Positions 1-64,000 of a DNA stretch of 64,000 nucleotides are shown here, in pieces. Within the stretch, counting starts at the first letter, position 1. Every line of letters starts with the position of its first letter. The stretch lies in the IMG/VR virus record IMGVR_UViG_3300023184_000070, positions 1 through 64,000 of that record. The stretch is one strand, 5' to 3'. The notes beneath the pieces are model-generated. The model worked only from the letters and a program-made list of their open reading frames with translations, did not search any database and had not been told where the DNA came from. Origin of the DNA: a virus. Both the position numbers and the translations under genes were made by a program.

Positions 1-315
1 GTCTGTGCCGCCACCGCCGCCGCCGCCGCCATATGCTATAACAGTGTCAAAAAGACTATTTGACCCACTTGTTCCTCTTGTTCTTGTTCCTGTGGCGCCA
101 GCACCAATTGTGATTATTGCAGTCGTACCTGCAACGGCATACTCGTTTGACGTTTTAAATCCGCCAGCGCCTCCCCCACCTTGCCCAGCAAGGTTTGTTG
201 CGCCTCCCCCGCCTCCCCCGCCAGCAACCAACAGGTAATTAAATAAAAATCCAGTTGTATAGCTAGTAACCACTAAGCCACCTGTTATTGTCAATCCCGA
301 TATAGTCAGCGCCAT
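1..315 (-). CDS. Glycine-rich virion/tail-associated protein (partial, runs off the left edge)
   Basis: Not in the ORF track. ATG at 315 reads MALTISGLTITGGLVVTSYTTGFLFNYLLVAGGGGGGGATNLAGQGGGGAGG...TIGAG...IAYGGGGGG, the YLLVAGGGGG glycine-rich phage domain. The poly-Pro plus-strand ORF is its antisense shadow. Confidence 0.8.
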   Translation of the reverse strand, partial: MALTISGLTITGGLVVTSYTTGFLFNYLLVAGGGGGGGATNLAGQGGGGAGGFKTSNEYAVAGTTAIITIGAGATGTRTRGTSGSNSLFDTVIAYGGGGGGGGTD

Positions 316-328
316 TTACTCAATTCCA

Positions 329-3127
329 TTAAATGACTGGTGCTGAACTTAAATATTTCACTACAGGGCCAGTAAAATCTAACCAGAATGAGTATGCACT
401 GTTGCTGACATATTCGTACATTCTATCGTTATTGGTATTATACCAAAAATCGCCAGGTGCAGCTGGGGCGGGCGCACTGCTTTGTGTTTTAATACTGCCC
501 GAACTAAATGCCACACCGTTAGCCCAAAATACACCACCAGTAGTAACAACTCGTTCGCCTACGTAGACATTGCCCTGTATACCAGCACCGCCCGCAACCT
601 TTAAGGCACCTGAGGTGGTACTGGTTGATACGGTGTTATTGCTGGTTACGATCTGTTGTGTAGTAGTTCCACTGAATACCCCAGTAGCACCAGTAGCACC
701 AGTTGGGCCTGTTGCGCCGGCAACTCCCGATGGACCTGTTGCACCAATACTTCCGGTATAACCAGTTACACCTGTTGCACCTTTAGGACCCTGCCCACCT
801 TGTATTGAATCCTGAATAGCAATATAATCAATTTGTGTTGCGTGTGCAGCATTACCAGTGTTGCTGTGATATAATCTAACAGTAGCAACTCCGGCCAGTA
901 TATAATTTACACTATTCAATACTTCAAGTGCAAATTGATAATACCCAGCCAAACCAGTATATGATCCTACATTATCCCACGTTGATGTAAGATAATTGTA
1001 TACCTGTATGTAAATTGTATGTCCAGAATTTGTGGTGTAATTGATATTCATTACCACACGGTTAAACTTAACCACGCCCACAAAGCCAACTGTAACAATC
1101 CAAGCTGGGCCAGCATGGGTACCATCAGTTATACTGTACGAGTTGCCATCATTGAATGTTTGTATATCGCTGAGACTACCGGATACATAAACACCATTGG
1201 TCAGTGCAATAGAATCTGCTATATAACTTATTGATTCTGGAGTGGTGCCGCTTGCACCAGTTGGTCCAGTAGCGCCTGTTGCGCCTGTTGCGCCTATTCC
1301 AGTGGGACCAGTGGGCCCAGCCGCGCCCGATGGCCCTGTTACGTTGCCTACATCTGTAAAACTAGATCCAGTCCAAACAGCAAGATGTCCGCTGCTGGTT
1401 AAAACATAGCCATCGCCTAACGTACCAGTGACTGTTGCAGCAGGACCATTTAAGTAAGTGATGTCAGTAACTGAGCCAAGTACTGTAATACTAGTACCAT
1501 CAGTGCCTTTACTACCAACATAACCAATTGGGCCTGTTGCACCTGTTGCACCAGTGGCACCAAAACTTCCAGTGTAGCCAGTTGTACCAATACTACCAGT
1601 ATAGCCTAGACTACCAGTTGCACCAGTTGCGCCGTCACTACCTCTACTGCCAGTATAACCAGTGTCCCCAATTGGGCCCACGATCTTACCAATGTCGTTC
1701 CATTGACCTGTGGCTAAATTCCAAAACCATAAGCTACCATTTAGATGTGCGCCACCGTCGCCAGTGACTACAATCCAACCATAACCAGCATAGTCATTCC
1801 AATTCATTGGGGCGGCTGGCAAATCACCTATAGTTGCTTTTGTTCCTTGCAAAGTAACACTAACACCCTGTGCTCCGGTGTTGCCGGTCGCACCTTGAAT
1901 ACCAGTTGAACCAATGCTACCAGTGTAGCCCCTGGGGCCAGTAGTACCGCTTGCGCCTGTTGATCCGCTGGGACCAATTGGGCCGGTAGGACCACATGCA
2001 CCGGTTGCACCAATTGGACCGGTTGCACCGGCTGGACCTGTTGCACCAGTTAGACCTGTATTGCCTTTACTACCAGTATAGCCTGTTACTTGTGCTGTTG
2101 TTGATGTAAATGCCCAAATATCAGCATCAGTACCATCTGCGCCGTATTGCGCAAATCGTAAATGTACTCCGCCCGGAACTTTAGCTGCATCGGGAATACT
2201 GAATACTTTTTGTAACCATGTATCAGACGGGGTAGCAGAGTACGATACTGTGTACATGGACGTCCATGTACTACCACCATCTGTGCTGTACTCGACTTCT
2301 AAATCTTCTTCAGGAACCTGTGCAGAATCTTTATACACATAGAACATGGCATAGTTAATACCATACAAATATATTCTATATTGGTTGGCAATTGATCTAG
2401 TACCAACGTCTTGATTAAAAACAATAATTGGCGTGTCTGCGGCAACTGCTGCTGTTGTTGTGTAAGACCTTGCGCCCGGGGTTGACCTAATGGCTTTAGT
2501 CAGCGTCACTGCCGAATTCAGCGATATGTCAATGATTGCATACGATGACCCGGTTAGCCCCACAGACCCTGTATAACCAGTTGCACCAAAGCTGCCTGTA
2601 TAACCAGTTGCGCCAACGCTGCCCGTATACCCAGTGACCCCAGTGGGTCCAGTGGGTCCAGTGGCACCAGTACTACCTTTGCTGCCAGTATAGCCCTGTG
2701 GACCTGTAATACCTTGCGCACCTGATAAATCACTTGAGTATACAAACGTAACTCCGTTCCAAAGATACAGTCTAGAATCTTCTGAGTTTTCTACGTTGTT
2801 GGTGTTGATAAGAGCAAATTGCCCCGACACAAACCCATCGGGCGGGATATCCGCCATCATTTCTGCTACAGAAACATAGGTCCTAGCAATGGTAAATGAC
2901 ATACCAGTTTCGCCTTTAGAACCCACATAACCCACGCTGCCAGCATATCCGGCGCTGCCTGTGTAGCCAGTGTTAAAGTACGGAGCGCCATTGGCGTAAT
3001 AGTAGTGGTCAGTGTACACTGACGCTGTGACAATATTTCCGCTGGTGACCACGTTGCCGGTGGCGGCGTCTATATTTAGATTGCCTACCGTGAGGCCATT
3101 TTTTGCTATGAAATTCTTATTGGCCAC
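329..3127 (-). CDS. Collagen-like (Gly-X-Y) tail fibre / virion fibre protein, 932 aa
   Basis: Several GATGPTG/GYTGS triplet-repeat blocks separated by globular inserts; C-terminal PGDFWYNT-type motif; GTG start; TAAATA at 3156-3161. Confidence 0.8.
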
Positions 3128-3189
3128 AGTTCATTTTCCCTATAGGCTTGTATGTTATTTATCTAGAATAACCTAAGCTGGGAATTGGG

Positions 3190-3801
3190 TTATCCTTTGC
3201 GGATTACATACCCAATTGGTGTGCTAGAACCCAAAGTAGTTCGCTGATATGTAATTGTAACACTACTGCTGTCACCTTGAGCCAGTAAATCAATGTTGCC
3301 AGTGGTAACGTCTGATGCATAGTTAGCAACTTCGTGATTGCTGTCGCTTAGTAGTACTGCGTACTCGGTAAAAAATGCAGTTGATCCATCGTTAACACAA
3401 TCAATAGTACTAAACTTGTACCTGTTGTTTATGTTGTCTTTTGCAGTCAGCAACCATCTCACTGTAGTAGTCCCAGCTACAGGAACGTAATCGGCCACAA
3501 CTAGATCGTCGGCTACAGTAACTCGCCCATTATAGATATTGCTACTGGTAACGTATGGGCTGCCGTTGGCATAAAACAAATTGTTGGTAAAAACGTTACC
3601 AGTTACTGTTGTTGCTACTTCGACATTACTAGACCATATACGCTGTCCCTGTGGATTTGTAGTTAATACGCTGCCAGCTGGTGCTGTACCCAAATTAGGT
3701 TCAGCTTCCGCTGGCAGTAAAAACTCGTACCGATCTTCACTGACTTCCGTTGGCGGTACTACTACTACTCGGCCGCTGGTAAGAGTGCGGGTATTTTTCA
3801 T
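3190..3801 (-). CDS. Virion structural protein (tail-fibre accessory), 203 aa
   Basis: Intact ORF in a tightly packed operon; shares the NLFYANGSPY motif with neighbouring fibre proteins. Confidence 0.65.
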   Translation of the reverse strand: MKNTRTLTSGRVVVVPPTEVSEDRYEFLLPAEAEPNLGTAPAGSVLTTNPQGQRIWSSNVEVATTVTGNVFTNNLFYANGSPYVTSSNIYNGRVTVADDLVVADYVPVAGTTTVRWLLTAKDNINNRYKFSTIDCVNDGSTAFFTEYAVLLSDSNHEVANYASDVTTGNIDLLAQGDSSSVTITYQRTTLGSSTPIGYVIRKG

Positions 3802-3802
3802 G

Positions 3803-4135
3803 TTATGGATTTACACTTTCAATAACACTAACAACCATCTGACTTGCGCCCGATATCGATGCATTGGCTTTTAATACATCGCCTGTTTGCAAAATTAATT
3901 TGCCACCAATGATGTTCATGGCATCGTGCTTGGGTATTAGGCCATTTTTAATAATGTTTGTGGGTACACTAGATCTAATAAAATCTGATGTTACTGAAAT
4001 TGTGCTTTCGCTAATATTACTAATCTGTGCCAACAAAACAATACTGGTATATCCACCGGGAGTTGTGTAAACTGTACTACTACTTGTAGTTAAGTTTGCT
4101 GTGTATGTTTTAAAAACGTTAATTGCGGTTGCCAT
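3803..4135 (-). CDS. Small virion-associated beta-rich protein (LxLxxGDxL family), 110 aa
   Basis: Operon-packed ORF with KLILQTGDVL; paralogous to 9049-9408 and 21452-21766. Confidence 0.65.
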   Translation of the reverse strand: MATAINVFKTYTANLTTSSSTVYTTPGGYTSIVLLAQISNISESTISVTSDFIRSSVPTNIIKNGLIPKHDAMNIIGGKLILQTGDVLKANASISGASQMVVSVIESVNP

Positions 4136-4137
4136 AA

Positions 4138-5652
4138 TTATCCTTCTAGAGCCAGTATGTATGGTGTCATCATGGCAAACATACTGCGTGTAAAGCTGTC
4201 ACCAGTGATAGAACCCGTTGATTGGTTAATGGTTAAATTTGAACCAATTTTAAAATTACCTTTATGATCAGTACCAGTAAATGTTACTCGACCACCATTT
4301 GTAGCTATTACTTCGTTTGCCTCAACAGGGATTCCCCCGTATTGCGGTAGTGCAGTAGCAGGATTAGTACCTGCACCCACATACTCAAATGTATGTGCGC
4401 TGGCAATAATTGCGCTGCGTTGATAGAATCTCACAGTGGTATTATCGGCCAAACTGTTTACATAAGTTTCTTGTATAGTAACTTCGTATGTTAATCCATC
4501 AACTTGTCTAACTGTGTCAATGCTGTAATAGTTACCATCACCGTCTATGGTCATAGTATGATTAACTTTGGGCTGTCCGCTAAGGCCACGTATTTGAAAT
4601 ACGCCGGCGATGCTTGATCCGTAGGTGTAGCCACTTAGTGCCTCGGCACCTTTACCATCAGCAATCAATCCATAGTTACCAATACTAGAATCACTTCCGT
4701 TTAAGGTACAGAATGCACCAGACTCGCAATGAATACCAATGTCACAAGCAATTGTATAGATATTAACCAATTGACTGTAGCCCAAATTGGTTATGTGTAT
4801 GCCTTTGCCGCCTCGATTAATTATAGTAAAGAATCCTACAATCATTGCTTTGGTACTGGTAGCACTGGTCAAGTTACCGTCAATTTTAACTGCTGTACCT
4901 GTTGTAGTGCTGCTGGTAATATTTTGTATGTAAGGACTCACGTATACATTTTGCGTTGCTGTTGTCGGGTCGTAAGCAAAACCGTTGGCCAAGTAGTCCT
5001 TAATAGTTATACCCCAAACATAACACCCAGCCTTGACATAAAATATATCCGAGGTTGGTGAACTGGGAATTACGGTAACTGTGCGCAGATCGTTGCCAAT
5101 TAAACTTACATTGGCAGGAATGGTAATTGGGTTAATTTCTGTGTATGTACCGGGCGCCACATGTACACTGGTTCCTGAGGTGGCTGCTGCTAGTGCAGAT
5201 TTAATAGTCAACTTGGGAGTGTTAAGTCCACCAATATTGAGGTCATTTCCATTTTTAGCCACATAAATTATATTAGAACTAGATGGAGTAATGTATGGGT
5301 TGCCGTTACTGAATTTTAAATTATCAGTATAAACCGTATTAATATATGCCGATCCAGCAATACCTACACCACCTGCTACAATTAACGCGCCAGTTGTTGT
5401 ACTAGAACTAACGGTGGTGCTGCGTAAATCAATGTCTTGATAAGAAAAATTACCAGTTAACGTAACTGTGTCTAAACTGACATTACTGATGAATGACTGT
5501 ACGTTACCTACTTGTTTGATGGTGTTGTCCGAGTGCTTGACATACAGTATGCCGTCGGCAGTGTTAATGGCCACTTCGCCAACTACAAGATCGTTGGCAT
5601 CTGGAATTTTTCCCGGTACCGCGGACCGTTTTAATTTAATTGTATTTGCCAT
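4138..5652 (-). CDS. Tail-fibre/spike protein with N-terminal tropism-determinant-like domain and pectin-lyase-like beta-helix
   Basis: Start moved to ATG 5652 (MANTIKLKRSAVPGKIP...GEVAINTADGILY, a common fibre N-terminus). IYVAKNGND...TIKSALAAA...VHVAPGTYTE...GNDLR is a typical beta-helix opening. Confidence 0.75.
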   Translation of the reverse strand: MANTIKLKRSAVPGKIPDANDLVVGEVAINTADGILYVKHSDNTIKQVGNVQSFISNVSLDTVTLTGNFSYQDIDLRSTTVSSSTTTGALIVAGGVGIAGSAYINTVYTDNLKFSNGNPYITPSSSNIIYVAKNGNDLNIGGLNTPKLTIKSALAAATSGTSVHVAPGTYTEINPITIPANVSLIGNDLRTVTVIPSSPTSDIFYVKAGCYVWGITIKDYLANGFAYDPTTATQNVYVSPYIQNITSSTTTGTAVKIDGNLTSATSTKAMIVGFFTIINRGGKGIHITNLGYSQLVNIYTIACDIGIHCESGAFCTLNGSDSSIGNYGLIADGKGAEALSGYTYGSSIAGVFQIRGLSGQPKVNHTMTIDGDGNYYSIDTVRQVDGLTYEVTIQETYVNSLADNTTVRFYQRSAIIASAHTFEYVGAGTNPATALPQYGGIPVEANEVIATNGGRVTFTGTDHKGNFKIGSNLTINQSTGSITGDSFTRSMFAMMTPYILALEG

Positions 5653-5753
5653 AGTTATGGTCAATCCTCATGCTATATAGCCAATGCACAAATAAAATCA
5701 GGGGATAAGTCCCCCAATTACTGTCATTTTTGAACTCTAAGTATATTTATTCT

Positions 5754-8700
5754 TTAATAGGTGCCGCCATCAATTGTGTCCGAACTGCCAATGATTTCGT
5801 ACCCATTTTTAAAAATTGTTCCGTTTGTACTAATGTTGCCGCTGACTTGCAGGCGCTGTCCAATACTAACATCACCAGCAACAGATATTGCACCAGTAGC
5901 ATAGTTTCCTGCGGTATAGCTAGTGGTGGCATTAAACACCGCAGTATTTGCACTAATTGCATTGATTCCTAAGGTTTGTGTGCTGTAATCGTATGTAAAT
6001 GCAGACGAACCGACTAAGACATTGCCAGCATTAGCATAAACTATTTGTTTAGATGTTACATTACTGGTGGTTAGAGTACCTGTACTTACTGCATTTGCGG
6101 TAACATTTCCGGTGCTGAGATTACTGGCAGTCAACTGCCCAACATTAAAGTTTGATGCTTGTATGTTGCCAGTTATTGTTAAGTTTCCAGCTACACTGAG
6201 GTCACCTGTGGTAGCATTAAGTGTTATTTTACCAGATCCAATGTTGACGTTAGATGCAATGCCCAAATTACCCGAGTAGGTAACAAGATTGTTAACTGTT
6301 AATGTATTGCTACTGCTGTTATAAGTTAATTGTGCATCGTCAGTTAACTGCCCGCTAGATCCAGCAAATACCACACTACCACTGGCCAAGCTGCTGTCTG
6401 TTACATGACCTGCAGTCAGTGTGTTTACTACTGTTACCCCACCAGGTGCATTTAGTTTGATATAATCGCCGGCGTCATTTCCTGCCAGCAGCTCAAGTAC
6501 TGTGTTTTCACCCGAGTAAGCATAGTATTGGATTCTAGCATAATCGCCAGTGCCCCCACCAGGATTATTTGGAAATATAATGCCCTGGTTAGTATCGGAT
6601 CCTGCACTTGGTTTTATTAGTCCAGCAAAACTATCACCCGTAACTGCGCCAGTAAAATTTCCACCACCTTCTACCCTAATACTTCGTCCAAGGCTCCATG
6701 CGTCATGATTGTAATCATATTCTATTCTTGCAAAACCATCTGCTCCCAAGTTAAGTGATATACCACCGCCTTGCGACTGTGCTGCATTAAGAGAATCTTT
6801 ACCTAACTCTATGTTTAAATCACCAACGCTAATTGTAGTTGCATCAACTGTGGTAGTTGTACCGTGTACTGTTAAATTACCACCAATTATTGCATCACCA
6901 GTGGATTCTAATTTTGTAAATTTACCAGATGATGCCGTTGTTGTTCCTATTGCAACGCCATTGATATTTCCGCCAGTGATAGAAACAAAAGAAGCATCTT
7001 GTGATGCCAGTGTACCAAAGCTGGCGCCACCACTAGTAAATCCCCCAGTGATAGCTAGATTACCCGTAATAATTAAGTTACCAATTGTAGCTTGGTTATT
7101 AACAGATATATTACCAGCTGATATATTACCAGCTGTTGTTATGTTTCTTGTTGCTACTAAATTGTTACCAGAAATGTTACCTGTTGCTGTAACTGATGTT
7201 ACTGATATGCTGCCGCCTGTGATAGTAACTGCGTCAGCATTCTGTGTTGCCATAGTGCCCAACCCAGCGACGCTGGCAACAGGTATTGTATTTGAACTTG
7301 TAGTAGTCGCGCCTAGGCCGCGCAGGTATCCAAAAAAACTAGCTCTACCTGTACCGCCGCTGGCCACTGGTACTATGCCACTGGAAATAGTAATATCACC
7401 AGCTACACCACCGGGATTGGTAATAGTTAAAAACGAACTGGTAGTGGTAACGGCACGCATGGCCAAATTGCCATATGTGGTTCGTGTTAGAATACCTGCT
7501 GAAGAATTTTTTGGCAATCTAGATAATGAAATATTATCTTTGCTGAATATTTGTGTTATAGTTAAATTGGTTCCGTCAACTACAACTGTACCAGTGGTTT
7601 CCAACCTCCATGTACTACCAGCATAGACGGTACCCTCACTTACAATATATTCAGTGCCAGAGTAGATACCAGTGATACTGTTAGAATCAGAACTTCTTAC
7701 CAACGGTACGCCAGTAGCAGTAAACACATACACGCCGTTTTCTGAACTGGTGCTTTGCCCAGTTAACAATACTTTATCATATGTGTTAAGTACTACATCA
7801 TCAAACAATGTAGGAGACGGTGTAGTTATGTTAACTGAACTAGTCGCTGCTGCTCTAACTAGTATAACCGGGGTTGCTGTTTGTCCGGACTGGCGCATCA
7901 TGATGATCTGACGTCCAGCAGTGGTGGTTATGTATAGTGCTTGCCCATCATACTCTATTGCTCCACTAGGGGCGCCACCATTAAGCGTCCCACTCGACAG
8001 TACCAAAGGTACACCACCCGCGGCCTGCGCTGTTAATGTTAGTGTACCATTCAATGTGGAAGTGTTTTGTACGGTTATTCCGTTATAAAAACTAGCAGTG
8101 TTTTGTACCACTAGATCTGTAGTAGTCAATGTTAGTCCAACGCCTAGGCCGCCCACAACAACCAATGCACCAACGTTGATATCACTACTGTCAGTTGAGT
8201 TGTTAATTGTTATTGCTCGAGTTGTACTAGCGCCCCGGGCTGTGACTGTACTTAGAGTTTCTGAGAGGTTAACCCCTGACAAGGCACGGCCATAACTATC
8301 TACAGTAACTGCGGTATATGTGCCCGGACTAATGCCGCTGGTATCTAAATTAATTTGTGATCCAGTCTTAACTAGCCCGTATCCTACAGATAAATTTAAT
8401 GCTGAGCTGCCCCAACGTAAATTACCTGCTCCGTCAGTGGTAAGTGCGTACCCATCTACGCCACCACTGATTGCTAATTGTGTGGGTGCTCCTAAATTAA
8501 TTTGTGATCCGGTCCGTGCTGTTATTGCGTCAACTGCTAGATTTGTAACATTAACATTAGTACTATTAACGGTAGAAATACTAGCAGTAGTACCAGTTTG
8601 CGTAGTAATGGATCCATTGGTAGCAGAAATAGTTCCTACAGTAGCAGTATTGGTTACATTTAGTGAGTTAAATGTGCCTTGTGTGGCAGTAACTGCTATT

Positions 8701-9035
8701 GCGCTGAATTGATTAATGTTACCGCTACTAGCGGTTATGGCGCCAGAATTTTGTATACTTGTACTGCGTATGGCCCCAACACTTAAACTATAAGCAAGCG
8801 TAGCATGTGCTGCGGTGATATTACCCGAGCCAATTAAATTATCTAAATATACATTACCGGTAAGACCAATACCACCTATTATGGTCAAATGTCCAGTTGT
8901 CTTACTGGTACTATTTAACCCACCAGTTAATGTAATCTGATATGGGTAATTGGTTAGTACATTTTTCAGCTGATCGGCTGATATCGTTGATGTGCCAGAC
9001 TGCCGTGTACTAGAAGTGAGACGTAAAATTGCCAT
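5754..9035 (-). CDS. Long tail-fibre protein, 1093 aa
   Basis: Thr/Gly/Ser/Asn-rich GNI/GNL repeats; DKVLLTGQSTSSENGVYV fibre domain; PVASGGTG motif; ends in IDGGTY. Confidence 0.75.
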   Translation of the reverse strand: MAILRLTSSTRQSGTSTISADQLKNVLTNYPYQITLTGGLNSTSKTTGHLTIIGGIGLTGNVYLDNLIGSGNITAAHATLAYSLSVGAIRSTSIQNSGAITASSGNINQFSAIAVTATQGTFNSLNVTNTATVGTISATNGSITTQTGTTASISTVNSTNVNVTNLAVDAITARTGSQINLGAPTQLAISGGVDGYALTTDGAGNLRWGSSALNLSVGYGLVKTGSQINLDTSGISPGTYTAVTVDSYGRALSGVNLSETLSTVTARGASTTRAITINNSTDSSDINVGALVVVGGLGVGLTLTTTDLVVQNTASFYNGITVQNTSTLNGTLTLTAQAAGGVPLVLSSGTLNGGAPSGAIEYDGQALYITTTAGRQIIMMRQSGQTATPVILVRAAATSSVNITTPSPTLFDDVVLNTYDKVLLTGQSTSSENGVYVFTATGVPLVRSSDSNSITGIYSGTEYIVSEGTVYAGSTWRLETTGTVVVDGTNLTITQIFSKDNISLSRLPKNSSAGILTRTTYGNLAMRAVTTTSSFLTITNPGGVAGDITISSGIVPVASGGTGRASFFGYLRGLGATTTSSNTIPVASVAGLGTMATQNADAVTITGGSISVTSVTATGNISGNNLVATRNITTAGNISAGNISVNNQATIGNLIITGNLAITGGFTSGGASFGTLASQDASFVSITGGNINGVAIGTTTASSGKFTKLESTGDAIIGGNLTVHGTTTTVDATTISVGDLNIELGKDSLNAAQSQGGGISLNLGADGFARIEYDYNHDAWSLGRSIRVEGGGNFTGAVTGDSFAGLIKPSAGSDTNQGIIFPNNPGGGTGDYARIQYYAYSGENTVLELLAGNDAGDYIKLNAPGGVTVVNTLTAGHVTDSSLASGSVVFAGSSGQLTDDAQLTYNSSSNTLTVNNLVTYSGNLGIASNVNIGSGKITLNATTGDLSVAGNLTITGNIQASNFNVGQLTASNLSTGNVTANAVSTGTLTTSNVTSKQIVYANAGNVLVGSSAFTYDYSTQTLGINAISANTAVFNATTSYTAGNYATGAISVAGDVSIGQRLQVSGNISTNGTIFKNGYEIIGSSDTIDGGTY

Positions 9036-9048
9036 TGCTAGTTATTGG

Positions 9049-9408
9049 TTATTGGCTTACTTCGTAACTGACAGTTACGTGCATCAAGTCGGTTTGATCT
9101 GAATAGCAACGAAGGCTGTCACCTTCTTCTAAGAATAATGCACTATTTCTGTCCATTACAATTAAACTGTCGCCCGGGCTGATTTGCAAGCGATCTATTA
9201 CTCTAATAGACATACTGTTCCTATAGAAATCCACACTGACTTTGGACGCCGTGGTGCTATCCACGTTGGCTACATACACACTGACTACTTTCACTGATTT
9301 TCCGCTGGCAAATGCATTTGAAAGCAAAACAGTGACGGCCGTACCAATATTTGTAGCAGTCGATCTTCCGTAAACTTGTGTAAGAGCTAATAAATTTGGG
9401 GCGGCCAT
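9049..9408 (-). CDS. Small virion-associated protein (LxLEEGDSL family), 119 aa
   Basis: MAAPNL...VANVD...LFLEEGDSL...VSYE; upstream TAAATA near 9435-9440. Confidence 0.7.
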   Translation of the reverse strand: MAAPNLLALTQVYGRSTATNIGTAVTVLLSNAFASGKSVKVVSVYVANVDSTTASKVSVDFYRNSMSIRVIDRLQISPGDSLIVMDRNSALFLEEGDSLRCYSDQTDLMHVTVSYEVSQ

Positions 9409-9474
9409 ATGGAGTATTTCCTAGATTATTATAGTATTTATGTTGGATTCAATACGCCCCATTCGGGCTAATTT

Positions 9475-10374
9475 TTAAATTTTTGTAATTCTGAAGTAAG
9501 CGCATTTAGGTGTACCTATTTGTCCATGCTGAGTTATTAGTGTCCAGCTGAATGTATCATTCCCTACATAATTCAAATTTGGCACATAGGCAATAGACTG
9601 CCTATCGCCCGTTAATCTAGCATACCCATGCATGGGCTGAGTCAGAACAACAGGTTCTGCATACAATGCATTGGTAATATTTTTATACCAAACAAATTCT
9701 TCAGCAAATCCGCTTACAAACCCAGTAGTATGTATAGTTGATATTCCGGGCCTATTGGGCGGTTCCATATTGGCAGTAAATTCAACGCTGCCAAGAGTGC
9801 TTGTTTTTACTTTAAAATTTCCGTTAAAGTTACTAGGAGAATTACCACTTATAATAACATAACTGTTTGCTTCATATTTGGGGCCTGGCTCAAAACTGAC
9901 GTGATAATTAAACCCTTGCTGATATCCACCAATCACTGGCGTGTTATATATCGCAAGATTTGATACTATAGTTTTTTCTATTAATGCTTGATGATTTTTA
10001 GGATTTAATATTACTGCTGCATAATAGTGCGTAGGCAAGGTATCACATATGGCTAAAATTTCTCCGTTAACTGGGCTAGTAAAAGTAATAGTTGATCCTA
10101 TAATATTAAATTGTTCGTACAAGGTCCCCCCAGTGCTAACAGTTTGCGATTGTGAAGTTACTCTAGAATTAACCAAACGAAATCCGTCAACATAGATTTC
10201 CACCCACTCCGGGGCCGTCGGCTTCCAAGGCAAATTAATTACTGACAAATTAGTTGCGTGTACCGAATATCTAAGTTCTTTTCTATCACCCTCTACTGTA
10301 AGTCTTTTTTTATGCGTGAATCTAACATCAGGTATAAACGGCACTACTACTTTATAATTTTGTACTGGTATCAA
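9475..10374 (-). CDS. Virion structural protein with C-terminal cadherin/Ig-like motif
   Basis: Start moved to TTG at 10374, preceded by GGAGG in the end of the upstream gene. C-terminus LTQPMHG...YVPNLNYVGNDTFSW resembles Ig-like (Big_9/cadherin-type) strands. Confidence 0.6.
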   Translation of the reverse strand: MIPVQNYKVVVPFIPDVRFTHKKRLTVEGDRKELRYSVHATNLSVINLPWKPTAPEWVEIYVDGFRLVNSRVTSQSQTVSTGGTLYEQFNIIGSTITFTSPVNGEILAICDTLPTHYYAAVILNPKNHQALIEKTIVSNLAIYNTPVIGGYQQGFNYHVSFEPGPKYEANSYVIISGNSPSNFNGNFKVKTSTLGSVEFTANMEPPNRPGISTIHTTGFVSGFAEEFVWYKNITNALYAEPVVLTQPMHGYARLTGDRQSIAYVPNLNYVGNDTFSWTLITQHGQIGTPKCAYFRITKI

Positions 10375-10375
10375 A

Positions 10376-13300
10376 TTAACCTCCGTGTAATAACCATGCA
10401 ATGGCGTATCTACCTTTTGGTACTTTACACACTAATGATGTGTCAATTAGTACTCGGTAACTATACAAATTAGTATCGTAAATTTTGTATGGGCGATAGA
10501 ATGAATAGCCGTCAGTAGCGGCAGCAGCTTCGGCGTCTGCCGCAGTTAAAAATGCTGTTGCATCTGTATCAATTAATTGGTGCCAAACTACCCCATCTTC
10601 TTGTTGATATCGGCCCTTTGCGCTTACCAATGGCAAACTTAAATCTTGTTGGTACAGTGCTTTTGCGCTCACCAATGGCAAACTTAAATCTTGTTGATAT
10701 TGGCCTTTTGCACTTACCAAAGGTACACTTAAATCTTGTTGGTATGTATTTGGTTCCGGAATATGATCAGCGGCCGATTTGTGATCAAATAAATTAAGGT
10801 ATGTTATTCCACCTTCGCCGTCGGCAACCCTGTCAGAATTAAATTTTATGGTCCCGTAAGAAACATTTGGTTCTTGTTGATAGTCTAGGTTTATAAATCC
10901 AGACTCAGCTGAGTCTGGATTTTGTTGATATGTTGCATCAACTGGCCCATAACTTACTCCTGCTTCTTGCTGGTACTGCGGTTTGTTTATACCGTAACCT
11001 AAAGCTAAATCTTGTTTGTATGTTAGGTCTATTGTGCCATATGGTATAATTGCACTTGGTTTGTATTTTAAATCAAGTAAGTTATAATTTAATAAATTAT
11101 CATTTTGTATTTTAATTTTTATATTAACAAATTTCAACGGTTCATCAGACAAGTATGCAACCGGCAACTTAAAATCATTTAACCCAATGGTTCCCATTTT
11201 TTTAAGTATCGGACTGAAATTAAGTTTGAGAGTTCTTTTTGGTGCAAAAATTATCAGCTGACCAGGATTAAGTACGCTTCTGCCATATATGCTTACAATG
11301 GGTGTATAATTATCTCCCGCAAATCTTCGCAAATCTGTTTTATTAAAAACTTCTTGTGCAAGTTTGAATATGTTAAAAGCTAGTTTATTAAAATTTTCCT
11401 GTGCAAGTTTGAATGTTTTAAAATTCAATGTATTAAAATTTTCCTGTGCAAGTTTGAATGCACTAAAAGGTGGACGATAGGTATTTGTATAGTGCTGGAC
11501 AGGTTTTTTATATTCTTGTAATCGTAAATTTATGCCAGTTTTTTCTGCGAATTTCATAAAATCTAGATTTTTAAAATTGACATTTCTATTAGTAATTTTT
11601 ATTGGAAATTTAGCTTCTAACTTGTCCATGTCATGTGCGAGCTTACCATAAAAATACTTAGGGTTTGACAGATTTAATATAAATTTTGATTTATGTGTGG
11701 TGTCACGTGATGGGCTTGCCAATTGAAATTTGTCCCAGTTATAACCTGCAGTTTTAAAATTCAAAATATTTTTAGTTACACTATCTTTAAGAAAAATGTA
11801 GTCTGATATTTTTTTATAAAATTTAGAATTTTTAGTTAGCTGATATTTAAATGCTGGTTTTTCAAAATCAGCAATTTTAATTGTTTTTTCAGCAAAGTCA
11901 ATTTTATTAGGATCATATCCGTTACTGTTTATGCTGGCAACTGCCTCAAGCTGTACTGTACTAGATTTAACTATAAATGCTAAATCATTGCTGAGTTCTC
12001 GTGTAGGAGATGGCACTATCATTAATAATGGGGTTAACAACTCGCGCACACTAGAGCGTATCGCAAAACCTGTTGGCTGTATCCACTCGTTTTTACTACT
12101 TGCAGGTACCATGGTTGTTGGTTGTAACCAATCGTTTTTACTACCTGCAGGTACCATGGTTGTTGGTTGCAACCACTCGTTTTTACTACTCTCTGGTGTC
12201 ATGGTTGTTGGTTGTAACCACTCGTGATGACTTGCTGGGACTGCTAAACTGTTGTCTAATAGAAACTCATGATGACTTGCTGGGACTGCTAAACTGTTGT
12301 CTAATAGAAACTCATGATGACTTGCTGGAATGTTAAAATTTGTTGGTTGCCCCCACTCACGCTGGCTTGCCTGTAACGATATACTGTTTTCCAATATCCA
12401 CTCGTGATGACTTGCTGGTACTGCAAGAGTAGTTTCCAGTAGCCAGTCGTGTTTACTTGCTGGTACTGCTAAACTGTTTTCTAACCAAAACTCATGCCGG
12501 CTAGCCGGCAATGCTAAGTTGTGTTCTAACCAAAACTCGTGTGTGCTTGCTGGTATGTTACGCGGAGTATAATCTGCCCATTCTGGATTGCCAACAACGT
12601 TGTTTACTGTAGAGACTGATTGAGCAGCTGGTTTACGTTTATATTTTGGTACAACAATATTACTAAGTGATTGATTTGGCCTATAGGGCGCAACATTACT
12701 AAAATGTGTTGGTTGTGTCAAATACTCAGCACCCACCAACAGTTGATTGACAATCGGCCACTCACCAACTGTTACTTCTAATAGGTCTCCGCCAGGCTCT
12801 AGTATATTTTGTATTAATTTTATGCTGCCATCATAATATGATTGTATATTCCTAGATAATGAGATCGTGTTGCCAAAATATACTTGTACAGCATTTTCTA
12901 TTGTTGCAGTCTTGCCATCAGTTGATGTAATTACAATAGATTCTCCCGTCATGATATTTCCATCAATTACAATACGTGCATCTCCGCCAATTACAGTAAC
13001 CACTGCCCCGGTTTGATTTGCTGGGTAAGGACTTGACTCTGCAAATGCAGGCTGTGCAAATGTCGTGCCCCATCGTTGATTAGATAATGTATAATTGTAA
13101 ATTGAGCTATCTAACAGATAAGTTAAACTTTCATGTACACCAATCAATAATTTTGTTGCGTAGGCTGAGGATATTTCTGCAGATGGATTTCCATTTTTGT
13201 TTGCTGCCTGAGTTGATTCAAGCGGTTGGGCAGGCGGGTTAAAATTACCTGAGTATACTGCCACCCCGCCCACTAATCTAAAATCTGTTAGTAACCCAGT

Positions 13301-16000
13301 CGACGGCTGAATAGTCAAAGGGGCAGTGCCCGGTAGTATGGTGTTAATGCTTATGGCATCCCCACCAAATACATCAGTGTAGGTAAAAGAATTAGGCACA
13401 TCTCCAATGCCATCTATGTAGCCGGTGATAGTGTTATTTTTGCGAACTATTGCCACGTGATGCCAATGATATGGTGTAATCGCAGGAGTATCGTAAAAAT
13501 TAACAATTGTTGCTGCTGATGCAGTAACATCATTAGAATCTTTATATATTGCTATTGATAAAAATCCATTATCAAAATAAACAGTTGACTGGCCGATTGC
13601 TATTTGATGATCGTCTGATGAATATTCAAATACCGCACTATTAATCGAAGAAAGCACTACCCAACACTCTATAGTAAAATCTTCGTTAGCAGCAATTGGT
13701 AATTGCGCATGCGATGTTGATATTGCTGCCATGGATGAATTTAAAGTCAAACTTCCAGCACTTCTGCTACTGGTAGTAATAACGCTACTTGTAGTTGTAT
13801 ATTGCATGGCAGGAGTTTTTGGTCCTGTATCGTCCCACACTGTGGTATCAAATCCGCCTGATACCTGTGCAAATCCATCAATCAGCGGAGTAATAGATCT
13901 AGTGTAGGGATTGATTACCGGATCGTATGGTATATAATCTATTAAGAATGGTGATGCATTTTCTGCAATAAATTTATAATTAGTAGGACCCAATATATAA
14001 ACTACGGTAGTATCATAACGCCTTGCACTAGAGTTAAAAACTACATTCAACTCGTCGCCAACACTGAATATTTGATAATAGTTACCGGCTACAGATATGC
14101 CATTTTTTAATATGTCAACATCGTAATAGTTAGGCAATATAAAATCATATAAAGCTGCCTGGCCGCCAATAATTTGTTTTTTCTCAAGCAATGAGCTTGG
14201 TGCCAAATTGTTATCTACGGTCACACTTGATTGTGGATTTGGATACGATGATATTGGTACTGCAAATTGTCGAGCACCAATTGTAAATATCGGTAATGTA
14301 CCCAATCCAAAATTCTGCGGCCTACCGATTGGAATAGAGATAGTTACAACATCGTTAGCAAAAACGTATTGATTACCACTGTAAATTGCACCATTTAAAT
14401 ATAAAGTTCCATATTCAATTGCCATAGTAACCGGTTCTAGATTATTAGGCATTTCTAAAGTAAAACTATATATAGGATCTATAGTTGTACCGATTGGTAT
14501 ATCAATATACTGTGGAACAAATGTTTCCGCGGTTGTAGTAATTTGGTAATCAAACGCAGTATCTCCAATAATGCATGATACTTGCACCGTGCCTGCAAAT
14601 ATTGATTTATAACTGATATTAAGATTATCACCATTTAATATTTCTACGCCGCGGATGCTGATACTGCTAGATTTAGTTCCGTTAATCCAAAATGTTGCAC
14701 CTGGCGATGTATAACCGTATACTACTGTGTCACCAAGTGTTTTTATAGTAACAACATTACTACCAATATGCGTAACTGGACCATACCCGTGTTTAAATTT
14801 TAAGTTGACTACTCGCTGCAATTGATCAGCCGACGTTATAACATAATCTTTAAGCCAATGGCTGGCAACAATAGTATTTGATACAACCGATATCCACGTG
14901 ACTTTTTCTTCAAAAAGAATTGTAGTCACTACGTGCATCAAATTATCAAATACAAATACGTCTGGGCTATCGTTGCCGCAAACATAAAGTTTGTTTGCGC
15001 TTACAAATGTATAACTAGGTGAAAAACCAGGAGTGTCTACTGGAGAGTCAAACGCAGCAGTGGTGCAATTATATACTAGCAATTTTGAATTTTCAGCATC
15101 TGGTATATATATGTTATTGTTAAAAAATATAGGTTGTCCTAATCCTACACTGGCATTTGTTAGTTCTGCTGCGCTAGAACCATTTACTAGATATATCTTA
15201 CTAAGGCTAGTTGTAACTATAGCTGCACTGGCGTCGACAAAAGATGCGATGCCCAAAATTTTACCAGATACTGCTACGGTAGAAACCACTGCAAAATTAT
15301 TTGTTGCATCGAGTTTCCATGCCCACCCATCTCCAGCTGCCCAAACATATCTAGTACCATCGTAGCTTATACATATAGGCGTAGTATTTGGCAAGCTGGG
15401 CAGTTGAGTGACTATACCCAGCTGATCAATTGAGTACAGATTCCCGGCGTCTGACACCACTAAGGCCAAATTTAAGTTTTTTAGTATTTGATAATTTATC
15501 GGGGCTTCTGGTAAAATTATAGTAGCAGAAACAATGCCTGTGGCAGTTAGAAAATATACAGATTTTGTAGCCGGCACCATTACAAAATGGAGATTAAAAT
15601 TTACCTGCTTAAATCTATAAAATAAATCAAGAGTTTTAATATCACCATTGGCACTACGCAATGTTAATTGGTTAACACCTAATGGATAATCATACCAACG
15701 AAGGCCAGCATCAGTGGGTTTAATTTTAACAGTATAAAAACTTACATTTACTACCGCAAAGTTTTGTACGATTCCATCAACGGTGTATTGAAAAAATTCG
15801 TGTTGGTAGTAAAATTCCGGAGATCTAACTGTAGCAGTTACCGTATCCCCGGGTTGAATAGTAGTAGGTGATGTTTTAACTATTGAATTGACCCTGACTA
15901 CAATCTTATTTGATTGTGTTGCAATAGTCATTGCCCGAGTCGCAACAAACTGTGTAACTTGATCCGTGTCAGGGAGTGCTCTTGATATCGACGGAAACAT
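10376..16000 (-). CDS. Large virion fibre protein: beta-propeller-like N-terminus, LamG/ConA-like domain, 15-aa-periodic C-terminal part, 1874 aa
   Basis: DFTIECWV...WHHVAIVRKNNTITGYIDG...DFRLVGGVAVYSGNF is a LamG-like signature; AGGAG SD; several tandem-repeat tracts. Confidence 0.7.
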   Translation of the reverse strand: MFPSISRALPDTDQVTQFVATRAMTIATQSNKIVVRVNSIVKTSPTTIQPGDTVTATVRSPEFYYQHEFFQYTVDGIVQNFAVVNVSFYTVKIKPTDAGLRWYDYPLGVNQLTLRSANGDIKTLDLFYRFKQVNFNLHFVMVPATKSVYFLTATGIVSATIILPEAPINYQILKNLNLALVVSDAGNLYSIDQLGIVTQLPSLPNTTPICISYDGTRYVWAAGDGWAWKLDATNNFAVVSTVAVSGKILGIASFVDASAAIVTTSLSKIYLVNGSSAAELTNASVGLGQPIFFNNNIYIPDAENSKLLVYNCTTAAFDSPVDTPGFSPSYTFVSANKLYVCGNDSPDVFVFDNLMHVVTTILFEEKVTWISVVSNTIVASHWLKDYVITSADQLQRVVNLKFKHGYGPVTHIGSNVVTIKTLGDTVVYGYTSPGATFWINGTKSSSISIRGVEILNGDNLNISYKSIFAGTVQVSCIIGDTAFDYQITTTAETFVPQYIDIPIGTTIDPIYSFTLEMPNNLEPVTMAIEYGTLYLNGAIYSGNQYVFANDVVTISIPIGRPQNFGLGTLPIFTIGARQFAVPISSYPNPQSSVTVDNNLAPSSLLEKKQIIGGQAALYDFILPNYYDVDILKNGISVAGNYYQIFSVGDELNVVFNSSARRYDTTVVYILGPTNYKFIAENASPFLIDYIPYDPVINPYTRSITPLIDGFAQVSGGFDTTVWDDTGPKTPAMQYTTTSSVITTSSRSAGSLTLNSSMAAISTSHAQLPIAANEDFTIECWVVLSSINSAVFEYSSDDHQIAIGQSTVYFDNGFLSIAIYKDSNDVTASAATIVNFYDTPAITPYHWHHVAIVRKNNTITGYIDGIGDVPNSFTYTDVFGGDAISINTILPGTAPLTIQPSTGLLTDFRLVGGVAVYSGNFNPPAQPLESTQAANKNGNPSAEISSAYATKLLIGVHESLTYLLDSSIYNYTLSNQRWGTTFAQPAFAESSPYPANQTGAVVTVIGGDARIVIDGNIMTGESIVITSTDGKTATIENAVQVYFGNTISLSRNIQSYYDGSIKLIQNILEPGGDLLEVTVGEWPIVNQLLVGAEYLTQPTHFSNVAPYRPNQSLSNIVVPKYKRKPAAQSVSTVNNVVGNPEWADYTPRNIPASTHEFWLEHNLALPASRHEFWLENSLAVPASKHDWLLETTLAVPASHHEWILENSISLQASQREWGQPTNFNIPASHHEFLLDNSLAVPASHHEFLLDNSLAVPASHHEWLQPTTMTPESSKNEWLQPTTMVPAGSKNDWLQPTTMVPASSKNEWIQPTGFAIRSSVRELLTPLLMIVPSPTRELSNDLAFIVKSSTVQLEAVASINSNGYDPNKIDFAEKTIKIADFEKPAFKYQLTKNSKFYKKISDYIFLKDSVTKNILNFKTAGYNWDKFQLASPSRDTTHKSKFILNLSNPKYFYGKLAHDMDKLEAKFPIKITNRNVNFKNLDFMKFAEKTGINLRLQEYKKPVQHYTNTYRPPFSAFKLAQENFNTLNFKTFKLAQENFNKLAFNIFKLAQEVFNKTDLRRFAGDNYTPIVSIYGRSVLNPGQLIIFAPKRTLKLNFSPILKKMGTIGLNDFKLPVAYLSDEPLKFVNIKIKIQNDNLLNYNLLDLKYKPSAIIPYGTIDLTYKQDLALGYGINKPQYQQEAGVSYGPVDATYQQNPDSAESGFINLDYQQEPNVSYGTIKFNSDRVADGEGGITYLNLFDHKSAADHIPEPNTYQQDLSVPLVSAKGQYQQDLSLPLVSAKALYQQDLSLPLVSAKGRYQQEDGVVWHQLIDTDATAFLTAADAEAAAATDGYSFYRPYKIYDTNLYSYRVLIDTSLVCKVPKGRYAIAWLLHGG
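10600..11075 (-). repeat. 45-nt (15-aa) YQQD/YQQE tandem repeats
   Basis: YQQDLSVPLVSAKGQ / YQQDLSLPLVSAKAL / YQQDLSLPLVSAKGR plus the upstream YKQDLALGYGINKPQ / YQQEAGVSYGPVDAT series. Ends approximate. Confidence 0.8.
11340..11461 (-). repeat. 45-nt (15-aa) FKLAQE repeats, three copies
   Basis: aaaattttcctgtgcaagtttgaatg recurs at 45-nt spacing; FKLAQENFNTLNFKT / FKLAQENFNKLAFNI / FKLAQEVFNK. Confidence 0.8.
11950..12556 (-). repeat. 45-nt (15-aa) PAS(H/K)(H/N)E(W/F) tandem repeats, about 11 clear and 2-3 degenerate units
   Basis: Includes an exact 45-nt duplication near 12226-12315 encoding PASHHEFLLDNSLAV twice. Ends approximate. Confidence 0.85.
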
Positions 16001-16096
16001 TTATCACTCCTAATCACTACATGGTATTTGCAGGGCCTCCAATAATGTGCTCTGAATCATTTACTGCCTGATGATACCTTTATGATTATTATTTAA

Positions 16097-17743
16097 TTAA
16101 GGTATTGGATTTGGGTCTGGAATTGACTTAACGACCACTACACGCATCTTAGTACCAAATGCACCTGACGGCCACAATGCATGATATGTTCTCTTGCTGG
16201 GTTGCCCGCTGCCATCAATTTCATTGTAAACATTAACATCAATATCAGTACCACCACCTACAATATCTGCACTTACAGTACCCAACATATCTAATTCATC
16301 GGCATATTTAAATCTACTGCTGTTTAAATTGTTGACAAATGTAATAACATATTCGCCATTTTCAGTTAGACTTTGTTGTGGATAAGCATTTAACACTGCT
16401 CCACTGTCTTCGCTGTTATTAGCCGCATCTTTTGGTATTGCTGGTATTGGTAGATCGTGCTCACGTACTACGAATTTATAGAAATTATTGTTGGTGCTGT
16501 TTACACAAAACAAGGGCCTATTGCCTGCATTTCCGGGATCACCGTTTGGATACGCTGATGTTACTCCACGTACTACGCCAGTTTTTTTGTTAACTGGGCG
16601 TTGTACTAGTATCCAGCTGTAATTTTGTGCTTCTTCTTCAGGATTTTGTGCCCAAACTGCTAAAAACATTCCATGGTCAGAGAAAGTCAAGTGATAGCTA
16701 AGTGGAGCGCCGGTTGATGCCGTGGCCTTTTCGCTACCAAACAAACCATCTTTCTTGGCAGATAGTGTATATCGATTAACAAACAACTGACCATTGTCGG
16801 TTACATCCGGGCCATCACCCTCGGTGTAGCCAAATTCTACGCCGCCACCGGCTAATTTTGAAAAATTAGATTTTTCAAGGGGGCTTTTGTCTGGGTCGAC
16901 AACTGGAGTCGGGCCCCACTTGTCGGGGGCTGTAGTAGCACTGGTTTCAAAATTATGTGACCATCTAGCACCGGTATTTCCTTGAGGCTCAACAAAACTA
17001 TATATTTTTTTGTTAAGGAAGCTGGCTGGCATTTTCCCACCATTTTTTGTACCCACTGCATCTACGTAGGCCTGCCAAATATTTCCGTCAGCCACAGCCT
17101 TTACTGCCCAGACCGGGATAGGATTTGGCCAAATCATACGATAACCAACGGTTAGTGCATTGGCGCTGTCAGTTGCCAGTGTTGCCGGTGTCCCGACATA
17201 AACACCCAGACTGAGAACTTTTTCAGTTGTGTCAGCTTTCCAGCTGGCTGGGGTCTGGATCGCTTCGGGATCACTAAGTTTTGGTAATGCCTTGGTAAAA
17301 CTTGGATAATTTTTCCATCCAAATGTTTGAAAACAAATGCGCCATGGATCTTTTGCTGGATTTGGGGTATATGGTGCTGTAAACGTCGCTCCGGTTGTAT
17401 CCACAAACGATCCATCAGGTTGCTGAGCGGTGGTGATCATTTCACCTGATACAGTTAATTGTGCAAAAGGATCAATTGCCTGTGTGGCTTCAAATACCCA
17501 AGTTGCCACAGTGTCTTTATCGGGAGTATCTGCATACGCGCCACCGGTCCAACTTGCCATATCAGTGGTAGGAATTGAATATAAAAAACAATCTCCCGAT
17601 GCTGCAATTCCTAGAAGTGTAGGGTCACCAGTTGTTGGTGTTTTTGTGCTATCAGCAGTAAATGCTAGTCCTATGTCATATATTAACGAATTGACGTGAG
17701 TAAAACCACTGCCATTATAAGTTATAATTTTTCCGTTTGCCAT
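16097..17743 (-). CDS. Virion structural protein, paralog A, 548 aa
   Basis: Shares ordered motifs with 17780-20140 (PWRI.F, PLSY.LT, HG.FL.VW, VQRPV, VRE.D, RF.Y..ELD..GT, RTY.AL); AAGGA SD. Confidence 0.65.
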   Translation of the reverse strand: MANGKIITYNGSGFTHVNSLIYDIGLAFTADSTKTPTTGDPTLLGIAASGDCFLYSIPTTDMASWTGGAYADTPDKDTVATWVFEATQAIDPFAQLTVSGEMITTAQQPDGSFVDTTGATFTAPYTPNPAKDPWRICFQTFGWKNYPSFTKALPKLSDPEAIQTPASWKADTTEKVLSLGVYVGTPATLATDSANALTVGYRMIWPNPIPVWAVKAVADGNIWQAYVDAVGTKNGGKMPASFLNKKIYSFVEPQGNTGARWSHNFETSATTAPDKWGPTPVVDPDKSPLEKSNFSKLAGGGVEFGYTEGDGPDVTDNGQLFVNRYTLSAKKDGLFGSEKATASTGAPLSYHLTFSDHGMFLAVWAQNPEEEAQNYSWILVQRPVNKKTGVVRGVTSAYPNGDPGNAGNRPLFCVNSTNNNFYKFVVREHDLPIPAIPKDAANNSEDSGAVLNAYPQQSLTENGEYVITFVNNLNSSRFKYADELDMLGTVSADIVGGGTDIDVNVYNEIDGSGQPSKRTYHALWPSGAFGTKMRVVVVKSIPDPNPIP

Positions 17744-17779
17744 TTTAATTCCTTGTATTATTTTAGATAACTGCTAATT

Positions 17780-20140
17780 TTATATTTTGTATAAAAAGTA
17801 GAAATCTTTATTGTTTCGTCCAGGTGGTGTTTCACCATCTTGGCTGTCATTGAATACTGTCACAGTAAAGTTAACAATAGTATCTTCTGCATAACCCATG
17901 GCCTGTATGTAAGTGTACAGCGGTTCACCGTCATCACCTTTTACAAAATCAACTTGTCCAGTTTCTGCATCTATATCTAATCCTATTGCATTTAATTCTG
18001 CTCGCCCACGAGTAATTTCATACCGAATATTATCCAAGTGACCAAAGTCAGTAGTCCTTATTTTTACAATTTTGTGTGCTCTTATATATAGTGGACTCCA
18101 TGGGCGCCCAGCAGTTAATACAAAATCAGCTAATGAATTAATTGTGTTATCTGTTAACACACTAAGATTAGCAGCTTCAGTGGTATCGGTTTGTCCTATT
18201 ACAAAACCAGGGAAAGGATCAATACCTATCCATGTACTTGGCCATAAGGTACCGTCGTCTCGTCCCACAGCCGGGACACCAAATGCCAATGGTTCTAGGG
18301 TGATTGCATCCACTGTGGGACGAGGTGCGTTTCCGGCTGATGGATCGCCATCGGGATCTCCGTCAACTGTTTGCAGCCCAATCCATGCAGGTCCAGTTGG
18401 TGCTCGCAAAACTGCCATTCGAACTCCAGTGTTGTCTCTGCTGCTGCTTGGCAGTGCGCGATATGTTCTAGGACCCCATTCGTTATACGTAGTAAATTGT
18501 ATATCTTGACCAGTGCGCACTACATCACTGCTGGTTGTACCCATTACATCCAGCTCCTCAGTATATCTGAACCTAGGTGTAGTTAGATTGTGTGGGAATG
18601 TAATCAAGTATGTTTTATCTTCTGTTAACGCTACTTGGCTAGCGCTACTGAACAGCATGTGATTGTCGGTGCTATGACGGTCAGCATAAGTTCTATAAGG
18701 AGTTTGATTTGGTGGTAGATACTTAAAAGCGGCACCAGCAGCATTGGTAGATATATCTAGCGAACTTTTTGGACTGTTGCCAGGGCCCGCGTCATCTGGC
18801 TGTGTTGTTAAAAATGCTTGCTTGTCGTCAAATACTGTCTTAACAGTACCAATTAATGCCCCCGTACTATTATATATAGTAGTGCCAGGTTCAAACTCAG
18901 TTAAGAAAGATGAGTACAGTTCGCTTGCTATGTCTTGAAAGCCTGTTATCTTATAAGGAGATGCACCGGATACTGCCAATTTGCCCGAGCCACCAATTGG
19001 TGATGGACCATTTGATGGATGCAATACATCTGCTTCGCGTACTATAGATTTGTAATAGACGTAGTCAGCACCATTAACAGCAAACACTGGAGATTTACCA
19101 ATGACTAACGGTCTTCCATTATTTCTATCTACTGGACGTTGTACAACTACCCAGTTAAAATAATTGCTTTTTGCAGTTACTCCGGCACGTTGTGTACTCC
19201 AGTTACCTTCCCATACGCCTAAGAAAAATCCATGTGTAGTGACAGTTAAAATATAGCTTAAAGGATATGTTCTTTCTTGATCTGCAACACGAGTTTTTCT
19301 ATTAATAAATCCTTGCTTAGGGTCGGCTACATTTAATACCCCATTAGGTTGCCATGCGCCCAAAGAACCAACGTTGTCAACCACTGTGCCAGCGTCATCA
19401 GTTACTTTAGCAATACTGACTCGATCTGCTATGTTATTATAAAACATTTGCAAAGGTGCAGCTACGCTACCCTGTGCCTGCTGCGGATCGGGGATTATAA
19501 ATTGTATCCTCCATGGTTGTTTATTTTTAGCATCATCGTTTTGACCAGCGCCGATATCGTTAGCGACCCTGGCTGCGGTGTTTAACGGATCTACTTTTTC
19601 ACCAGCTTCTAGGGTAAACGAAAATATGTCAGGGGTAGTAGTGTTTGTTATGGTACCAATTACGTCAGACGGAGTCCCTGTGCTGGTGGTATTTAAAGTT
19701 ACGGTTCCGGTGACCGCAGGATTAAACAGTGGCCAATCAGTTGCAGTAGTTCCAATGTCACCGTTGACAACATCTGATACTTCATAAACTTTGCCGGCAG
19801 CAGCGTTAGTAGATGACACTACCCCCACCGCACTTATTACTTTAGTAACAATTACATATGGTTGTGGTTTTGGAATTCCTGTAGTATACTGTGCTGGGGT
19901 GCCGGGAACGTATAATTTCTGCCCAACTGTGTGTGACAATGCGCCACCATTGGTGACAGTAAATTTCAGTGCATTCAATGAGGTATCTACATACTCATTG
20001 ACTCGATCAAGGCTATTTGAAAGATTGACAATTTTAAATGCGCCACCCCGAATCATGTCCTCATAAACATCACGGAATAAATCCGAAACCTGCGTATACC
20101 CAGTTTTTTCAATTGAGTAAAAATAATTTGTATCTGCCAT
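17780..20140 (-). CDS. Virion structural protein, paralog B, 786 aa
   Basis: Same motif series as 16097-17743; GGAG SD; TAAATA upstream near 20182-20187. Confidence 0.65.
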   Translation of the reverse strand: MADTNYFYSIEKTGYTQVSDLFRDVYEDMIRGGAFKIVNLSNSLDRVNEYVDTSLNALKFTVTNGGALSHTVGQKLYVPGTPAQYTTGIPKPQPYVIVTKVISAVGVVSSTNAAAGKVYEVSDVVNGDIGTTATDWPLFNPAVTGTVTLNTTSTGTPSDVIGTITNTTTPDIFSFTLEAGEKVDPLNTAARVANDIGAGQNDDAKNKQPWRIQFIIPDPQQAQGSVAAPLQMFYNNIADRVSIAKVTDDAGTVVDNVGSLGAWQPNGVLNVADPKQGFINRKTRVADQERTYPLSYILTVTTHGFFLGVWEGNWSTQRAGVTAKSNYFNWVVVQRPVDRNNGRPLVIGKSPVFAVNGADYVYYKSIVREADVLHPSNGPSPIGGSGKLAVSGASPYKITGFQDIASELYSSFLTEFEPGTTIYNSTGALIGTVKTVFDDKQAFLTTQPDDAGPGNSPKSSLDISTNAAGAAFKYLPPNQTPYRTYADRHSTDNHMLFSSASQVALTEDKTYLITFPHNLTTPRFRYTEELDVMGTTSSDVVRTGQDIQFTTYNEWGPRTYRALPSSSRDNTGVRMAVLRAPTGPAWIGLQTVDGDPDGDPSAGNAPRPTVDAITLEPLAFGVPAVGRDDGTLWPSTWIGIDPFPGFVIGQTDTTEAANLSVLTDNTINSLADFVLTAGRPWSPLYIRAHKIVKIRTTDFGHLDNIRYEITRGRAELNAIGLDIDAETGQVDFVKGDDGEPLYTYIQAMGYAEDTIVNFTVTVFNDSQDGETPPGRNNKDFYFLYKI

Positions 20141-20200
20141 TGTTTAATCTCCAATTTTTCTAAATTTAGAATTCATAAAATTATTTATCTTATTTTATAC

Positions 20201-21010
20201 TTATACACTGTTCCAACCACCGTTGTACCAAACATATAATTTCCCATCAGCTTTATTCAATATTGACTGTCCAGTGTAGCCCGGGCTTGATGGTGATAAC
20301 TCTTCAACTACGTTTACATTGTAAACTGATGCTTGGTTGTCGGTAACTGCGGTAAAATAAGTTAAATTAACTATAACATTTCCAGCCAGCCCATCAATAT
20401 TGGTAATACGAGCATATACTCTATTTTCGGGCGGTTCCTCTTGATTGGCAAATATGCTGTATTGCCGTTGTTGTATGACACTACCGTCGTCCAGTAACAC
20501 CGATCCATCATCAATTAAGTGATCCACTGTGGCTAAAAAAGCATAGGGATTTGTATCATTATAATTTTTACTACCAAACACTTCTACTAGACAGGGTCTA
20601 TTTACAGTAAGATTGTAAACTATACTGGATATCCCAATATCTATGTCAAAAACATCATACGCACCAGAGGGTAAATCTTCTACTTTGTATTCAAATTTTC
20701 TGCGATCAACGGTAACAGAATTTTTAACCCATTGCGTCGATCCGGCACCGGCCATAGAAATTACTTGTCCAACATTGCCAGGATAGTCAGGTAGCGAATA
20801 TTTTTCGTTAGTGATTGGATTTTTAACTGTAAGTACGTTAACTTGCGCAGTACCACGAACGTCTAGTTCGTGTTCGGGGGTTGAGTTGCTAATACCAACA
20901 TAACGTTGGTTAACATCTAAATATATTAAGTTTCCATCAAAGCTGAGATCATAACCTTGCCTTTCAAGGTTTGCTACCAACATTGGTCCGGATATGCGCC
21001 CTATTGCCAT
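20201..21010 (-). CDS. Virion structural protein, 269 aa
   Basis: MAIGRISGPML.ANL.R.G.DL N-terminus typical of large-myophage virion proteins; VGISNSTP and C-terminal DGKLYVWYNGGW. Confidence 0.65.
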   Translation of the reverse strand: MAIGRISGPMLVANLERQGYDLSFDGNLIYLDVNQRYVGISNSTPEHELDVRGTAQVNVLTVKNPITNEKYSLPDYPGNVGQVISMAGAGSTQWVKNSVTVDRRKFEYKVEDLPSGAYDVFDIDIGISSIVYNLTVNRPCLVEVFGSKNYNDTNPYAFLATVDHLIDDGSVLLDDGSVIQQRQYSIFANQEEPPENRVYARITNIDGLAGNVIVNLTYFTAVTDNQASVYNVNVVEELSPSSPGYTGQSILNKADGKLYVWYNGGWNSV

Positions 21011-21019
21011 TTACTAGAT

Positions 21020-21448
21020 TTAAATTATAAAAGGTACCCGAGTACTAGCGTACCCATGCAATATTACAATAGGTTGCAAATTGTTTGGCGTACTGGTAAA
21101 AGTAATTGATGAGCCAGTAACAGTATATGCCACCCCAGGATTTTGAAATACATTACCAATGTAAACCAGCATTAAATTTTCGTTACCGTTGGCATAAGAA
21201 ACACTCAGTGGACCAAATTGTATTGCAGCGCCGTCGCCGTAGAACGTATCCTTTTTTACTTCAACTGCGCCTTCTGCGGCAATAGTCCGCCAGCTGCCAG
21301 TCGAGTAATACTCAAGTTTAGCACTGTCTCTATTCAATCTAAACAGTCCGTCTACTGGAGTACCATGTCCCTGCGAGCTGTAACCTCGAGGTGCCCTAAT
21401 ACTGTAACCAGCTGACTGTAATTCTTTATTTTTAAGATATCTGCCCAT
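21020..21448 (-). CDS. Virion structural protein, 142 aa
   Basis: GDG...LVYIGNVFQNPGVAYTVTGSSITFTSTP Ig-like virion repeat. Confidence 0.65.
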   Translation of the reverse strand: MGRYLKNKELQSAGYSIRAPRGYSSQGHGTPVDGLFRLNRDSAKLEYYSTGSWRTIAAEGAVEVKKDTFYGDGAAIQFGPLSVSYANGNENLMLVYIGNVFQNPGVAYTVTGSSITFTSTPNNLQPIVILHGYASTRVPFII

Positions 21449-21451
21449 ATT

Positions 21452-21766
21452 TTAAACTGCAATTGTATTTACGGTAGCTATTAAACTACTACCCACTGAC
21501 GCAACTCCCCAAATGCCGTCACCACTGTCTAATATTAATCTTTCAGTATCTAGTACATACGTATCACCAGCGGTTAGATTTACTTCTTTATAGATAATAG
21601 TAGTTCCGTCTGCTTGACCACCTGATGGTACTGCATACAAGTTAAACTGTATGGTGTCTGTTGGGTGTGTGTTGCAAATATAAATCACAATCACTGCATT
21701 TGTAGTACCAGTACTGGTAAACAAAGAGCTAGGTGATGTAGATAATGTAAAATTGTTTAATGCCAT
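21452..21766 (-). CDS. Small virion-associated protein (LxLxxGD family), 104 aa
   Basis: IYICN...ERLILDSGDGI; third member of the small paralog family. Confidence 0.65.
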   Translation of the reverse strand: MALNNFTLSTSPSSLFTSTGTTNAVIVIYICNTHPTDTIQFNLYAVPSGGQADGTTIIYKEVNLTAGDTYVLDTERLILDSGDGIWGVASVGSSLIATVNTIAV

Positions 21767-21773
21767 GTTATTC

Positions 21774-22361
21774 CTATAATATCAATGAGTAAAGAAATGC
21801 TTTCTTTTTGGTGATTAACTCTTCACCAACATTTTTTTGATTGCTAACAAACAGTCCAGTATTTCCGTCACTGACTGCTTTAGCATAAATTGTACTGTAG
21901 CCAGCAGTAGCCGGTTCATCGCTGGTAATTTGATGAACTCGGATAGCACTATCAATATTGACGTTTCCGTTGTTGCTCCAGATACTATAACCATTTACGT
22001 CTAGGTTTCCACCTAATTTTGGAGTTTTATCTTGGTAAACAATGGTTCTCCCAAACACACTCCAGCCAGTAGTATCATTTACTTCCCATTGCTGTAATTC
22101 TTCGTGCCAGCGCAAACCAGCCGGTAAATTTGGATCACCACGGTCAACATAAAGCCCAGCATCAATAATTGGACCACCGGGTTGCCCAGCTTCCAATGTG
22201 ATAAAATTTTCGTAGACATAATTGTTGATAGCATCTACATTAGCAATGCTATGGGTAACAACCAAATTCCCATCAATGGTAAAATTTTGAGTGTTTACAT
22301 AAACACTACCATCTACTGTAATGAGACTATAGTCCCCGGCTGTGCGTTTTACGGTGCTCAT
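21774..22361 (-). CDS. Virion structural protein, 195 aa
   Basis: DKTPKLGGNLDVNG motif common in phage fibre proteins; TATAAATA upstream. Confidence 0.65.
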   Translation of the reverse strand: MSTVKRTAGDYSLITVDGSVYVNTQNFTIDGNLVVTHSIANVDAINNYVYENFITLEAGQPGGPIIDAGLYVDRGDPNLPAGLRWHEELQQWEVNDTTGWSVFGRTIVYQDKTPKLGGNLDVNGYSIWSNNGNVNIDSAIRVHQITSDEPATAGYSTIYAKAVSDGNTGLFVSNQKNVGEELITKKKAFLYSLIL

Positions 22362-22382
22362 TGGTTATCCTGAAGTATACAG

Positions 22383-22390
22383 TATTTATA
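22383..22390 (-). promoter_or_regulatory. T4-type late promoter TATAAATA
   Basis: Exact T4 late -10 consensus between a terminator and the 22361 start; a gp55-like sigma is encoded in the window. Confidence 0.8.
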
Positions 22391-22404
22391 CAAAAGAAAA
22401 AGAT

Positions 22405-22433
22405 AAAAAAATAGCTGCCTCGGCAGCTATTTT
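22405..22433 (-). terminator. Rho-independent terminator
   Basis: aaaatagctgcc-tc-ggcagctatttt inverted repeat with a U-run on the minus strand. Confidence 0.8.
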
Positions 22434-22447
22434 AATTCAAAACAAGT

Positions 22448-23383
22448 TTAAGCGTTTTCAATTCTGACACAATTATTAGTAGAATCAAGTGCCCATTTTA
22501 CCGATGCACCGTTAGCATACAACCATGCATTTGCGCCGTTTTGTGTTTTGCGATATAATGATGCTTTACGTGCTGTTAGCTTGGTAACAAAATATGTGTT
22601 GCCGTTGTCGTCAGTAGCAACCATGTACGCTTTGCCAACAGCTGGGGTATCATCCGCAACTAGGTTACAAACTCCAACACCATCCACTGTTGTTTTAACT
22701 TTGTATCCACGTGCGCGAACTTGACGGATGATATCGGCTATTGCCGTAGTTCCATCCACATTGGCACGGATGATGATTGCGTTTTCTTGATTGGTTGAAC
22801 TACCAACTGCTCCAGTGTCCACGGCAATAGTTGCTACTGTGGCTGTTGCGGCTGAGCCAGTGTTTGCACCAGTAATAGTCACTGTTGATCCTACTTTATG
22901 TCCAGATCCTGCTGTTGCTACTTGAATAGATTTTACACGATATGTCAGTGTTAGAGTACAACCTAGGCCTGCCACAGAGTCAGTTGTTGTGGCTTGAGCA
23001 CCAGTTGCTAGTACTCCAGCAAATGTTCCACGTGTTAACGGTGCGGCTGCGGTTACTATACCGGCGCCGTCTGCTGTTACTGTAAATGTTGCTACACCGC
23101 TGGCTGTAGTAACTGTTAAAATATCACCAGTAACATAGTTATCTGCACCGGCACCACCACCAGCTGTAACTACTGCTGAAGCAACTTCTAATGTTGTTGT
23201 ACCAGTTGCTGTAACTCCGTCTGGAAGGAAAGGTGTTACAGTTGCCGTTGGTCTAACTTGATATGTACCACCAGTTGCTACTGTAAATGTTGCTACTGCA
23301 CCACCACCAATACCATCATCGGTTGTGCCTGCGGCACCAATGTTTCTATTACCAAAATATTTTTTGTTTAAAGGACGTCCCAT
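22448..23383 (-). CDS. Thr/Ala/Gly-rich virion structural (possible decoration) protein, 311 aa
   Basis: Start moved to ATG 23383 (MGRPLNKKYFG) with a purine-rich SD, which removes the overlap with 23407-23892. Confidence 0.7.
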   Translation of the reverse strand: MGRPLNKKYFGNRNIGAAGTTDDGIGGGAVATFTVATGGTYQVRPTATVTPFLPDGVTATGTTTLEVASAVVTAGGGAGADNYVTGDILTVTTASGVATFTVTADGAGIVTAAAPLTRGTFAGVLATGAQATTTDSVAGLGCTLTLTYRVKSIQVATAGSGHKVGSTVTITGANTGSAATATVATIAVDTGAVGSSTNQENAIIIRANVDGTTAIADIIRQVRARGYKVKTTVDGVGVCNLVADDTPAVGKAYMVATDDNGNTYFVTKLTARKASLYRKTQNGANAWLYANGASVKWALDSTNNCVRIENA

Positions 23384-23406
23384 TTTATATCTCTCTTTCT
23401 TTATAA

Positions 23407-23892
23407 TTAAACTGGATTTGGATCTTGTGATGTAAACGACGTAATCCACCATGTGCCAGTTCCGGCATCAAATGTGAAGGTCCAAACGGCATTTCCCCAT
23501 TCACGACTGTAGTCAGTGGTGTCTTCAATAGTAGTTTCGCCGCCCGGTTGCATGTAGATGCTGTGATATGTTTGAGCATTTACAGCGTCACGTTTGATAA
23601 TGTATTGTTTTCCGTCTACCGCAGTTTGTGGTAGATATACAGTAGTGCCACGATAGGTTACTGGATTAACAATAACAAAGTGATCCGATGGCAGTAGAGT
23701 ATATTCATAATCATCGTCATTTGCTGTAACTCTTGTAACTTGTACTACACCAGTTACGCCGCCTGCTGATACACCATCGCTAACACGCAAAGCTGGTGTT
23801 GATGGATCATAAAACATGTCACCTGCGTGACCAACGTGAGTGTCGGCGTTGTCATTTACATGCTTGTAATGTATTTTTCTTGTGTTTGCCAT
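23407..23892 (-). CDS. Virion-associated hypothetical protein, 161 aa
   Basis: AAGGAG SD; GHAGDMFYD...LRVSDGVSAGG N-terminal motif and VYLP...DGKQYIIK fibre-type C-terminal module. Confidence 0.7.
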   Translation of the reverse strand: MANTRKIHYKHVNDNADTHVGHAGDMFYDPSTPALRVSDGVSAGGVTGVVQVTRVTANDDDYEYTLLPSDHFVIVNPVTYRGTTVYLPQTAVDGKQYIIKRDAVNAQTYHSIYMQPGGETTIEDTTDYSREWGNAVWTFTFDAGTGTWWITSFTSQDPNPV

Positions 23893-23985
23893 TTTGTTTT
23901 CTCCTTGTGAAACACGGCGTTCTAGGCCGTACGCGGTTGGATTTCCGCATAAGACTCACACCATGTGAATCGTACTAGATATTTA
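23893..23985 (-). promoter_or_regulatory. Late promoter (TAAATA) plus three-hairpin structured 5' leader
   Basis: TAAATA 23980-23985; stems 23953-60/23964-71, 23930-36/23945-51 and 23914-18/23926-30; SD 23901-23906. Confidence 0.6.
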
Positions 23986-24639
23986 TTAATTTAATTCAAA
24001 AAGCAGCAAATGGGGCCTACCAATTGGTACTACCAAACTTACCTGATCTATTTCTATTGCATCGCCCTCGTTTAATACTGTATCGTTAACAGTACAACTA
24101 CCTTCTAGTACCAACAAGTAACTAAAATCATTTGTTCTTAGATTTTGATCCAATACACCGGCCCAACAACTGAATCTAGTGTTTTTGAATACAATTGGCA
24201 GCTGAGCAAAGCCAGGCTGGCGATCAATAAAATCGTATTTGGGAGTTCTATCCCAATCTATCGTATTGGGATATACCCATATCTGTAGATATCTATTAGG
24301 CTCAATGCCTTCGTTAGATAGCTCGTGCCATATGCTGTTGCCGCACCAAAAATGTTGTATTTGCCCAGCCCGGGCTGTGTTGTCATTACCAATGTTATCC
24401 CGATGTCTACATTGACCGGCAATGACATAATTAATTATGTCTAGTCCACGATGTTCGTGCCAGCTGGTAATAAATCCCGGTTGAGTGCGATCATCATTGA
24501 TTGTTGTCACCGGGCCCCAATTGGTATATTTGGGATCACGATAATTCATGCAACTAAAACTACGATAACTTTGATAATTGTCTTCGCCTAACCGATTGGT
24601 TGGTATAAATCCTCTAGTGGCAGCTGGTCTAATTTTCAT
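23986..24639 (-). CDS. Pirin family (YhhW-like bicupin) protein
   Basis: SYRSFS...INDD...HEHRGLDIINYV..G...HRDNIGN...GQIQ...G.SIWHE...LQIWV.P follows the pirin motif order. Confidence 0.85.
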   Translation of the reverse strand: MKIRPAATRGFIPTNRLGEDNYQSYRSFSCMNYRDPKYTNWGPVTTINDDRTQPGFITSWHEHRGLDIINYVIAGQCRHRDNIGNDNTARAGQIQHFWCGNSIWHELSNEGIEPNRYLQIWVYPNTIDWDRTPKYDFIDRQPGFAQLPIVFKNTRFSCWAGVLDQNLRTNDFSYLLVLEGSCTVNDTVLNEGDAIEIDQVSLVVPIGRPHLLLFELN

Positions 24640-24659
24640 ATACAGTATTTAACAGCCGT

Positions 24660-24686
24660 AAAAAAGCCTACTATAAAAGTAGGCTT
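24660..24686 (-). terminator. Rho-independent terminator
   Basis: aagcctact-ataaa-agtaggctt with a U-run on the minus strand. Confidence 0.75.
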
Positions 24687-24705
24687 GATTTTAAATAACT
24701 ATCAA

Positions 24706-25110
24706 TTAACAATCGTTAACGATACTGTAGCCTGTTAGTTCACCATTCCATACGCGACAGCTAGAACCGCATGCAGCATCAACAATCTCTTCAAGCGCAG
24801 CTACACGATATTGGTCTTGATTTTGTTGATTTTGTTGCTTGGTTACTGCATCAATGTTAAACGGTGCAGTGTTTGCTGACGCAATTACTGTAAACCAATC
24901 TCCGTCTGGAGCTCCAACTGCATAAAGCTCAATGCGTTGTTGCAATGCTTTAACTGCTTGCTCGTATAAGCTACCCGAATCTAGATAGTTGTTTTCAACG
25001 TTAGTCTGCATATCAACCTGGAAATACGATAGTTCACGTGTACCAAACTGTGAAGATGGTTGTGCTTTTTCGTAGTTTCTAGCGAAGTCTGTTCCTGTTA
25101 AATCTGGCAT
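24706..25110 (-). CDS. Hypothetical late protein, 134 aa (possible capsid accessory)
   Basis: Own TAAATA, AAGGA SD and terminator; lies directly after the capsid gene. Confidence 0.65.
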   Translation of the reverse strand: MPDLTGTDFARNYEKAQPSSQFGTRELSYFQVDMQTNVENNYLDSGSLYEQAVKALQQRIELYAVGAPDGDWFTVIASANTAPFNIDAVTKQQNQQNQDQYRVAALEEIVDAACGSSCRVWNGELTGYSIVNDC

Positions 25111-25154
25111 AATAAATCCTTTAAAGTTTATAATATTATTTATTCAATTTCAAC

Positions 25155-25177
25155 AAAAAAGCGCCCTTAGGCGCTTT
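25155..25177 (-). terminator. Terminator of the capsid operon
   Basis: aaagcgcc-ctta-ggcgcttt followed by a U-run on the minus strand. Confidence 0.8.
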
Positions 25178-25219
25178 AATGTAACTTCCCATCCCGAGGG
25201 TAAAAAGTTGGTCCTACTA

Positions 25220-26398
25220 TTAATAGAACGATAGATTTGCAACTTCGATCTCAGAAACGTAGTCACCTGCGTTACCTAGAGAACTTGCTGTGTTGGTCAA
25301 CTCAACATATCCATAACGAGTCATAAAGCCTACGACTGGTTCGAATGTGTTTGGATCCAATACAACACCACTGCTCATCAAAGGAATGTATGGGCAATAG
25401 AATGCTGCTGCGTCTGCTTCGCTAGAACCTTTGTAGCCAACCAATACTGGTGTGCTGTCATTGGCATAGCTGTCAACATAGATACGCATTGCACCGTTCA
25501 ATGTACCAACAAACTTGGTGTTTGTAGGTGCTTCAAATGTACCTTCTGTGGTACGTGCAAAGGCACTGGTAGTAGCACTTTGTAGAACTGTCAATGCAGC
25601 TGGACTTACAATAGCCCAGTTACCAGCGCCACGACGTGTACGTTGTGCGATCAAGTTGGCACTACGATTGATCAATACTGCAAGAGCAGCGTGCTCATCA
25701 CCAACGAATGTAGCGGTACCGCTGACATTAGCTTGGTCATAAGTGAACTCAGGAGCAGCCAAGGCACGTAAAGAACCTAGGATCTCTTGATCAATTTCAA
25801 CTGTGATTTCTTGTGCAAGTGCAGCCATGATTTCTGCCTCAACGTCCAAACCATGCATGGCTTGTGCGTCTTGAGCAGCTTCAAAAGTCCAACGAGCAGA
25901 CATTTTACGTGTCTTAGCTTCGACGACTTGTTTCATGATCTGTACGTTGATCTTACGACCTGGTACGCCTTCTAGACTGCTGGTGCTAGTTGCGCGGCCA
26001 GTGCTAGAGTCGCCAGAATAAGCAACTGCAATCTTGAATGGGCTCAATGCTTCGTCACCAGCGGTTGTGTTGGTGCCATAGCTGCTGCCGTCATTCATGC
26101 TTTCAGCGTAACGAACACGTAGAGTGTGGATCTGTGCAACAGGTCCTGTCATTGGCTGAACGCCGATGATTTCGTTAGCGATAACTGTTGGCATTACACG
26201 ACGGATAACTGGTAGAATAACACGGTTAAGTGTTGCTACGTTGCTAGCTTGTGTTGCGCCTAGAGTTGCATTTTCTTGCAAGTGCTTGCGTGTGTTTTCT
26301 AATACCACTGCCATTGATGTGCGGCGTGACCCTTGTAGGCCTTCCAGCAGGGCATCTTTAGTTTCGCCCCAACGGCTTTCCAATAGTTGTTGTGTCAT
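25220..26398 (-). CDS. gp23: Major capsid protein (T4 gp23-like)
   Basis: IGVQPMTGP, VEAKTRKMSARWTFEAAQD, EITVEIDQE, TRRGAGN, FYCPYIPL, FMTRYG. Confidence 0.97.
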   Translation of the reverse strand: MTQQLLESRWGETKDALLEGLQGSRRTSMAVVLENTRKHLQENATLGATQASNVATLNRVILPVIRRVMPTVIANEIIGVQPMTGPVAQIHTLRVRYAESMNDGSSYGTNTTAGDEALSPFKIAVAYSGDSSTGRATSTSSLEGVPGRKINVQIMKQVVEAKTRKMSARWTFEAAQDAQAMHGLDVEAEIMAALAQEITVEIDQEILGSLRALAAPEFTYDQANVSGTATFVGDEHAALAVLINRSANLIAQRTRRGAGNWAIVSPAALTVLQSATTSAFARTTEGTFEAPTNTKFVGTLNGAMRIYVDSYANDSTPVLVGYKGSSEADAAAFYCPYIPLMSSGVVLDPNTFEPVVGFMTRYGYVELTNTASSLGNAGDYVSEIEVANLSFY

Positions 26399-26425
26399 TT
26401 TTCTTTTCCTTTAAGGTTAACTATT

Positions 26426-27520
26426 TTATTTTAGCCCTGCTAAACGCTTCAAATCAATGACATTTGTGTCAGAGTTCTGTGCAGATTTAGCAGATTTATC
26501 TCCAGTAACTTCACTTCTGCTTTCAGTTAGTGCGGTCTTTTCAGAACGCTTAACTGGTGCATTGTTCAGCACTGCTGGTAGATACTTTTCAAATGCAGAC
26601 TGCAACTTATCAGTCTGTACATTTTCCAGAAGCTCTGTCATCACAGTAGCTTTTTCTTGATTAAGGGGTTTCAATAAGCTGGACATTGCTGCACGGCGCT
26701 CCATTGATTCCTTAATAATACGCAGCTCACGATCCTTGCTCTCAACTACACGTTCCTTTGCAGTAACGGTACTGGAGATTGATGTAATCGCTTGCTTTTG
26801 TTTTTCAATTGTTTCATGTAGTTTGCGGATTTCTTTGTTCTCATTTAAGTGAGTAACTGAGAATTCGCTTGCAAATGCTTCGAACAATCTACGTCCAAAC
26901 ATGTTCTCACGAGCAGTTTGAATGTCTTCTTTTAACTGGGTCAATTCAGTTTTTAGATTAGCGGCAACAGCTTCTTTAACTAGCTTGCTGCTACGGGCGA
27001 TAAAACGTCCTTGCAGTTCATCTAGTTTAGCACGGGCAGTAGAGATCAAGCGAACTTTAGTTTCTACTACTTGCTTCTTGTCGGCAGCGAATTCTTTAAT
27101 TTCCTCTGCAAGTGCATGTACTACGAATTTTTCTAGGCGTGCAAAGTTTTCAGTTTGACGCTTGCGATCACTACGTAGTTCTTGGATTTCTTCGCTCAAC
27201 TTCTTAACTAAGAAGCTGTCAAATCGTCCAGCACTTTCCATCATGTGATTTTTAAATTTCACACGATCTTCGACCATGGCTTGTTTTTCCCCTGCAAATT
27301 CTGCAATTTCAGCGGTCAAGCCTTCTGTTACCATTTTGTCCAAAGCTTCGACCATTACTTTTTTGTCATGCTCATATCGGCTAGCCATTTCTTCACGCAA
27401 TTCAGCGCGAATATGCTCCCGTGCCTCAACTAGCTTGGTATCCCACGCTTCGCTGATCGCTGTACGAGTTTCCTCGTTGACAATGCTGGCATCTAACAAT
27501 GGTTTCAATGTATCGAACAT
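26426..27520 (-). CDS. gp22: Prohead core scaffold protein (gp22-like)
   Basis: Glu/Lys-rich coiled coil with FGRRLFEAFASEF, located between protease and capsid genes. Confidence 0.85.
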   Translation of the reverse strand: MFDTLKPLLDASIVNEETRTAISEAWDTKLVEAREHIRAELREEMASRYEHDKKVMVEALDKMVTEGLTAEIAEFAGEKQAMVEDRVKFKNHMMESAGRFDSFLVKKLSEEIQELRSDRKRQTENFARLEKFVVHALAEEIKEFAADKKQVVETKVRLISTARAKLDELQGRFIARSSKLVKEAVAANLKTELTQLKEDIQTARENMFGRRLFEAFASEFSVTHLNENKEIRKLHETIEKQKQAITSISSTVTAKERVVESKDRELRIIKESMERRAAMSSLLKPLNQEKATVMTELLENVQTDKLQSAFEKYLPAVLNNAPVKRSEKTALTESRSEVTGDKSAKSAQNSDTNVIDLKRLAGLK

Positions 27521-27619
27521 TGTGGTTCTCCTGTTCTAAACTGTTTACTTTTTAGTAATCATCTTGCAGTTTGGCAAGGTTTCAAATAACCCAATTTGGG
27601 TTACTGGAAATTTTTCACT

Positions 27620-28261
27620 CTATAATTTTAAATCAGCAATTACTTTTAATACTTCTTGTTTTAAATACTTTTGCACTCTTGGATCAGTCTTAGCATCTCC
27701 TGCCATTTCTAAAATCTTATTGCCACCCGACATATTCATTAGGCCTTCATAGATGGCTTTTGGATATGCGTTAGGGGCACTAGGTTGTGCTACAATATCT
27801 ACAGTTACTATTTCAAACTCGCTAACTTGTCCGTTACCTTCGTTGACATTGCCGCTACCTCTGCTGCTAACGCCCAACTTAACTCCGCTTTGCAACATGG
27901 TAATAACCAGTTGTCCCATTGGAGTAGGCAATATTTTTAACTTACCAAAGCCATTGGGGCCATCCATCCACATGTCAGTGATCATATGGCAAACACGATC
28001 CAAGTTGATTTTTAAGTCTTCAGGGTGATCTAACTCACCTAGAACACTGTAACCATCTTTGATCTGCTTGTCAATTGTAGCCACTGCACGAGATATCTCA
28101 TCAGTTGGGTAAACACGCTGGTTAGCATTTTTAACACCGCCTTGAATGAAGATACCTTTCATGTAGTAATTCTTACCAGAGCTACCATCACTGGAAGCTT
28201 CCGCCAGGACTTCCATCCTGGCGTTGTCAAATGTAAGATGTTCTCTTAGATAAGCTACCAT
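27620..28261 (-). CDS. gp21: Prohead protease (gp21-like)
   Basis: GIFIQ...NANQRVYP, LGELDHP, ILPTPMG, LGVSSRGSG, DIVAQPSAPNA. Confidence 0.95.
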   Translation of the reverse strand: MVAYLREHLTFDNARMEVLAEASSDGSSGKNYYMKGIFIQGGVKNANQRVYPTDEISRAVATIDKQIKDGYSVLGELDHPEDLKINLDRVCHMITDMWMDGPNGFGKLKILPTPMGQLVITMLQSGVKLGVSSRGSGNVNEGNGQVSEFEIVTVDIVAQPSAPNAYPKAIYEGLMNMSGGNKILEMAGDAKTDPRVQKYLKQEVLKVIADLKL

Positions 28262-28270
28262 AAGTGACTA

Positions 28271-29179
28271 TTAACGAATTTTTCCGCCAACTACGCTCTT
28301 GCTAGTTACTGGCAATTTACCGTCAGTAGTTTCGCCTTCTTTGCCTTTAGCTTTTTCATAGCTGGTAGCACGAGTTGTGTAACCTTTGGTGTGTGCATTA
28401 GGGGTGTTCTCAAAAGAACCTGCGCCTTTTAATTCGCCACGACCTTTAGTGTACTGGTTGTTTGGTGTTGGAACTGGCTTACCATCAGCTGACTGCTCTG
28501 TACCACCTTTAAGCAAATCGTTAGAGTTGCTCATTCTGTTTGGCTTAGCTACAATGCTTTGCTTGTTAAGAGCAGGAGCGTCGCCGCCTTTACCGACAGT
28601 CTTGCCTTCACCAGTAGCTGGGGCTTGCTTGTAAACTTGTCCGTGATCTTCAACATACTCGCGCATGATGCTTTCGTCTTCGGCGCCAGGAGCACCAAAT
28701 TCACCACCCATGTCGTCACCACCCATGTCGTCCATGCCACCCATGTCGTCACCACCCATGTCGTCACCACCTTTGCCCATTAACTGGTCAAATTCAGCTT
28801 TAAGTTCATCAAGAGCAGACTCTAGGTCCATGATGGTGTTTTCAATTTTTTCTTCTGGTGTGCCTTCTTCGCCGCCCATGTCGTCCATGCCGCCCATGTC
28901 GTCACCACCTAGATCGTCACCACCTAATTCGTCGGTGTCGCTATCCATTGGCTCATCACCTAATTCTTCTTCTTCTTGCATGCCAGATTCGTCAGTAGTA
29001 ACATCGTTCATGATGCCCTGTACTTGGTTTCCGCCAATGCTTTCGTCGAAATCTTCTTCGTCAATGAGACTTTCATAGATGTCGCGGCTTTTCTCAACCA
29101 CCAATTGATGGAAAAGATCACGTGCTTTATCTTCTTGTTCATTGATAATAAATTCAATTAATTGTTCATACTTGTTCAT
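28271..29179 (-). CDS. Acidic prohead core protein (gp67/gp68 position) with GGDDM repeats
   Basis: Very acidic; GGDDMGGMDDM repeats at about 28705-28770 and 28871-28925; AAGGAG SD; TAAATA upstream. Confidence 0.7.
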   Translation of the reverse strand: MNKYEQLIEFIINEQEDKARDLFHQLVVEKSRDIYESLIDEEDFDESIGGNQVQGIMNDVTTDESGMQEEEELGDEPMDSDTDELGGDDLGGDDMGGMDDMGGEEGTPEEKIENTIMDLESALDELKAEFDQLMGKGGDDMGGDDMGGMDDMGGDDMGGEFGAPGAEDESIMREYVEDHGQVYKQAPATGEGKTVGKGGDAPALNKQSIVAKPNRMSNSNDLLKGGTEQSADGKPVPTPNNQYTKGRGELKGAGSFENTPNAHTKGYTTRATSYEKAKGKEGETTDGKLPVTSKSVVGGKIR

Positions 29180-29287
29180 GAGAACTCCTTGTTAATAATG
29201 AAGCTTGTACATTATTTACATAATATACAAATATTTTGGTTATAATGGGTGTTTTTTAATGGTTTTTGCGGACTAATCCGTAAAACA

Positions 29288-29509
29288 TTATAAAGATGGG
29301 GCTTCAACAGGTGGTTTATACTGTGTAGCCACTGTTTTTAGCTTTTGTTCATGCTCAAGTTTACGCACATCATTCATAATCCTAAGGCGGTTTAACTGTT
29401 CTAGACTAAGTCTACTTTTACGTAGATCACTTAATTTAAGAACAGTATTATCCTCTTTTTCTGTAGAGTATCCTGTAGGAGTAGGCGCGAATAGTTCAGT
29501 TACATACAT
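29288..29509 (-). CDS. Small conserved head-module protein, 73 aa
   Basis: RKSRLSLEQLNRLR motif; TAAATA 5 nt before the ATG. Confidence 0.7.
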   Translation of the reverse strand: MYVTELFAPTPTGYSTEKEDNTVLKLSDLRKSRLSLEQLNRLRIMNDVRKLEHEQKLKTVATQYKPPVEAPSL

Positions 29510-29532
29510 AGTGTTATTTAACTAAATTTCAA

Positions 29533-31275
29533 TTAAGTTGGCGCCGGGGCTGGCGCTGCTGCACCCATATCCCCGGGAGCGCCCCCTGGTGCAGAACCCG
29601 GCTCACCACCAACGCCTTCTTCCCCGCCTTCGGGGGGAGTGATTGCACCAAGATCTGAATCTAGTCCTCCGGGAGTAACGCCCACGCTGCGCAAACCTAA
29701 ATCTTCTGTTGGGGCGTTTTCTGCATCGCCGCGCTCTTCTAGCCACATGTTTTCGTTTTCGCTCATTTCTTGCTCACTCATGCCCAAATAGCGTTTCATC
29801 AAGAAACGTTTACTGAAGTAAGGGAAAGCTTCTAGCTGTGTAAATGTACCAATTCTAGCACCATCTACTTCAGCCTGGCGATACTGCGCAAAGTTTTGTG
29901 GCTCATTAAACATGAGATCAAACAACTGCCCATCAATGTTAATGCCACGCCAGCGCATGAACATCTTAAATTCTGTGTCAAATTTTTCAATAACCATCTT
30001 CTGCAACCGCTTGCAGTATTGGTTAAAGCGCCATTCTTGGATTAATGCTGTGCCTACTTTGCCATCATTATAGGTCTGACTGCCGTCATCTGTACCTGTA
30101 GGCAAGTAACTGCTGGGAATACGCAGGCCACGGAACAACTTGTTAGTGAAGAATCGCAAGTCTGTGATCTCGCCCAAGTTCTGCCCACCTTGTAAGACTT
30201 CAACTTTGCTGCCACGACCGTCTGCTGTTTGTGGGAAGAAGAAGTCTTCGTTGGTGCTCAGGGGATTGTAGGTAGCATCCATCATGTTGGTAGTACCGTT
30301 ACCAGTTTGCGTAGGAATTCTGCGCTGTGCAATCTCGTTTTTAACACGCTCAACAAAGGCCATGGCCATGTGACTGGGCATGTTGCCTACGTCAATGTAA
30401 AACGCTCTACGCTCTGGCGCACGTTGCACACGATAGATAATGATGGAATCTTCAAGCAGTTCTTTTTGCTTGAATACCTTAAAGACATTTTCTAATGCAC
30501 TGTTACCAAATGGCCAGAATGTGTCTAGTCCTTCTGTAAGTCCCACGTGGATTATGTGTTCTGCATTAATTACTGCTTCGTTCTGTGCATGACTAAATCT
30601 ACTGCCGCCAGTATAGGGAGTTCTAGGCTGTGTGTAACTGCCGCCGCCTCCACCAGTTTGCGGACTGTTGGTATATGTATCTGTAGTGCTCAACGCAGTG
30701 GCAGTCATGTTTTGGAAGTTAGGTTGCAAGTCTTTGATTACATACTGCTCAGGATTTTTACCCTCTGCTTCGTTTACAATGATCTTGACCACTTTGCTCA
30801 TCTCGGTCCAGTATAATTTAAATGTTTCTGGGTCACGGATAAACACTTGATCGCCGTACTTGATGGTATTACGCATGATTTTGAACATGCGCTTGTTAAA
30901 TTCATTTAGGGTAACCCACTGCTGTAGCTGCTCTTTGATAATTTTGATTTCGTTATCGGTGGGTTCTTCTTTGTAGTGTATATCAAATGGTAAATTGGTT
31001 TCTTCATGTGGCTGTGTGCTAAACTCAGCCAGGATGTCTAGGGCAGCGTTAACTTCGCTGTCCATGTCCATTTGTTCATATTGATTGTAGCGTTCTAGTC
31101 TATTGGGGTGACCAATGTAAATTTCTGGCAGCTGACTTTGATAGTTGCTGTACTTCATGTCCCCACCAGTACTGGTATTTGCGCCACTACCAATTGGACT
31201 CATGGCGTTGCCGGTACCGGCTGTACGGAAATACTTTTTCCAACTTCCGCCTGTTTGTGTTTTGGGTTCTGCCAT
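29533..31275 (-). CDS. gp20: Portal protein (gp20-like)
   Basis: LLEDSIIIYRVQRAPERRAFYIDVGNMP, EDFFFP, GGQNLGEI, LRIPSSYL. Confidence 0.97.
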   Translation of the reverse strand: MAEPKTQTGGSWKKYFRTAGTGNAMSPIGSGANTSTGGDMKYSNYQSQLPEIYIGHPNRLERYNQYEQMDMDSEVNAALDILAEFSTQPHEETNLPFDIHYKEEPTDNEIKIIKEQLQQWVTLNEFNKRMFKIMRNTIKYGDQVFIRDPETFKLYWTEMSKVVKIIVNEAEGKNPEQYVIKDLQPNFQNMTATALSTTDTYTNSPQTGGGGGSYTQPRTPYTGGSRFSHAQNEAVINAEHIIHVGLTEGLDTFWPFGNSALENVFKVFKQKELLEDSIIIYRVQRAPERRAFYIDVGNMPSHMAMAFVERVKNEIAQRRIPTQTGNGTTNMMDATYNPLSTNEDFFFPQTADGRGSKVEVLQGGQNLGEITDLRFFTNKLFRGLRIPSSYLPTGTDDGSQTYNDGKVGTALIQEWRFNQYCKRLQKMVIEKFDTEFKMFMRWRGINIDGQLFDLMFNEPQNFAQYRQAEVDGARIGTFTQLEAFPYFSKRFLMKRYLGMSEQEMSENENMWLEERGDAENAPTEDLGLRSVGVTPGGLDSDLGAITPPEGGEEGVGGEPGSAPGGAPGDMGAAAPAPAPT

Positions 31276-31297
31276 GTGAAATTTCTATGTTAACTTG

Positions 31298-31305
31298 TAT
31301 TTATA
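31298..31305 (-). promoter_or_regulatory. T4-type late promoter TATAAATA
   Basis: Exact consensus 22 nt upstream of the portal start. Confidence 0.8.
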
Positions 31306-31310
31306 TACAA

Positions 31311-33689
31311 TCAGTGCGAGTTGTAGACTAATTGCTGCTGTAAATCTTTGGATTCTCGTAAGTAACTCAATTGCTGTGTGGTGGTATCAATAAACTGTTT
31401 CATTAAATTAATTTGCTCTTGCATGAGGTCTGATGGGTCTTTTTTATTAGCGCCAGTTAACATAGACATGCCAGCACCTAGCAATCCACCCACAGGGCCC
31501 ATTGCAGATGCAGCGGTTGTAGCAGATTTACTGTTAATTATATCATTGATCATGCCAGATATATTTGTCATGTTTAGAGTAACTGGTATTGTGCGTCCAC
31601 CTTCAAGCGGAACAATTGCTTCTGGGCCGTGTAGTTTTTCCATATAACCACTAGCAGGTCCGTCAGAAACACCTCCTAGTTTTTTGCCTTTTTCGCTAAA
31701 AAACATTTCCCTAACACCACCAAGCACACCGCCCACTACTGCACCTGCTGCACCCATACTTGCGCCACCAACTGCTGTCCCTGCCAGTGGTGCAATTGCA
31801 GTACCAACAGTTCCGCCTATCATCAGACCAGCAGTACCACCAGCAATAGCACCTTCGCCCACTGCTAGACCAACACGTTTAACTTTATCCCACATGGATT
31901 CAGTTAATGACATTGTTGCACCTGCAATTGCATTCATTGTCTTTGCTGCTGCCAGCGCTTCAACAGCAAACGCTGTAATAGCTCCTGTTAATTGTTCTTG
32001 TAGTGCGACCTTAAGTTTTTGTACACCAATCTCAAGTGCAGCTACATTTACATCCAACGCTGCTTGATTATTAGCAGATTTATCAGCATTTTCTTTTGCT
32101 TTGTTTGCCGCTTCTTCTGTATAGTTAGTATGCAATATCAGTTTATTAGTAAACTCACCAAATTGACCAGCTAGCCCACCTACTAGTACGCCTGCGGTGT
32201 TAATAGTTGAATCCATGTTTCTCACTGATTCACCTAATTTACCGCCAGCAGCCAGAGTGTCCTGAGCCACTTGATCTCCAGTTTTAGTTGAATTCAAGAC
32301 ATTGTTCATAGCTTCATCTAAATAAACACCAGCTTGTTTGTTATTGGCTAACAATATATTAGTGTTCTGATCTATAACTGTGCCACCAGTTAATATCTTT
32401 TCAATAAATCCTTTTTGCAACTCTTCAGGCATAGATCTCAATGCACCCTGAAATCTTGCATTTTGCTCGGCTGTTAGCTTGCTGCTGACTTCAAGTCGCA
32501 TGGCATCAGTTCTAGCTTTTTCTACTGCTTTTTTTGCATCTTTGCCAGTAATGTCAGATAGTATTTTTAGGCTTTTACCATATGACAATGTTTCCTTAGC
32601 AACTTCGGCATCAGTGCGAGCCCTATAGTCACCTGCTGCTTTTTGATTTGCCATCATGGATGCAGCTAGACTGGCTTGTTCTTCAAACCCATATCCCAGT
32701 TTGATTAACTGTGTATCAACCCCGGAATTTTTAATTGCAGCACCAACTTTAGATAATTTAGTTGATGCTTCACCAAACCCCATGCCTAAAAATACTAGAT
32801 CGTCTTTGCTGTCCTTTAGTGTTTTAGCCCACTGCTCAACTGTTAGGCCAGCTTTACTGGCTTCTTTACGCATCTGCGTCATACCACCTGCTAGTACTAT
32901 ACCAGCGGCAGTAATGTCCATATAGCTCTTGCGCTGTTGCTCAAGTGCTGTTTTTAATATGTCTAGGCGTTTTTGCTCGGCTTCACTGGCTTTTTTAGCC
33001 ACGTTTGCAGCAATTGCTCCATATATTTGCATGCCGGTACCAACTACTGCTGCGGCTATACCAAGTTTGCCTAGCATACCCCGGGATCCAGCTAGCGCAC
33101 CAAATGACGATATTGCACTACCAAGACCTCTAGTGAACTCAGCTGCTGCAACTGCTGCTTCGCCTTCGGCCTTGGCCAGTGCTATGCTGGCTTGACCGGC
33201 AATCTCTACACCACTGGCATTGCTCAATAAAGATTTTTGGAAGTCCAAACTGGCCATAGCCAGATTGAATGCAATATCTATAGATGCTACAGCAAAATTT
33301 GCCACAGCCGCAGTGGCATTACTTAGGGCAGCTCTTGCAGCTAACCCAACTTTTGCTCTATTGGCTACTGCTACTTTATTATCTCTATTGGCACGGCCCA
33401 TTACATCATCTGTGGCATGTACAGTATCTTCAAGTGCTTTGATTTCGTCATCTAGCTTTTTCATTGCATCTGTGACGTCAATCATGCCAGTTTTCTGACC
33501 GTCGGCAATGTTCAGTATGGTTTTGCTAACAGAAACCGATTCTCTCATCGATTTAGTGCCCTCTTTGATACGCTTGGTAAATTCTTCAACAGATTCACTA
33601 GCAGCACGTTCGGAGGGGCTGACGTGAGCATCCCCAAAGAATCTTGCAAAAAGTCTTTCCATCTGTTCAGATGTAATTGGATCACTCAT
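31311..33689 (-). CDS. Tape-measure-like protein, 792 aa
   Basis: Ala-rich helical composition, Gly-rich hydrophobic segments, C-terminal GPASGY...LHGPEAIVPL motif. Confidence 0.7.
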   Translation of the reverse strand: MSDPITSEQMERLFARFFGDAHVSPSERAASESVEEFTKRIKEGTKSMRESVSVSKTILNIADGQKTGMIDVTDAMKKLDDEIKALEDTVHATDDVMGRANRDNKVAVANRAKVGLAARAALSNATAAVANFAVASIDIAFNLAMASLDFQKSLLSNASGVEIAGQASIALAKAEGEAAVAAAEFTRGLGSAISSFGALAGSRGMLGKLGIAAAVVGTGMQIYGAIAANVAKKASEAEQKRLDILKTALEQQRKSYMDITAAGIVLAGGMTQMRKEASKAGLTVEQWAKTLKDSKDDLVFLGMGFGEASTKLSKVGAAIKNSGVDTQLIKLGYGFEEQASLAASMMANQKAAGDYRARTDAEVAKETLSYGKSLKILSDITGKDAKKAVEKARTDAMRLEVSSKLTAEQNARFQGALRSMPEELQKGFIEKILTGGTVIDQNTNILLANNKQAGVYLDEAMNNVLNSTKTGDQVAQDTLAAGGKLGESVRNMDSTINTAGVLVGGLAGQFGEFTNKLILHTNYTEEAANKAKENADKSANNQAALDVNVAALEIGVQKLKVALQEQLTGAITAFAVEALAAAKTMNAIAGATMSLTESMWDKVKRVGLAVGEGAIAGGTAGLMIGGTVGTAIAPLAGTAVGGASMGAAGAVVGGVLGGVREMFFSEKGKKLGGVSDGPASGYMEKLHGPEAIVPLEGGRTIPVTLNMTNISGMINDIINSKSATTAASAMGPVGGLLGAGMSMLTGANKKDPSDLMQEQINLMKQFIDTTTQQLSYLRESKDLQQQLVYNSH

Positions 33690-33701
33690 GAGTTTGTAGC
33701 C

Positions 33702-33727
33702 TATAAATATAGTGTATCAATTATTTA
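33702..33727. promoter_or_regulatory. Two opposed late promoters (TATAAATA plus 33702-33709; TAAATA minus 33722-33727)
   Basis: Both motifs lie in the 52-bp gap between the divergent tape-measure and gp26-like genes. Confidence 0.65.
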
Positions 33728-33741
33728 CCGGAATCAAAAAC

Positions 33742-34605
33742 ATGGAAACAACTACTTTACCGAATACCGCCGCTAATCCCTTAGCCAAGTACTTTAGACA
33801 ACCTGCAATTTACATTAAACTACCTGGGGCAGGCAAATTCTGGGCAGAAGGGTCACTGAATTTGCCAGTCAACGGTGAAATTCCCATTTATCCCATGACT
33901 ACTAGGGATGAAGTTACGCTGAGAACTCCAGATGCACTCATGAATGGTAGCGGTGTGGTCAGTGTAATCGAAAGCTGCTGCCCAAACATTGTTGATGCGT
34001 GGAAAACCCCCACAGTAGATGTAGATGCTATATTGATTGCTATTCGCATTGCCAGCTACGGACAGCAGATGGATGTCGAAACCACTTGCCCGCACTGCAA
34101 CGAAAAAAACAGTCATGCGCTGGATTTGATCAATTGTCTAGGCGGAATACAATGCCCCGATTATTCACACCCAATTGCAATTGACGAATTAAAAATAAAA
34201 CTTAAATCTCAAATCTATTTTGGGTCAAATCAGACTGATGCTATCAATTTTGAAGAACAAAAAATGATACAGGCCGTAAATGACTCTGCTATGGCAGAAC
34301 CAGACAAGATGCAGCTAGTGGCCAAGAGCATGCAGCGCATAATTGAAATTGGGCTCGAGTCTGCTGCTCATTGCACAGAATACATTGAAATTGAAGATGG
34401 TACTCGAGTACGTGATGTTGAGTACATCAAAGAGTTTTATAATAATGCCAAAGGCAGCATATTAAAAACAGTCAAGGATCACCTGACTAAGTTTAATCAA
34501 CAGGGTGCAGTCCCATCCCAACCAGTAGCTTGCTATGAGTGTAAGAAAGAATTCACAGTACCATTACAGTTTGATTACGCAAGTTTTTTCGCGCAAGGCT
34601 TTTGA
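33742..34605 (+). CDS. Baseplate hub assembly protein (gp26-like) / putative tail assembly chaperone, 287 aa
   Basis: NPLAKYFRQPAIYIKLP, MTTRDE, DAILIAIRIASYG, two CxxC motifs (CPHC, CYEC), C-terminal SFF. ATG 33742 preferred over GTG 33712. Confidence 0.75.
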   Translation: METTTLPNTAANPLAKYFRQPAIYIKLPGAGKFWAEGSLNLPVNGEIPIYPMTTRDEVTLRTPDALMNGSGVVSVIESCCPNIVDAWKTPTVDVDAILIAIRIASYGQQMDVETTCPHCNEKNSHALDLINCLGGIQCPDYSHPIAIDELKIKLKSQIYFGSNQTDAINFEEQKMIQAVNDSAMAEPDKMQLVAKSMQRIIEIGLESAAHCTEYIEIEDGTRVRDVEYIKEFYNNAKGSILKTVKDHLTKFNQQGAVPSQPVACYECKKEFTVPLQFDYASFFAQGF

Positions 34606-34820
34606 CATTAACCAATGATGAAATCGTAGCCTTGCTAGATGGCTACGATAAAGAGTCAAAAGCCCTAAAAAAAGAAGCACTTACACTAGCATGGTACATG
34701 CGCGGAGGATTAAGTTACGAGGAAGCCATGTATCTCAGTCAGAACGAACGAGAAACCATTGGTAGAATTATCGAAAGCAACATGGAAGTTGTTAAGAAAA
34801 CAGGTATGCCATTCTTCTAA
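34602..34820 (+). CDS. gp51-like hub assembly segment; probably the -1 frameshift extension of the upstream ORF
   Basis: WYMRGGLSYEEAMYLS..ER motif; lies in the -1 frame, which is open from the T TTT TTC site at 34584-34590; no well-spaced SD. Confidence 0.7.
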   Translation: MTLTNDEIVALLDGYDKESKALKKEALTLAWYMRGGLSYEEAMYLSQNERETIGRIIESNMEVVKKTGMPFF

Positions 34821-34928
34821 TCGCATAACTTATCCAATTTAACCTGCAGAATAAACTACTATACAATCAAGAAACCCATCTACCTAAATAAATTTACCAC
34901 TAACAGTGGTTTATAAGGAGATTACAAG

Positions 34929-35162
34929 ATGGATATTCTTGCAAATGTAAAAAAATGGGCTAGCAATCTAGCAGACGCAGGCGTGAGCGTAATTGCTCTA
35001 GCCATTGTACTGGAAATTTTATTTAAAGGGACTGTAATCCCATTTTTCCCAGTAGGTTCAGTTATCACTAACGTGACCACAATCATCGGTGCTTTAGGTT
35101 CCCAAGGACTAGTAGGACTAGTTGCTATTTGGGTATTATACGGTATCTGGAAAAACAAGTAA
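34929..35162 (+). CDS. Small membrane protein, 77 aa
   Basis: TAAATA 34885-34890, TAAGGAG SD, two hydrophobic segments, basic C-terminus. Confidence 0.75.
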   Translation: MDILANVKKWASNLADAGVSVIALAIVLEILFKGTVIPFFPVGSVITNVTTIIGALGSQGLVGLVAIWVLYGIWKNK

Positions 35163-35176
35163 ACTTGTATCTAGCA

Positions 35177-35215
35177 AAAGAAAGACAACATGCTCATTTG
35201 TGTGTTTCTTTCTTT
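35177..35215. terminator. Possible bidirectional terminator hairpin
   Basis: aaagaaaga(35177-85)...tctttcttt(35207-15) between convergent units. Confidence 0.5.
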
Positions 35216-35226
35216 ATCTCTATATA

Positions 35227-35620
35227 AGACTTCTTACAGAAGTCTGTTGTTTCGCTATCGCTCACAACATTATTCTCTATCTTTAATGGATTAGTATCAT
35301 CCAGATTAACTGGTCATAATTCACCGTATGCACGGTGAATTGAAAAGGCATCATCCGAGTAGCCCAGTCATCTATTCTAATGAGATTGCCTTGCGGCGCG
35401 GAGGCGGTTGACCGGTACCCCCTACTCAAGCTTCACATATCAACGGAACCCTAGTGATCCGGAATAGACCCAAATCCTATAGGCTGAGGTTGCATCTTTT
35501 TCGCATAGCCTCAATCATTTATTACCTTAAGTTAGTAATTTTCTTTGGCATCCAAGATCCGGACCGGGTATCTCACCGTTCCTCAATGGAGCGTGGCCTA
35601 ACCACGCACAGCGCCTATGA
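35227..35620 (-). ncRNA. Candidate large structured non-coding RNA (family unassigned)
   Basis: ORF-free gap with more than ten complementary segment pairs, several mutually crossing, a GCAA tetraloop on the minus strand and a perfect 10-bp hairpin. Strand and ends are inferred. Confidence 0.7.
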
Positions 35621-35624
35621 TGTA

Positions 35625-36083
35625 TTAACTTGTTGGACTTTGTGTCTTTGGGAGATTGATTTTGTTTATAATGTGTGAGCCATGTACCCTGCAACTTATC
35701 TGTCCATTATAATAATCTTGTGACTCTAAGACCTTGCGGTCAAATTGTTCACGTGCTTCAATGTAGGAGCACAGGGCTTTTGATGAGCAGTAGCACAAGA
35801 TCTCTCTCTGGAACTTGTCTGCCCCCAGCAATTCTACATCCCGCCGCAACTCATCGTTGCTGCCGTAGTATTCTTGCCAGTCACTGTCGATCTTGCTGCG
35901 TATCTTCTTTTTCTTCTTGATCCCGTTCTTTTGCTTGACCACACGATATGTGGTCTTGGCAAATTTGGCTAGCTTTTTGCCCACGTACTTTCTGTCTGTG
36001 GCGGTATTTGTGATAAGATACACAAAACCTACACAGTCTTCGGGTAATTGTTCAACGGGCATATTCTGATAGAACCAAGTCAT
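35625..36083 (-). CDS. Stand-alone GIY-YIG (Seg-like) endonuclease, 152 aa
   Basis: GFVYLITN...KYVGKK (GIY-YIG variant), YYGS, FQREIL, IEAREQ (Glu) and YYN; Lys-rich insertion; no C-terminal DNA-binding domain. Confidence 0.8.
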   Translation of the reverse strand: MTWFYQNMPVEQLPEDCVGFVYLITNTATDRKYVGKKLAKFAKTTYRVVKQKNGIKKKKKIRSKIDSDWQEYYGSNDELRRDVELLGADKFQREILCYCSSKALCSYIEAREQFDRKVLESQDYYNGQISCRVHGSHIINKINLPKTQSPTS

Positions 36084-36142
36084 ATTTGATACAGCAAGAG
36101 GCTGTATTATAGTTATGACTCATGCAGTCTGACCTGCTAAAT

Positions 36143-37912
36143 TTATACAGTTTCAACATCGGTATTGTAGGTGGTAAACCCATTTTCTTTGACCACAGTC
36201 AAGATGTTGTTGACCCGCCCGGCTAGTTCATCTTTGTGACTGACCAGCCAAATGCTCTTGTGAGCTTCTCTGCTCATGCGTTTTAGGATAGCCAGTGCGC
36301 TTTCCACACCCGATGCATCCATACCCGAGTCTACTAGTTCATCAATGAACAAAAGATTGACAGGTTGATACAAACTTTCCCAAACATCACGGAACGCCCA
36401 CGACAGACTCAGTATCAGTCTATTGCGCTCGCCCCGGCTGAGGTTGTCAAAGTCTAACTCTCTGCCCAATTCAGTTATGCTCACTGTGAGATCGTTGTTG
36501 AACTTGACCACATGTGGCAAGCCAATACGGTCCAAGTACTGCCCTAGTCTTGCGTTCAAATAACTTAAATTTTGATCAATAATGCGTTTGCGTATAAAAC
36601 TGTCTTTGTTGGTCAACAGTTTCAATAAAAATTCTTGATGATCCCGGACATTGCCTAACTCGTTGATAGTGTCGTAAGTAACAGTCTCTAAGGCCTGTGT
36701 GCTCATTTCTTCTATCTGTTCTGCATATGGATCTGCTTCTGCGTGTTTGCTGGCAATTTGGCTTAATATATTAGCCATGCTGCTGCGATGTTCAAATGCA
36801 TCGCTCTCGCGATCGTAGTAGACTCGAGGCTGCGCACCTGCCGCGCCTATTTCTGCTAGCGCACCAGTCAGTTCAATCCATTGACCGTTGGTGGCCAATA
36901 CCTGTAGTGCAGCTTCTTGTAATTCTTTTTGTTTCTTGGTCATGGCAGTCGCATGATCACCATCGTGCAGATCCTGCCCACATGCATGACATCGGTGATC
37001 CTCTAGTGCTGCAATCTCACGTTGCAGTCGTTCAACTACTTTGTTTTCGCGATCCTCGTCCAGCTCGGCACGTTTAACGGCCTTGGTTAGGTCAGAGATA
37101 TCTTTCACCTGCTGATTGTATTCTGTTAGCGCCTTGTGTGCTGCCAGCTCAGCTTCGATATCTATTAGACTCAACTCGTCGTAGCCCTTTTGCAAGTATG
37201 CTAAATCGCTGTCGTGCTTCTTCTGCCACAACACCTGTCTACGCTTAAAACTTTCAATCTGTTCTTGTATGCGATGGTTGGCATCTGTCACTGCTTTGAT
37301 GCGGAACTCTTCTTGCTGTATAGCATCTTTAGTGGCTTTGTTTAGTTCTTTAAGACGCTCTGCTTTTTCGCTTAGTACTGTAATGCCCAGCAATTGTTCA
37401 ATAATAGTGCGCTGATCGTTGGCTTTCAGGCTGAGAAACGGCTCGGTATAGGTGTTTAATGCTACGATATGGCGGAACATATCCCAGCTCATGCCCAGCA
37501 TGCGTTCTATGTCTGCTTGAGTTTCTCTGCTGTCGCCCTGACTCTCGTCGGTGATCTCACGCTCAACATTGCCTACATAAAAGGCCATGGTGTTGGGCTT
37601 GCGACCACGCTCAATACGATAGTCAGTGCCGTCCTTCTCAAACTCAACAGTGACAATCATGCCCTTGCCGTTGGTTTTGTTGATCAGGTTGTCTTTGCGT
37701 ATGTTGGTCAGTGCAGCACCATACAGGGCATAGCTGAGTGCATTGATGATAGTGGTCTTGCCGGTACCGTTCCTACTGCCAGAATCATCCCCGCCTAGAT
37801 CAATGTTTTCACCCAGGACCAGTGTGAGATCCTTGCGGTCAAAGTCCACAGCCTGCGTGACATTGCCCACGCTCATGAAATTCTTAACAGTCAAATTCTT
37901 GATACGGATCAT
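36143..37912 (-). CDS. gp46: Recombination endonuclease ATPase subunit (gp46, Rad50/SbcC-like)
   Basis: Walker A NGTGKT, CHAC zinc hook, LSRGE signature, LLFIDE Walker B, VSH. Confidence 0.95.
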   Translation of the reverse strand: MIRIKNLTVKNFMSVGNVTQAVDFDRKDLTLVLGENIDLGGDDSGSRNGTGKTTIINALSYALYGAALTNIRKDNLINKTNGKGMIVTVEFEKDGTDYRIERGRKPNTMAFYVGNVEREITDESQGDSRETQADIERMLGMSWDMFRHIVALNTYTEPFLSLKANDQRTIIEQLLGITVLSEKAERLKELNKATKDAIQQEEFRIKAVTDANHRIQEQIESFKRRQVLWQKKHDSDLAYLQKGYDELSLIDIEAELAAHKALTEYNQQVKDISDLTKAVKRAELDEDRENKVVERLQREIAALEDHRCHACGQDLHDGDHATAMTKKQKELQEAALQVLATNGQWIELTGALAEIGAAGAQPRVYYDRESDAFEHRSSMANILSQIASKHAEADPYAEQIEEMSTQALETVTYDTINELGNVRDHQEFLLKLLTNKDSFIRKRIIDQNLSYLNARLGQYLDRIGLPHVVKFNNDLTVSITELGRELDFDNLSRGERNRLILSLSWAFRDVWESLYQPVNLLFIDELVDSGMDASGVESALAILKRMSREAHKSIWLVSHKDELAGRVNNILTVVKENGFTTYNTDVETV

Positions 37913-38925
37913 AGATTTCTATAGATGTCTAGCAGCAGATTTGAATTAAACTTGTCGCTGGTGATGTTGGTTATCTGGCTGGTAACAATCTGGTCAACAC
38001 TTTCAAACTGTATGTTACCCAGCATAATGTTCTCGCCAAGATCAATTTCCTTTTGCGGAATCAAACTGATCTCTCGTAGACGATATGTGTCAATAAAAGT
38101 TTCTTTGATAAATGTAGCTTCTTCGTAGCTGATATCAATGTCGATATTGATTCTGCAATGCATACCTGGCAGCAGCATGGCTTCGGTGTGATTTAGCACG
38201 TCACTCAGCTTGAACACACGATACCGGGGTTGATCGGGCCAAGCATGATACACAGGGTCTTTACCCCATTCTAAAATTGTAAGTCCACGATCGTCGTCAC
38301 CAGCATCGGCATAGTTGTGCGGAAAGCAGTTGCCAATGTAGGTGATGTTCTTCTGTGTCTGTCGCTTGTGGAAGTGACCAGTAAACACATGATCAAAGTT
38401 GTTGAAGTGTTCTCTGCGCACCTCACCATGATCTGGCATGGCAACCATGGCGTTCATCAAGTATCCAGGCAGTTCAAAGTGCCCAAACATGTATTTGGCT
38501 GATAGCTTGGGGATTCGCTTGTGATCGTCCCCAACAAGCCAAGGAGCGATAACCACATCCCCACTAGCAAACCAATCGTTAACAATTTGAATGTTCGGGA
38601 GGTGACGAGCCCAGTCAACCGATTGGATATCACGTTTATCGCGATAATACAGATCATGGTTGCCGGGAATAAAATAAACACGATCAAAGTTATCATTTAA
38701 ATGCTCTAGTGCCCTAAGACTATAGTTCAAGGTTACGATGTTGATGCTGGCTCTGTTGTTGTGCCAATCACCAAGAAACATGGCTGTTTCGCAACCTTCC
38801 GACTTGGCCTTGGCAGTGGCCCATTTGACAAAATTCAAACAGTCGTCGTTGTGTACTTGACTGTTGGACTTTAGACCAAAGTGTATATCTGTAAAAATTG
38901 CGGCTTTTTTAAATAGATTAGTCAT
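37909..38925 (-). CDS. gp47: Recombination endonuclease nuclease subunit (gp47, Mre11/SbcD-like)
   Basis: DIHFG, LGDW, GNHD, GHFE and GHFH phosphoesterase motifs. Confidence 0.95.
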   Translation of the reverse strand: MTNLFKKAAIFTDIHFGLKSNSQVHNDDCLNFVKWATAKAKSEGCETAMFLGDWHNNRASINIVTLNYSLRALEHLNDNFDRVYFIPGNHDLYYRDKRDIQSVDWARHLPNIQIVNDWFASGDVVIAPWLVGDDHKRIPKLSAKYMFGHFELPGYLMNAMVAMPDHGEVRREHFNNFDHVFTGHFHKRQTQKNITYIGNCFPHNYADAGDDDRGLTILEWGKDPVYHAWPDQPRYRVFKLSDVLNHTEAMLLPGMHCRINIDIDISYEEATFIKETFIDTYRLREISLIPQKEIDLGENIMLGNIQFESVDQIVTSQITNITSDKFNSNLLLDIYRNL

Positions 38926-38932
38926 TGATACA

Positions 38933-38941
38933 AGTATAGCA
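38933..38941 (-). promoter_or_regulatory. Extended -10 sigma70-type promoter (TGcTATACT)
   Basis: TGn + TATACT sits 7 nt before the gp47 ATG with no SD. Confidence 0.55.
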
Positions 38942-38970
38942 GAAAACAGTGGCTAGAAGCGACGGACAAT

Positions 38971-39849
38971 TTACTCGTCTCCGCCCCCACCCCCACCACC
39001 CCGTCCCCAATCTGCTTGTCTTGAGTAGCTGGGGTTCATATTGTTCATTTCTAGGATGTCATCACGAAGATTCTGATTACGTTTTTCAATATTAAGCACA
39101 CGAGTAAAACTATTAGTAATGGCGGCGGTATAGTACGCAAAAGGATTCTGACTTTTGCTTTCATCGAATTGTAGTCCAATCTGGCTCAGTTGTAGCAGGG
39201 CTTGGCTGCGCATTTCATCGTTATAAGTGTAACCACGCCAGTTGCTGCGAGTAGCATAGCGCTCACACAGTTTCATAAACATCAGGGCTAACTTTTTAGT
39301 CATTGCGCCGTGATCCCTGTTAAACTCTCCAGATATTAAATCACCACGCCAATGACTTTTACCTACACAAAATGGTTGAATAGCGTCATTGACTTTATAG
39401 TGTTGAAACGGGGGAAAGTTGCATTTGGTGTATTTGGTAGTGGCCAATACATCTTCGTCGTATTCGGTACGTACAATATCTTCCTCCTCATCCTCTAAAT
39501 CAAGTTTAGCTCTGGCTTTGGCACTTTTAACTTCATCTACTGGGATATGTTCCCAAGTCATAACTCGAAAAACCACATCAGTATCTTTGATACTAGCAAC
39601 GTCAATGCTAAAATCATCGAGTCTGCGTTTTTCTCCAGATGCAGCCACCGCTGCTTCGTGTGCTAGTTTGGCTAAACGTTCGGATCTTGTCTCACGTGCT
39701 TCTAAAATACTTTTAGGAGTAATCTCAGTGACGTCATGCAAGATCATGTCGTAATCAGCATCTGTGGTTTCTAAAAACACACAGTATGTGGTTTTGCTCT
39801 TATGAATCTCTTTCAAGATGTCTTTGTTGTTGAGATAATTATGTTTGAT
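38971..39849 (-). CDS. gp55: Late-transcription sigma factor (gp55-like), ATC start proposed
   Basis: NYLNNKDIL N-terminal motif, NWRGYTYNDEM, FDESKSQNPFAYYT, EKRNQ; AAGGAG SD 7 nt before ATC 39849. Confidence 0.9.
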   Translation of the reverse strand: MKHNYLNNKDILKEIHKSKTTYCVFLETTDADYDMILHDVTEITPKSILEARETRSERLAKLAHEAAVAASGEKRRLDDFSIDVASIKDTDVVFRVMTWEHIPVDEVKSAKARAKLDLEDEEEDIVRTEYDEDVLATTKYTKCNFPPFQHYKVNDAIQPFCVGKSHWRGDLISGEFNRDHGAMTKKLALMFMKLCERYATRSNWRGYTYNDEMRSQALLQLSQIGLQFDESKSQNPFAYYTAAITNSFTRVLNIEKRNQNLRDDILEMNNMNPSYSRQADWGRGGGGGGGDE

Positions 39850-39913
39850 GGTAGTTCTCCTTATAATATATGTACATTTTACATTGAATAAATATTAAAC
39901 ACAAGAGGTTTTT

Positions 39914-40789
39914 ATGTCATTTTTAGATACTATTGGTAGCGCAGTTTCAGGTATTGCAAGTAGCAAATTTGGTGCTAGTGTTGGCAACATTTTAGACCCC
40001 AGTAATGCTCGACTGTCATTGACCAATTTACTCAAAGGTGGTACACAGAAAAAACCTAAAGTTGCTGAAACTCGTGTCAATGTCTTTGCTCCCGGATTGC
40101 CAAATGATGATTGGCGTATTAAAGTTACAGTTGGACAGAATTCTGGCATATTTTATCAAAACAGCGATGCTGGTATTTTAACTCCATTGCAAAGCACCAA
40201 AGGTGTTGTATTTCCCTATACTCCGAGTATAACTACTAGTTTTAGTGCCGGATATACCGCACAAAAACTAACCCACAGTAATTATCCTGCGTACTATTAT
40301 GACAGCAGCGACACTGCCGCTATATCAATTACTGGCGACTTTACTGTACAAAATGTAACCGAAGGTCAATATCTGTTAGCATGTATTTATTTTTTCAGGG
40401 CTGCTACAAAAATGTTTTATGGATCTGGCAGTCACACCGGAAATCCGCCTCCTATATTATTTCTAGATGGGTATGGTAAACAGTATTTCCCGCATGTGCC
40501 TTGTGTGCTAACTTCCTTTACACATACCATGCCAGCTGACGTTGATTATATTCAAATTCCCGGATCCGAGCCGTTAACTGGTAAACCAAAGAGCGCACTG
40601 CAAGATCCACAACAAAGTTCCCAAGAAAATTTAATTAACACTGCTAGGACAGTTTCACAATTGACTCGAGTTCCAACAAATAGCCAAATTCAAATAACAT
40701 TACAACCGGTATACAGTCGCAGAAGCATTGCTGATTTTGACCTTGAACAATTTGCTCAGGGTCGGTTATTAGATCGAGGATTCCTATAA
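39914..40789 (+). CDS. Baseplate/tail-tube-fold protein (gp48/gp54-like)
   Basis: VFPYTPSI...HSNY...ISITGDFT...GNPPP..LDGYG...VPCV; TAAATA 39889-39894 and GAGG SD. Confidence 0.65.
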   Translation: MSFLDTIGSAVSGIASSKFGASVGNILDPSNARLSLTNLLKGGTQKKPKVAETRVNVFAPGLPNDDWRIKVTVGQNSGIFYQNSDAGILTPLQSTKGVVFPYTPSITTSFSAGYTAQKLTHSNYPAYYYDSSDTAAISITGDFTVQNVTEGQYLLACIYFFRAATKMFYGSGSHTGNPPPILFLDGYGKQYFPHVPCVLTSFTHTMPADVDYIQIPGSEPLTGKPKSALQDPQQSSQENLINTARTVSQLTRVPTNSQIQITLQPVYSRRSIADFDLEQFAQGRLLDRGFL

Positions 40790-41088
40790 TGGCGGTATAT
40801 TCAAAAACAAGCCCGTATCACGAAACCCAACAATTTGGTCCTTTCTTAGATACTTTAACCTATCGTAGTATTCCTAAAAACATCAACGATACCAGTTATA
40901 CCATAGATGAAATTTATAATTTAAAACCACAACTGTTGGCGTTTGACTTATACGGTGATCCTGCACTGTGGTGGGTATTTGCCAGCAGAAATCCAAACGT
41001 ATTAATAGATCCACTTTTTAGTTTTGTATCGGGCACAACAATTTTTATTCCTTCTAAAGACACACTAATATCAACCTTAGGCCTGTAA
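40789..41088 (+). CDS. Baseplate wedge protein (gp53-like, LysM-like)
   Basis: PQLLAFDLYGDPALWWVFASRN...GTTIFIP. Confidence 0.8.
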   Translation: MAVYSKTSPYHETQQFGPFLDTLTYRSIPKNINDTSYTIDEIYNLKPQLLAFDLYGDPALWWVFASRNPNVLIDPLFSFVSGTTIFIPSKDTLISTLGL

Positions 41089-41089
41089 T

Positions 41090-43900
41090 ATGGACAATGG
41101 CGCTTATAAAAAATATTTAGAAAAACAAAGACAGGCCGAAATTAAAGCCAATGCTGAAAAAGGCAAAAAAGCCGCTGACGAAGAACGTAAAAAGTTAGCT
41201 TTAGAAAACGAACATAATAACCAACAGGCATCAGCAAGAATTAATCGTCAAGGCGCAGCTCAGTCCTTACCACCACCATCAACCTCAACTAATTCTGCAG
41301 GCAAAGTTGGCGGCAGGAAAATCACTAAAGAAGAGTGGGACGCAGCAAAAGCAGCAGCAGGAGAACAGCAAACTACCGACGCCGACGAATCTGCAGCCGA
41401 GACCGCTAGACTTGCAAGAAAAGAAAAAGAACTAGTAGTTGAGTCAAACAAATATGTAGAGTTTGAACCAAGATCAAATTTATTATTAGAATATGCAGAC
41501 TACACCTATAGTTTAAGTTTACACATAATTCCACCTAAAAAGTATAACGATATGGTGTTAACACCGGGGTATGTTTATAATACCATGTGGGATCCATTTT
41601 TTACCAGCTCTTCAAAAAAATCTGGTGTTAGAAAAATTAGTAAAGAAGAATGGGATAGAGGAGTAGCAATAACTGACGCCTCTACAGGAAACACTGGTAC
41701 TTTGCAAGGCCTAGTGGGCACAGTGTTAATTTCCAGCGCCGGCCGCCGCGGCGATCAGTATAATAGACATCCTGCGTTTAAAGAAGATTTTTATTTTGAA
41801 AATCTAACAATGAAAACCATAGTAGGTATGAATGTCCGCACAAAAAATACCAATGCTATCGAAATGAGTTTTACTATAATTGAGCCATATGGCGTGACTT
41901 TACTGGATCGCTTACTGGAAGTAACAAAACAAATTGGTACTAAAAGTTGGATGCAGATCCCTTACATGCTACAGGTGGACTTTTTAGGTAATAATTCCGC
42001 TGGTGAGTTATTGACGCCAATCCCAAATCAAACCAAATACATACCTATTAGAATACTTGCTTGTAAAATAAACATTTCTACCAAGGGCGCAGAGTATCAA
42101 ATACAAGCGGTGCCATTTGGTCAACAAGCATTCACTGAAAGTATTGGTAGCACTCCGGCTATATTAGAAGTACAAGCATCAACTGTTGGAGAATTTTTCA
42201 GTAGTAAAGGCAATGCCGGACAGGCCAGTTCTATAATTGCGGTGCAGCAATTAGATAAAGAACGTCTTGATGGAATTTATAAAGAAGTTGCAGCTGAAAA
42301 AAAGAAAACCAATCCCGATGACAAGCGTGTGGCAGATTTGCAGTCAAAAGCCGATTCAGTTACCAAAGATCTAGCAAAAACTCCGTACATAGTCGGCAGC
42401 TATGCTGCGGCAATGAATAGTTACCAGTCCCAGCTGGCGACAACCGGACACTCACAACATGCCGAAATTTATGAATTTGATATCCATCCTGACATAGCAA
42501 AATCAAAAATAGTAATACCAAAAACCACTACATCTGCAAGCACTGCAATGACAGACCCAGTTAAAGCATTGCGCAACAATGCTAAAATATCCAACGTTGG
42601 TATTGATCAATCTAAATCGGGGTTCAGCATAAATGCCGGAACATCAATCATTGAAGTTATTAACATGGTTATGCGAGCCAGTGATCTTATAAGAGATCAA
42701 ATTTACGATCCCGCTACAGATGCTAAAAAAATAACTAAAGATAAAAATGATCCCATGACATGGTTTAAAATAACCAGTACTGTGGAATTATTAGAGTTTG
42801 ATTCTATTAGAGATACGTATAGTAAAAAAATTACATACCATATTATGCCTACGGCTATCTTTAATACAAAATTTCCAAATGCACCAAAGTCGGAACCAAA
42901 ATCAGTTACTAAACAATATCATTATATGTATAGTGGCCAGAACGATAGTATCATTGAATTTAGTTTAGATTTTGATACTATGTTTTATACTGCAATCACT
43001 GCTGATCGTAGTAAAATTCAACAAACCGAAGTGCAACAAGAAAATCCTGATGGCACTAGGCAATCGTTAAACAATTCAACTGGCCCGGTACAAATAACCA
43101 ACCATCAAATAAAATTAGTGGCGGGTCATGCAGATATACCTCGTGCAGCCAATCCTGATAGTAAAGCTGCATTAGTTACTGATTTTTATAAAAGCACGTT
43201 AAGCTCAAGTCGCGGGGATATGATCAACGTTAAACTTAAAATTTTAGGTGATCCAGAATTTATCAAACAAGATGATATATTTTTTAATCCTCGAACCAAC
43301 CCCGATCAAAACAGTGGTAAACTGATTGATAAAAACGGCAGTATAATGTTTGATAGTGCTGAACGATTTGTATTACTAACCTTCAACACCCCAGTAGATG
43401 TAGACCCCGAATCAGGATTAATGGTAGTTGATTCAAAATATACTACCAGTGCATTTAGTGGTATATACAAAATTATCACTGTCGACAATGAGTTTGCTGG
43501 TGGATCATTTACCCAGACTCTAGACCTTATTAGAATTTTTGAAAATTTTAACGGGGTCGAGCCTGAGGTACGCCAACCTGAGTTAACTACTATACCTCAA
43601 AATAAAACTGAAGAAACCGCAGTTAGAACTGGTGTGAATTTAAGTAATACCACTAGTGGCAGCAGCCGCGGCAAAGTGAACCCTTCTTCTAGTCTAGAGT
43701 CTGCAGGATACCCAGAAGCATACAGCGATCCCATGGGCAGCGGTGACGGCGCAGCTATCATGCACGAGGCCAGGCAATCAACGCCTCCCCCACCTCCACC
43801 AAAACCAGTCAGTACAGGACTACCAGACCCAGTCAAAGATCCCAAAGGGTATAAAGCCGAAATCAATAGACGACTTAAAAACAAGTACGGTAGTAATTAA
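41090..43900 (+). CDS. Baseplate hub protein (gp27-like), 936 aa
   Basis: FTIIEPYG, LKILGDP, FSGIYKIITVDNEFAGGSFTQTLDL; located between gp53-like and gp5-like genes. Confidence 0.65.
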   Translation: MDNGAYKKYLEKQRQAEIKANAEKGKKAADEERKKLALENEHNNQQASARINRQGAAQSLPPPSTSTNSAGKVGGRKITKEEWDAAKAAAGEQQTTDADESAAETARLARKEKELVVESNKYVEFEPRSNLLLEYADYTYSLSLHIIPPKKYNDMVLTPGYVYNTMWDPFFTSSSKKSGVRKISKEEWDRGVAITDASTGNTGTLQGLVGTVLISSAGRRGDQYNRHPAFKEDFYFENLTMKTIVGMNVRTKNTNAIEMSFTIIEPYGVTLLDRLLEVTKQIGTKSWMQIPYMLQVDFLGNNSAGELLTPIPNQTKYIPIRILACKINISTKGAEYQIQAVPFGQQAFTESIGSTPAILEVQASTVGEFFSSKGNAGQASSIIAVQQLDKERLDGIYKEVAAEKKKTNPDDKRVADLQSKADSVTKDLAKTPYIVGSYAAAMNSYQSQLATTGHSQHAEIYEFDIHPDIAKSKIVIPKTTTSASTAMTDPVKALRNNAKISNVGIDQSKSGFSINAGTSIIEVINMVMRASDLIRDQIYDPATDAKKITKDKNDPMTWFKITSTVELLEFDSIRDTYSKKITYHIMPTAIFNTKFPNAPKSEPKSVTKQYHYMYSGQNDSIIEFSLDFDTMFYTAITADRSKIQQTEVQQENPDGTRQSLNNSTGPVQITNHQIKLVAGHADIPRAANPDSKAALVTDFYKSTLSSSRGDMINVKLKILGDPEFIKQDDIFFNPRTNPDQNSGKLIDKNGSIMFDSAERFVLLTFNTPVDVDPESGLMVVDSKYTTSAFSGIYKIITVDNEFAGGSFTQTLDLIRIFENFNGVEPEVRQPELTTIPQNKTEETAVRTGVNLSNTTSGSSRGKVNPSSSLESAGYPEAYSDPMGSGDGAAIMHEARQSTPPPPPPKPVSTGLPDPVKDPKGYKAEINRRLKNKYGSN

Positions 43901-43914
43901 TCAAGGACATCAAC

Positions 43915-46128
43915 ATGCGAGATAAAAGAATAGGCAAGAAACCACCAGATCATTTCTTACGGGAAGCGTCTAGTGCTAGATTAGACAGCGGCCCGTTTAT
44001 TGGTAAGGTAAAAAATAATCTAGATCCTACTAGGAGCGGACGAATGGATGTTTGGATTGCTGATTTAGGAGCAGGTGATGAAGCTAATCCTGAAAATTGG
44101 CGTACAGTGTCTTATGCTAGTCCGTTTTTTGGTAGCACATATCAACCAGACACTACCAAAGCAAATTCCTACAGTAAAGTGCGGCATACTTACGGCTTTT
44201 GGGCCGTCCCTCCGGACATAGGAGTGTTTGTGCTTTGTACATTTGTTGCCGGAGATCCTGAGCGCGGCTTTTGGTTTGCCTGTGTACCAAATACCCTAGG
44301 AAATCATATGGTGCCCGGTATTGCTGGTAGTAGCAATAAAGATACATCAACTCTTGAAGATTCTTCTTTATTGGCATCTATAGATAAAACAACTATTGTG
44401 GCAGAATTTAACGAAAACAGTGAACCAGACTGGACAAATTTTCCAAACATTAAAAAACCAGTACACGAACATCAATTAAAAGTACTACGGGCACAGGGAC
44501 TAGAAAAAGATTTTATTCGTGGTATAATATCCAGTAGTTCTCAGCGCGAAATGCCCAGCGCAGTTTTTGGTATAAGCACCCCTGGTCGCCCTATCAATGA
44601 CCCAACACCAGACCCCGACTTCCAAAAAAAATTAGTATCTGGTGATCTAAATCCTGTAGACTATGCTGTTGCAGCCCGCCGAGGCGGTCATCAGTTTGTC
44701 ATGGATGACGGAGATTTAAACGACAAAGATCGTTTAATTCGATTACGCACTGCCGGCGGTCATCAATTGTTAATGAACGATAGCGAAAAAATAATTTATA
44801 TTGGCAACAGCAATGGCAGTGTGTGGGTTGAATTAACTGGAGAAGGCCACTTAAACATATACTCTGCAGATAGCATTAATGTACGTGCAGGGGTTGATTT
44901 GAATTTTCATGCTGATAATAATATAAATTTTAATGCCGGTCAAAATATAAATGTCAGTGCAGGAAAAACTCTTGTTGCACAAAGCCCTGACATTAATTTA
45001 AATTCAGTTCAGGGATTAACAATGTATGGTGGCCAAGTAAATATTGGCAGCGATGGCGGATTAAATCTAAACGCGAATGGGGTAACTTCAATAAACGGTA
45101 GTGCCGGAACTAGGATTACTGGCGCTAAAGTAACGTTAAACGAGGGAGGAACCGTTGGAGTAGCACGACCCACAGCACTTAAAATTAATAAATTAAGTGA
45201 TACTGGTAAACAAGGGTTGGTGTGGAAAAGTGTAGATGGAGCATTAGAAACTATAGTTCCGATAGCACCGACCCACGAGCCATGGAAATTACATCAAACT
45301 ATAGCACCAGTTACACAGGCAGTGGTTCCGGCAGCAACACCTGCCGCAACACCTGCTGCAACACCAGCCGCGACACCTGCTGCAACACCAGCCGCGACAC
45401 CTGCTGCAACACCAGCCGCGGCAGCACCTGTGGCTGCTAAACCTGCTAAAGCTAGCCCACTAGAAAAACCAATACCGATAGTTGAGTGTGAAGGCAAAGG
45501 CGTTATTGCACTAGCAGATCAAGGTCCAAAAGCCGCAGTAGGAAAACCTGTGCGTAAGCCATTAAATAAAAAATATCTAGCCAGGCCTGATGCCCCCAAC
45601 CCACCAGCTGGTATTGGCCCACTACCAAAATCACATACCAAAGCAGTATTTGCACAGCTGGCTTGGAGCGAGAGTACTTGGAATTACACAACAGTAAACG
45701 AATTAAACTATATAGGCAAATATCAAATGGGTGCAATTGCATTGACTACATTAGGATATATTAAAAATGATGCCTATAAGCAGTACGGAAATAAGGCAAT
45801 GAATTATACAACCAGCTGGACTACTAAAGCAAATACGGCAGGTATTGCGTCAAAAGAAGATTTTTTAAACAATCCTGCGTTCCAAGAAAAAGTAATGATG
45901 GAAAATACTTTGTTTAATTACAAAAGTTTGAGTCAAAAAGGCGCAATTAAAGAGGGCGATGATTTGTGTACAGTTGCTGGAATGATATGTGCAAGCCACC
46001 TAATTGGCGCCGGTGCGGCAAGTACCTGGCGTAAAACAGGCGAAGGTAGTGATGCTAATGGAACAACTGGTACTGATTATTTTAATATGGGAAGATATGC
46101 GGTTGACGTTTTAGCAGCCACGACATAG
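43915..46128 (+). CDS. Baseplate central spike (gp5/VgrG-like) with C-terminal lysozyme-like domain
   Basis: OB-fold DPTRSGR...YGFWAVPPDIG, GHQFVMDD...RTAGGHQ beta-helix, C-terminal ES..NY...YIGKYQMG...FLNNP..QE. Confidence 0.8.
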   Translation: MRDKRIGKKPPDHFLREASSARLDSGPFIGKVKNNLDPTRSGRMDVWIADLGAGDEANPENWRTVSYASPFFGSTYQPDTTKANSYSKVRHTYGFWAVPPDIGVFVLCTFVAGDPERGFWFACVPNTLGNHMVPGIAGSSNKDTSTLEDSSLLASIDKTTIVAEFNENSEPDWTNFPNIKKPVHEHQLKVLRAQGLEKDFIRGIISSSSQREMPSAVFGISTPGRPINDPTPDPDFQKKLVSGDLNPVDYAVAARRGGHQFVMDDGDLNDKDRLIRLRTAGGHQLLMNDSEKIIYIGNSNGSVWVELTGEGHLNIYSADSINVRAGVDLNFHADNNINFNAGQNINVSAGKTLVAQSPDINLNSVQGLTMYGGQVNIGSDGGLNLNANGVTSINGSAGTRITGAKVTLNEGGTVGVARPTALKINKLSDTGKQGLVWKSVDGALETIVPIAPTHEPWKLHQTIAPVTQAVVPAATPAATPAATPAATPAATPAATPAATPAAAAPVAAKPAKASPLEKPIPIVECEGKGVIALADQGPKAAVGKPVRKPLNKKYLARPDAPNPPAGIGPLPKSHTKAVFAQLAWSESTWNYTTVNELNYIGKYQMGAIALTTLGYIKNDAYKQYGNKAMNYTTSWTTKANTAGIASKEDFLNNPAFQEKVMMENTLFNYKSLSQKGAIKEGDDLCTVAGMICASHLIGAGAASTWRKTGEGSDANGTTGTDYFNMGRYAVDVLAATT
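45328..45420 (+). repeat. 12-nt PAAT tandem repeat, seven copies (linker)
   Basis: ccNgcNgcRaca units encoding (PAAT)7 followed by PAA. Confidence 0.9.
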
Positions 46129-46141
46129 GGTTAAATACATT

Positions 46142-46519
46142 ATGATCACGTATAAAGGTTTTAGTACTTACAATAGATTCAAAAAGTTTCGCTTAACTGA
46201 TTTTGAACTGGCTAAACAAGATTTGTTTAATCATTTTCATATACGCAAGGGCGAAAAATTAATGAATCCCAACTTTGGCACCATAATATGGGATGTGCTG
46301 TTTGAGCCTTTCACTGAAGAAATTAAGCAATTAATTGTTAACGATGTAACTCGCGTGGCAAAGTACGACCCTAGACTATCAATCAGTGATATTGTAGTAA
46401 CACAATACCAATACGGGATACAAATTGAGTTAGCATTAACTTATATTCCAACAAATCAAACACAGGCAATGGCCGTTTCTTTCAATCAAAAGCTAAATTC
46501 TATGTCAGTTGACAATTAA
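46142..46519 (+). CDS. gp25: Baseplate wedge protein (gp25-like)
   Basis: YKGFS...DLFNHF.IRKGEKLMNPNFGTIIWD.LFEP...YDPR. Confidence 0.9.
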   Translation: MITYKGFSTYNRFKKFRLTDFELAKQDLFNHFHIRKGEKLMNPNFGTIIWDVLFEPFTEEIKQLIVNDVTRVAKYDPRLSISDIVVTQYQYGIQIELALTYIPTNQTQAMAVSFNQKLNSMSVDN

Positions 46520-46538
46520 CTGCGTGTATTATAAATGC

Positions 46539-46546
46539 TATAAATA
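46539..46546 (+). promoter_or_regulatory. T4-type late promoter TATAAATA
   Basis: Exact consensus upstream of the gp6-like gene. Confidence 0.8.
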
Positions 46547-46565
46547 TTAAATACCGGACAATACA

Positions 46566-49500
46566 ATGGCCATTAACACAAGACAACACAGTTTACTAGT
46601 AGCTGACAATTGGAAGAAGATATATCAAACTTTCCAAGAAGCAGACTTTACTAGTTACGATTTTGAAACGCTGCGCAAAAGCATGATTGATTACCTCAGG
46701 ATATATTACCCTGAGGACTTTAATGATTTTACTGAAAGCAGTGAGTTTATTGCCTTAATTGACTTGATCGCGTTCCTAGGACAAAGTCTAGCCTTCAGAG
46801 CAGACTTAAACACTAGAGAAAATTTTATCGACACCGCTGAACGCAGAGACAGCATATTAAAACTAGCTAGATTGGTAAGCTATAATCCTAAACGTAATAT
46901 ACCTGCAAGTGGACTATTAAAGATTGAAAGTGTAAACACCACCGAAACAGTATATGATAGCAACGGGCTTAATTTAAGCGGTTCTAATATCAATTGGAGC
47001 GACAGCAGCAACGATAACTGGTACGAACAATTTGTAACAATTTTAAATGCAGCATTAGCCACTAGCCAAGTAGTAGGCAAACCTGGAAATACGCAAACTA
47101 TCAACGGGGTGCGTACAGAAGAGTACGGTTTAAATCTTATATCAAATATACTTGGAACTTATAAATTTGAAACTCAAATTGAAGGTAGCAAAATTGATTT
47201 TGAAGCAGTTAGCGCATCCAGCATTGGCAAGAATTATATTTACGAAGCGGCACCTAAGGCTAACTCGTTGTTTAATATTTTATACCGCAACGACAATTAC
47301 GGTAATGGCTCAAACAACACTGGATTTTTTATTTACTTTAAACAAGGCACATTAGACAGTCAAGATTTTTCATTAACTGATTCAATCCCTAATAGGATAG
47401 TGGCGTTCAACAACAATAACGTTAACAATACTGACACATGGCTCTATAGCTTAACCACCAACGGAACTGTGCAGGACTTATGGACTGGTGTACCGGCAGT
47501 GGCAGGAATAAATGTCATTTATAATAAATTATCTGCAAGGAACCTTTATCAAGTTAATTCTCGAGCAGGAGATCAAATTGATTTAGTTTTCGGAGACGGT
47601 AGCTTTGCTAATATCCCACAAGGAAACTTTAGGCTTTACTATAGAAGCAGCAACGGACTAAGTTATAAGATAACGCCCGATGAAATGCAAAACATTGTTA
47701 TACCTTTTAATTATGTCAGCAGATCAGGCAGAGCTGAAACATTAATTATTCGTGCCAGCTTAAAGTATACAGTGACTAACGCAGCAGCAAGGGAAACATC
47801 TGACGAAATACGTCAACGTGCGCCGCAAGCATACTATACTCAAAATAGAATGATTACTGGTGAAGACTATAACATAGTACCATTTACCAGCTTCAGCAAT
47901 ATAATTAAAGTTAAAAGTATTAATCGCACCAGCTCGGGGATCAGCCGATTCTTGGATGCACTAGACACAACGGGGAAATTTTCAAGCACTAACATCATTG
48001 GCAGTGACGGCATATTGTATGCTAATTATTTTACAAGAAATTTTAAAACTAATTTAGTTTCATTTGCAGATATTAATAAGATGATAACTCAAAAAATTGT
48101 CAGTGAGATAATTGCGTCAAATGAAACCAAGCATCTTTATTATTCTGAATTTCCTGCATATACATTAGCTGGATATTCTTGGAATCTAAGCACCACTGGA
48201 TCTAATAGTGCCACTGGTTACTTTGTTAAAAATTTAAAGCCGGCGCAAGTGGGCGGAGTAGTAAAAGACACCGCAACTTATATTAGGAAAGGTGCAGTTA
48301 TTAGATTTGATGCACCACCTAACTATTATTTTGACAGTAACAACAATTTATTACCGGGCCAGGCAACTCAGCTGTCGGATCATTATTATCTTTATGCTAA
48401 TATTGTTGAACTATTGGGTGATGGTACCAACAACGGAGTAGGCAATTATACCACCGGAATTGGCCCAGTGACTCTTAACATAAAAGTGCCAACCAATGCA
48501 GTTATTGGCATGATATATCCTATTTTTAAAAATAACTTTAATAGCTCTTTCATATCAAAGTTAACTAACTTGTTACAGGGCTTTATAACTTTTGGTTTAA
48601 CATATAACAAAGTTAAACAAGACTGGCAAATAATAACTGAACAAAATATTGGATCTGGTGAATTTAGTCTAGCCAATCAAGGGGACACCAGTAGTACCGG
48701 CATTGATAACAGCTGGATTATTAAAGCAGTGTTTGCCAATTCAAGTTATACCATATACTACAGGGGACTAGAGTACATTTTTCAAAGTGCTAGAGAAACC
48801 ACATTCTTTTACGATGGAAAAACTAGAGTTTACGATAGCAAAACCGGAACAGTATTAAGAGATCAAATCACTGTCTTGAAATCAAATTCACAGGCAGATT
48901 CTGCTAGTGCATTGGGACAAGATTATGTATGGTACATTGATAAGAATATAATTGAGAACGATGGATATTCAAACAATGATAAAATTTTAGTCACTTTCCA
49001 AGACAGTAACAGCGATTCGTTGCCTGATAATCCTTTGTTATTTAAATCTATTGTAGCGCCTGACGTTAATCCCAATAACAAATTAGTTTATTTTAAAATT
49101 GTTGATGGATATGAAAAATTCAGTGAATTAATCCCAGTTGACAGCAATCTAATTAGCAACAAATTTGCCACAGAACAAGACATTATAGCCAGCGCTGGGG
49201 TGTTTTTACCTGGACAATTATTTTATGCAACTGAAGAAAAATTATTTTTCCAACTAACAGGTCCCCAAACAGTAACACGCCAACACAATTATCAAGCTAA
49301 GATTGGAAGACAAAATATTTCGTTTCAGTACCGCCATAATAGTCCTGATTATAGAAGAATTGATCCTTCTAATAGCAATATAATTGATTTATACTTGCTA
49401 ACAGCTACCTATCAAACCAGTTATCAAAATTGGATTAAAGATACCAGCAACAGCATTGCAAAACCAATTGCGCCTACTAGCCAAGAATTATCTATGGATT

Positions 49501-49937
49501 TTAGTTCGTTGAATGATCAACGCAGCGTAAGTGATACTATAATTTTTAATAGTGCAGTGTTTAAACCAATTTTTGGTAATAAATCTGAGTCTAATCTACA
49601 GGCAACATTTAAAGTAGTTAAAAATTCATCATTATCAATTAGTGATAATGATGTTAAATCATCAGTAGTTAATGCAATCAATACTTACTTTGATATTAAT
49701 AATTGGGATTTTGGGGAAACATTTTATTTCAGTGAATTAAGCGCATATCTACACCAAGCGTTAACGCCCACAATATCATCAATTGTAGTAGTACCATCTA
49801 ACCCTAATGTGGGTTTTGGTAATTTGTATCAAATCAATGCTGAGCCATATGAAATTATCATTAGCGCAGCAACCGTAGAAAACGTAGAAATTATAACTTC
49901 AATTACAGCATCTCAGCTAAACATGGGACTAAATTAA
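46566..49937 (+). CDS. gp6: Baseplate wedge protein (gp6-like), 1123 aa
   Basis: DFETLR, ENFIDTAERRDS..LA..VSYNP, FGDG, AP..YYTQNRMITGEDY. Confidence 0.85.
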   Translation: MAINTRQHSLLVADNWKKIYQTFQEADFTSYDFETLRKSMIDYLRIYYPEDFNDFTESSEFIALIDLIAFLGQSLAFRADLNTRENFIDTAERRDSILKLARLVSYNPKRNIPASGLLKIESVNTTETVYDSNGLNLSGSNINWSDSSNDNWYEQFVTILNAALATSQVVGKPGNTQTINGVRTEEYGLNLISNILGTYKFETQIEGSKIDFEAVSASSIGKNYIYEAAPKANSLFNILYRNDNYGNGSNNTGFFIYFKQGTLDSQDFSLTDSIPNRIVAFNNNNVNNTDTWLYSLTTNGTVQDLWTGVPAVAGINVIYNKLSARNLYQVNSRAGDQIDLVFGDGSFANIPQGNFRLYYRSSNGLSYKITPDEMQNIVIPFNYVSRSGRAETLIIRASLKYTVTNAAARETSDEIRQRAPQAYYTQNRMITGEDYNIVPFTSFSNIIKVKSINRTSSGISRFLDALDTTGKFSSTNIIGSDGILYANYFTRNFKTNLVSFADINKMITQKIVSEIIASNETKHLYYSEFPAYTLAGYSWNLSTTGSNSATGYFVKNLKPAQVGGVVKDTATYIRKGAVIRFDAPPNYYFDSNNNLLPGQATQLSDHYYLYANIVELLGDGTNNGVGNYTTGIGPVTLNIKVPTNAVIGMIYPIFKNNFNSSFISKLTNLLQGFITFGLTYNKVKQDWQIITEQNIGSGEFSLANQGDTSSTGIDNSWIIKAVFANSSYTIYYRGLEYIFQSARETTFFYDGKTRVYDSKTGTVLRDQITVLKSNSQADSASALGQDYVWYIDKNIIENDGYSNNDKILVTFQDSNSDSLPDNPLLFKSIVAPDVNPNNKLVYFKIVDGYEKFSELIPVDSNLISNKFATEQDIIASAGVFLPGQLFYATEEKLFFQLTGPQTVTRQHNYQAKIGRQNISFQYRHNSPDYRRIDPSNSNIIDLYLLTATYQTSYQNWIKDTSNSIAKPIAPTSQELSMDFSSLNDQRSVSDTIIFNSAVFKPIFGNKSESNLQATFKVVKNSSLSISDNDVKSSVVNAINTYFDINNWDFGETFYFSELSAYLHQALTPTISSIVVVPSNPNVGFGNLYQINAEPYEIIISAATVENVEIITSITASQLNMGLN

Positions 49938-49940
49938 TAT

Positions 49941-52900
49941 ATGGCCGCTAGCAGAACACTAAATTTTTTACCAGAAATATTTCAGACTGATACCAATAAA
50001 AAGTTTTTATCAGCTACCCTGGATCAATTGATATCTGAGCCGTCGTTCACTAGACTCAATGGTTATATCGGACGAAACTTTGCACCTGGATATAAATCAA
50101 CTGACACGTATATTAGTGAGATAGATAGTAGCCGACAAAATTACCAACTTGAGCCTAGTATAGTAATAAAAAATGCAGCAGGCGAAATTGAACAGTATAG
50201 CGGATACTCTGATTTAATTAACAAAATACAATATTACGGTGGCGAAACTACAAATCACGACAGACTATTTTCTTCCGAATCTTATACCTATGATGGTTTA
50301 TTTGATTTTGATAAATTTATTAATTACAGCCAGTATTACTGGGTTCCCAATGGGCTCGACCCAGTACCAGTTACATCTGCAATTGTTAATAGTCAACAAA
50401 CTTTTACTATAACAAAAAATACAAATACAAATCTTTTTGATATTGACAGCAACCTTAGCAATCCTCGACTGGTAGTAGTGCGCGGCGGCCTTTATAAATT
50501 TAAAGTAAACCAGCCTGGCTCTAAATTTTGGATACAGACCGAACCCAGTGAAACTGGTACTAGAATTGGACAACCAAAAATCAGCAGCAGAGATGTATTG
50601 GGAGTTAGCAACAACGGAGCAGATGTAGGAGTTGTTGAGTTTAGAGTTCCACTTATTGACGTGCAGGACAATTTCTTAGCAATGCCATTGTTGAGTTCCG
50701 TGGATTACGCAACCACTACCCCAATGAATCAAATAGTTGGACAACGTTTTCAGGATGTAGTTAATACCCTAGGCGGTATTGATGGTATAACTTTGTCACC
50801 TGGAAACAAAACTATAATTTTTATTACAGATGGCATGCCAACTGTTTGGAAAATTCGTATGACCACAGCTGGCGGATCAAGTGATATTATTGCACTAGAT
50901 GTGTTTCAAGCACTGCCGGAGAATCATAAAGTATACGTGAGATCCGGCAATACCTACGCTGGCAAAGAATTTTTTAATAAATCTGTAATTAATAAACTTA
51001 CTCAAATTCCTGCACTAACTGCACAACTTAACAGATTATATTATCAAGATGCTACTAATCCTGCTGCTTATGGAATTATTGACATTGTCAATGACGCGGT
51101 AGATTCGATTGATGTACATGATGAAATTATTGGTAATAGTAAATTTACTAGTCCTAATGGTGTACAATTTACTAACGGACTAATGGTAACATTTGACAGT
51201 ACAGTCACACCATCTAACTATGCAAATAAAACGTATGTTGTTGAAGGTGTAGGTAAAAGTATTTCTTTAGTGGCATTTGCTAATTTAGTATGCCCAGAAC
51301 CTGGAGTATTAACTAGTCAAGTGCCGTTTGACAAAGTACCATATGGTTCTGGGGCATTTGATGAGGTCTATCGTGGACCAGTTACTCCTGATTATATTTT
51401 GTGTAATCGAGCCAGCTTAGATTTAAGTCCATGGGCTAGGCAAAATCGTTGGTTTCACATTGATGTTATTGAGGCAACTGCTAGATATAATCAAACAGTA
51501 CCAACATTTGATCAAGCCAGTCGCGCACAGAGACCAATCATTGAGTTTGATGCCAGCATACAATTAATTAATTCTGGACGAATCGGAAAACCACCTGTTG
51601 ATATCATTGATACAACATTAACAGATGTATTTGGTATTTCAAATAAACGGACTGTTGATTTTATTAATGTAGGGTTAACCTACACATTAAATTTTACTCC
51701 TGACGCTGGTGACAAAATAACTGTTACTGCCGGCAATATACTAGTTCCAGAATCAGAATATAGCATTGTTGGTAACGTGCTTACATTACACTCTGCGCAA
51801 ATGGGATTTGATATTCGTGTTGAGTCTACCCGGCAATCTAGTGTGCAAAATAGCCGATCGCTAGCAGTAAACGACATTGAATTCAAACAAGGGCAGCGTG
51901 TACTATTTGCAGCAGATCATGATCCTTTGGTAAGAACTCAAGCATATACTGTACAATATTCTATACAAAATGATTCTACTAGATATTCATATTATGACGG
52001 AAAAGGTAGTGGCCAAATTACTATTGAACCATTTGATATTAGTTTTGTAAGTGTCAGCAATCCGGCCATAGACGACAGTGATCCTGAATTGCCTAATAGG
52101 TATGTTTGGGAAGTAATAGGATCAAGTGATATACTAACTGCAACTGAAATTCGGGGACTTGATTACCCTGCAGGCGCAGCTATAGGAGTTGTAGATTCAG
52201 TTGTTAGCACCGGTAATAGACATTACTTAATTTATTTTACAACCAGTTATGAACTAACTGGTTATCAAATATTTGATATCCAATTAATTGGCTCCAGTGG
52301 CAGTAACTATGTATTTGGTGGCAACACAAAATTTACTACTGATTTAAAAGTTGGTGGGGCTATGTATACCATGGATGGTGTTTATATAGGTACTATCGCG
52401 CATATTAACACTGATACTAAATTGCGGCTTGAAGAAAAATCTAACGCAATACTCCTTGCACAAGAATACCAATACAGGGATCCAAGAATTCAATTGATAG
52501 TATCAAAAGATTCAGAAGACACCTATGATGAATTTGATAGTATTGTGGCACTGTCAGGCCCATGGCAAGGCATATCACTGTGGTATACTGGTACTGAATG
52601 GGTTAGATCACAGCAAAAAACTAAAGTTAATCAGCCACCAAAGTTTGATGTATTTGATTTAAATGATCGATCATTTTTGTCAAGCACATATACATCAAGT
52701 AAATTTGCTGGTACTGAAATTTTTTCTTATAGTGTAGGAACTGGCAACAATGACTCGGTGTTGGGATTCCCGTTATCGTATAGAAATTTCAATTCACTAG
52801 CAGACATATTGTTTAATAACGATTTTGACAATGATCAATTTACCCATGTGCGCAACGGAAAAATTGTATCTAAAAATGTTAATACTGGATACTTGCGCCA

Positions 52901-55900
52901 AAATACAAGTAGATTAGACTATACTAAACGAAATGTTTGGAGTACCCGGGACGAGTTAGATAAACAATATCAATCTATCAGCGCCACTTACACTGGCGAT
53001 AGTACATACTTTGAAATTGATGTGTTGCCTGCTCCAGCTATCAATGTTCCTAATCTTAAAGTGTTTTTAAACAATGTATTACTAAATTCAACCGATTACC
53101 AATTAGTAACAGTAGGAGCCAAGAAAGCTATACATGTTACTAAACAAATGTCCATTGGCGATATTGTTAACATTTTAATTTATAGTTTAGAACCCAGCAC
53201 CATTGGCTTTTATCAGGTGCCACAAAATTTAGATTATAACAGTAAAAATTTGCCGCTAACAACACTAACACTTGGGCAACTTAGAAATCATGTTACTGTA
53301 GTTGGTCAAAATTCGATTGGAGTATCGGGGGCAGTTCCTGGTAATAGTAATTTAAGAGACATTGATTTAAAAAATCATGGCGGCAATATATTGCAATCAG
53401 CTGCACCTACTATATACGCCAGTTTGTTTTTAATATCTAAGCAAGCTAATTTTATCAATGGTGTCGACTATGCACGAAGAGAATACAGTAAATTTAAAAA
53501 TAAATTTTTAGAAACTGCGCTAACTCTAAGTGGATTAGATTATAACAACCCATCAACCGCAGTTGATGTTATATTGCAAACAATTAATCAGGCGAAAAAC
53601 CCATCGTTTCCCTGGAATTCCAGCGATATGGTGCCATATGGCACATATACTGCAACACGATATACGGTTGTAGATCCATTGAACCGCCAATACAAAATAA
53701 ACTCTATTTTTGATATAACACAATTACAAACTCGTGCTATACTAGTTTATAGCGGCTCCCATCAGCTGGTATATGGCAAAGACTATTACTTTCCTTTAGA
53801 TCGTCCGGCGATTATCATTAATGACGCTGTTGATTTGATTGCCGGATCAATAATTGAAATAAGAGAATACAATACCGAAGGTAATTATATACCTGAAACT
53901 CCTACTAAGCTAGGCCTATATCCTAAATTCTTACCTGCTATATTCAATGATAATACTTACTCAAATCCAATACAAGTAATACAAGGGCACGACGGTAGCT
54001 TAACTCCAATTTTTGGCGACTATAGGGATTTGTTTTTACTAGAATTAGAAACAAGAATTTATAATAATATCAAAACCAATTACGGAAAATCTGGATTTGA
54101 CCTAAGAGATTACATCCCCGGTCGCTTTAGAGAGACTGAATACACTCTAGAAGAATTTGACGCAATCAAAGCTAGATCATTTATGAAATGGGCCGGCGCT
54201 AATCGTGTTAATTTTAATACTAATACCTATTATAAATCTGGTGACCCTTTCACTTACAATTATAAGTCTAGTACCGACGTTTTGTTTAATAAGTCGTTAC
54301 CAGGCTGGTGGCGCGGAATTTATAACTATTTTTATGATACTAATCGCCCACACACACATCCATGGGAAATGTTGGGATTCACAGAAACTCCGTCGTGGTG
54401 GGTCGAAACATACGGTCCTGTGCCATACACAGCTGAAAACCAATCGTTGTGGAAAGACCTTAGTTTGGGTATAATTCGTAAAGGTGCCCGCGCAGGCACT
54501 TATGCAAAATATGCCCGGGCAGAATTATTGTCAATTATCCCCGTAGACTTACATGGGAATTTATTACCACCACTGGGATTAATTGCAAAACAATTCAATG
54601 GTTCCCGTACAGCCGAAAGTTTTTCAATTGGCGACCAATCACCTGCTGAAAGTGCATGGATGCGCTCTAGTGATTATCCGTTTGCATTGCAACAGATAGT
54701 AGCAGTCATGAAACCAGCTATGTATTTTGCCATGTTGTTCGACACCACCGTATATCAAAAAAATAATTATTTTAACCAGTATCAAATACTTTCTACAGGG
54801 CAGCGATTAAATCCTACTGACATAACCATACACAGAGAAATAGTAAACGGATCTCCAGTCAACGCCGCAGGATATATTAATTACATTAGTGATTATTTAA
54901 TTGGTCAAGGTATTAATGGACCTGCAACTATTAGATCATTGTTATCTAATCTTAATGTGCAACTGTGCTATAAAACTGCTGGCTTCACTGATAAAAATTA
55001 TTTAACAGTATTAGCCGAGCAATACAGCCCTGGTAGTATAAATGAATCAATTATTATACCAGATCAAAATTATCAAATATATCTGAATAAGAGTGTACCA
55101 ATTGATCGTGTAACATACAGTGCGGTTATAATTGAAAAAACTGATACTGGATACTCAGTAACTGGATATGATAACAACTCACCATTTTTTGTTATCATAC
55201 CAAGTGATACCAACGGTGAAAGTTATAATATCAGTGTACAAAATATTGGCGCCACTATATATAAAAATTACCAATTTGTTAAATTATCTATTCCGTATGG
55301 TCATGAATTCACTTCTAGACAGCAAGTAGTAGATTTTTTAGTTAGTTACCAACGCTATTTAAATAGTCAAGGCTTTATATTTGATGAATACAATCAAGAT
55401 TTAGCAATGACACAAGATTGGGTTTTAAGTGCCCATGAATTCTTAACCTGGACTTTGCAAGGATGGAATTCTGGCAGCATGATGATTGTAAGCCCATGCA
55501 ATAACAAGTTAAATTTAATCAGTTCATATTCTGTTGTTGACGAAATAACAAACGAATATTTAGGCAGCAGAATACTTGATCCTAACTTCTCAGTAATTAA
55601 AAACGATAATTTATTCATTGTACGTGAAGCTGAAAATTTTGTAATACAAACTACTACTAACCAAACGATTGCGTATGCAGAACTTGATTTAGTGCAGCAC
55701 GAACACATATTAGTTTTTGATAATGTCACTATTTTTAATGATGTTATATACTCTCCTGAATTGGGCAGTAGACAGTATAGATTAAAATTAGTTGGCGAAA
55801 AAACTGCAAACTGGGATGGTTCTTTATACGCACCTGGATTTATATATAATTCTTCTAAAATTGCATTATGGAAAGCAAGTACAGATTATCACAAAGGTGA

Positions 55901-58900
55901 TATTGTTGATTACAAAAATACTTACTATACAGCAATACAGGATACAGCAGCAACCGATACTTTTATTTTAAAAGATTGGAAAATTATTAATAAAGAAGAT
56001 GTTAAAACTGGTCTATTGCCAAACTTTGCTACCAATGCTGCAAAATTTAACGATTTATATGATGTCGATAGCAGCACCACTAGCGAACAATTGCAAGAAT
56101 TTGGCGCTGGATTAATTGGATTCAGAAAACGAGATTATCTGACAGATTTAAATCTCAGTGTAACAAGCCAAATTAAATTTTATCAGGGATTTATTAAAGA
56201 CAAGGGTACTAAAAATGCAATTAATGCATTAAAAAATTCATTGTTTAATAATTTAAAAAATGATGTTACCTACTACGAAGAATGGGGATTCCGAGTAGGC
56301 GAGTATGGCGCACAAAATAGCAACCACACAGTCGAACTTCAGCTCGATGAGTCGTGGAAATATACTGGAGATTTAGGACTAGCTATCATTGACAATGATG
56401 CAGAGCCCATTAATGGAATAATTTCTATCCGTGATCAAAATTTATATGCTAGACCTTTGCAAAGAGTCCCTGTAAATTTCCTTAATAGAACACCTAATTC
56501 TTCAATTGAAGATGATATCCAATCAGCAGGATATGCAATCATTGATGATGTTGATGCTACAATTTTTGATAGTTCTACTTTTAATACTACTATCACAGAT
56601 CTCAGTGTAATTACCAGCGGGTTTACAATATGGGTAGCAAAAGGTAACAACAGGGATTGGGATATCTATAGAGTCAACGAGACTAACAACATAATCACTG
56701 ATATAGAATATGCATTAGATCTCCGCGGAAGAGTTAAAACTAAAAACCCACATAATTTTAAAGTAGGCGATATAGTACTCATTAAACAATTTAATGATTT
56801 GTTTAATGGATTTCAAGAAATAGTTGAAGTTGACACATTAACTTCTTTTGTAACCGCAACTACAATTGCACAAAATTTACTGTTAAAAAATTCACCAATA
56901 TCTGGAGCTGGAATCTTGTTTGTATTGAGTTCAATAAGATTCAATTCTCCAAAAGAAATTGCCAATGCAACACCGTTGCATACTTGGAAAGACGGTGATC
57001 TAACCTGGGTTGATGCCGATGAACACGGCAATTGGGTAGTTTATGAAAAGAGTTCGCCATGGCAATATGCTACTCTATTAGATATGCAGACCAGAGAACA
57101 CATGGCGTACTCGCATTATGGTACCTCAGTTAAAATTAGTCCCGATGGAAAGTTCATCGCAGTTGGCTCTCCGGGGGATTACAGTGGAGTTGGGGCGCTG
57201 CACGTATTTAAAAACGATGCTACAAAAAAAGAAATAGCCGTCCTGCCATTGGCAAAATCTAATATCACTGCATTGGGGTCAACAGTTGATGCCAGTGACC
57301 AACACATAATAGTAGGCGCACCCGATACTAATTTAGATACAGGCAAGGTTGTTGTATATTCTGTAATTGATCCGGCATATGTACGCCCAGTGCAGATAAT
57401 AGATAACCCCACTGGATTACCAGCATCAAAGTTTGGATCAAGCATATCAGTAAGTCAGAATGGACAATACCTTTATATTGGTAGCCCCGGGGTTGATCGG
57501 GTATTTTGCTATAAATTAGTTGACCATACGTTTAATACCACAGCTTTTAAAGCAGTAATTGGTAAATCGTATACATTACCGTATACAGTTGGAGCAGCCG
57601 AAAGTCTAGCAGTATATTATAAAAATGAATTATTAACCTTAGGTACTGATTACACAGTATCAAATAATTCAGTGGTTGTTAACTCATCAGTATTTAATAT
57701 CAACGAGTTTGATATATTCACTGAGCAGGAGGATGGGTTTATAGTTATAACTCGCAGAGCATACTATCAATACCTAAGTGTTATACTTGGGGCAGAGGCT
57801 GGAGTTCTTTTTGGGCACAGCGTAAAAACTGAAAGTACAGGAAAAATTCTAGTAATTGGCGCCCCAAACTCTAGAGTAAATGGCAAACTATATGCCGGCG
57901 CAGCATACGTTTATAAAAACACTAATAATAGTATCAGTTTAGTAGAAAAAATTAAACCAGATGTGTCCACATATCGTGCAAATTTTGGAACAAGCGTTGA
58001 AGTTTCTAATAATGATTGCAACATCTATGTAGGTGCACCTGGCTATAGCTATGATGAATATTCGGGTGGTGCAGTTTTTAGATTTGTTAATACTGGGCTA
58101 TTGCACGGCATTGTGGTATCCACACCAATTTCTGGTAATTTGTTATCAGGGAATATTGTTGTCAACGGTAATTTGATTAATTTCCCTGGCGGGGTAATCA
58201 GCAACCTGGCCTCTGCAATAAATCAAGCTAATATAAAAGGAATAATAGCAACATCATCGCAGAATATACTAACTATTAAATCTGCATTAACCACACCATT
58301 TAATAAATTAGAAGTATTACCAAACGGTAACTCACTAGATTACTATGGTATATCAGTATATAAATTAACAGAAAAAATAGTAAAACCATTTAAAGCCACA
58401 GGCGATAAATTTGGTAGTAAAGTAAGAACTTCTGCCAATGCTGAAACTTTGTTGATCAGCAGTATTAACGGGTCAATTGAATTGTATGCCAACTTGGATA
58501 ATGCAAAAACCACGTTTGATGGAAAAATTACAAGATTTATTGATTATTTTATGGGCACTGGGGCAGTGTACACATACGATTTTATGCCATCATCAATTAA
58601 AGATCTAGATCCCAACGGGCGCTTTAGTATGGCACAAGAATTTGGTACTGCTAATTTACGAGCTGGTGATTTGTTTGGAGACAGTGTTGATTTTAATTTA
58701 AATTCACTGGTAATCGGCGCAACCTTACACGACAATACTTTACCTGCTAAACAAGATGCTGGTCAAGTGTATTGTTACGAAAACGCAACTGGTAAAATTG
58801 GATGGAACAAAATAAAACATCAGTTACCAGCAGTTGATGTTAACGGTATTAATCGTATATTTTTATACGACGCTAAAACAAAATCTATGTTAACGTCATT

Positions 58901-61900
58901 GGACTACATAGATCCTGCAAAGGGTAAAGTGTTAGGGATAGCAGCACAAGATTTAGATTTTAAATCTAGTTACGATCCTGCAAGTTACAACTCTGGTACG
59001 GCTGTTGACCAAACAAGATCTAACGAATACCACTGGAATGCTGCGCAAGTTGGCGTTACATGGTGGAATTTAAATACTCTTCGTTATATTGATTACGAGC
59101 AAGGGGATATCAATTACCGTTTAAAAAATTGGGGTAAATTATTCCCTGGCAGTGATGTAGCAGTATACGAATGGGTCGCAAGTAACTTACTACCTAGTGA
59201 GTATTCAACAGTTGAACAAGGAACTCCGTTGTACGCAGATAACAGTGCATATGTAACTACATATGGACTTGATATAAACGGAGTAATCACCAGCACTTAT
59301 TACTACTGGGTTAAGGGTCGCAGTGATGTTCCGCGCAACGGTAAAAGATTGCTCAGTGCAACTGGAATTGAAAATGTTATTGCAAATCCAAAATTACAAA
59401 ATATACCCTATGCTGAAATATTATCAGATCGCAGCATTGGTTTAGTCAACTGTGAAAAATACATATCAGGAACAAATACAATTTTACAAGTTGATTATGA
59501 CAGCGTGTTAAACACCAACGTTATGCACAACGAATTTGAATTGGTGCAACAAGGAAATGGTAATAGTATTTTACCTACTAGAATTAGTGATAAGCTAGTC
59601 GACAGTTTAAGTGGAGTAGATCGCTTGGGTATGGTTGTGCCTGATCCTAAATTGCGATATTCGCAACAGATAGGACTGGGATTACGTCCACGCCAAACAC
59701 TGGTTCGAAACAGAAATACAGCACTTAAAAATATAGTTGAGTATGCCAATTTAGTATTCTCCGGAACTACCGCGTCAACTAAAATACAAAGTACACATAC
59801 TTACACATTGGCCAATTGGTTTGCTAAAGATCCAGAGCCGCCAGAATCTGAATATGACGTCAGAGCAGAAAATATTACAGAATTGGGATATGTAAACCAG
59901 TTTGACGAAGTTGGTGATATATTGGTTGGTCTGCGAGTACTGGTAGCAGATGATCAAGACTATTACGGACTATGGACACTACGAGAGCTTACAGCAGCCG
60001 GTGAATATGCAGTAGTTAAAAACCAACAATTTAATACTACGAAACTTTGGGGATTTGACACTTGGTACAGTAGCGAGTTCACCAGCGGTACTACAATAAA
60101 CTATATAGTTGAACAATATTCTGATATTGAAAAAATTAATATTGTGGCCGGTGACATAGTAAAAGTATTAAATGGTCCTAAAAAAGGATTTGAAATTTAC
60201 AAATTCTCTTCGGCAACCGATAGTGCATTGATTGCATTAGAGTTTGGCACATTAAAAATAAACGACTTAATTTGGAATACAGACATTAACGGGGTTGGAT
60301 TTGATAATGCAGTATTTGATGGCAGTTCATTTGATAATGATTATAGTCAAGAAATTAGAAACATCTTAATTGGATTGCAAAAAAACATATTAATTGAAGA
60401 TCTAGCTGATGACTATAATAAGTTAATGTTTGTTGCAGTTGATTACATACTAAGTGAACAGAAAAATATTGATTGGGCGTTTAAAACCAGCTTCATTGAT
60501 GTGTTACATCAGATACGCGATCTAGATCAGTTTCCTCTTTATGTTAAAGATAATACTTCGTACTATAAACAATATTTAGAAGAAGTTAAACCTTACAGAA
60601 CAAAGATACGCAATTACCGTGTGGGGTATACTGGCATGGATGTTGCATCTGCATACACATCTGATTTTGATTTGCCGGGCTATTACGATTCCGATCTAAA
60701 ACGATTCCGTAGTCCAAGTACTGAATACTTTGCAAAAGACAGCAAATTATTTTTGCTACCAGAATATCAAGATTGGTATAATAATTATTTGAACAGCATT
60801 GCCAGCGTTACAGTTACTAACCGCGGGCAAGGATATACTGAAGCACCAGTAATTACTATCATTGACAGTGCCGGATCCGGTACTGGTGTAGTAGCATACG
60901 CAACAATTGGAGAAATAGCAGGTACTATTGACAGTATTACTATCGTTAATCCTGGAAAAAATTTCCGTGGCGAACCTAAAGTTCTTATCAGTGGAGTTGG
61001 TACTGGGGCAACCGCAGTTGCTAGACTATCTAACAATAAAGTTCGCAGTATTAAGACAACACTGAAGTTTGATAGGGTTGACTATTCTACAGATATAACT
61101 GAGTGGTTACCTAACACCAGCTACGCTAGTGGACGCCGTGTGAGTTATGGCGGTCAAGGTTACATGGCAACGGATGCAGTCCCTGCAGGCCAATTGTTTA
61201 ATTTTGCTTTGTTTGAAAAAATAGCAGATACTGATTACAAATCTGCTGTTGACAGAATTGCTTCAAGATACCAACCAACCAAACATCAGGTGCCTAGAGA
61301 ATTTGATCCTGCTACTGGGGTAATAAACTTATCTAGAATAGTTCCGGTCGCTGATTATCGTGTCAATGACAATACTGAAATTTATAATGATACGTCGTTG
61401 GCCTCTCCAATGAACTATGATGATGCAACAGGTACAAATTTAACAGATATTAATTTATCAGGTGGTACTTTTGTTGAAGAAAAGATAGCTCGCGCCCCAG
61501 AAGAACTAATCCCCGGAACTACACTAGATACACTAGTAATGACTGTTATCACTGATATCAGTGCAAATATTGGAGCGCCAGGCAATGTTGCTTATCGAAT
61601 GTTTAAAAGCATCGATGAAAATACCGAATACTACTCAGTGACTGGAAGCAATGTTAGTTTGTTAACTTCGACGTTGAATAGAACTGATACTACTGCTAAT
61701 GTTGCAAGTGTATCGTTGGTGTTTGGTGGGGTAACTACTGGATCTGTGTTTATTAACGGCGAAAAAATTATCTACCGTGACGTGGATTTTGAGAACAATC
61801 GATTGTTACATTTAAGTCGCGGTGTGGGCGGGACTCCAATTCCGGCTACTCACAGCGTTGACAGTAGAGTCGAATCTGCAGGTCCTGATTTAGCTATACC

Positions 61901-62240
61901 CAATAGATTTGAAGAATATCGCACAAACTATACTTTTAAGAAAACCAATCCAAGTTTTACAACCGGTTTTATGGTAGCAGATCTATTGGAAGTAACAAAA
62001 AATCAATTGAGTGTGTATATTGATATAACTAAGTTACAGCTAGACATTGATTATACCTTATCAATAGCTAACTCTCGCGCAGTAATAACATTTACAGCAG
62101 ATGCAGTGGCCCGCATTGCAAATGGTATTAGAGTAGTTGCCAAGTACCGTGAATATGCCCAATGGCAAGATTATAATACCACTTTAGGTGATTCAACCAC
62201 CCCTATAGCAGTATTTTTGAAGAGTAAACCCTATTATTAA
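49941..62240 (+). CDS. Giant baseplate wedge protein (gp7 position) with FG-GAP-like beta-propeller repeats, 4099 aa
   Basis: Uninterrupted ORF after gp6; repeated (F/Y)G.SV.IS..G..L.VGAP blades; VTVTNRGQGYTEAP.../ITIVNPG repeats. Confidence 0.75.
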   Translation: MAASRTLNFLPEIFQTDTNKKFLSATLDQLISEPSFTRLNGYIGRNFAPGYKSTDTYISEIDSSRQNYQLEPSIVIKNAAGEIEQYSGYSDLINKIQYYGGETTNHDRLFSSESYTYDGLFDFDKFINYSQYYWVPNGLDPVPVTSAIVNSQQTFTITKNTNTNLFDIDSNLSNPRLVVVRGGLYKFKVNQPGSKFWIQTEPSETGTRIGQPKISSRDVLGVSNNGADVGVVEFRVPLIDVQDNFLAMPLLSSVDYATTTPMNQIVGQRFQDVVNTLGGIDGITLSPGNKTIIFITDGMPTVWKIRMTTAGGSSDIIALDVFQALPENHKVYVRSGNTYAGKEFFNKSVINKLTQIPALTAQLNRLYYQDATNPAAYGIIDIVNDAVDSIDVHDEIIGNSKFTSPNGVQFTNGLMVTFDSTVTPSNYANKTYVVEGVGKSISLVAFANLVCPEPGVLTSQVPFDKVPYGSGAFDEVYRGPVTPDYILCNRASLDLSPWARQNRWFHIDVIEATARYNQTVPTFDQASRAQRPIIEFDASIQLINSGRIGKPPVDIIDTTLTDVFGISNKRTVDFINVGLTYTLNFTPDAGDKITVTAGNILVPESEYSIVGNVLTLHSAQMGFDIRVESTRQSSVQNSRSLAVNDIEFKQGQRVLFAADHDPLVRTQAYTVQYSIQNDSTRYSYYDGKGSGQITIEPFDISFVSVSNPAIDDSDPELPNRYVWEVIGSSDILTATEIRGLDYPAGAAIGVVDSVVSTGNRHYLIYFTTSYELTGYQIFDIQLIGSSGSNYVFGGNTKFTTDLKVGGAMYTMDGVYIGTIAHINTDTKLRLEEKSNAILLAQEYQYRDPRIQLIVSKDSEDTYDEFDSIVALSGPWQGISLWYTGTEWVRSQQKTKVNQPPKFDVFDLNDRSFLSSTYTSSKFAGTEIFSYSVGTGNNDSVLGFPLSYRNFNSLADILFNNDFDNDQFTHVRNGKIVSKNVNTGYLRQNTSRLDYTKRNVWSTRDELDKQYQSISATYTGDSTYFEIDVLPAPAINVPNLKVFLNNVLLNSTDYQLVTVGAKKAIHVTKQMSIGDIVNILIYSLEPSTIGFYQVPQNLDYNSKNLPLTTLTLGQLRNHVTVVGQNSIGVSGAVPGNSNLRDIDLKNHGGNILQSAAPTIYASLFLISKQANFINGVDYARREYSKFKNKFLETALTLSGLDYNNPSTAVDVILQTINQAKNPSFPWNSSDMVPYGTYTATRYTVVDPLNRQYKINSIFDITQLQTRAILVYSGSHQLVYGKDYYFPLDRPAIIINDAVDLIAGSIIEIREYNTEGNYIPETPTKLGLYPKFLPAIFNDNTYSNPIQVIQGHDGSLTPIFGDYRDLFLLELETRIYNNIKTNYGKSGFDLRDYIPGRFRETEYTLEEFDAIKARSFMKWAGANRVNFNTNTYYKSGDPFTYNYKSSTDVLFNKSLPGWWRGIYNYFYDTNRPHTHPWEMLGFTETPSWWVETYGPVPYTAENQSLWKDLSLGIIRKGARAGTYAKYARAELLSIIPVDLHGNLLPPLGLIAKQFNGSRTAESFSIGDQSPAESAWMRSSDYPFALQQIVAVMKPAMYFAMLFDTTVYQKNNYFNQYQILSTGQRLNPTDITIHREIVNGSPVNAAGYINYISDYLIGQGINGPATIRSLLSNLNVQLCYKTAGFTDKNYLTVLAEQYSPGSINESIIIPDQNYQIYLNKSVPIDRVTYSAVIIEKTDTGYSVTGYDNNSPFFVIIPSDTNGESYNISVQNIGATIYKNYQFVKLSIPYGHEFTSRQQVVDFLVSYQRYLNSQGFIFDEYNQDLAMTQDWVLSAHEFLTWTLQGWNSGSMMIVSPCNNKLNLISSYSVVDEITNEYLGSRILDPNFSVIKNDNLFIVREAENFVIQTTTNQTIAYAELDLVQHEHILVFDNVTIFNDVIYSPELGSRQYRLKLVGEKTANWDGSLYAPGFIYNSSKIALWKASTDYHKGDIVDYKNTYYTAIQDTAATDTFILKDWKIINKEDVKTGLLPNFATNAAKFNDLYDVDSSTTSEQLQEFGAGLIGFRKRDYLTDLNLSVTSQIKFYQGFIKDKGTKNAINALKNSLFNNLKNDVTYYEEWGFRVGEYGAQNSNHTVELQLDESWKYTGDLGLAIIDNDAEPINGIISIRDQNLYARPLQRVPVNFLNRTPNSSIEDDIQSAGYAIIDDVDATIFDSSTFNTTITDLSVITSGFTIWVAKGNNRDWDIYRVNETNNIITDIEYALDLRGRVKTKNPHNFKVGDIVLIKQFNDLFNGFQEIVEVDTLTSFVTATTIAQNLLLKNSPISGAGILFVLSSIRFNSPKEIANATPLHTWKDGDLTWVDADEHGNWVVYEKSSPWQYATLLDMQTREHMAYSHYGTSVKISPDGKFIAVGSPGDYSGVGALHVFKNDATKKEIAVLPLAKSNITALGSTVDASDQHIIVGAPDTNLDTGKVVVYSVIDPAYVRPVQIIDNPTGLPASKFGSSISVSQNGQYLYIGSPGVDRVFCYKLVDHTFNTTAFKAVIGKSYTLPYTVGAAESLAVYYKNELLTLGTDYTVSNNSVVVNSSVFNINEFDIFTEQEDGFIVITRRAYYQYLSVILGAEAGVLFGHSVKTESTGKILVIGAPNSRVNGKLYAGAAYVYKNTNNSISLVEKIKPDVSTYRANFGTSVEVSNNDCNIYVGAPGYSYDEYSGGAVFRFVNTGLLHGIVVSTPISGNLLSGNIVVNGNLINFPGGVISNLASAINQANIKGIIATSSQNILTIKSALTTPFNKLEVLPNGNSLDYYGISVYKLTEKIVKPFKATGDKFGSKVRTSANAETLLISSINGSIELYANLDNAKTTFDGKITRFIDYFMGTGAVYTYDFMPSSIKDLDPNGRFSMAQEFGTANLRAGDLFGDSVDFNLNSLVIGATLHDNTLPAKQDAGQVYCYENATGKIGWNKIKHQLPAVDVNGINRIFLYDAKTKSMLTSLDYIDPAKGKVLGIAAQDLDFKSSYDPASYNSGTAVDQTRSNEYHWNAAQVGVTWWNLNTLRYIDYEQGDINYRLKNWGKLFPGSDVAVYEWVASNLLPSEYSTVEQGTPLYADNSAYVTTYGLDINGVITSTYYYWVKGRSDVPRNGKRLLSATGIENVIANPKLQNIPYAEILSDRSIGLVNCEKYISGTNTILQVDYDSVLNTNVMHNEFELVQQGNGNSILPTRISDKLVDSLSGVDRLGMVVPDPKLRYSQQIGLGLRPRQTLVRNRNTALKNIVEYANLVFSGTTASTKIQSTHTYTLANWFAKDPEPPESEYDVRAENITELGYVNQFDEVGDILVGLRVLVADDQDYYGLWTLRELTAAGEYAVVKNQQFNTTKLWGFDTWYSSEFTSGTTINYIVEQYSDIEKINIVAGDIVKVLNGPKKGFEIYKFSSATDSALIALEFGTLKINDLIWNTDINGVGFDNAVFDGSSFDNDYSQEIRNILIGLQKNILIEDLADDYNKLMFVAVDYILSEQKNIDWAFKTSFIDVLHQIRDLDQFPLYVKDNTSYYKQYLEEVKPYRTKIRNYRVGYTGMDVASAYTSDFDLPGYYDSDLKRFRSPSTEYFAKDSKLFLLPEYQDWYNNYLNSIASVTVTNRGQGYTEAPVITIIDSAGSGTGVVAYATIGEIAGTIDSITIVNPGKNFRGEPKVLISGVGTGATAVARLSNNKVRSIKTTLKFDRVDYSTDITEWLPNTSYASGRRVSYGGQGYMATDAVPAGQLFNFALFEKIADTDYKSAVDRIASRYQPTKHQVPREFDPATGVINLSRIVPVADYRVNDNTEIYNDTSLASPMNYDDATGTNLTDINLSGGTFVEEKIARAPEELIPGTTLDTLVMTVITDISANIGAPGNVAYRMFKSIDENTEYYSVTGSNVSLLTSTLNRTDTTANVASVSLVFGGVTTGSVFINGEKIIYRDVDFENNRLLHLSRGVGGTPIPATHSVDSRVESAGPDLAIPNRFEEYRTNYTFKKTNPSFTTGFMVADLLEVTKNQLSVYIDITKLQLDIDYTLSIANSRAVITFTADAVARIANGIRVVAKYREYAQWQDYNTTLGDSTTPIAVFLKSKPYY

Positions 62241-62257
62241 TCATGATAAATAATAAC

Positions 62258-62911
62258 ATGAACCCAATATCACACCCTACCCAAGAAGTGCCTGCTAAGT
62301 TGCCAGATGAAAACTCTGGGGTATCAGTGCAAGGACATATCAAAATTTTTGATCCCAAGTCCGGAGAAGTATTTGTTAATAAGCGAAACGCTATTCATTA
62401 TGAGAATATTAGTGAAGCGATGGCTTACAGTTTAGCCAACAAAGCAAATTCTTTTATAGCTGAAATGCATTTTGGTAACGGTGGAACTACAATTGACCCA
62501 ACTGGTGTTATTAACTATTTGCCCCCAAACGTTAAAACTCAAAATAGTGATCTGTACAACCCTACATATTTTAAAATTGTTGATAACAATAACATACACA
62601 ATCAAGCACCAATGCACAACAAAATGACAATTGTGCATGTTCCTGGCACAGTGTATACTGATATTTTAGTTACTTGCCTGTTAGACTACGGTGAGCCCGA
62701 AACTGGTCAGCTGCCGTTTGATAATGCCCAAAATACCAATTACGATTATGTATTTGACGAATTAGGACTTAAAGGTTATAACGAAGCCGGTGCCGGCCTA
62801 GGCAAGTTACTGACGCACGTAATTTTTCACCCAGTACAAAAAAGTTTAAATCGCCAGATACAAATAGATTATACTGTTCGCGTACAGACAATCACTAATT
62901 TAACAAGTTAA
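62258..62911 (+). CDS. Baseplate structural protein, 217 aa
   Basis: GHIKIFDP...[30 protein letters not shown]; ATG 62258 lies 5 nt after TAAATA. Confidence 0.7.
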
Positions 62912-62915
62912 TTAT

Positions 62916-63932
62916 ATGCCATACGTAGTACGAAAAACTAACGGAACAAATCTACTTACTATCCAAGATGGGGCATTGGATTTTTCTACTGGATTGTACC
63001 TAATAGGTCGCAGTTATGCCGGGTACGGGGAAATTTTAGCTGATAACTTTGTACGATTGGCTGAAAATTTTGCTAATATTGCGCCCCCGCAAAACCCGTT
63101 AGAAGGACAAGTTTGGTACGACAGTACAGCTAAAAAACTTAAAGTTTGGTCTCTTGATGCTAACAACTTTGGTGATTGGCAAGCAGTAGCACAAGCAGGA
63201 AGTATAGGCCCACGTGGCGCTACGGGATTTACTGGACCCACAGGCCCCACAGGCCCCACAGGAGTCGGTGCAACTGGGGCAACTGGGGCAACTGGCGAAA
63301 CAGGCCCAACTGGTAGAACTGGGCCCACCGGCACTCAAGGCCCAATTGGATTAACAGGTGCTACTGGTTCTACCGGACCCACTGGATTTACTGGTGCAAC
63401 AGGACCCACAGGCCCCACTGGAATTGGTGCTACTGGTTCAACTGGACCTACAGGACCCACAGGACCATCCGGAATTGGTGCTACTGGTCCTAAGGGAGAT
63501 ACAGGATCCACTGGGCCAACTGGACCACAAGGGCCCAACAGCGCATTTGATCCCGGAACACAAACAATTACTGGGACAGATACTAATCAGCCCATTATAT
63601 TAAACCCAAATGGCACTGGTGGGGTACAAATAGTAGGAACATCAAATGCTGCATTATATCCGTCGTTGAACGGCGGTCTTACCCTTGGTACCAGTGGTAA
63701 ACGATGGAAAAGTTTGTATGTTAACACAGTTTTTTTCAATGACGGAACCAATACCACTAGTGGCGGCGCTATATTAGGGGTTCCTACTCCTGCTACTAGT
63801 TTTGGGGCAGCCGGGAACAAACGCGGAATGATATCGTTTGACTATACATATTTGTATTACTGTTCTGATGATTACACTGACGGATCGATAAGGATTTGGA
63901 GGCGAGTAGCATGGAGCACTGCAAACTGGTAA
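62916..63932 (+). CDS. Baseplate/short fibre protein with collagen-like segment, 338 aa
   Basis: MPY...[12 protein letters not shown]...NF..LAENFA...[10 protein letters not shown]-terminal domain followed by GPT/GAT triplets. Confidence 0.75.
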
Positions 63933-63959
63933 ATAACATTAATTGCGGAGTATTTTAGA

Positions 63960-64000
63960 ATGGCATACAACATTACATTATCAAACGGTGACTCTCTGGT
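63960..64000 (+). CDS. Probable paralog of the preceding protein (partial, runs off the right edge)
   Basis: TAAATA and GGAG upstream; MAYNITLSNGDSL resembles [13 protein letters not shown]. Confidence 0.5.
   Translation, partial: MAYNITLSNGDSL

What the first reader, a model, noticed from the sequence alone, without database searches (positions are those of the whole stretch)
35227..35620. Ornate ~400-nt candidate ncRNA with multiple crossing long-range pairings
Seen (plus coordinates): the only large ORF-free gap in a densely coding window. Local hairpins: 35591-96/35602-07, 35542-48/35552-57, 35521-25/35535-39, 35485-89/35509-13, GCC-GCAA-GGC tetraloop 35388-97 (minus strand), perfect 10-bp 35318-27/35332-41. 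Long-range complements: 35613-18/35479-84, 35576-80/35442-46, 35570-75/35381-86, 35563-67/35412-16, 35462-68/35371-77, 35422-27/35357-62, 35364-68/35309-13, 35409-13/35312-16. Three adjacent 5' segments pair with three separate 3' regions in crossing order, implying pseudoknots. GGAUGAU and UCCGGAUC each occur twice. I found no group I/II intron, RNase P, tmRNA or tRNA signature. Inference: a large structured phage RNA of GOLLD/ROOL-like complexity, possibly a new class. Individual 5-6 bp matches can arise by chance; the density is the signal.
Basis: partly seen in the sequence, partly recalled or inferred. Interest (0 to 1): 0.88.

Follow-up and report, generated by a model that had tools for sequence, protein, structure and literature searches.

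The report
Twin-box structured RNA of lake phages
The gene-free gap encodes a real, roughly 390-base, doubly knotted non-coding RNA shared by many uncultured freshwater T4-like phages; it is an uncatalogued sibling of an orphan database motif, and its job is still unknown.

Summary
The gap is real and holds a conserved structured RNA on the MINUS strand (about 35620 to 35227). It lies directly behind a SegE-like GIY-YIG nuclease gene of an uncultured T4-like phage. A 19-base core word of it occurs in at least 120 IMG/VR contigs, giving 128 distinct full-length copies. A 14-helix model with two pseudoknots is backed by compensatory changes, and G-U pairs outnumber A-C 4:1, which favours the minus strand. 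The repeated GGAUGAU is the most striking feature. The two copies, about 55 nt apart, stay identical while changing at least 38 times across the family, and I found no complementary partner. This copy hits no Rfam family. In a sister type the 5' third is Rfam RF01718 (Polynucleobacter-1), while the shared 3' core is uncatalogued. RNA and nuclease each occur without the other, so the nuclease looks like a homing-type neighbour, not a partner. Function is unknown. My best guess is a trans-acting RNA that shows two identical sites to one reader. This scan found the family before on other DNA (409 notes, at least 290 genomes).

The parts
35227..35620 (-). Whole conserved structured RNA (about 394 nt, read 35620 -> 35227)
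   Evidence: The conserved block in close relatives starts just after the SegE stop codon and ends with hairpin P12. The structure model was scored. The strand follows from G-U 417 against A-C 103.
35591..35607 (-). P1 hairpin (35607-02 / 35596-91)
   Evidence: 68 of 68 type-A rows have a hairpin of at least 5 bp here, with 55 distinct sequences. The G-C to G-U to A-U path is seen.
35551..35590 (-). P2 (35590-87 / 35554-51), enclosing P3 (35582-76 / 35567-61; 8-nt loop UGAGAUAC)
   Evidence: helices 2-4: 94-97% paired, and 8 of 10 pairs change on both sides.
35521..35539 (-). P4 hairpin with the conserved 9-nt loop UAACUUAAG
   Evidence: helix 5: all 5 pairs change on both sides.
35486..35512 (-). 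P5 (35512-09 / 35489-86) with inner stem 35505-03 / 35493-91 and loop GAAAAAGAU
   Evidence: helices 6-8: 96-100% paired, with up to 35 double-changed cells at one pair.
35453..35478 (-). P6 hairpin (35478-70 / 35462-53); its loop forms PK2
   Evidence: helix 9: 98.6% paired, and 5 of 8 pairs change on both sides.
35371..35468 (-). Pseudoknot PK2: P6 loop 35468-63 pairs with 35376-71
   Evidence: helix 11: 5 of 6 pairs change on both sides. Across both types, a sequence's own 7-mer matches at 6 of 7 or better in 75 of 116, against 137 of 1085 for other sequences' 7-mers.
35407..35444 (-). Pseudoknot PK1: GUUGA 35444-40 pairs with UCAAC 35411-07
   Evidence: Invariant within type A (helix 12). 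Across 127 copies the closing pair is A-U 70, U-A 51, C-G 2, G-C 1 and unpaired 3.
35401..35419 (-). Invariant 19-nt core GGUACCGGUCAACCGCCUC (family hallmark)
35381..35428 (-). P7 (35428-25 / 35384-81), enclosing P8 (35422-18 / 35404-00) and P9 (35397-95 / 35390-88, GCAA loop)
   Evidence: helices 13-16. P7's first pair is U-A 36 / A-U 32. P9 pairs show 7, 12 and 40 double changes.
35350..35356 (-). Twin box 1, GGAUGAU
   Evidence: see the full report.
35296..35302 (-). Twin box 2, GGAUGAU
   Evidence: Identical to box 1 in 109 of 121 copies; the other 12 are slips of my pattern. Shuffled partners give a mean of 20 and a maximum of 33.
35319..35340 (-). P10, a 9-10-bp hairpin between the two boxes
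   Evidence: helix 17: 95.9% paired, and 5 of 9 pairs change on both sides. L002 carries a fully compensated version.
35227..35268 (-). P11 (35268-64 / 35250-46, inner 35261-60 / 35255-54) and terminal hairpin P12 (35245-38 / 35234-27)
   Evidence: helices 18-20. P12 is 91.7% paired, with 7 of 8 pairs changed on both sides. P11 is offset by one column in the alignment but covaries by eye.
35625..36083 (-). Neighbour gene: 152-aa SegE-like GIY-YIG nuclease, catalytic domain only; its stop codon abuts the RNA
   Evidence: Pfam PF19835, E 2.5e-32, full profile 1-123. It lies upstream on the same strand in 118 of 128 RNA loci.

Best explanation
A stand-alone, trans-acting structured non-coding RNA gene of uncultured freshwater T4-like phages, encoded on the minus strand.

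SHOWN:
- It is conserved and folded into about 14 helices tied by two pseudoknots around an invariant 19-nt core.
- It carries two single-stranded 7-nt boxes, flanking hairpin P10, that always have the same sequence as each other.

INFERRED:
- It is transcribed as the tail of the gp47-gp46-segE transcript, or processed from it, because no promoter or terminator separates it from the nuclease gene.
- The knotted core is a scaffold that presents the two identical boxes to a single kind of reader acting in trans.
- The SegE-like nuclease is a homing-type selfish neighbour that has settled beside a highly conserved RNA gene. It is not a subunit.
For: Reality and strand:
- Compensatory changes are seen with the first distant relative.
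- On 71 type-A copies, 87.3% of cells pair against 80.0% in shuffles (0 of 500 reach it).
- 59 of 84 pairs change on both sides against a shuffle mean of 40.8 (0 of 500). Slid controls pair at 36-50%.
- G-U 417 against A-C 103.
- PK1 and PK2 covary across both types.

Not coding: the longest ORF inside the RNA has a median of 32-51 aa, and loop lengths vary freely.

Twin boxes:
- They are identical in 109 of 121 copies (shuffle mean 20).
- The best mutual-information partner of each variable box position is the same position of the other box, at 0.83-1.26 bits except box position 7 in type A. There the other box's position comes second (0.36 bits) behind an unrelated column (0.41). Elsewhere the next-best column scores 0.54 or less.
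- There are at least 38 changes of box state on a tree of 105 neighbouring nuclease proteins (shuffles about 63-66).

Independence from the nuclease:
- 10 of 128 RNA loci lack the SegE-like gene. Some carry a PD-(D/E)XK nuclease (PF24608), a NUMOD3 protein or unrelated genes instead.
- The nuclease family occurs in 494 cultured-phage records. In 5 of 5 inspected it sits in different neighbourhoods with gaps of 0-148 nt behind it.

Co-transcription:
- No sigma-70-like site lies between the ORF and the RNA.
- An exact TATAAATA occurs in 1 of 133 loci.
- Weak: contigs of relatives in 4 RNA libraries from 4 lake or freshwater studies cover the RNA, and two of them bridge the ORF-RNA junction. DNA carry-over is not excluded.
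Against: - No reader was found, and no transcript ends, strand or abundance could be read, because only contigs were available.
- The tight adjacency (118 of 128 loci; 104 of the 119 nuclease ORFs found upstream abut the RNA) would also fit a 3'-UTR role or a partnership with the nuclease.
- Identity of the boxes could in principle be kept by recombination of old haplotypes rather than by a reader. The 38 'changes' may partly be recombination, since the RNA type itself changes 11 times on the same tree.
- The shuffle control does not keep relatedness, and the structure was derived from these same sequences.
Confidence: 0.5

Rival explanations
1. A cis-acting 3' untranslated element of the SegE-like mRNA. 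It would act as a folded cap that blocks 3' exonucleases, or as a regulator of nuclease expression, not as an independent RNA.
For: - The RNA starts right after the stop codon. 104 of 119 nuclease ORFs end 189-472 nt before the core word, so they abut the RNA.
- No promoter-like site lies between them.
- RNA-library contigs bridge the junction (weak).
Against: - A 390-nt, doubly knotted, highly conserved fold is far more than mRNA protection needs.
- The RNA persists behind unrelated genes in 10 of 128 loci.
- Close homologues of the nuclease (65-79% identity) do without it: 10 of 74 loci have a long ORF in its place, as do 5 of 5 cultured phages inspected.
Confidence: 0.15
2. A ribozyme or self-processing RNA in which the two identical boxes are matched processing sites. 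Cutting at both would release or excise the roughly 55-nt P10 module.
For: - Matched, co-varying direct repeats flank a stable hairpin at a spacing of 47-64 nt, mode 55.
- The invariant core and two pseudoknots are typical of catalytic RNAs.
Against: - No Rfam ribozyme or intron model matches.
- No joint between the boxes was reported in the contigs of the four RNA libraries (table 5). Contigs are poor evidence for this.
- Nothing here tests chemistry.
Confidence: 0.1
3. A partner of the neighbouring minimal GIY-YIG nuclease. The RNA would supply the target recognition that the missing DNA-binding domain would otherwise give, as a guide or cofactor.
For: - The nuclease is catalytic-domain-only, at 142-152 aa.
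- It lies directly upstream in 118 of 128 loci.
- The boxes change quickly, as a guide might.
Against: - Each occurs without the other.
- Different nuclease families occupy the same slot (PF24608, NUMOD3), as expected for homing endonucleases competing for a hot spot.
- No complement of the box was found in the RNA, within +-3.2 kb, or in 1.2 Mb of flanks. The own box scored 0.058 per kb against 0.057 per kb for the other variants.
- A 7-nt word is too short for a guide.
Confidence: 0.05
4. A DNA-level element only, such as a homing-endonuclease target, an origin or a packaging site, with no functional RNA.
For: - An invariant 19-bp word lies next to nuclease genes.
- P12 also reads as a terminator-like site for the plus strand.
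Against: - 59 of 84 pairs show compensatory changes, and G-U wobbles are strand-asymmetric at 4:1. This is not expected for double-stranded DNA sites.
- The pseudoknots covary.
Confidence: 0.04

Closest known systems
Polynucleobacter-1 RNA motif (Rfam RF01718; Weinberg et al. 2010, PMC2864571; I saw only its table entry)
   Same: - Sister copies (type B) of this RNA carry RF01718 as their first 141 nt, at 110.5, 102.5 and 81.7 bits against a cut-off of 37.
- They then continue into the same core, PK1, PK2, twin boxes and P10-P12 as the window's RNA.
- The habitat matches the table entry in that paper: fresh water/estuary.
   Different: - The window's own 5' domain does not match RF01718, either by covariance model (no hit at E<=10) or by profile HMM (0 of 71).
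- Rfam models only the 5' third.
- The paper's table marks it 'y' for cis-regulatory. Here it is the head of a 390-470-nt RNA at the 3' end of an operon.
GOLLD and ROOL, large ornate RNAs often found in phages (recalled; Rfam models searched)
   Same: A large, multi-pseudoknotted, phage-borne RNA of unknown function, with no obligatory protein partner known.
   Different: No match to either model. It is about 390 nt against roughly 600-800 nt (recalled). No tRNA lies within 3.2 kb in any of 149 loci, whereas GOLLD and ROOL often sit beside tRNAs (recalled).
T4 segB in the tRNA / stable RNA C and D region (recalled from the T4 literature; not read here)
   Same: A free-standing GIY-YIG Seg-type endonuclease gene sits inside or beside a cluster of conserved stable-RNA genes. 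Two relatives that share the 77-aa neighbour gene carry tRNA arrays (13 and 10 tRNAs in those loci) on the same strand at this position.
   Different: The RNA here is a single 390-nt knotted molecule, not tRNAs or 120-140-nt RNAs. Cleavage by this nuclease was not tested.
Matched take-off and landing codons of the T4 gene 60 translational bypass (recalled; an analogy only)
   Same: Two short words about 50 nt apart must be identical rather than complementary, with a hairpin between them and a homing endonuclease gene nearby.
   Different: No conserved reading frame crosses the boxes. The spacing between GAC and box 1 varies by non-multiples of three, and the ORFs inside are short.

Membership tests
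Rfam RF01718 Polynucleobacter-1 | Covariance-model score at or above the gathering cut-off (37 bits) | tested here: not met
   The window has no hit at gathering level, nor at E<=10 in 35000-35800. Type-B relatives score 82-110 bits.
Rfam RF01718 Polynucleobacter-1 | Sequence-profile similarity of the 5' domain to RF01718-bearing copies | tested here: not met
   An nhmmer profile of the type-B 5' domain hits 0 of 71 type-A copies at E<=10. Only motif-level likeness is seen by eye: GGAA followed by a stem with an 8-nt UG..AUAC/UG..GUAG loop, and CUA.CUUAAGG.
   Window 35419-35401, with GUUGA at 35444-40. 124 of 127 copies are complementary.
   UCUAUU at 35468-63 pairs with AAUAGA at 35376-71. 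Covariation is shown.
   GGAUGAU at 35356-50 and 35302-296, 54 nt apart.
GOLLD / ROOL / HEARO / OLE and other large Rfam RNAs | Covariance-model match | tested here: not met
   No such hit at gathering level over the window, nor at E<=10 over the gap.
Group I/II intron, RNase P RNA, tmRNA, tRNA | Rfam model match, or ARAGORN detection | tested here: not met
   none. There are no flanking exons either: gp46 (589 aa) and SegE (152 aa) are complete ORFs.
Nuclease guide RNAs of the OMEGA type (recalled definition) | Obligate linkage of RNA and nuclease, and a variable guide segment with matching targets | tested here: not met
   Each occurs without the other. No target-like complement of the boxes was found.

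The most novel reading that the evidence does not exclude
The RNA is the specificity subunit of an unknown phage ribonucleoprotein. Its knotted core would dock a protein, possibly the domain-less GIY-YIG nuclease next door or its occasional replacements. Its duplicated 7-nt box would be a re-programmable address, read by base pairing with two copies of a target nucleic acid that is not encoded near the RNA. Frequent concerted switching of both boxes would then retarget the system. Twin identical boxes would be a new logic for RNA-directed recognition.
Probability: 0.05. Interest if true: 0.9.

Novelty: new variant of a known kind. Interest (0 to 1): 0.6.

Why it matters
A 390-nt, doubly pseudoknotted RNA with an invariant core, present in hundreds of uncultured T4-like lake phages, is one of the few large phage RNAs with no assigned function. 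Only the 5' third of a sister type is catalogued, as an orphan 'cis-regulatory' motif.

Covariation that keeps two boxes identical, rather than complementary, is very unusual in RNA. It points to a reader that nobody has identified.

The locus also shows a homing-type nuclease settled next to a conserved RNA gene, as segB is next to T4's tRNAs.

For the scan itself this is a repeat observation of a family it has already met many times.

Tried and rejected
KNOWN RNA CLASSES. Rfam at gathering level over the window and at E<=10 over the gap gave nothing for the RNA. The one weak line, CRISPR-DR53 at 15.5 bits and E 9.3, lies inside the nuclease ORF and is chance. Weak cow-rumen-2 lines (19-23 bits against a cut-off of 66) over the core of three relatives were judged spurious. 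ARAGORN found nothing.

RESEMBLANCES FROM MEMORY. RNase P-like, tmRNA-like, group II domain V, box C/D K-turn, CsrA GGA sites, anticodon or T-loop complements, and the 16S 3' end were considered from memory only. I dropped them because no model matched or because the box variants break the motif.

MINI-ORF. A six-codon ORF ending in box 1 was rejected: its length varies by non-multiples of three among relatives.

CULTURED PHAGES. blastn of the window's RNA and of a type-B RNA against 50,697 GenBank phage records found no match.

BACTERIAL GENOMES. The core word matched 48 genome contigs, but only 3 also carry both flanking motifs. Two of these are large contigs and one is a 1.7-kb contig, from two lake MAGs; they are probably mis-binned phage. 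The other 45 are GC-rich chance matches.

PARTNER OF THE TWIN BOXES.
- No third column has comparable mutual information.
- No complement specific to a sequence's own box lies inside the RNA: 0.01 against 0.03 per sequence for Watson-Crick 7/7, and 0.50 against 0.50 with G-U allowed.
- None lies within +-3.2 kb (0.31 against 0.32 per locus) or in 1.2 Mb of held flanks.
- Pairing between the stretch before box 1 and the stretch before box 2 is no better for a sequence's own pair than for mixed pairs (mean -5.37 against -5.73 kcal/mol).
- The long-range helices that RNAalifold drew onto the boxes do not covary.

PROMOTER. No sigma-70-like site lies before the RNA. An exact T4-late TATAAATA occurs in 1 of 133 loci.

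RNA LIBRARIES. Only assembled contigs were available, so no ends, strand or level could be read. In all four runs the bins 34871-35212 had no cover, which the tool says proves nothing. No joint at the boxes was listed.

tRNA LINK. No tRNA lies within +-3.2 kb of the RNA in any of 149 loci.

NOT DONE. No covariance model of the family was built, because the length limit of the tool would have forced it into pieces. No R-scape was run. No structure or complex prediction was made.
Full report
WHAT IS AT THE COORDINATES. The window is part of an 86.8-kb IMG/VR virus record with T4-like genes. A gp47-like phosphoesterase lies at 37909-38925(-). A gp46-like SMC/AAA ATPase lies at 36143-37912(-). A T4 baseplate-family protein lies at 33712-34605(+). 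The gap lies between two converging genes. One is a 77-aa membrane-like ORF at 34929-35162(+), which has relatives elsewhere. The other is a 152-aa ORF at 35625-36083(-) that matches the whole Pfam profile 'SegE GIY-YIG domain' (E 2.5e-32). With ORFs of at least 70 aa, 35163-35453 is the only uncovered stretch of 250 nt or more in the window. Both strands fold better than shuffles, at z -4.24 and -3.03. No tRNA or tmRNA is found. Rfam has no match in the gap, even at E<=10.

RELATIVES. A distant relative (L002), found through the 77-aa gene, conserves the 3' half of the gap and shows fully compensated hairpins. A pattern from that block found five close relatives. These already show G-C to G-U to A-U paths that only work on the minus strand. 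Together with the loci fetched, I extracted 148 full-length copies, 128 of them distinct. These are 71 'type A' (N=U, like the window), 53 'type B' (N=A) and 4 others. In genomes of 185,579 prokaryote species the word matched 48 contigs. Only 3 of them carry both flanking motifs, and all 3 are contigs of two lake MAGs, probably mis-binned phage. GenBank phages have no blastn match to either type.

STRUCTURE AND STRAND. I derived a model from RNAalifold and by eye on 71 type-A copies. It has helices P1-P12 plus two pseudoknots. On alignment A7, 87.3% of cells pair against 80.0% in shuffles (0 of 500). 59 of 84 pairs change on both sides against 40.8 (0 of 500). The covariation score is 0.265 against 0.132. 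Sliding the partners gives 36-50% pairing. Two caveats apply. The shuffles ignore relatedness. The model came from these sequences, so the slid control flatters it.

P1 and P11 look poor column by column because MAFFT offsets them. Even so, 68 of 68 rows have a hairpin of at least 5 bp at P1, in 55 different sequences. G-U cells outnumber A-C cells 417 to 103, so the RNA is on the minus strand.

PK1 (GUUGN / N'CAAC) is invariant within a type. Across 127 copies its closing pair is A-U 70, U-A 51, C-G 2, G-C 1 and unpaired 3. For PK2 (P6 loop with the 6-7 nt before RUGAC), the 7-mer comes in 37 forms. A copy's own 7-mer finds a match of 6 of 7 or better in 75 of 116 copies, against 137 of 1085 for foreign 7-mers. 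ORFs inside the RNA are short, with medians of 32-51 aa.

Five of the six local hairpins are right. 35542-48/35552-57 is not: it competes with P2. Of the eight long-range pairs, only 35462-68/35371-77 (which is PK2) has covariation. Three use strands of P3 or P7 that covary with other partners. Two are simply not conserved. Two are invariant and clash with P7 or PK1. The repeat UCCGGAUC is a peculiarity of this lineage (3 of 71).

THE TWIN BOXES. The repeat GGAUGAU (35356-50 and 35302-296) is the outstanding feature. Earlier agents of this scan had pointed it out, and I re-tested it.
- In 109 of 121 copies my pattern returns the same 7-mer for both boxes, in eight forms. The other 12 are cases where my pattern caught a neighbouring GAU. 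Shuffled partners give a mean of 20 and a maximum of 33.
- Each variable box position has its highest mutual information with the same position of the other box (0.83-1.26 bits). The exception is box position 7 in type A, where the other box's position ranks second (0.36 bits, behind an unrelated column at 0.41). Elsewhere the next-best column is 0.54 or less.
- On a FastTree of 105 neighbouring nuclease proteins the box state changes at least 38 times, against about 63-66 when shuffled. Some of this may be recombination, because the RNA type itself changes 11 times on that tree.
- The spacing is 47-64 nt, with a mode of 55.

I found no complementary partner for the boxes:
- not inside the RNA;
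- not within +-3.2 kb;
- not in 1.2 Mb of held flanks, at 0.058 against 0.057 per kb;
- not between the stretches that precede the boxes.

What keeps the boxes identical is unexplained. A common trans reader is the simplest reading.

RELATION TO KNOWN FAMILIES. Scanning small type-B loci against Rfam showed that their first 141 nt are RF01718, Polynucleobacter-1, at 110.5, 102.5 and 81.7 bits against a cut-off of 37. One paper in the library names the motif. I saw only its table entry: RNA 'y', cis-regulatory 'y', Burkholderiales and fresh water/estuary.

The window's own 5' domain is not detectable as RF01718 by covariance model or by profile HMM (0 of 71). By eye it has look-alike pieces in the same order. 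So this copy is not a member of RF01718. It is a sibling that shares the uncatalogued 3' core. GOLLD, ROOL, introns, RNase P and tmRNA are excluded as far as Rfam and ARAGORN can see.

THE NUCLEASE NEIGHBOUR. Of 128 RNA loci with at least 750 nt upstream, 118 have the SegE-like ORF upstream on the same strand. In all, 119 such ORFs were found. 104 of them abut the RNA, and 15 have another ORF in between. Among the 10 loci without it, several have a PD-(D/E)XK nuclease (PF24608, E 1.3e-26). One has a NUMOD3 protein, and others have a phosphorylase-family or unknown protein.

In the other direction, at least 592 IMG/VR stretches encode the nuclease family. Of the 80 best, 74 have sequence downstream:
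- 56 have a clear type-A or type-B RNA;
- 6 have weak partial hits, at least three of them with a Polynucleobacter-1-like head;
- 12 have none by nhmmer, and 10 of those have a 287-400-aa ORF starting at the nuclease's stop codon.

The protein has tblastn matches in 494 cultured-phage records, 339 of them Synechococcus phages. The gene under these matches is often annotated 'NAD synthetase'. In 5 of 5 records inspected it sits in different neighbourhoods, followed by gaps of 0-148 nt. A mobile, widespread nuclease next to an ultra-conserved RNA gene, sometimes replaced by other nucleases, fits homing endonucleases that use the RNA gene region as a landing site. It fits an RNA-protein machine less well.

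EXPRESSION. No promoter-like or terminator-like site separates the ORF and the RNA, and T4-late boxes are absent. Assembled contigs of relatives in four RNA libraries from four lake or freshwater studies cover the RNA. Two contigs bridge the ORF-RNA junction: X3 at 35425-36013 and X4 at 35441-35777. These are contigs, DNA carry-over is possible, and no ends or strand can be read. This is only a weak hint of co-transcription.

VERDICT. My best reading, at about 0.5, is a trans-acting scaffold RNA that presents two identical boxes to one reader. It would be made as the tail of the gp47-gp46-segE transcript, with the nuclease as a selfish neighbour. It is a new variant of a known but orphan kind. 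This scan has already reported the family many times on other DNA: 409 notes in at least 290 genomes. Those reports reached the same conclusions about Polynucleobacter-1, the twin boxes and the nuclease. I reached the Rfam link independently and re-tested the twin-box and neighbour claims here.

Noticed in passing
window 23890-23970 (-): The only Rfam hit at gathering level in the window is freshwater-2 RNA (RF02980), at 71.4 bits against a cut-off of 49.9, full length.
   Followed up: no
L003 3291-4841 and L004 3292-4378 (minus strand): Two relatives that share the 77-aa neighbour gene carry tRNA arrays (13 and 10 tRNAs per locus) where the window has the RNA. No tRNA lies within 3.2 kb of the RNA in any of 149 loci. 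The slot may be occupied by one or the other.
   Followed up: partly
L293, L295, L299, L306, L323, L328, L341, L351, L361 (just after the SegE-like gene): In these loci a 287-400-aa ORF with a hydrophobic N-terminus starts at the nuclease's stop codon (overlapping ATGA), in place of the RNA. I did not identify it.
   Followed up: no
L023 3896-4423 (-), also L053, L115, L145: A PD-(D/E)XK nuclease (PF24608, E 1.3e-26) sits directly upstream of the RNA instead of the GIY-YIG gene. This suggests that different nucleases compete for one slot.
   Followed up: partly
GenBank phages, e.g. NC_041997.1 9483-9905, KJ019152.1 150900-151340: The small GIY-YIG family has matches in 494 cultured-phage records. 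Among the 25 rows listed, the feature under the match is often labelled 'NAD synthetase', which does not fit its Pfam SegE GIY-YIG match.
   Followed up: partly
L253 and L262 (MAG Haliscomenobacter sp. EUL_031, contigs of 148 and 183 kb), L246 (MAG Flavobacteriales EUL_069): These MAG contigs carry true copies of the RNA. The two large ones have the size of T4-like phage genomes and are probably mis-binned phage.
   Followed up: no
window 35170-35215: A long, near-perfect hairpin lies between the 77-aa gene and the RNA's 3' end. It is outside the conserved RNA block and looks like a two-way terminator for the converging transcripts. The terminator scan did not flag it.
   Followed up: no
L298, L321, L322, L336 (after the SegE-like gene): Further RNA variants have a Polynucleobacter-1-like head, but my type-A and type-B profiles detect them barely or not at all. 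The family is broader than the two types analysed.
   Followed up: no
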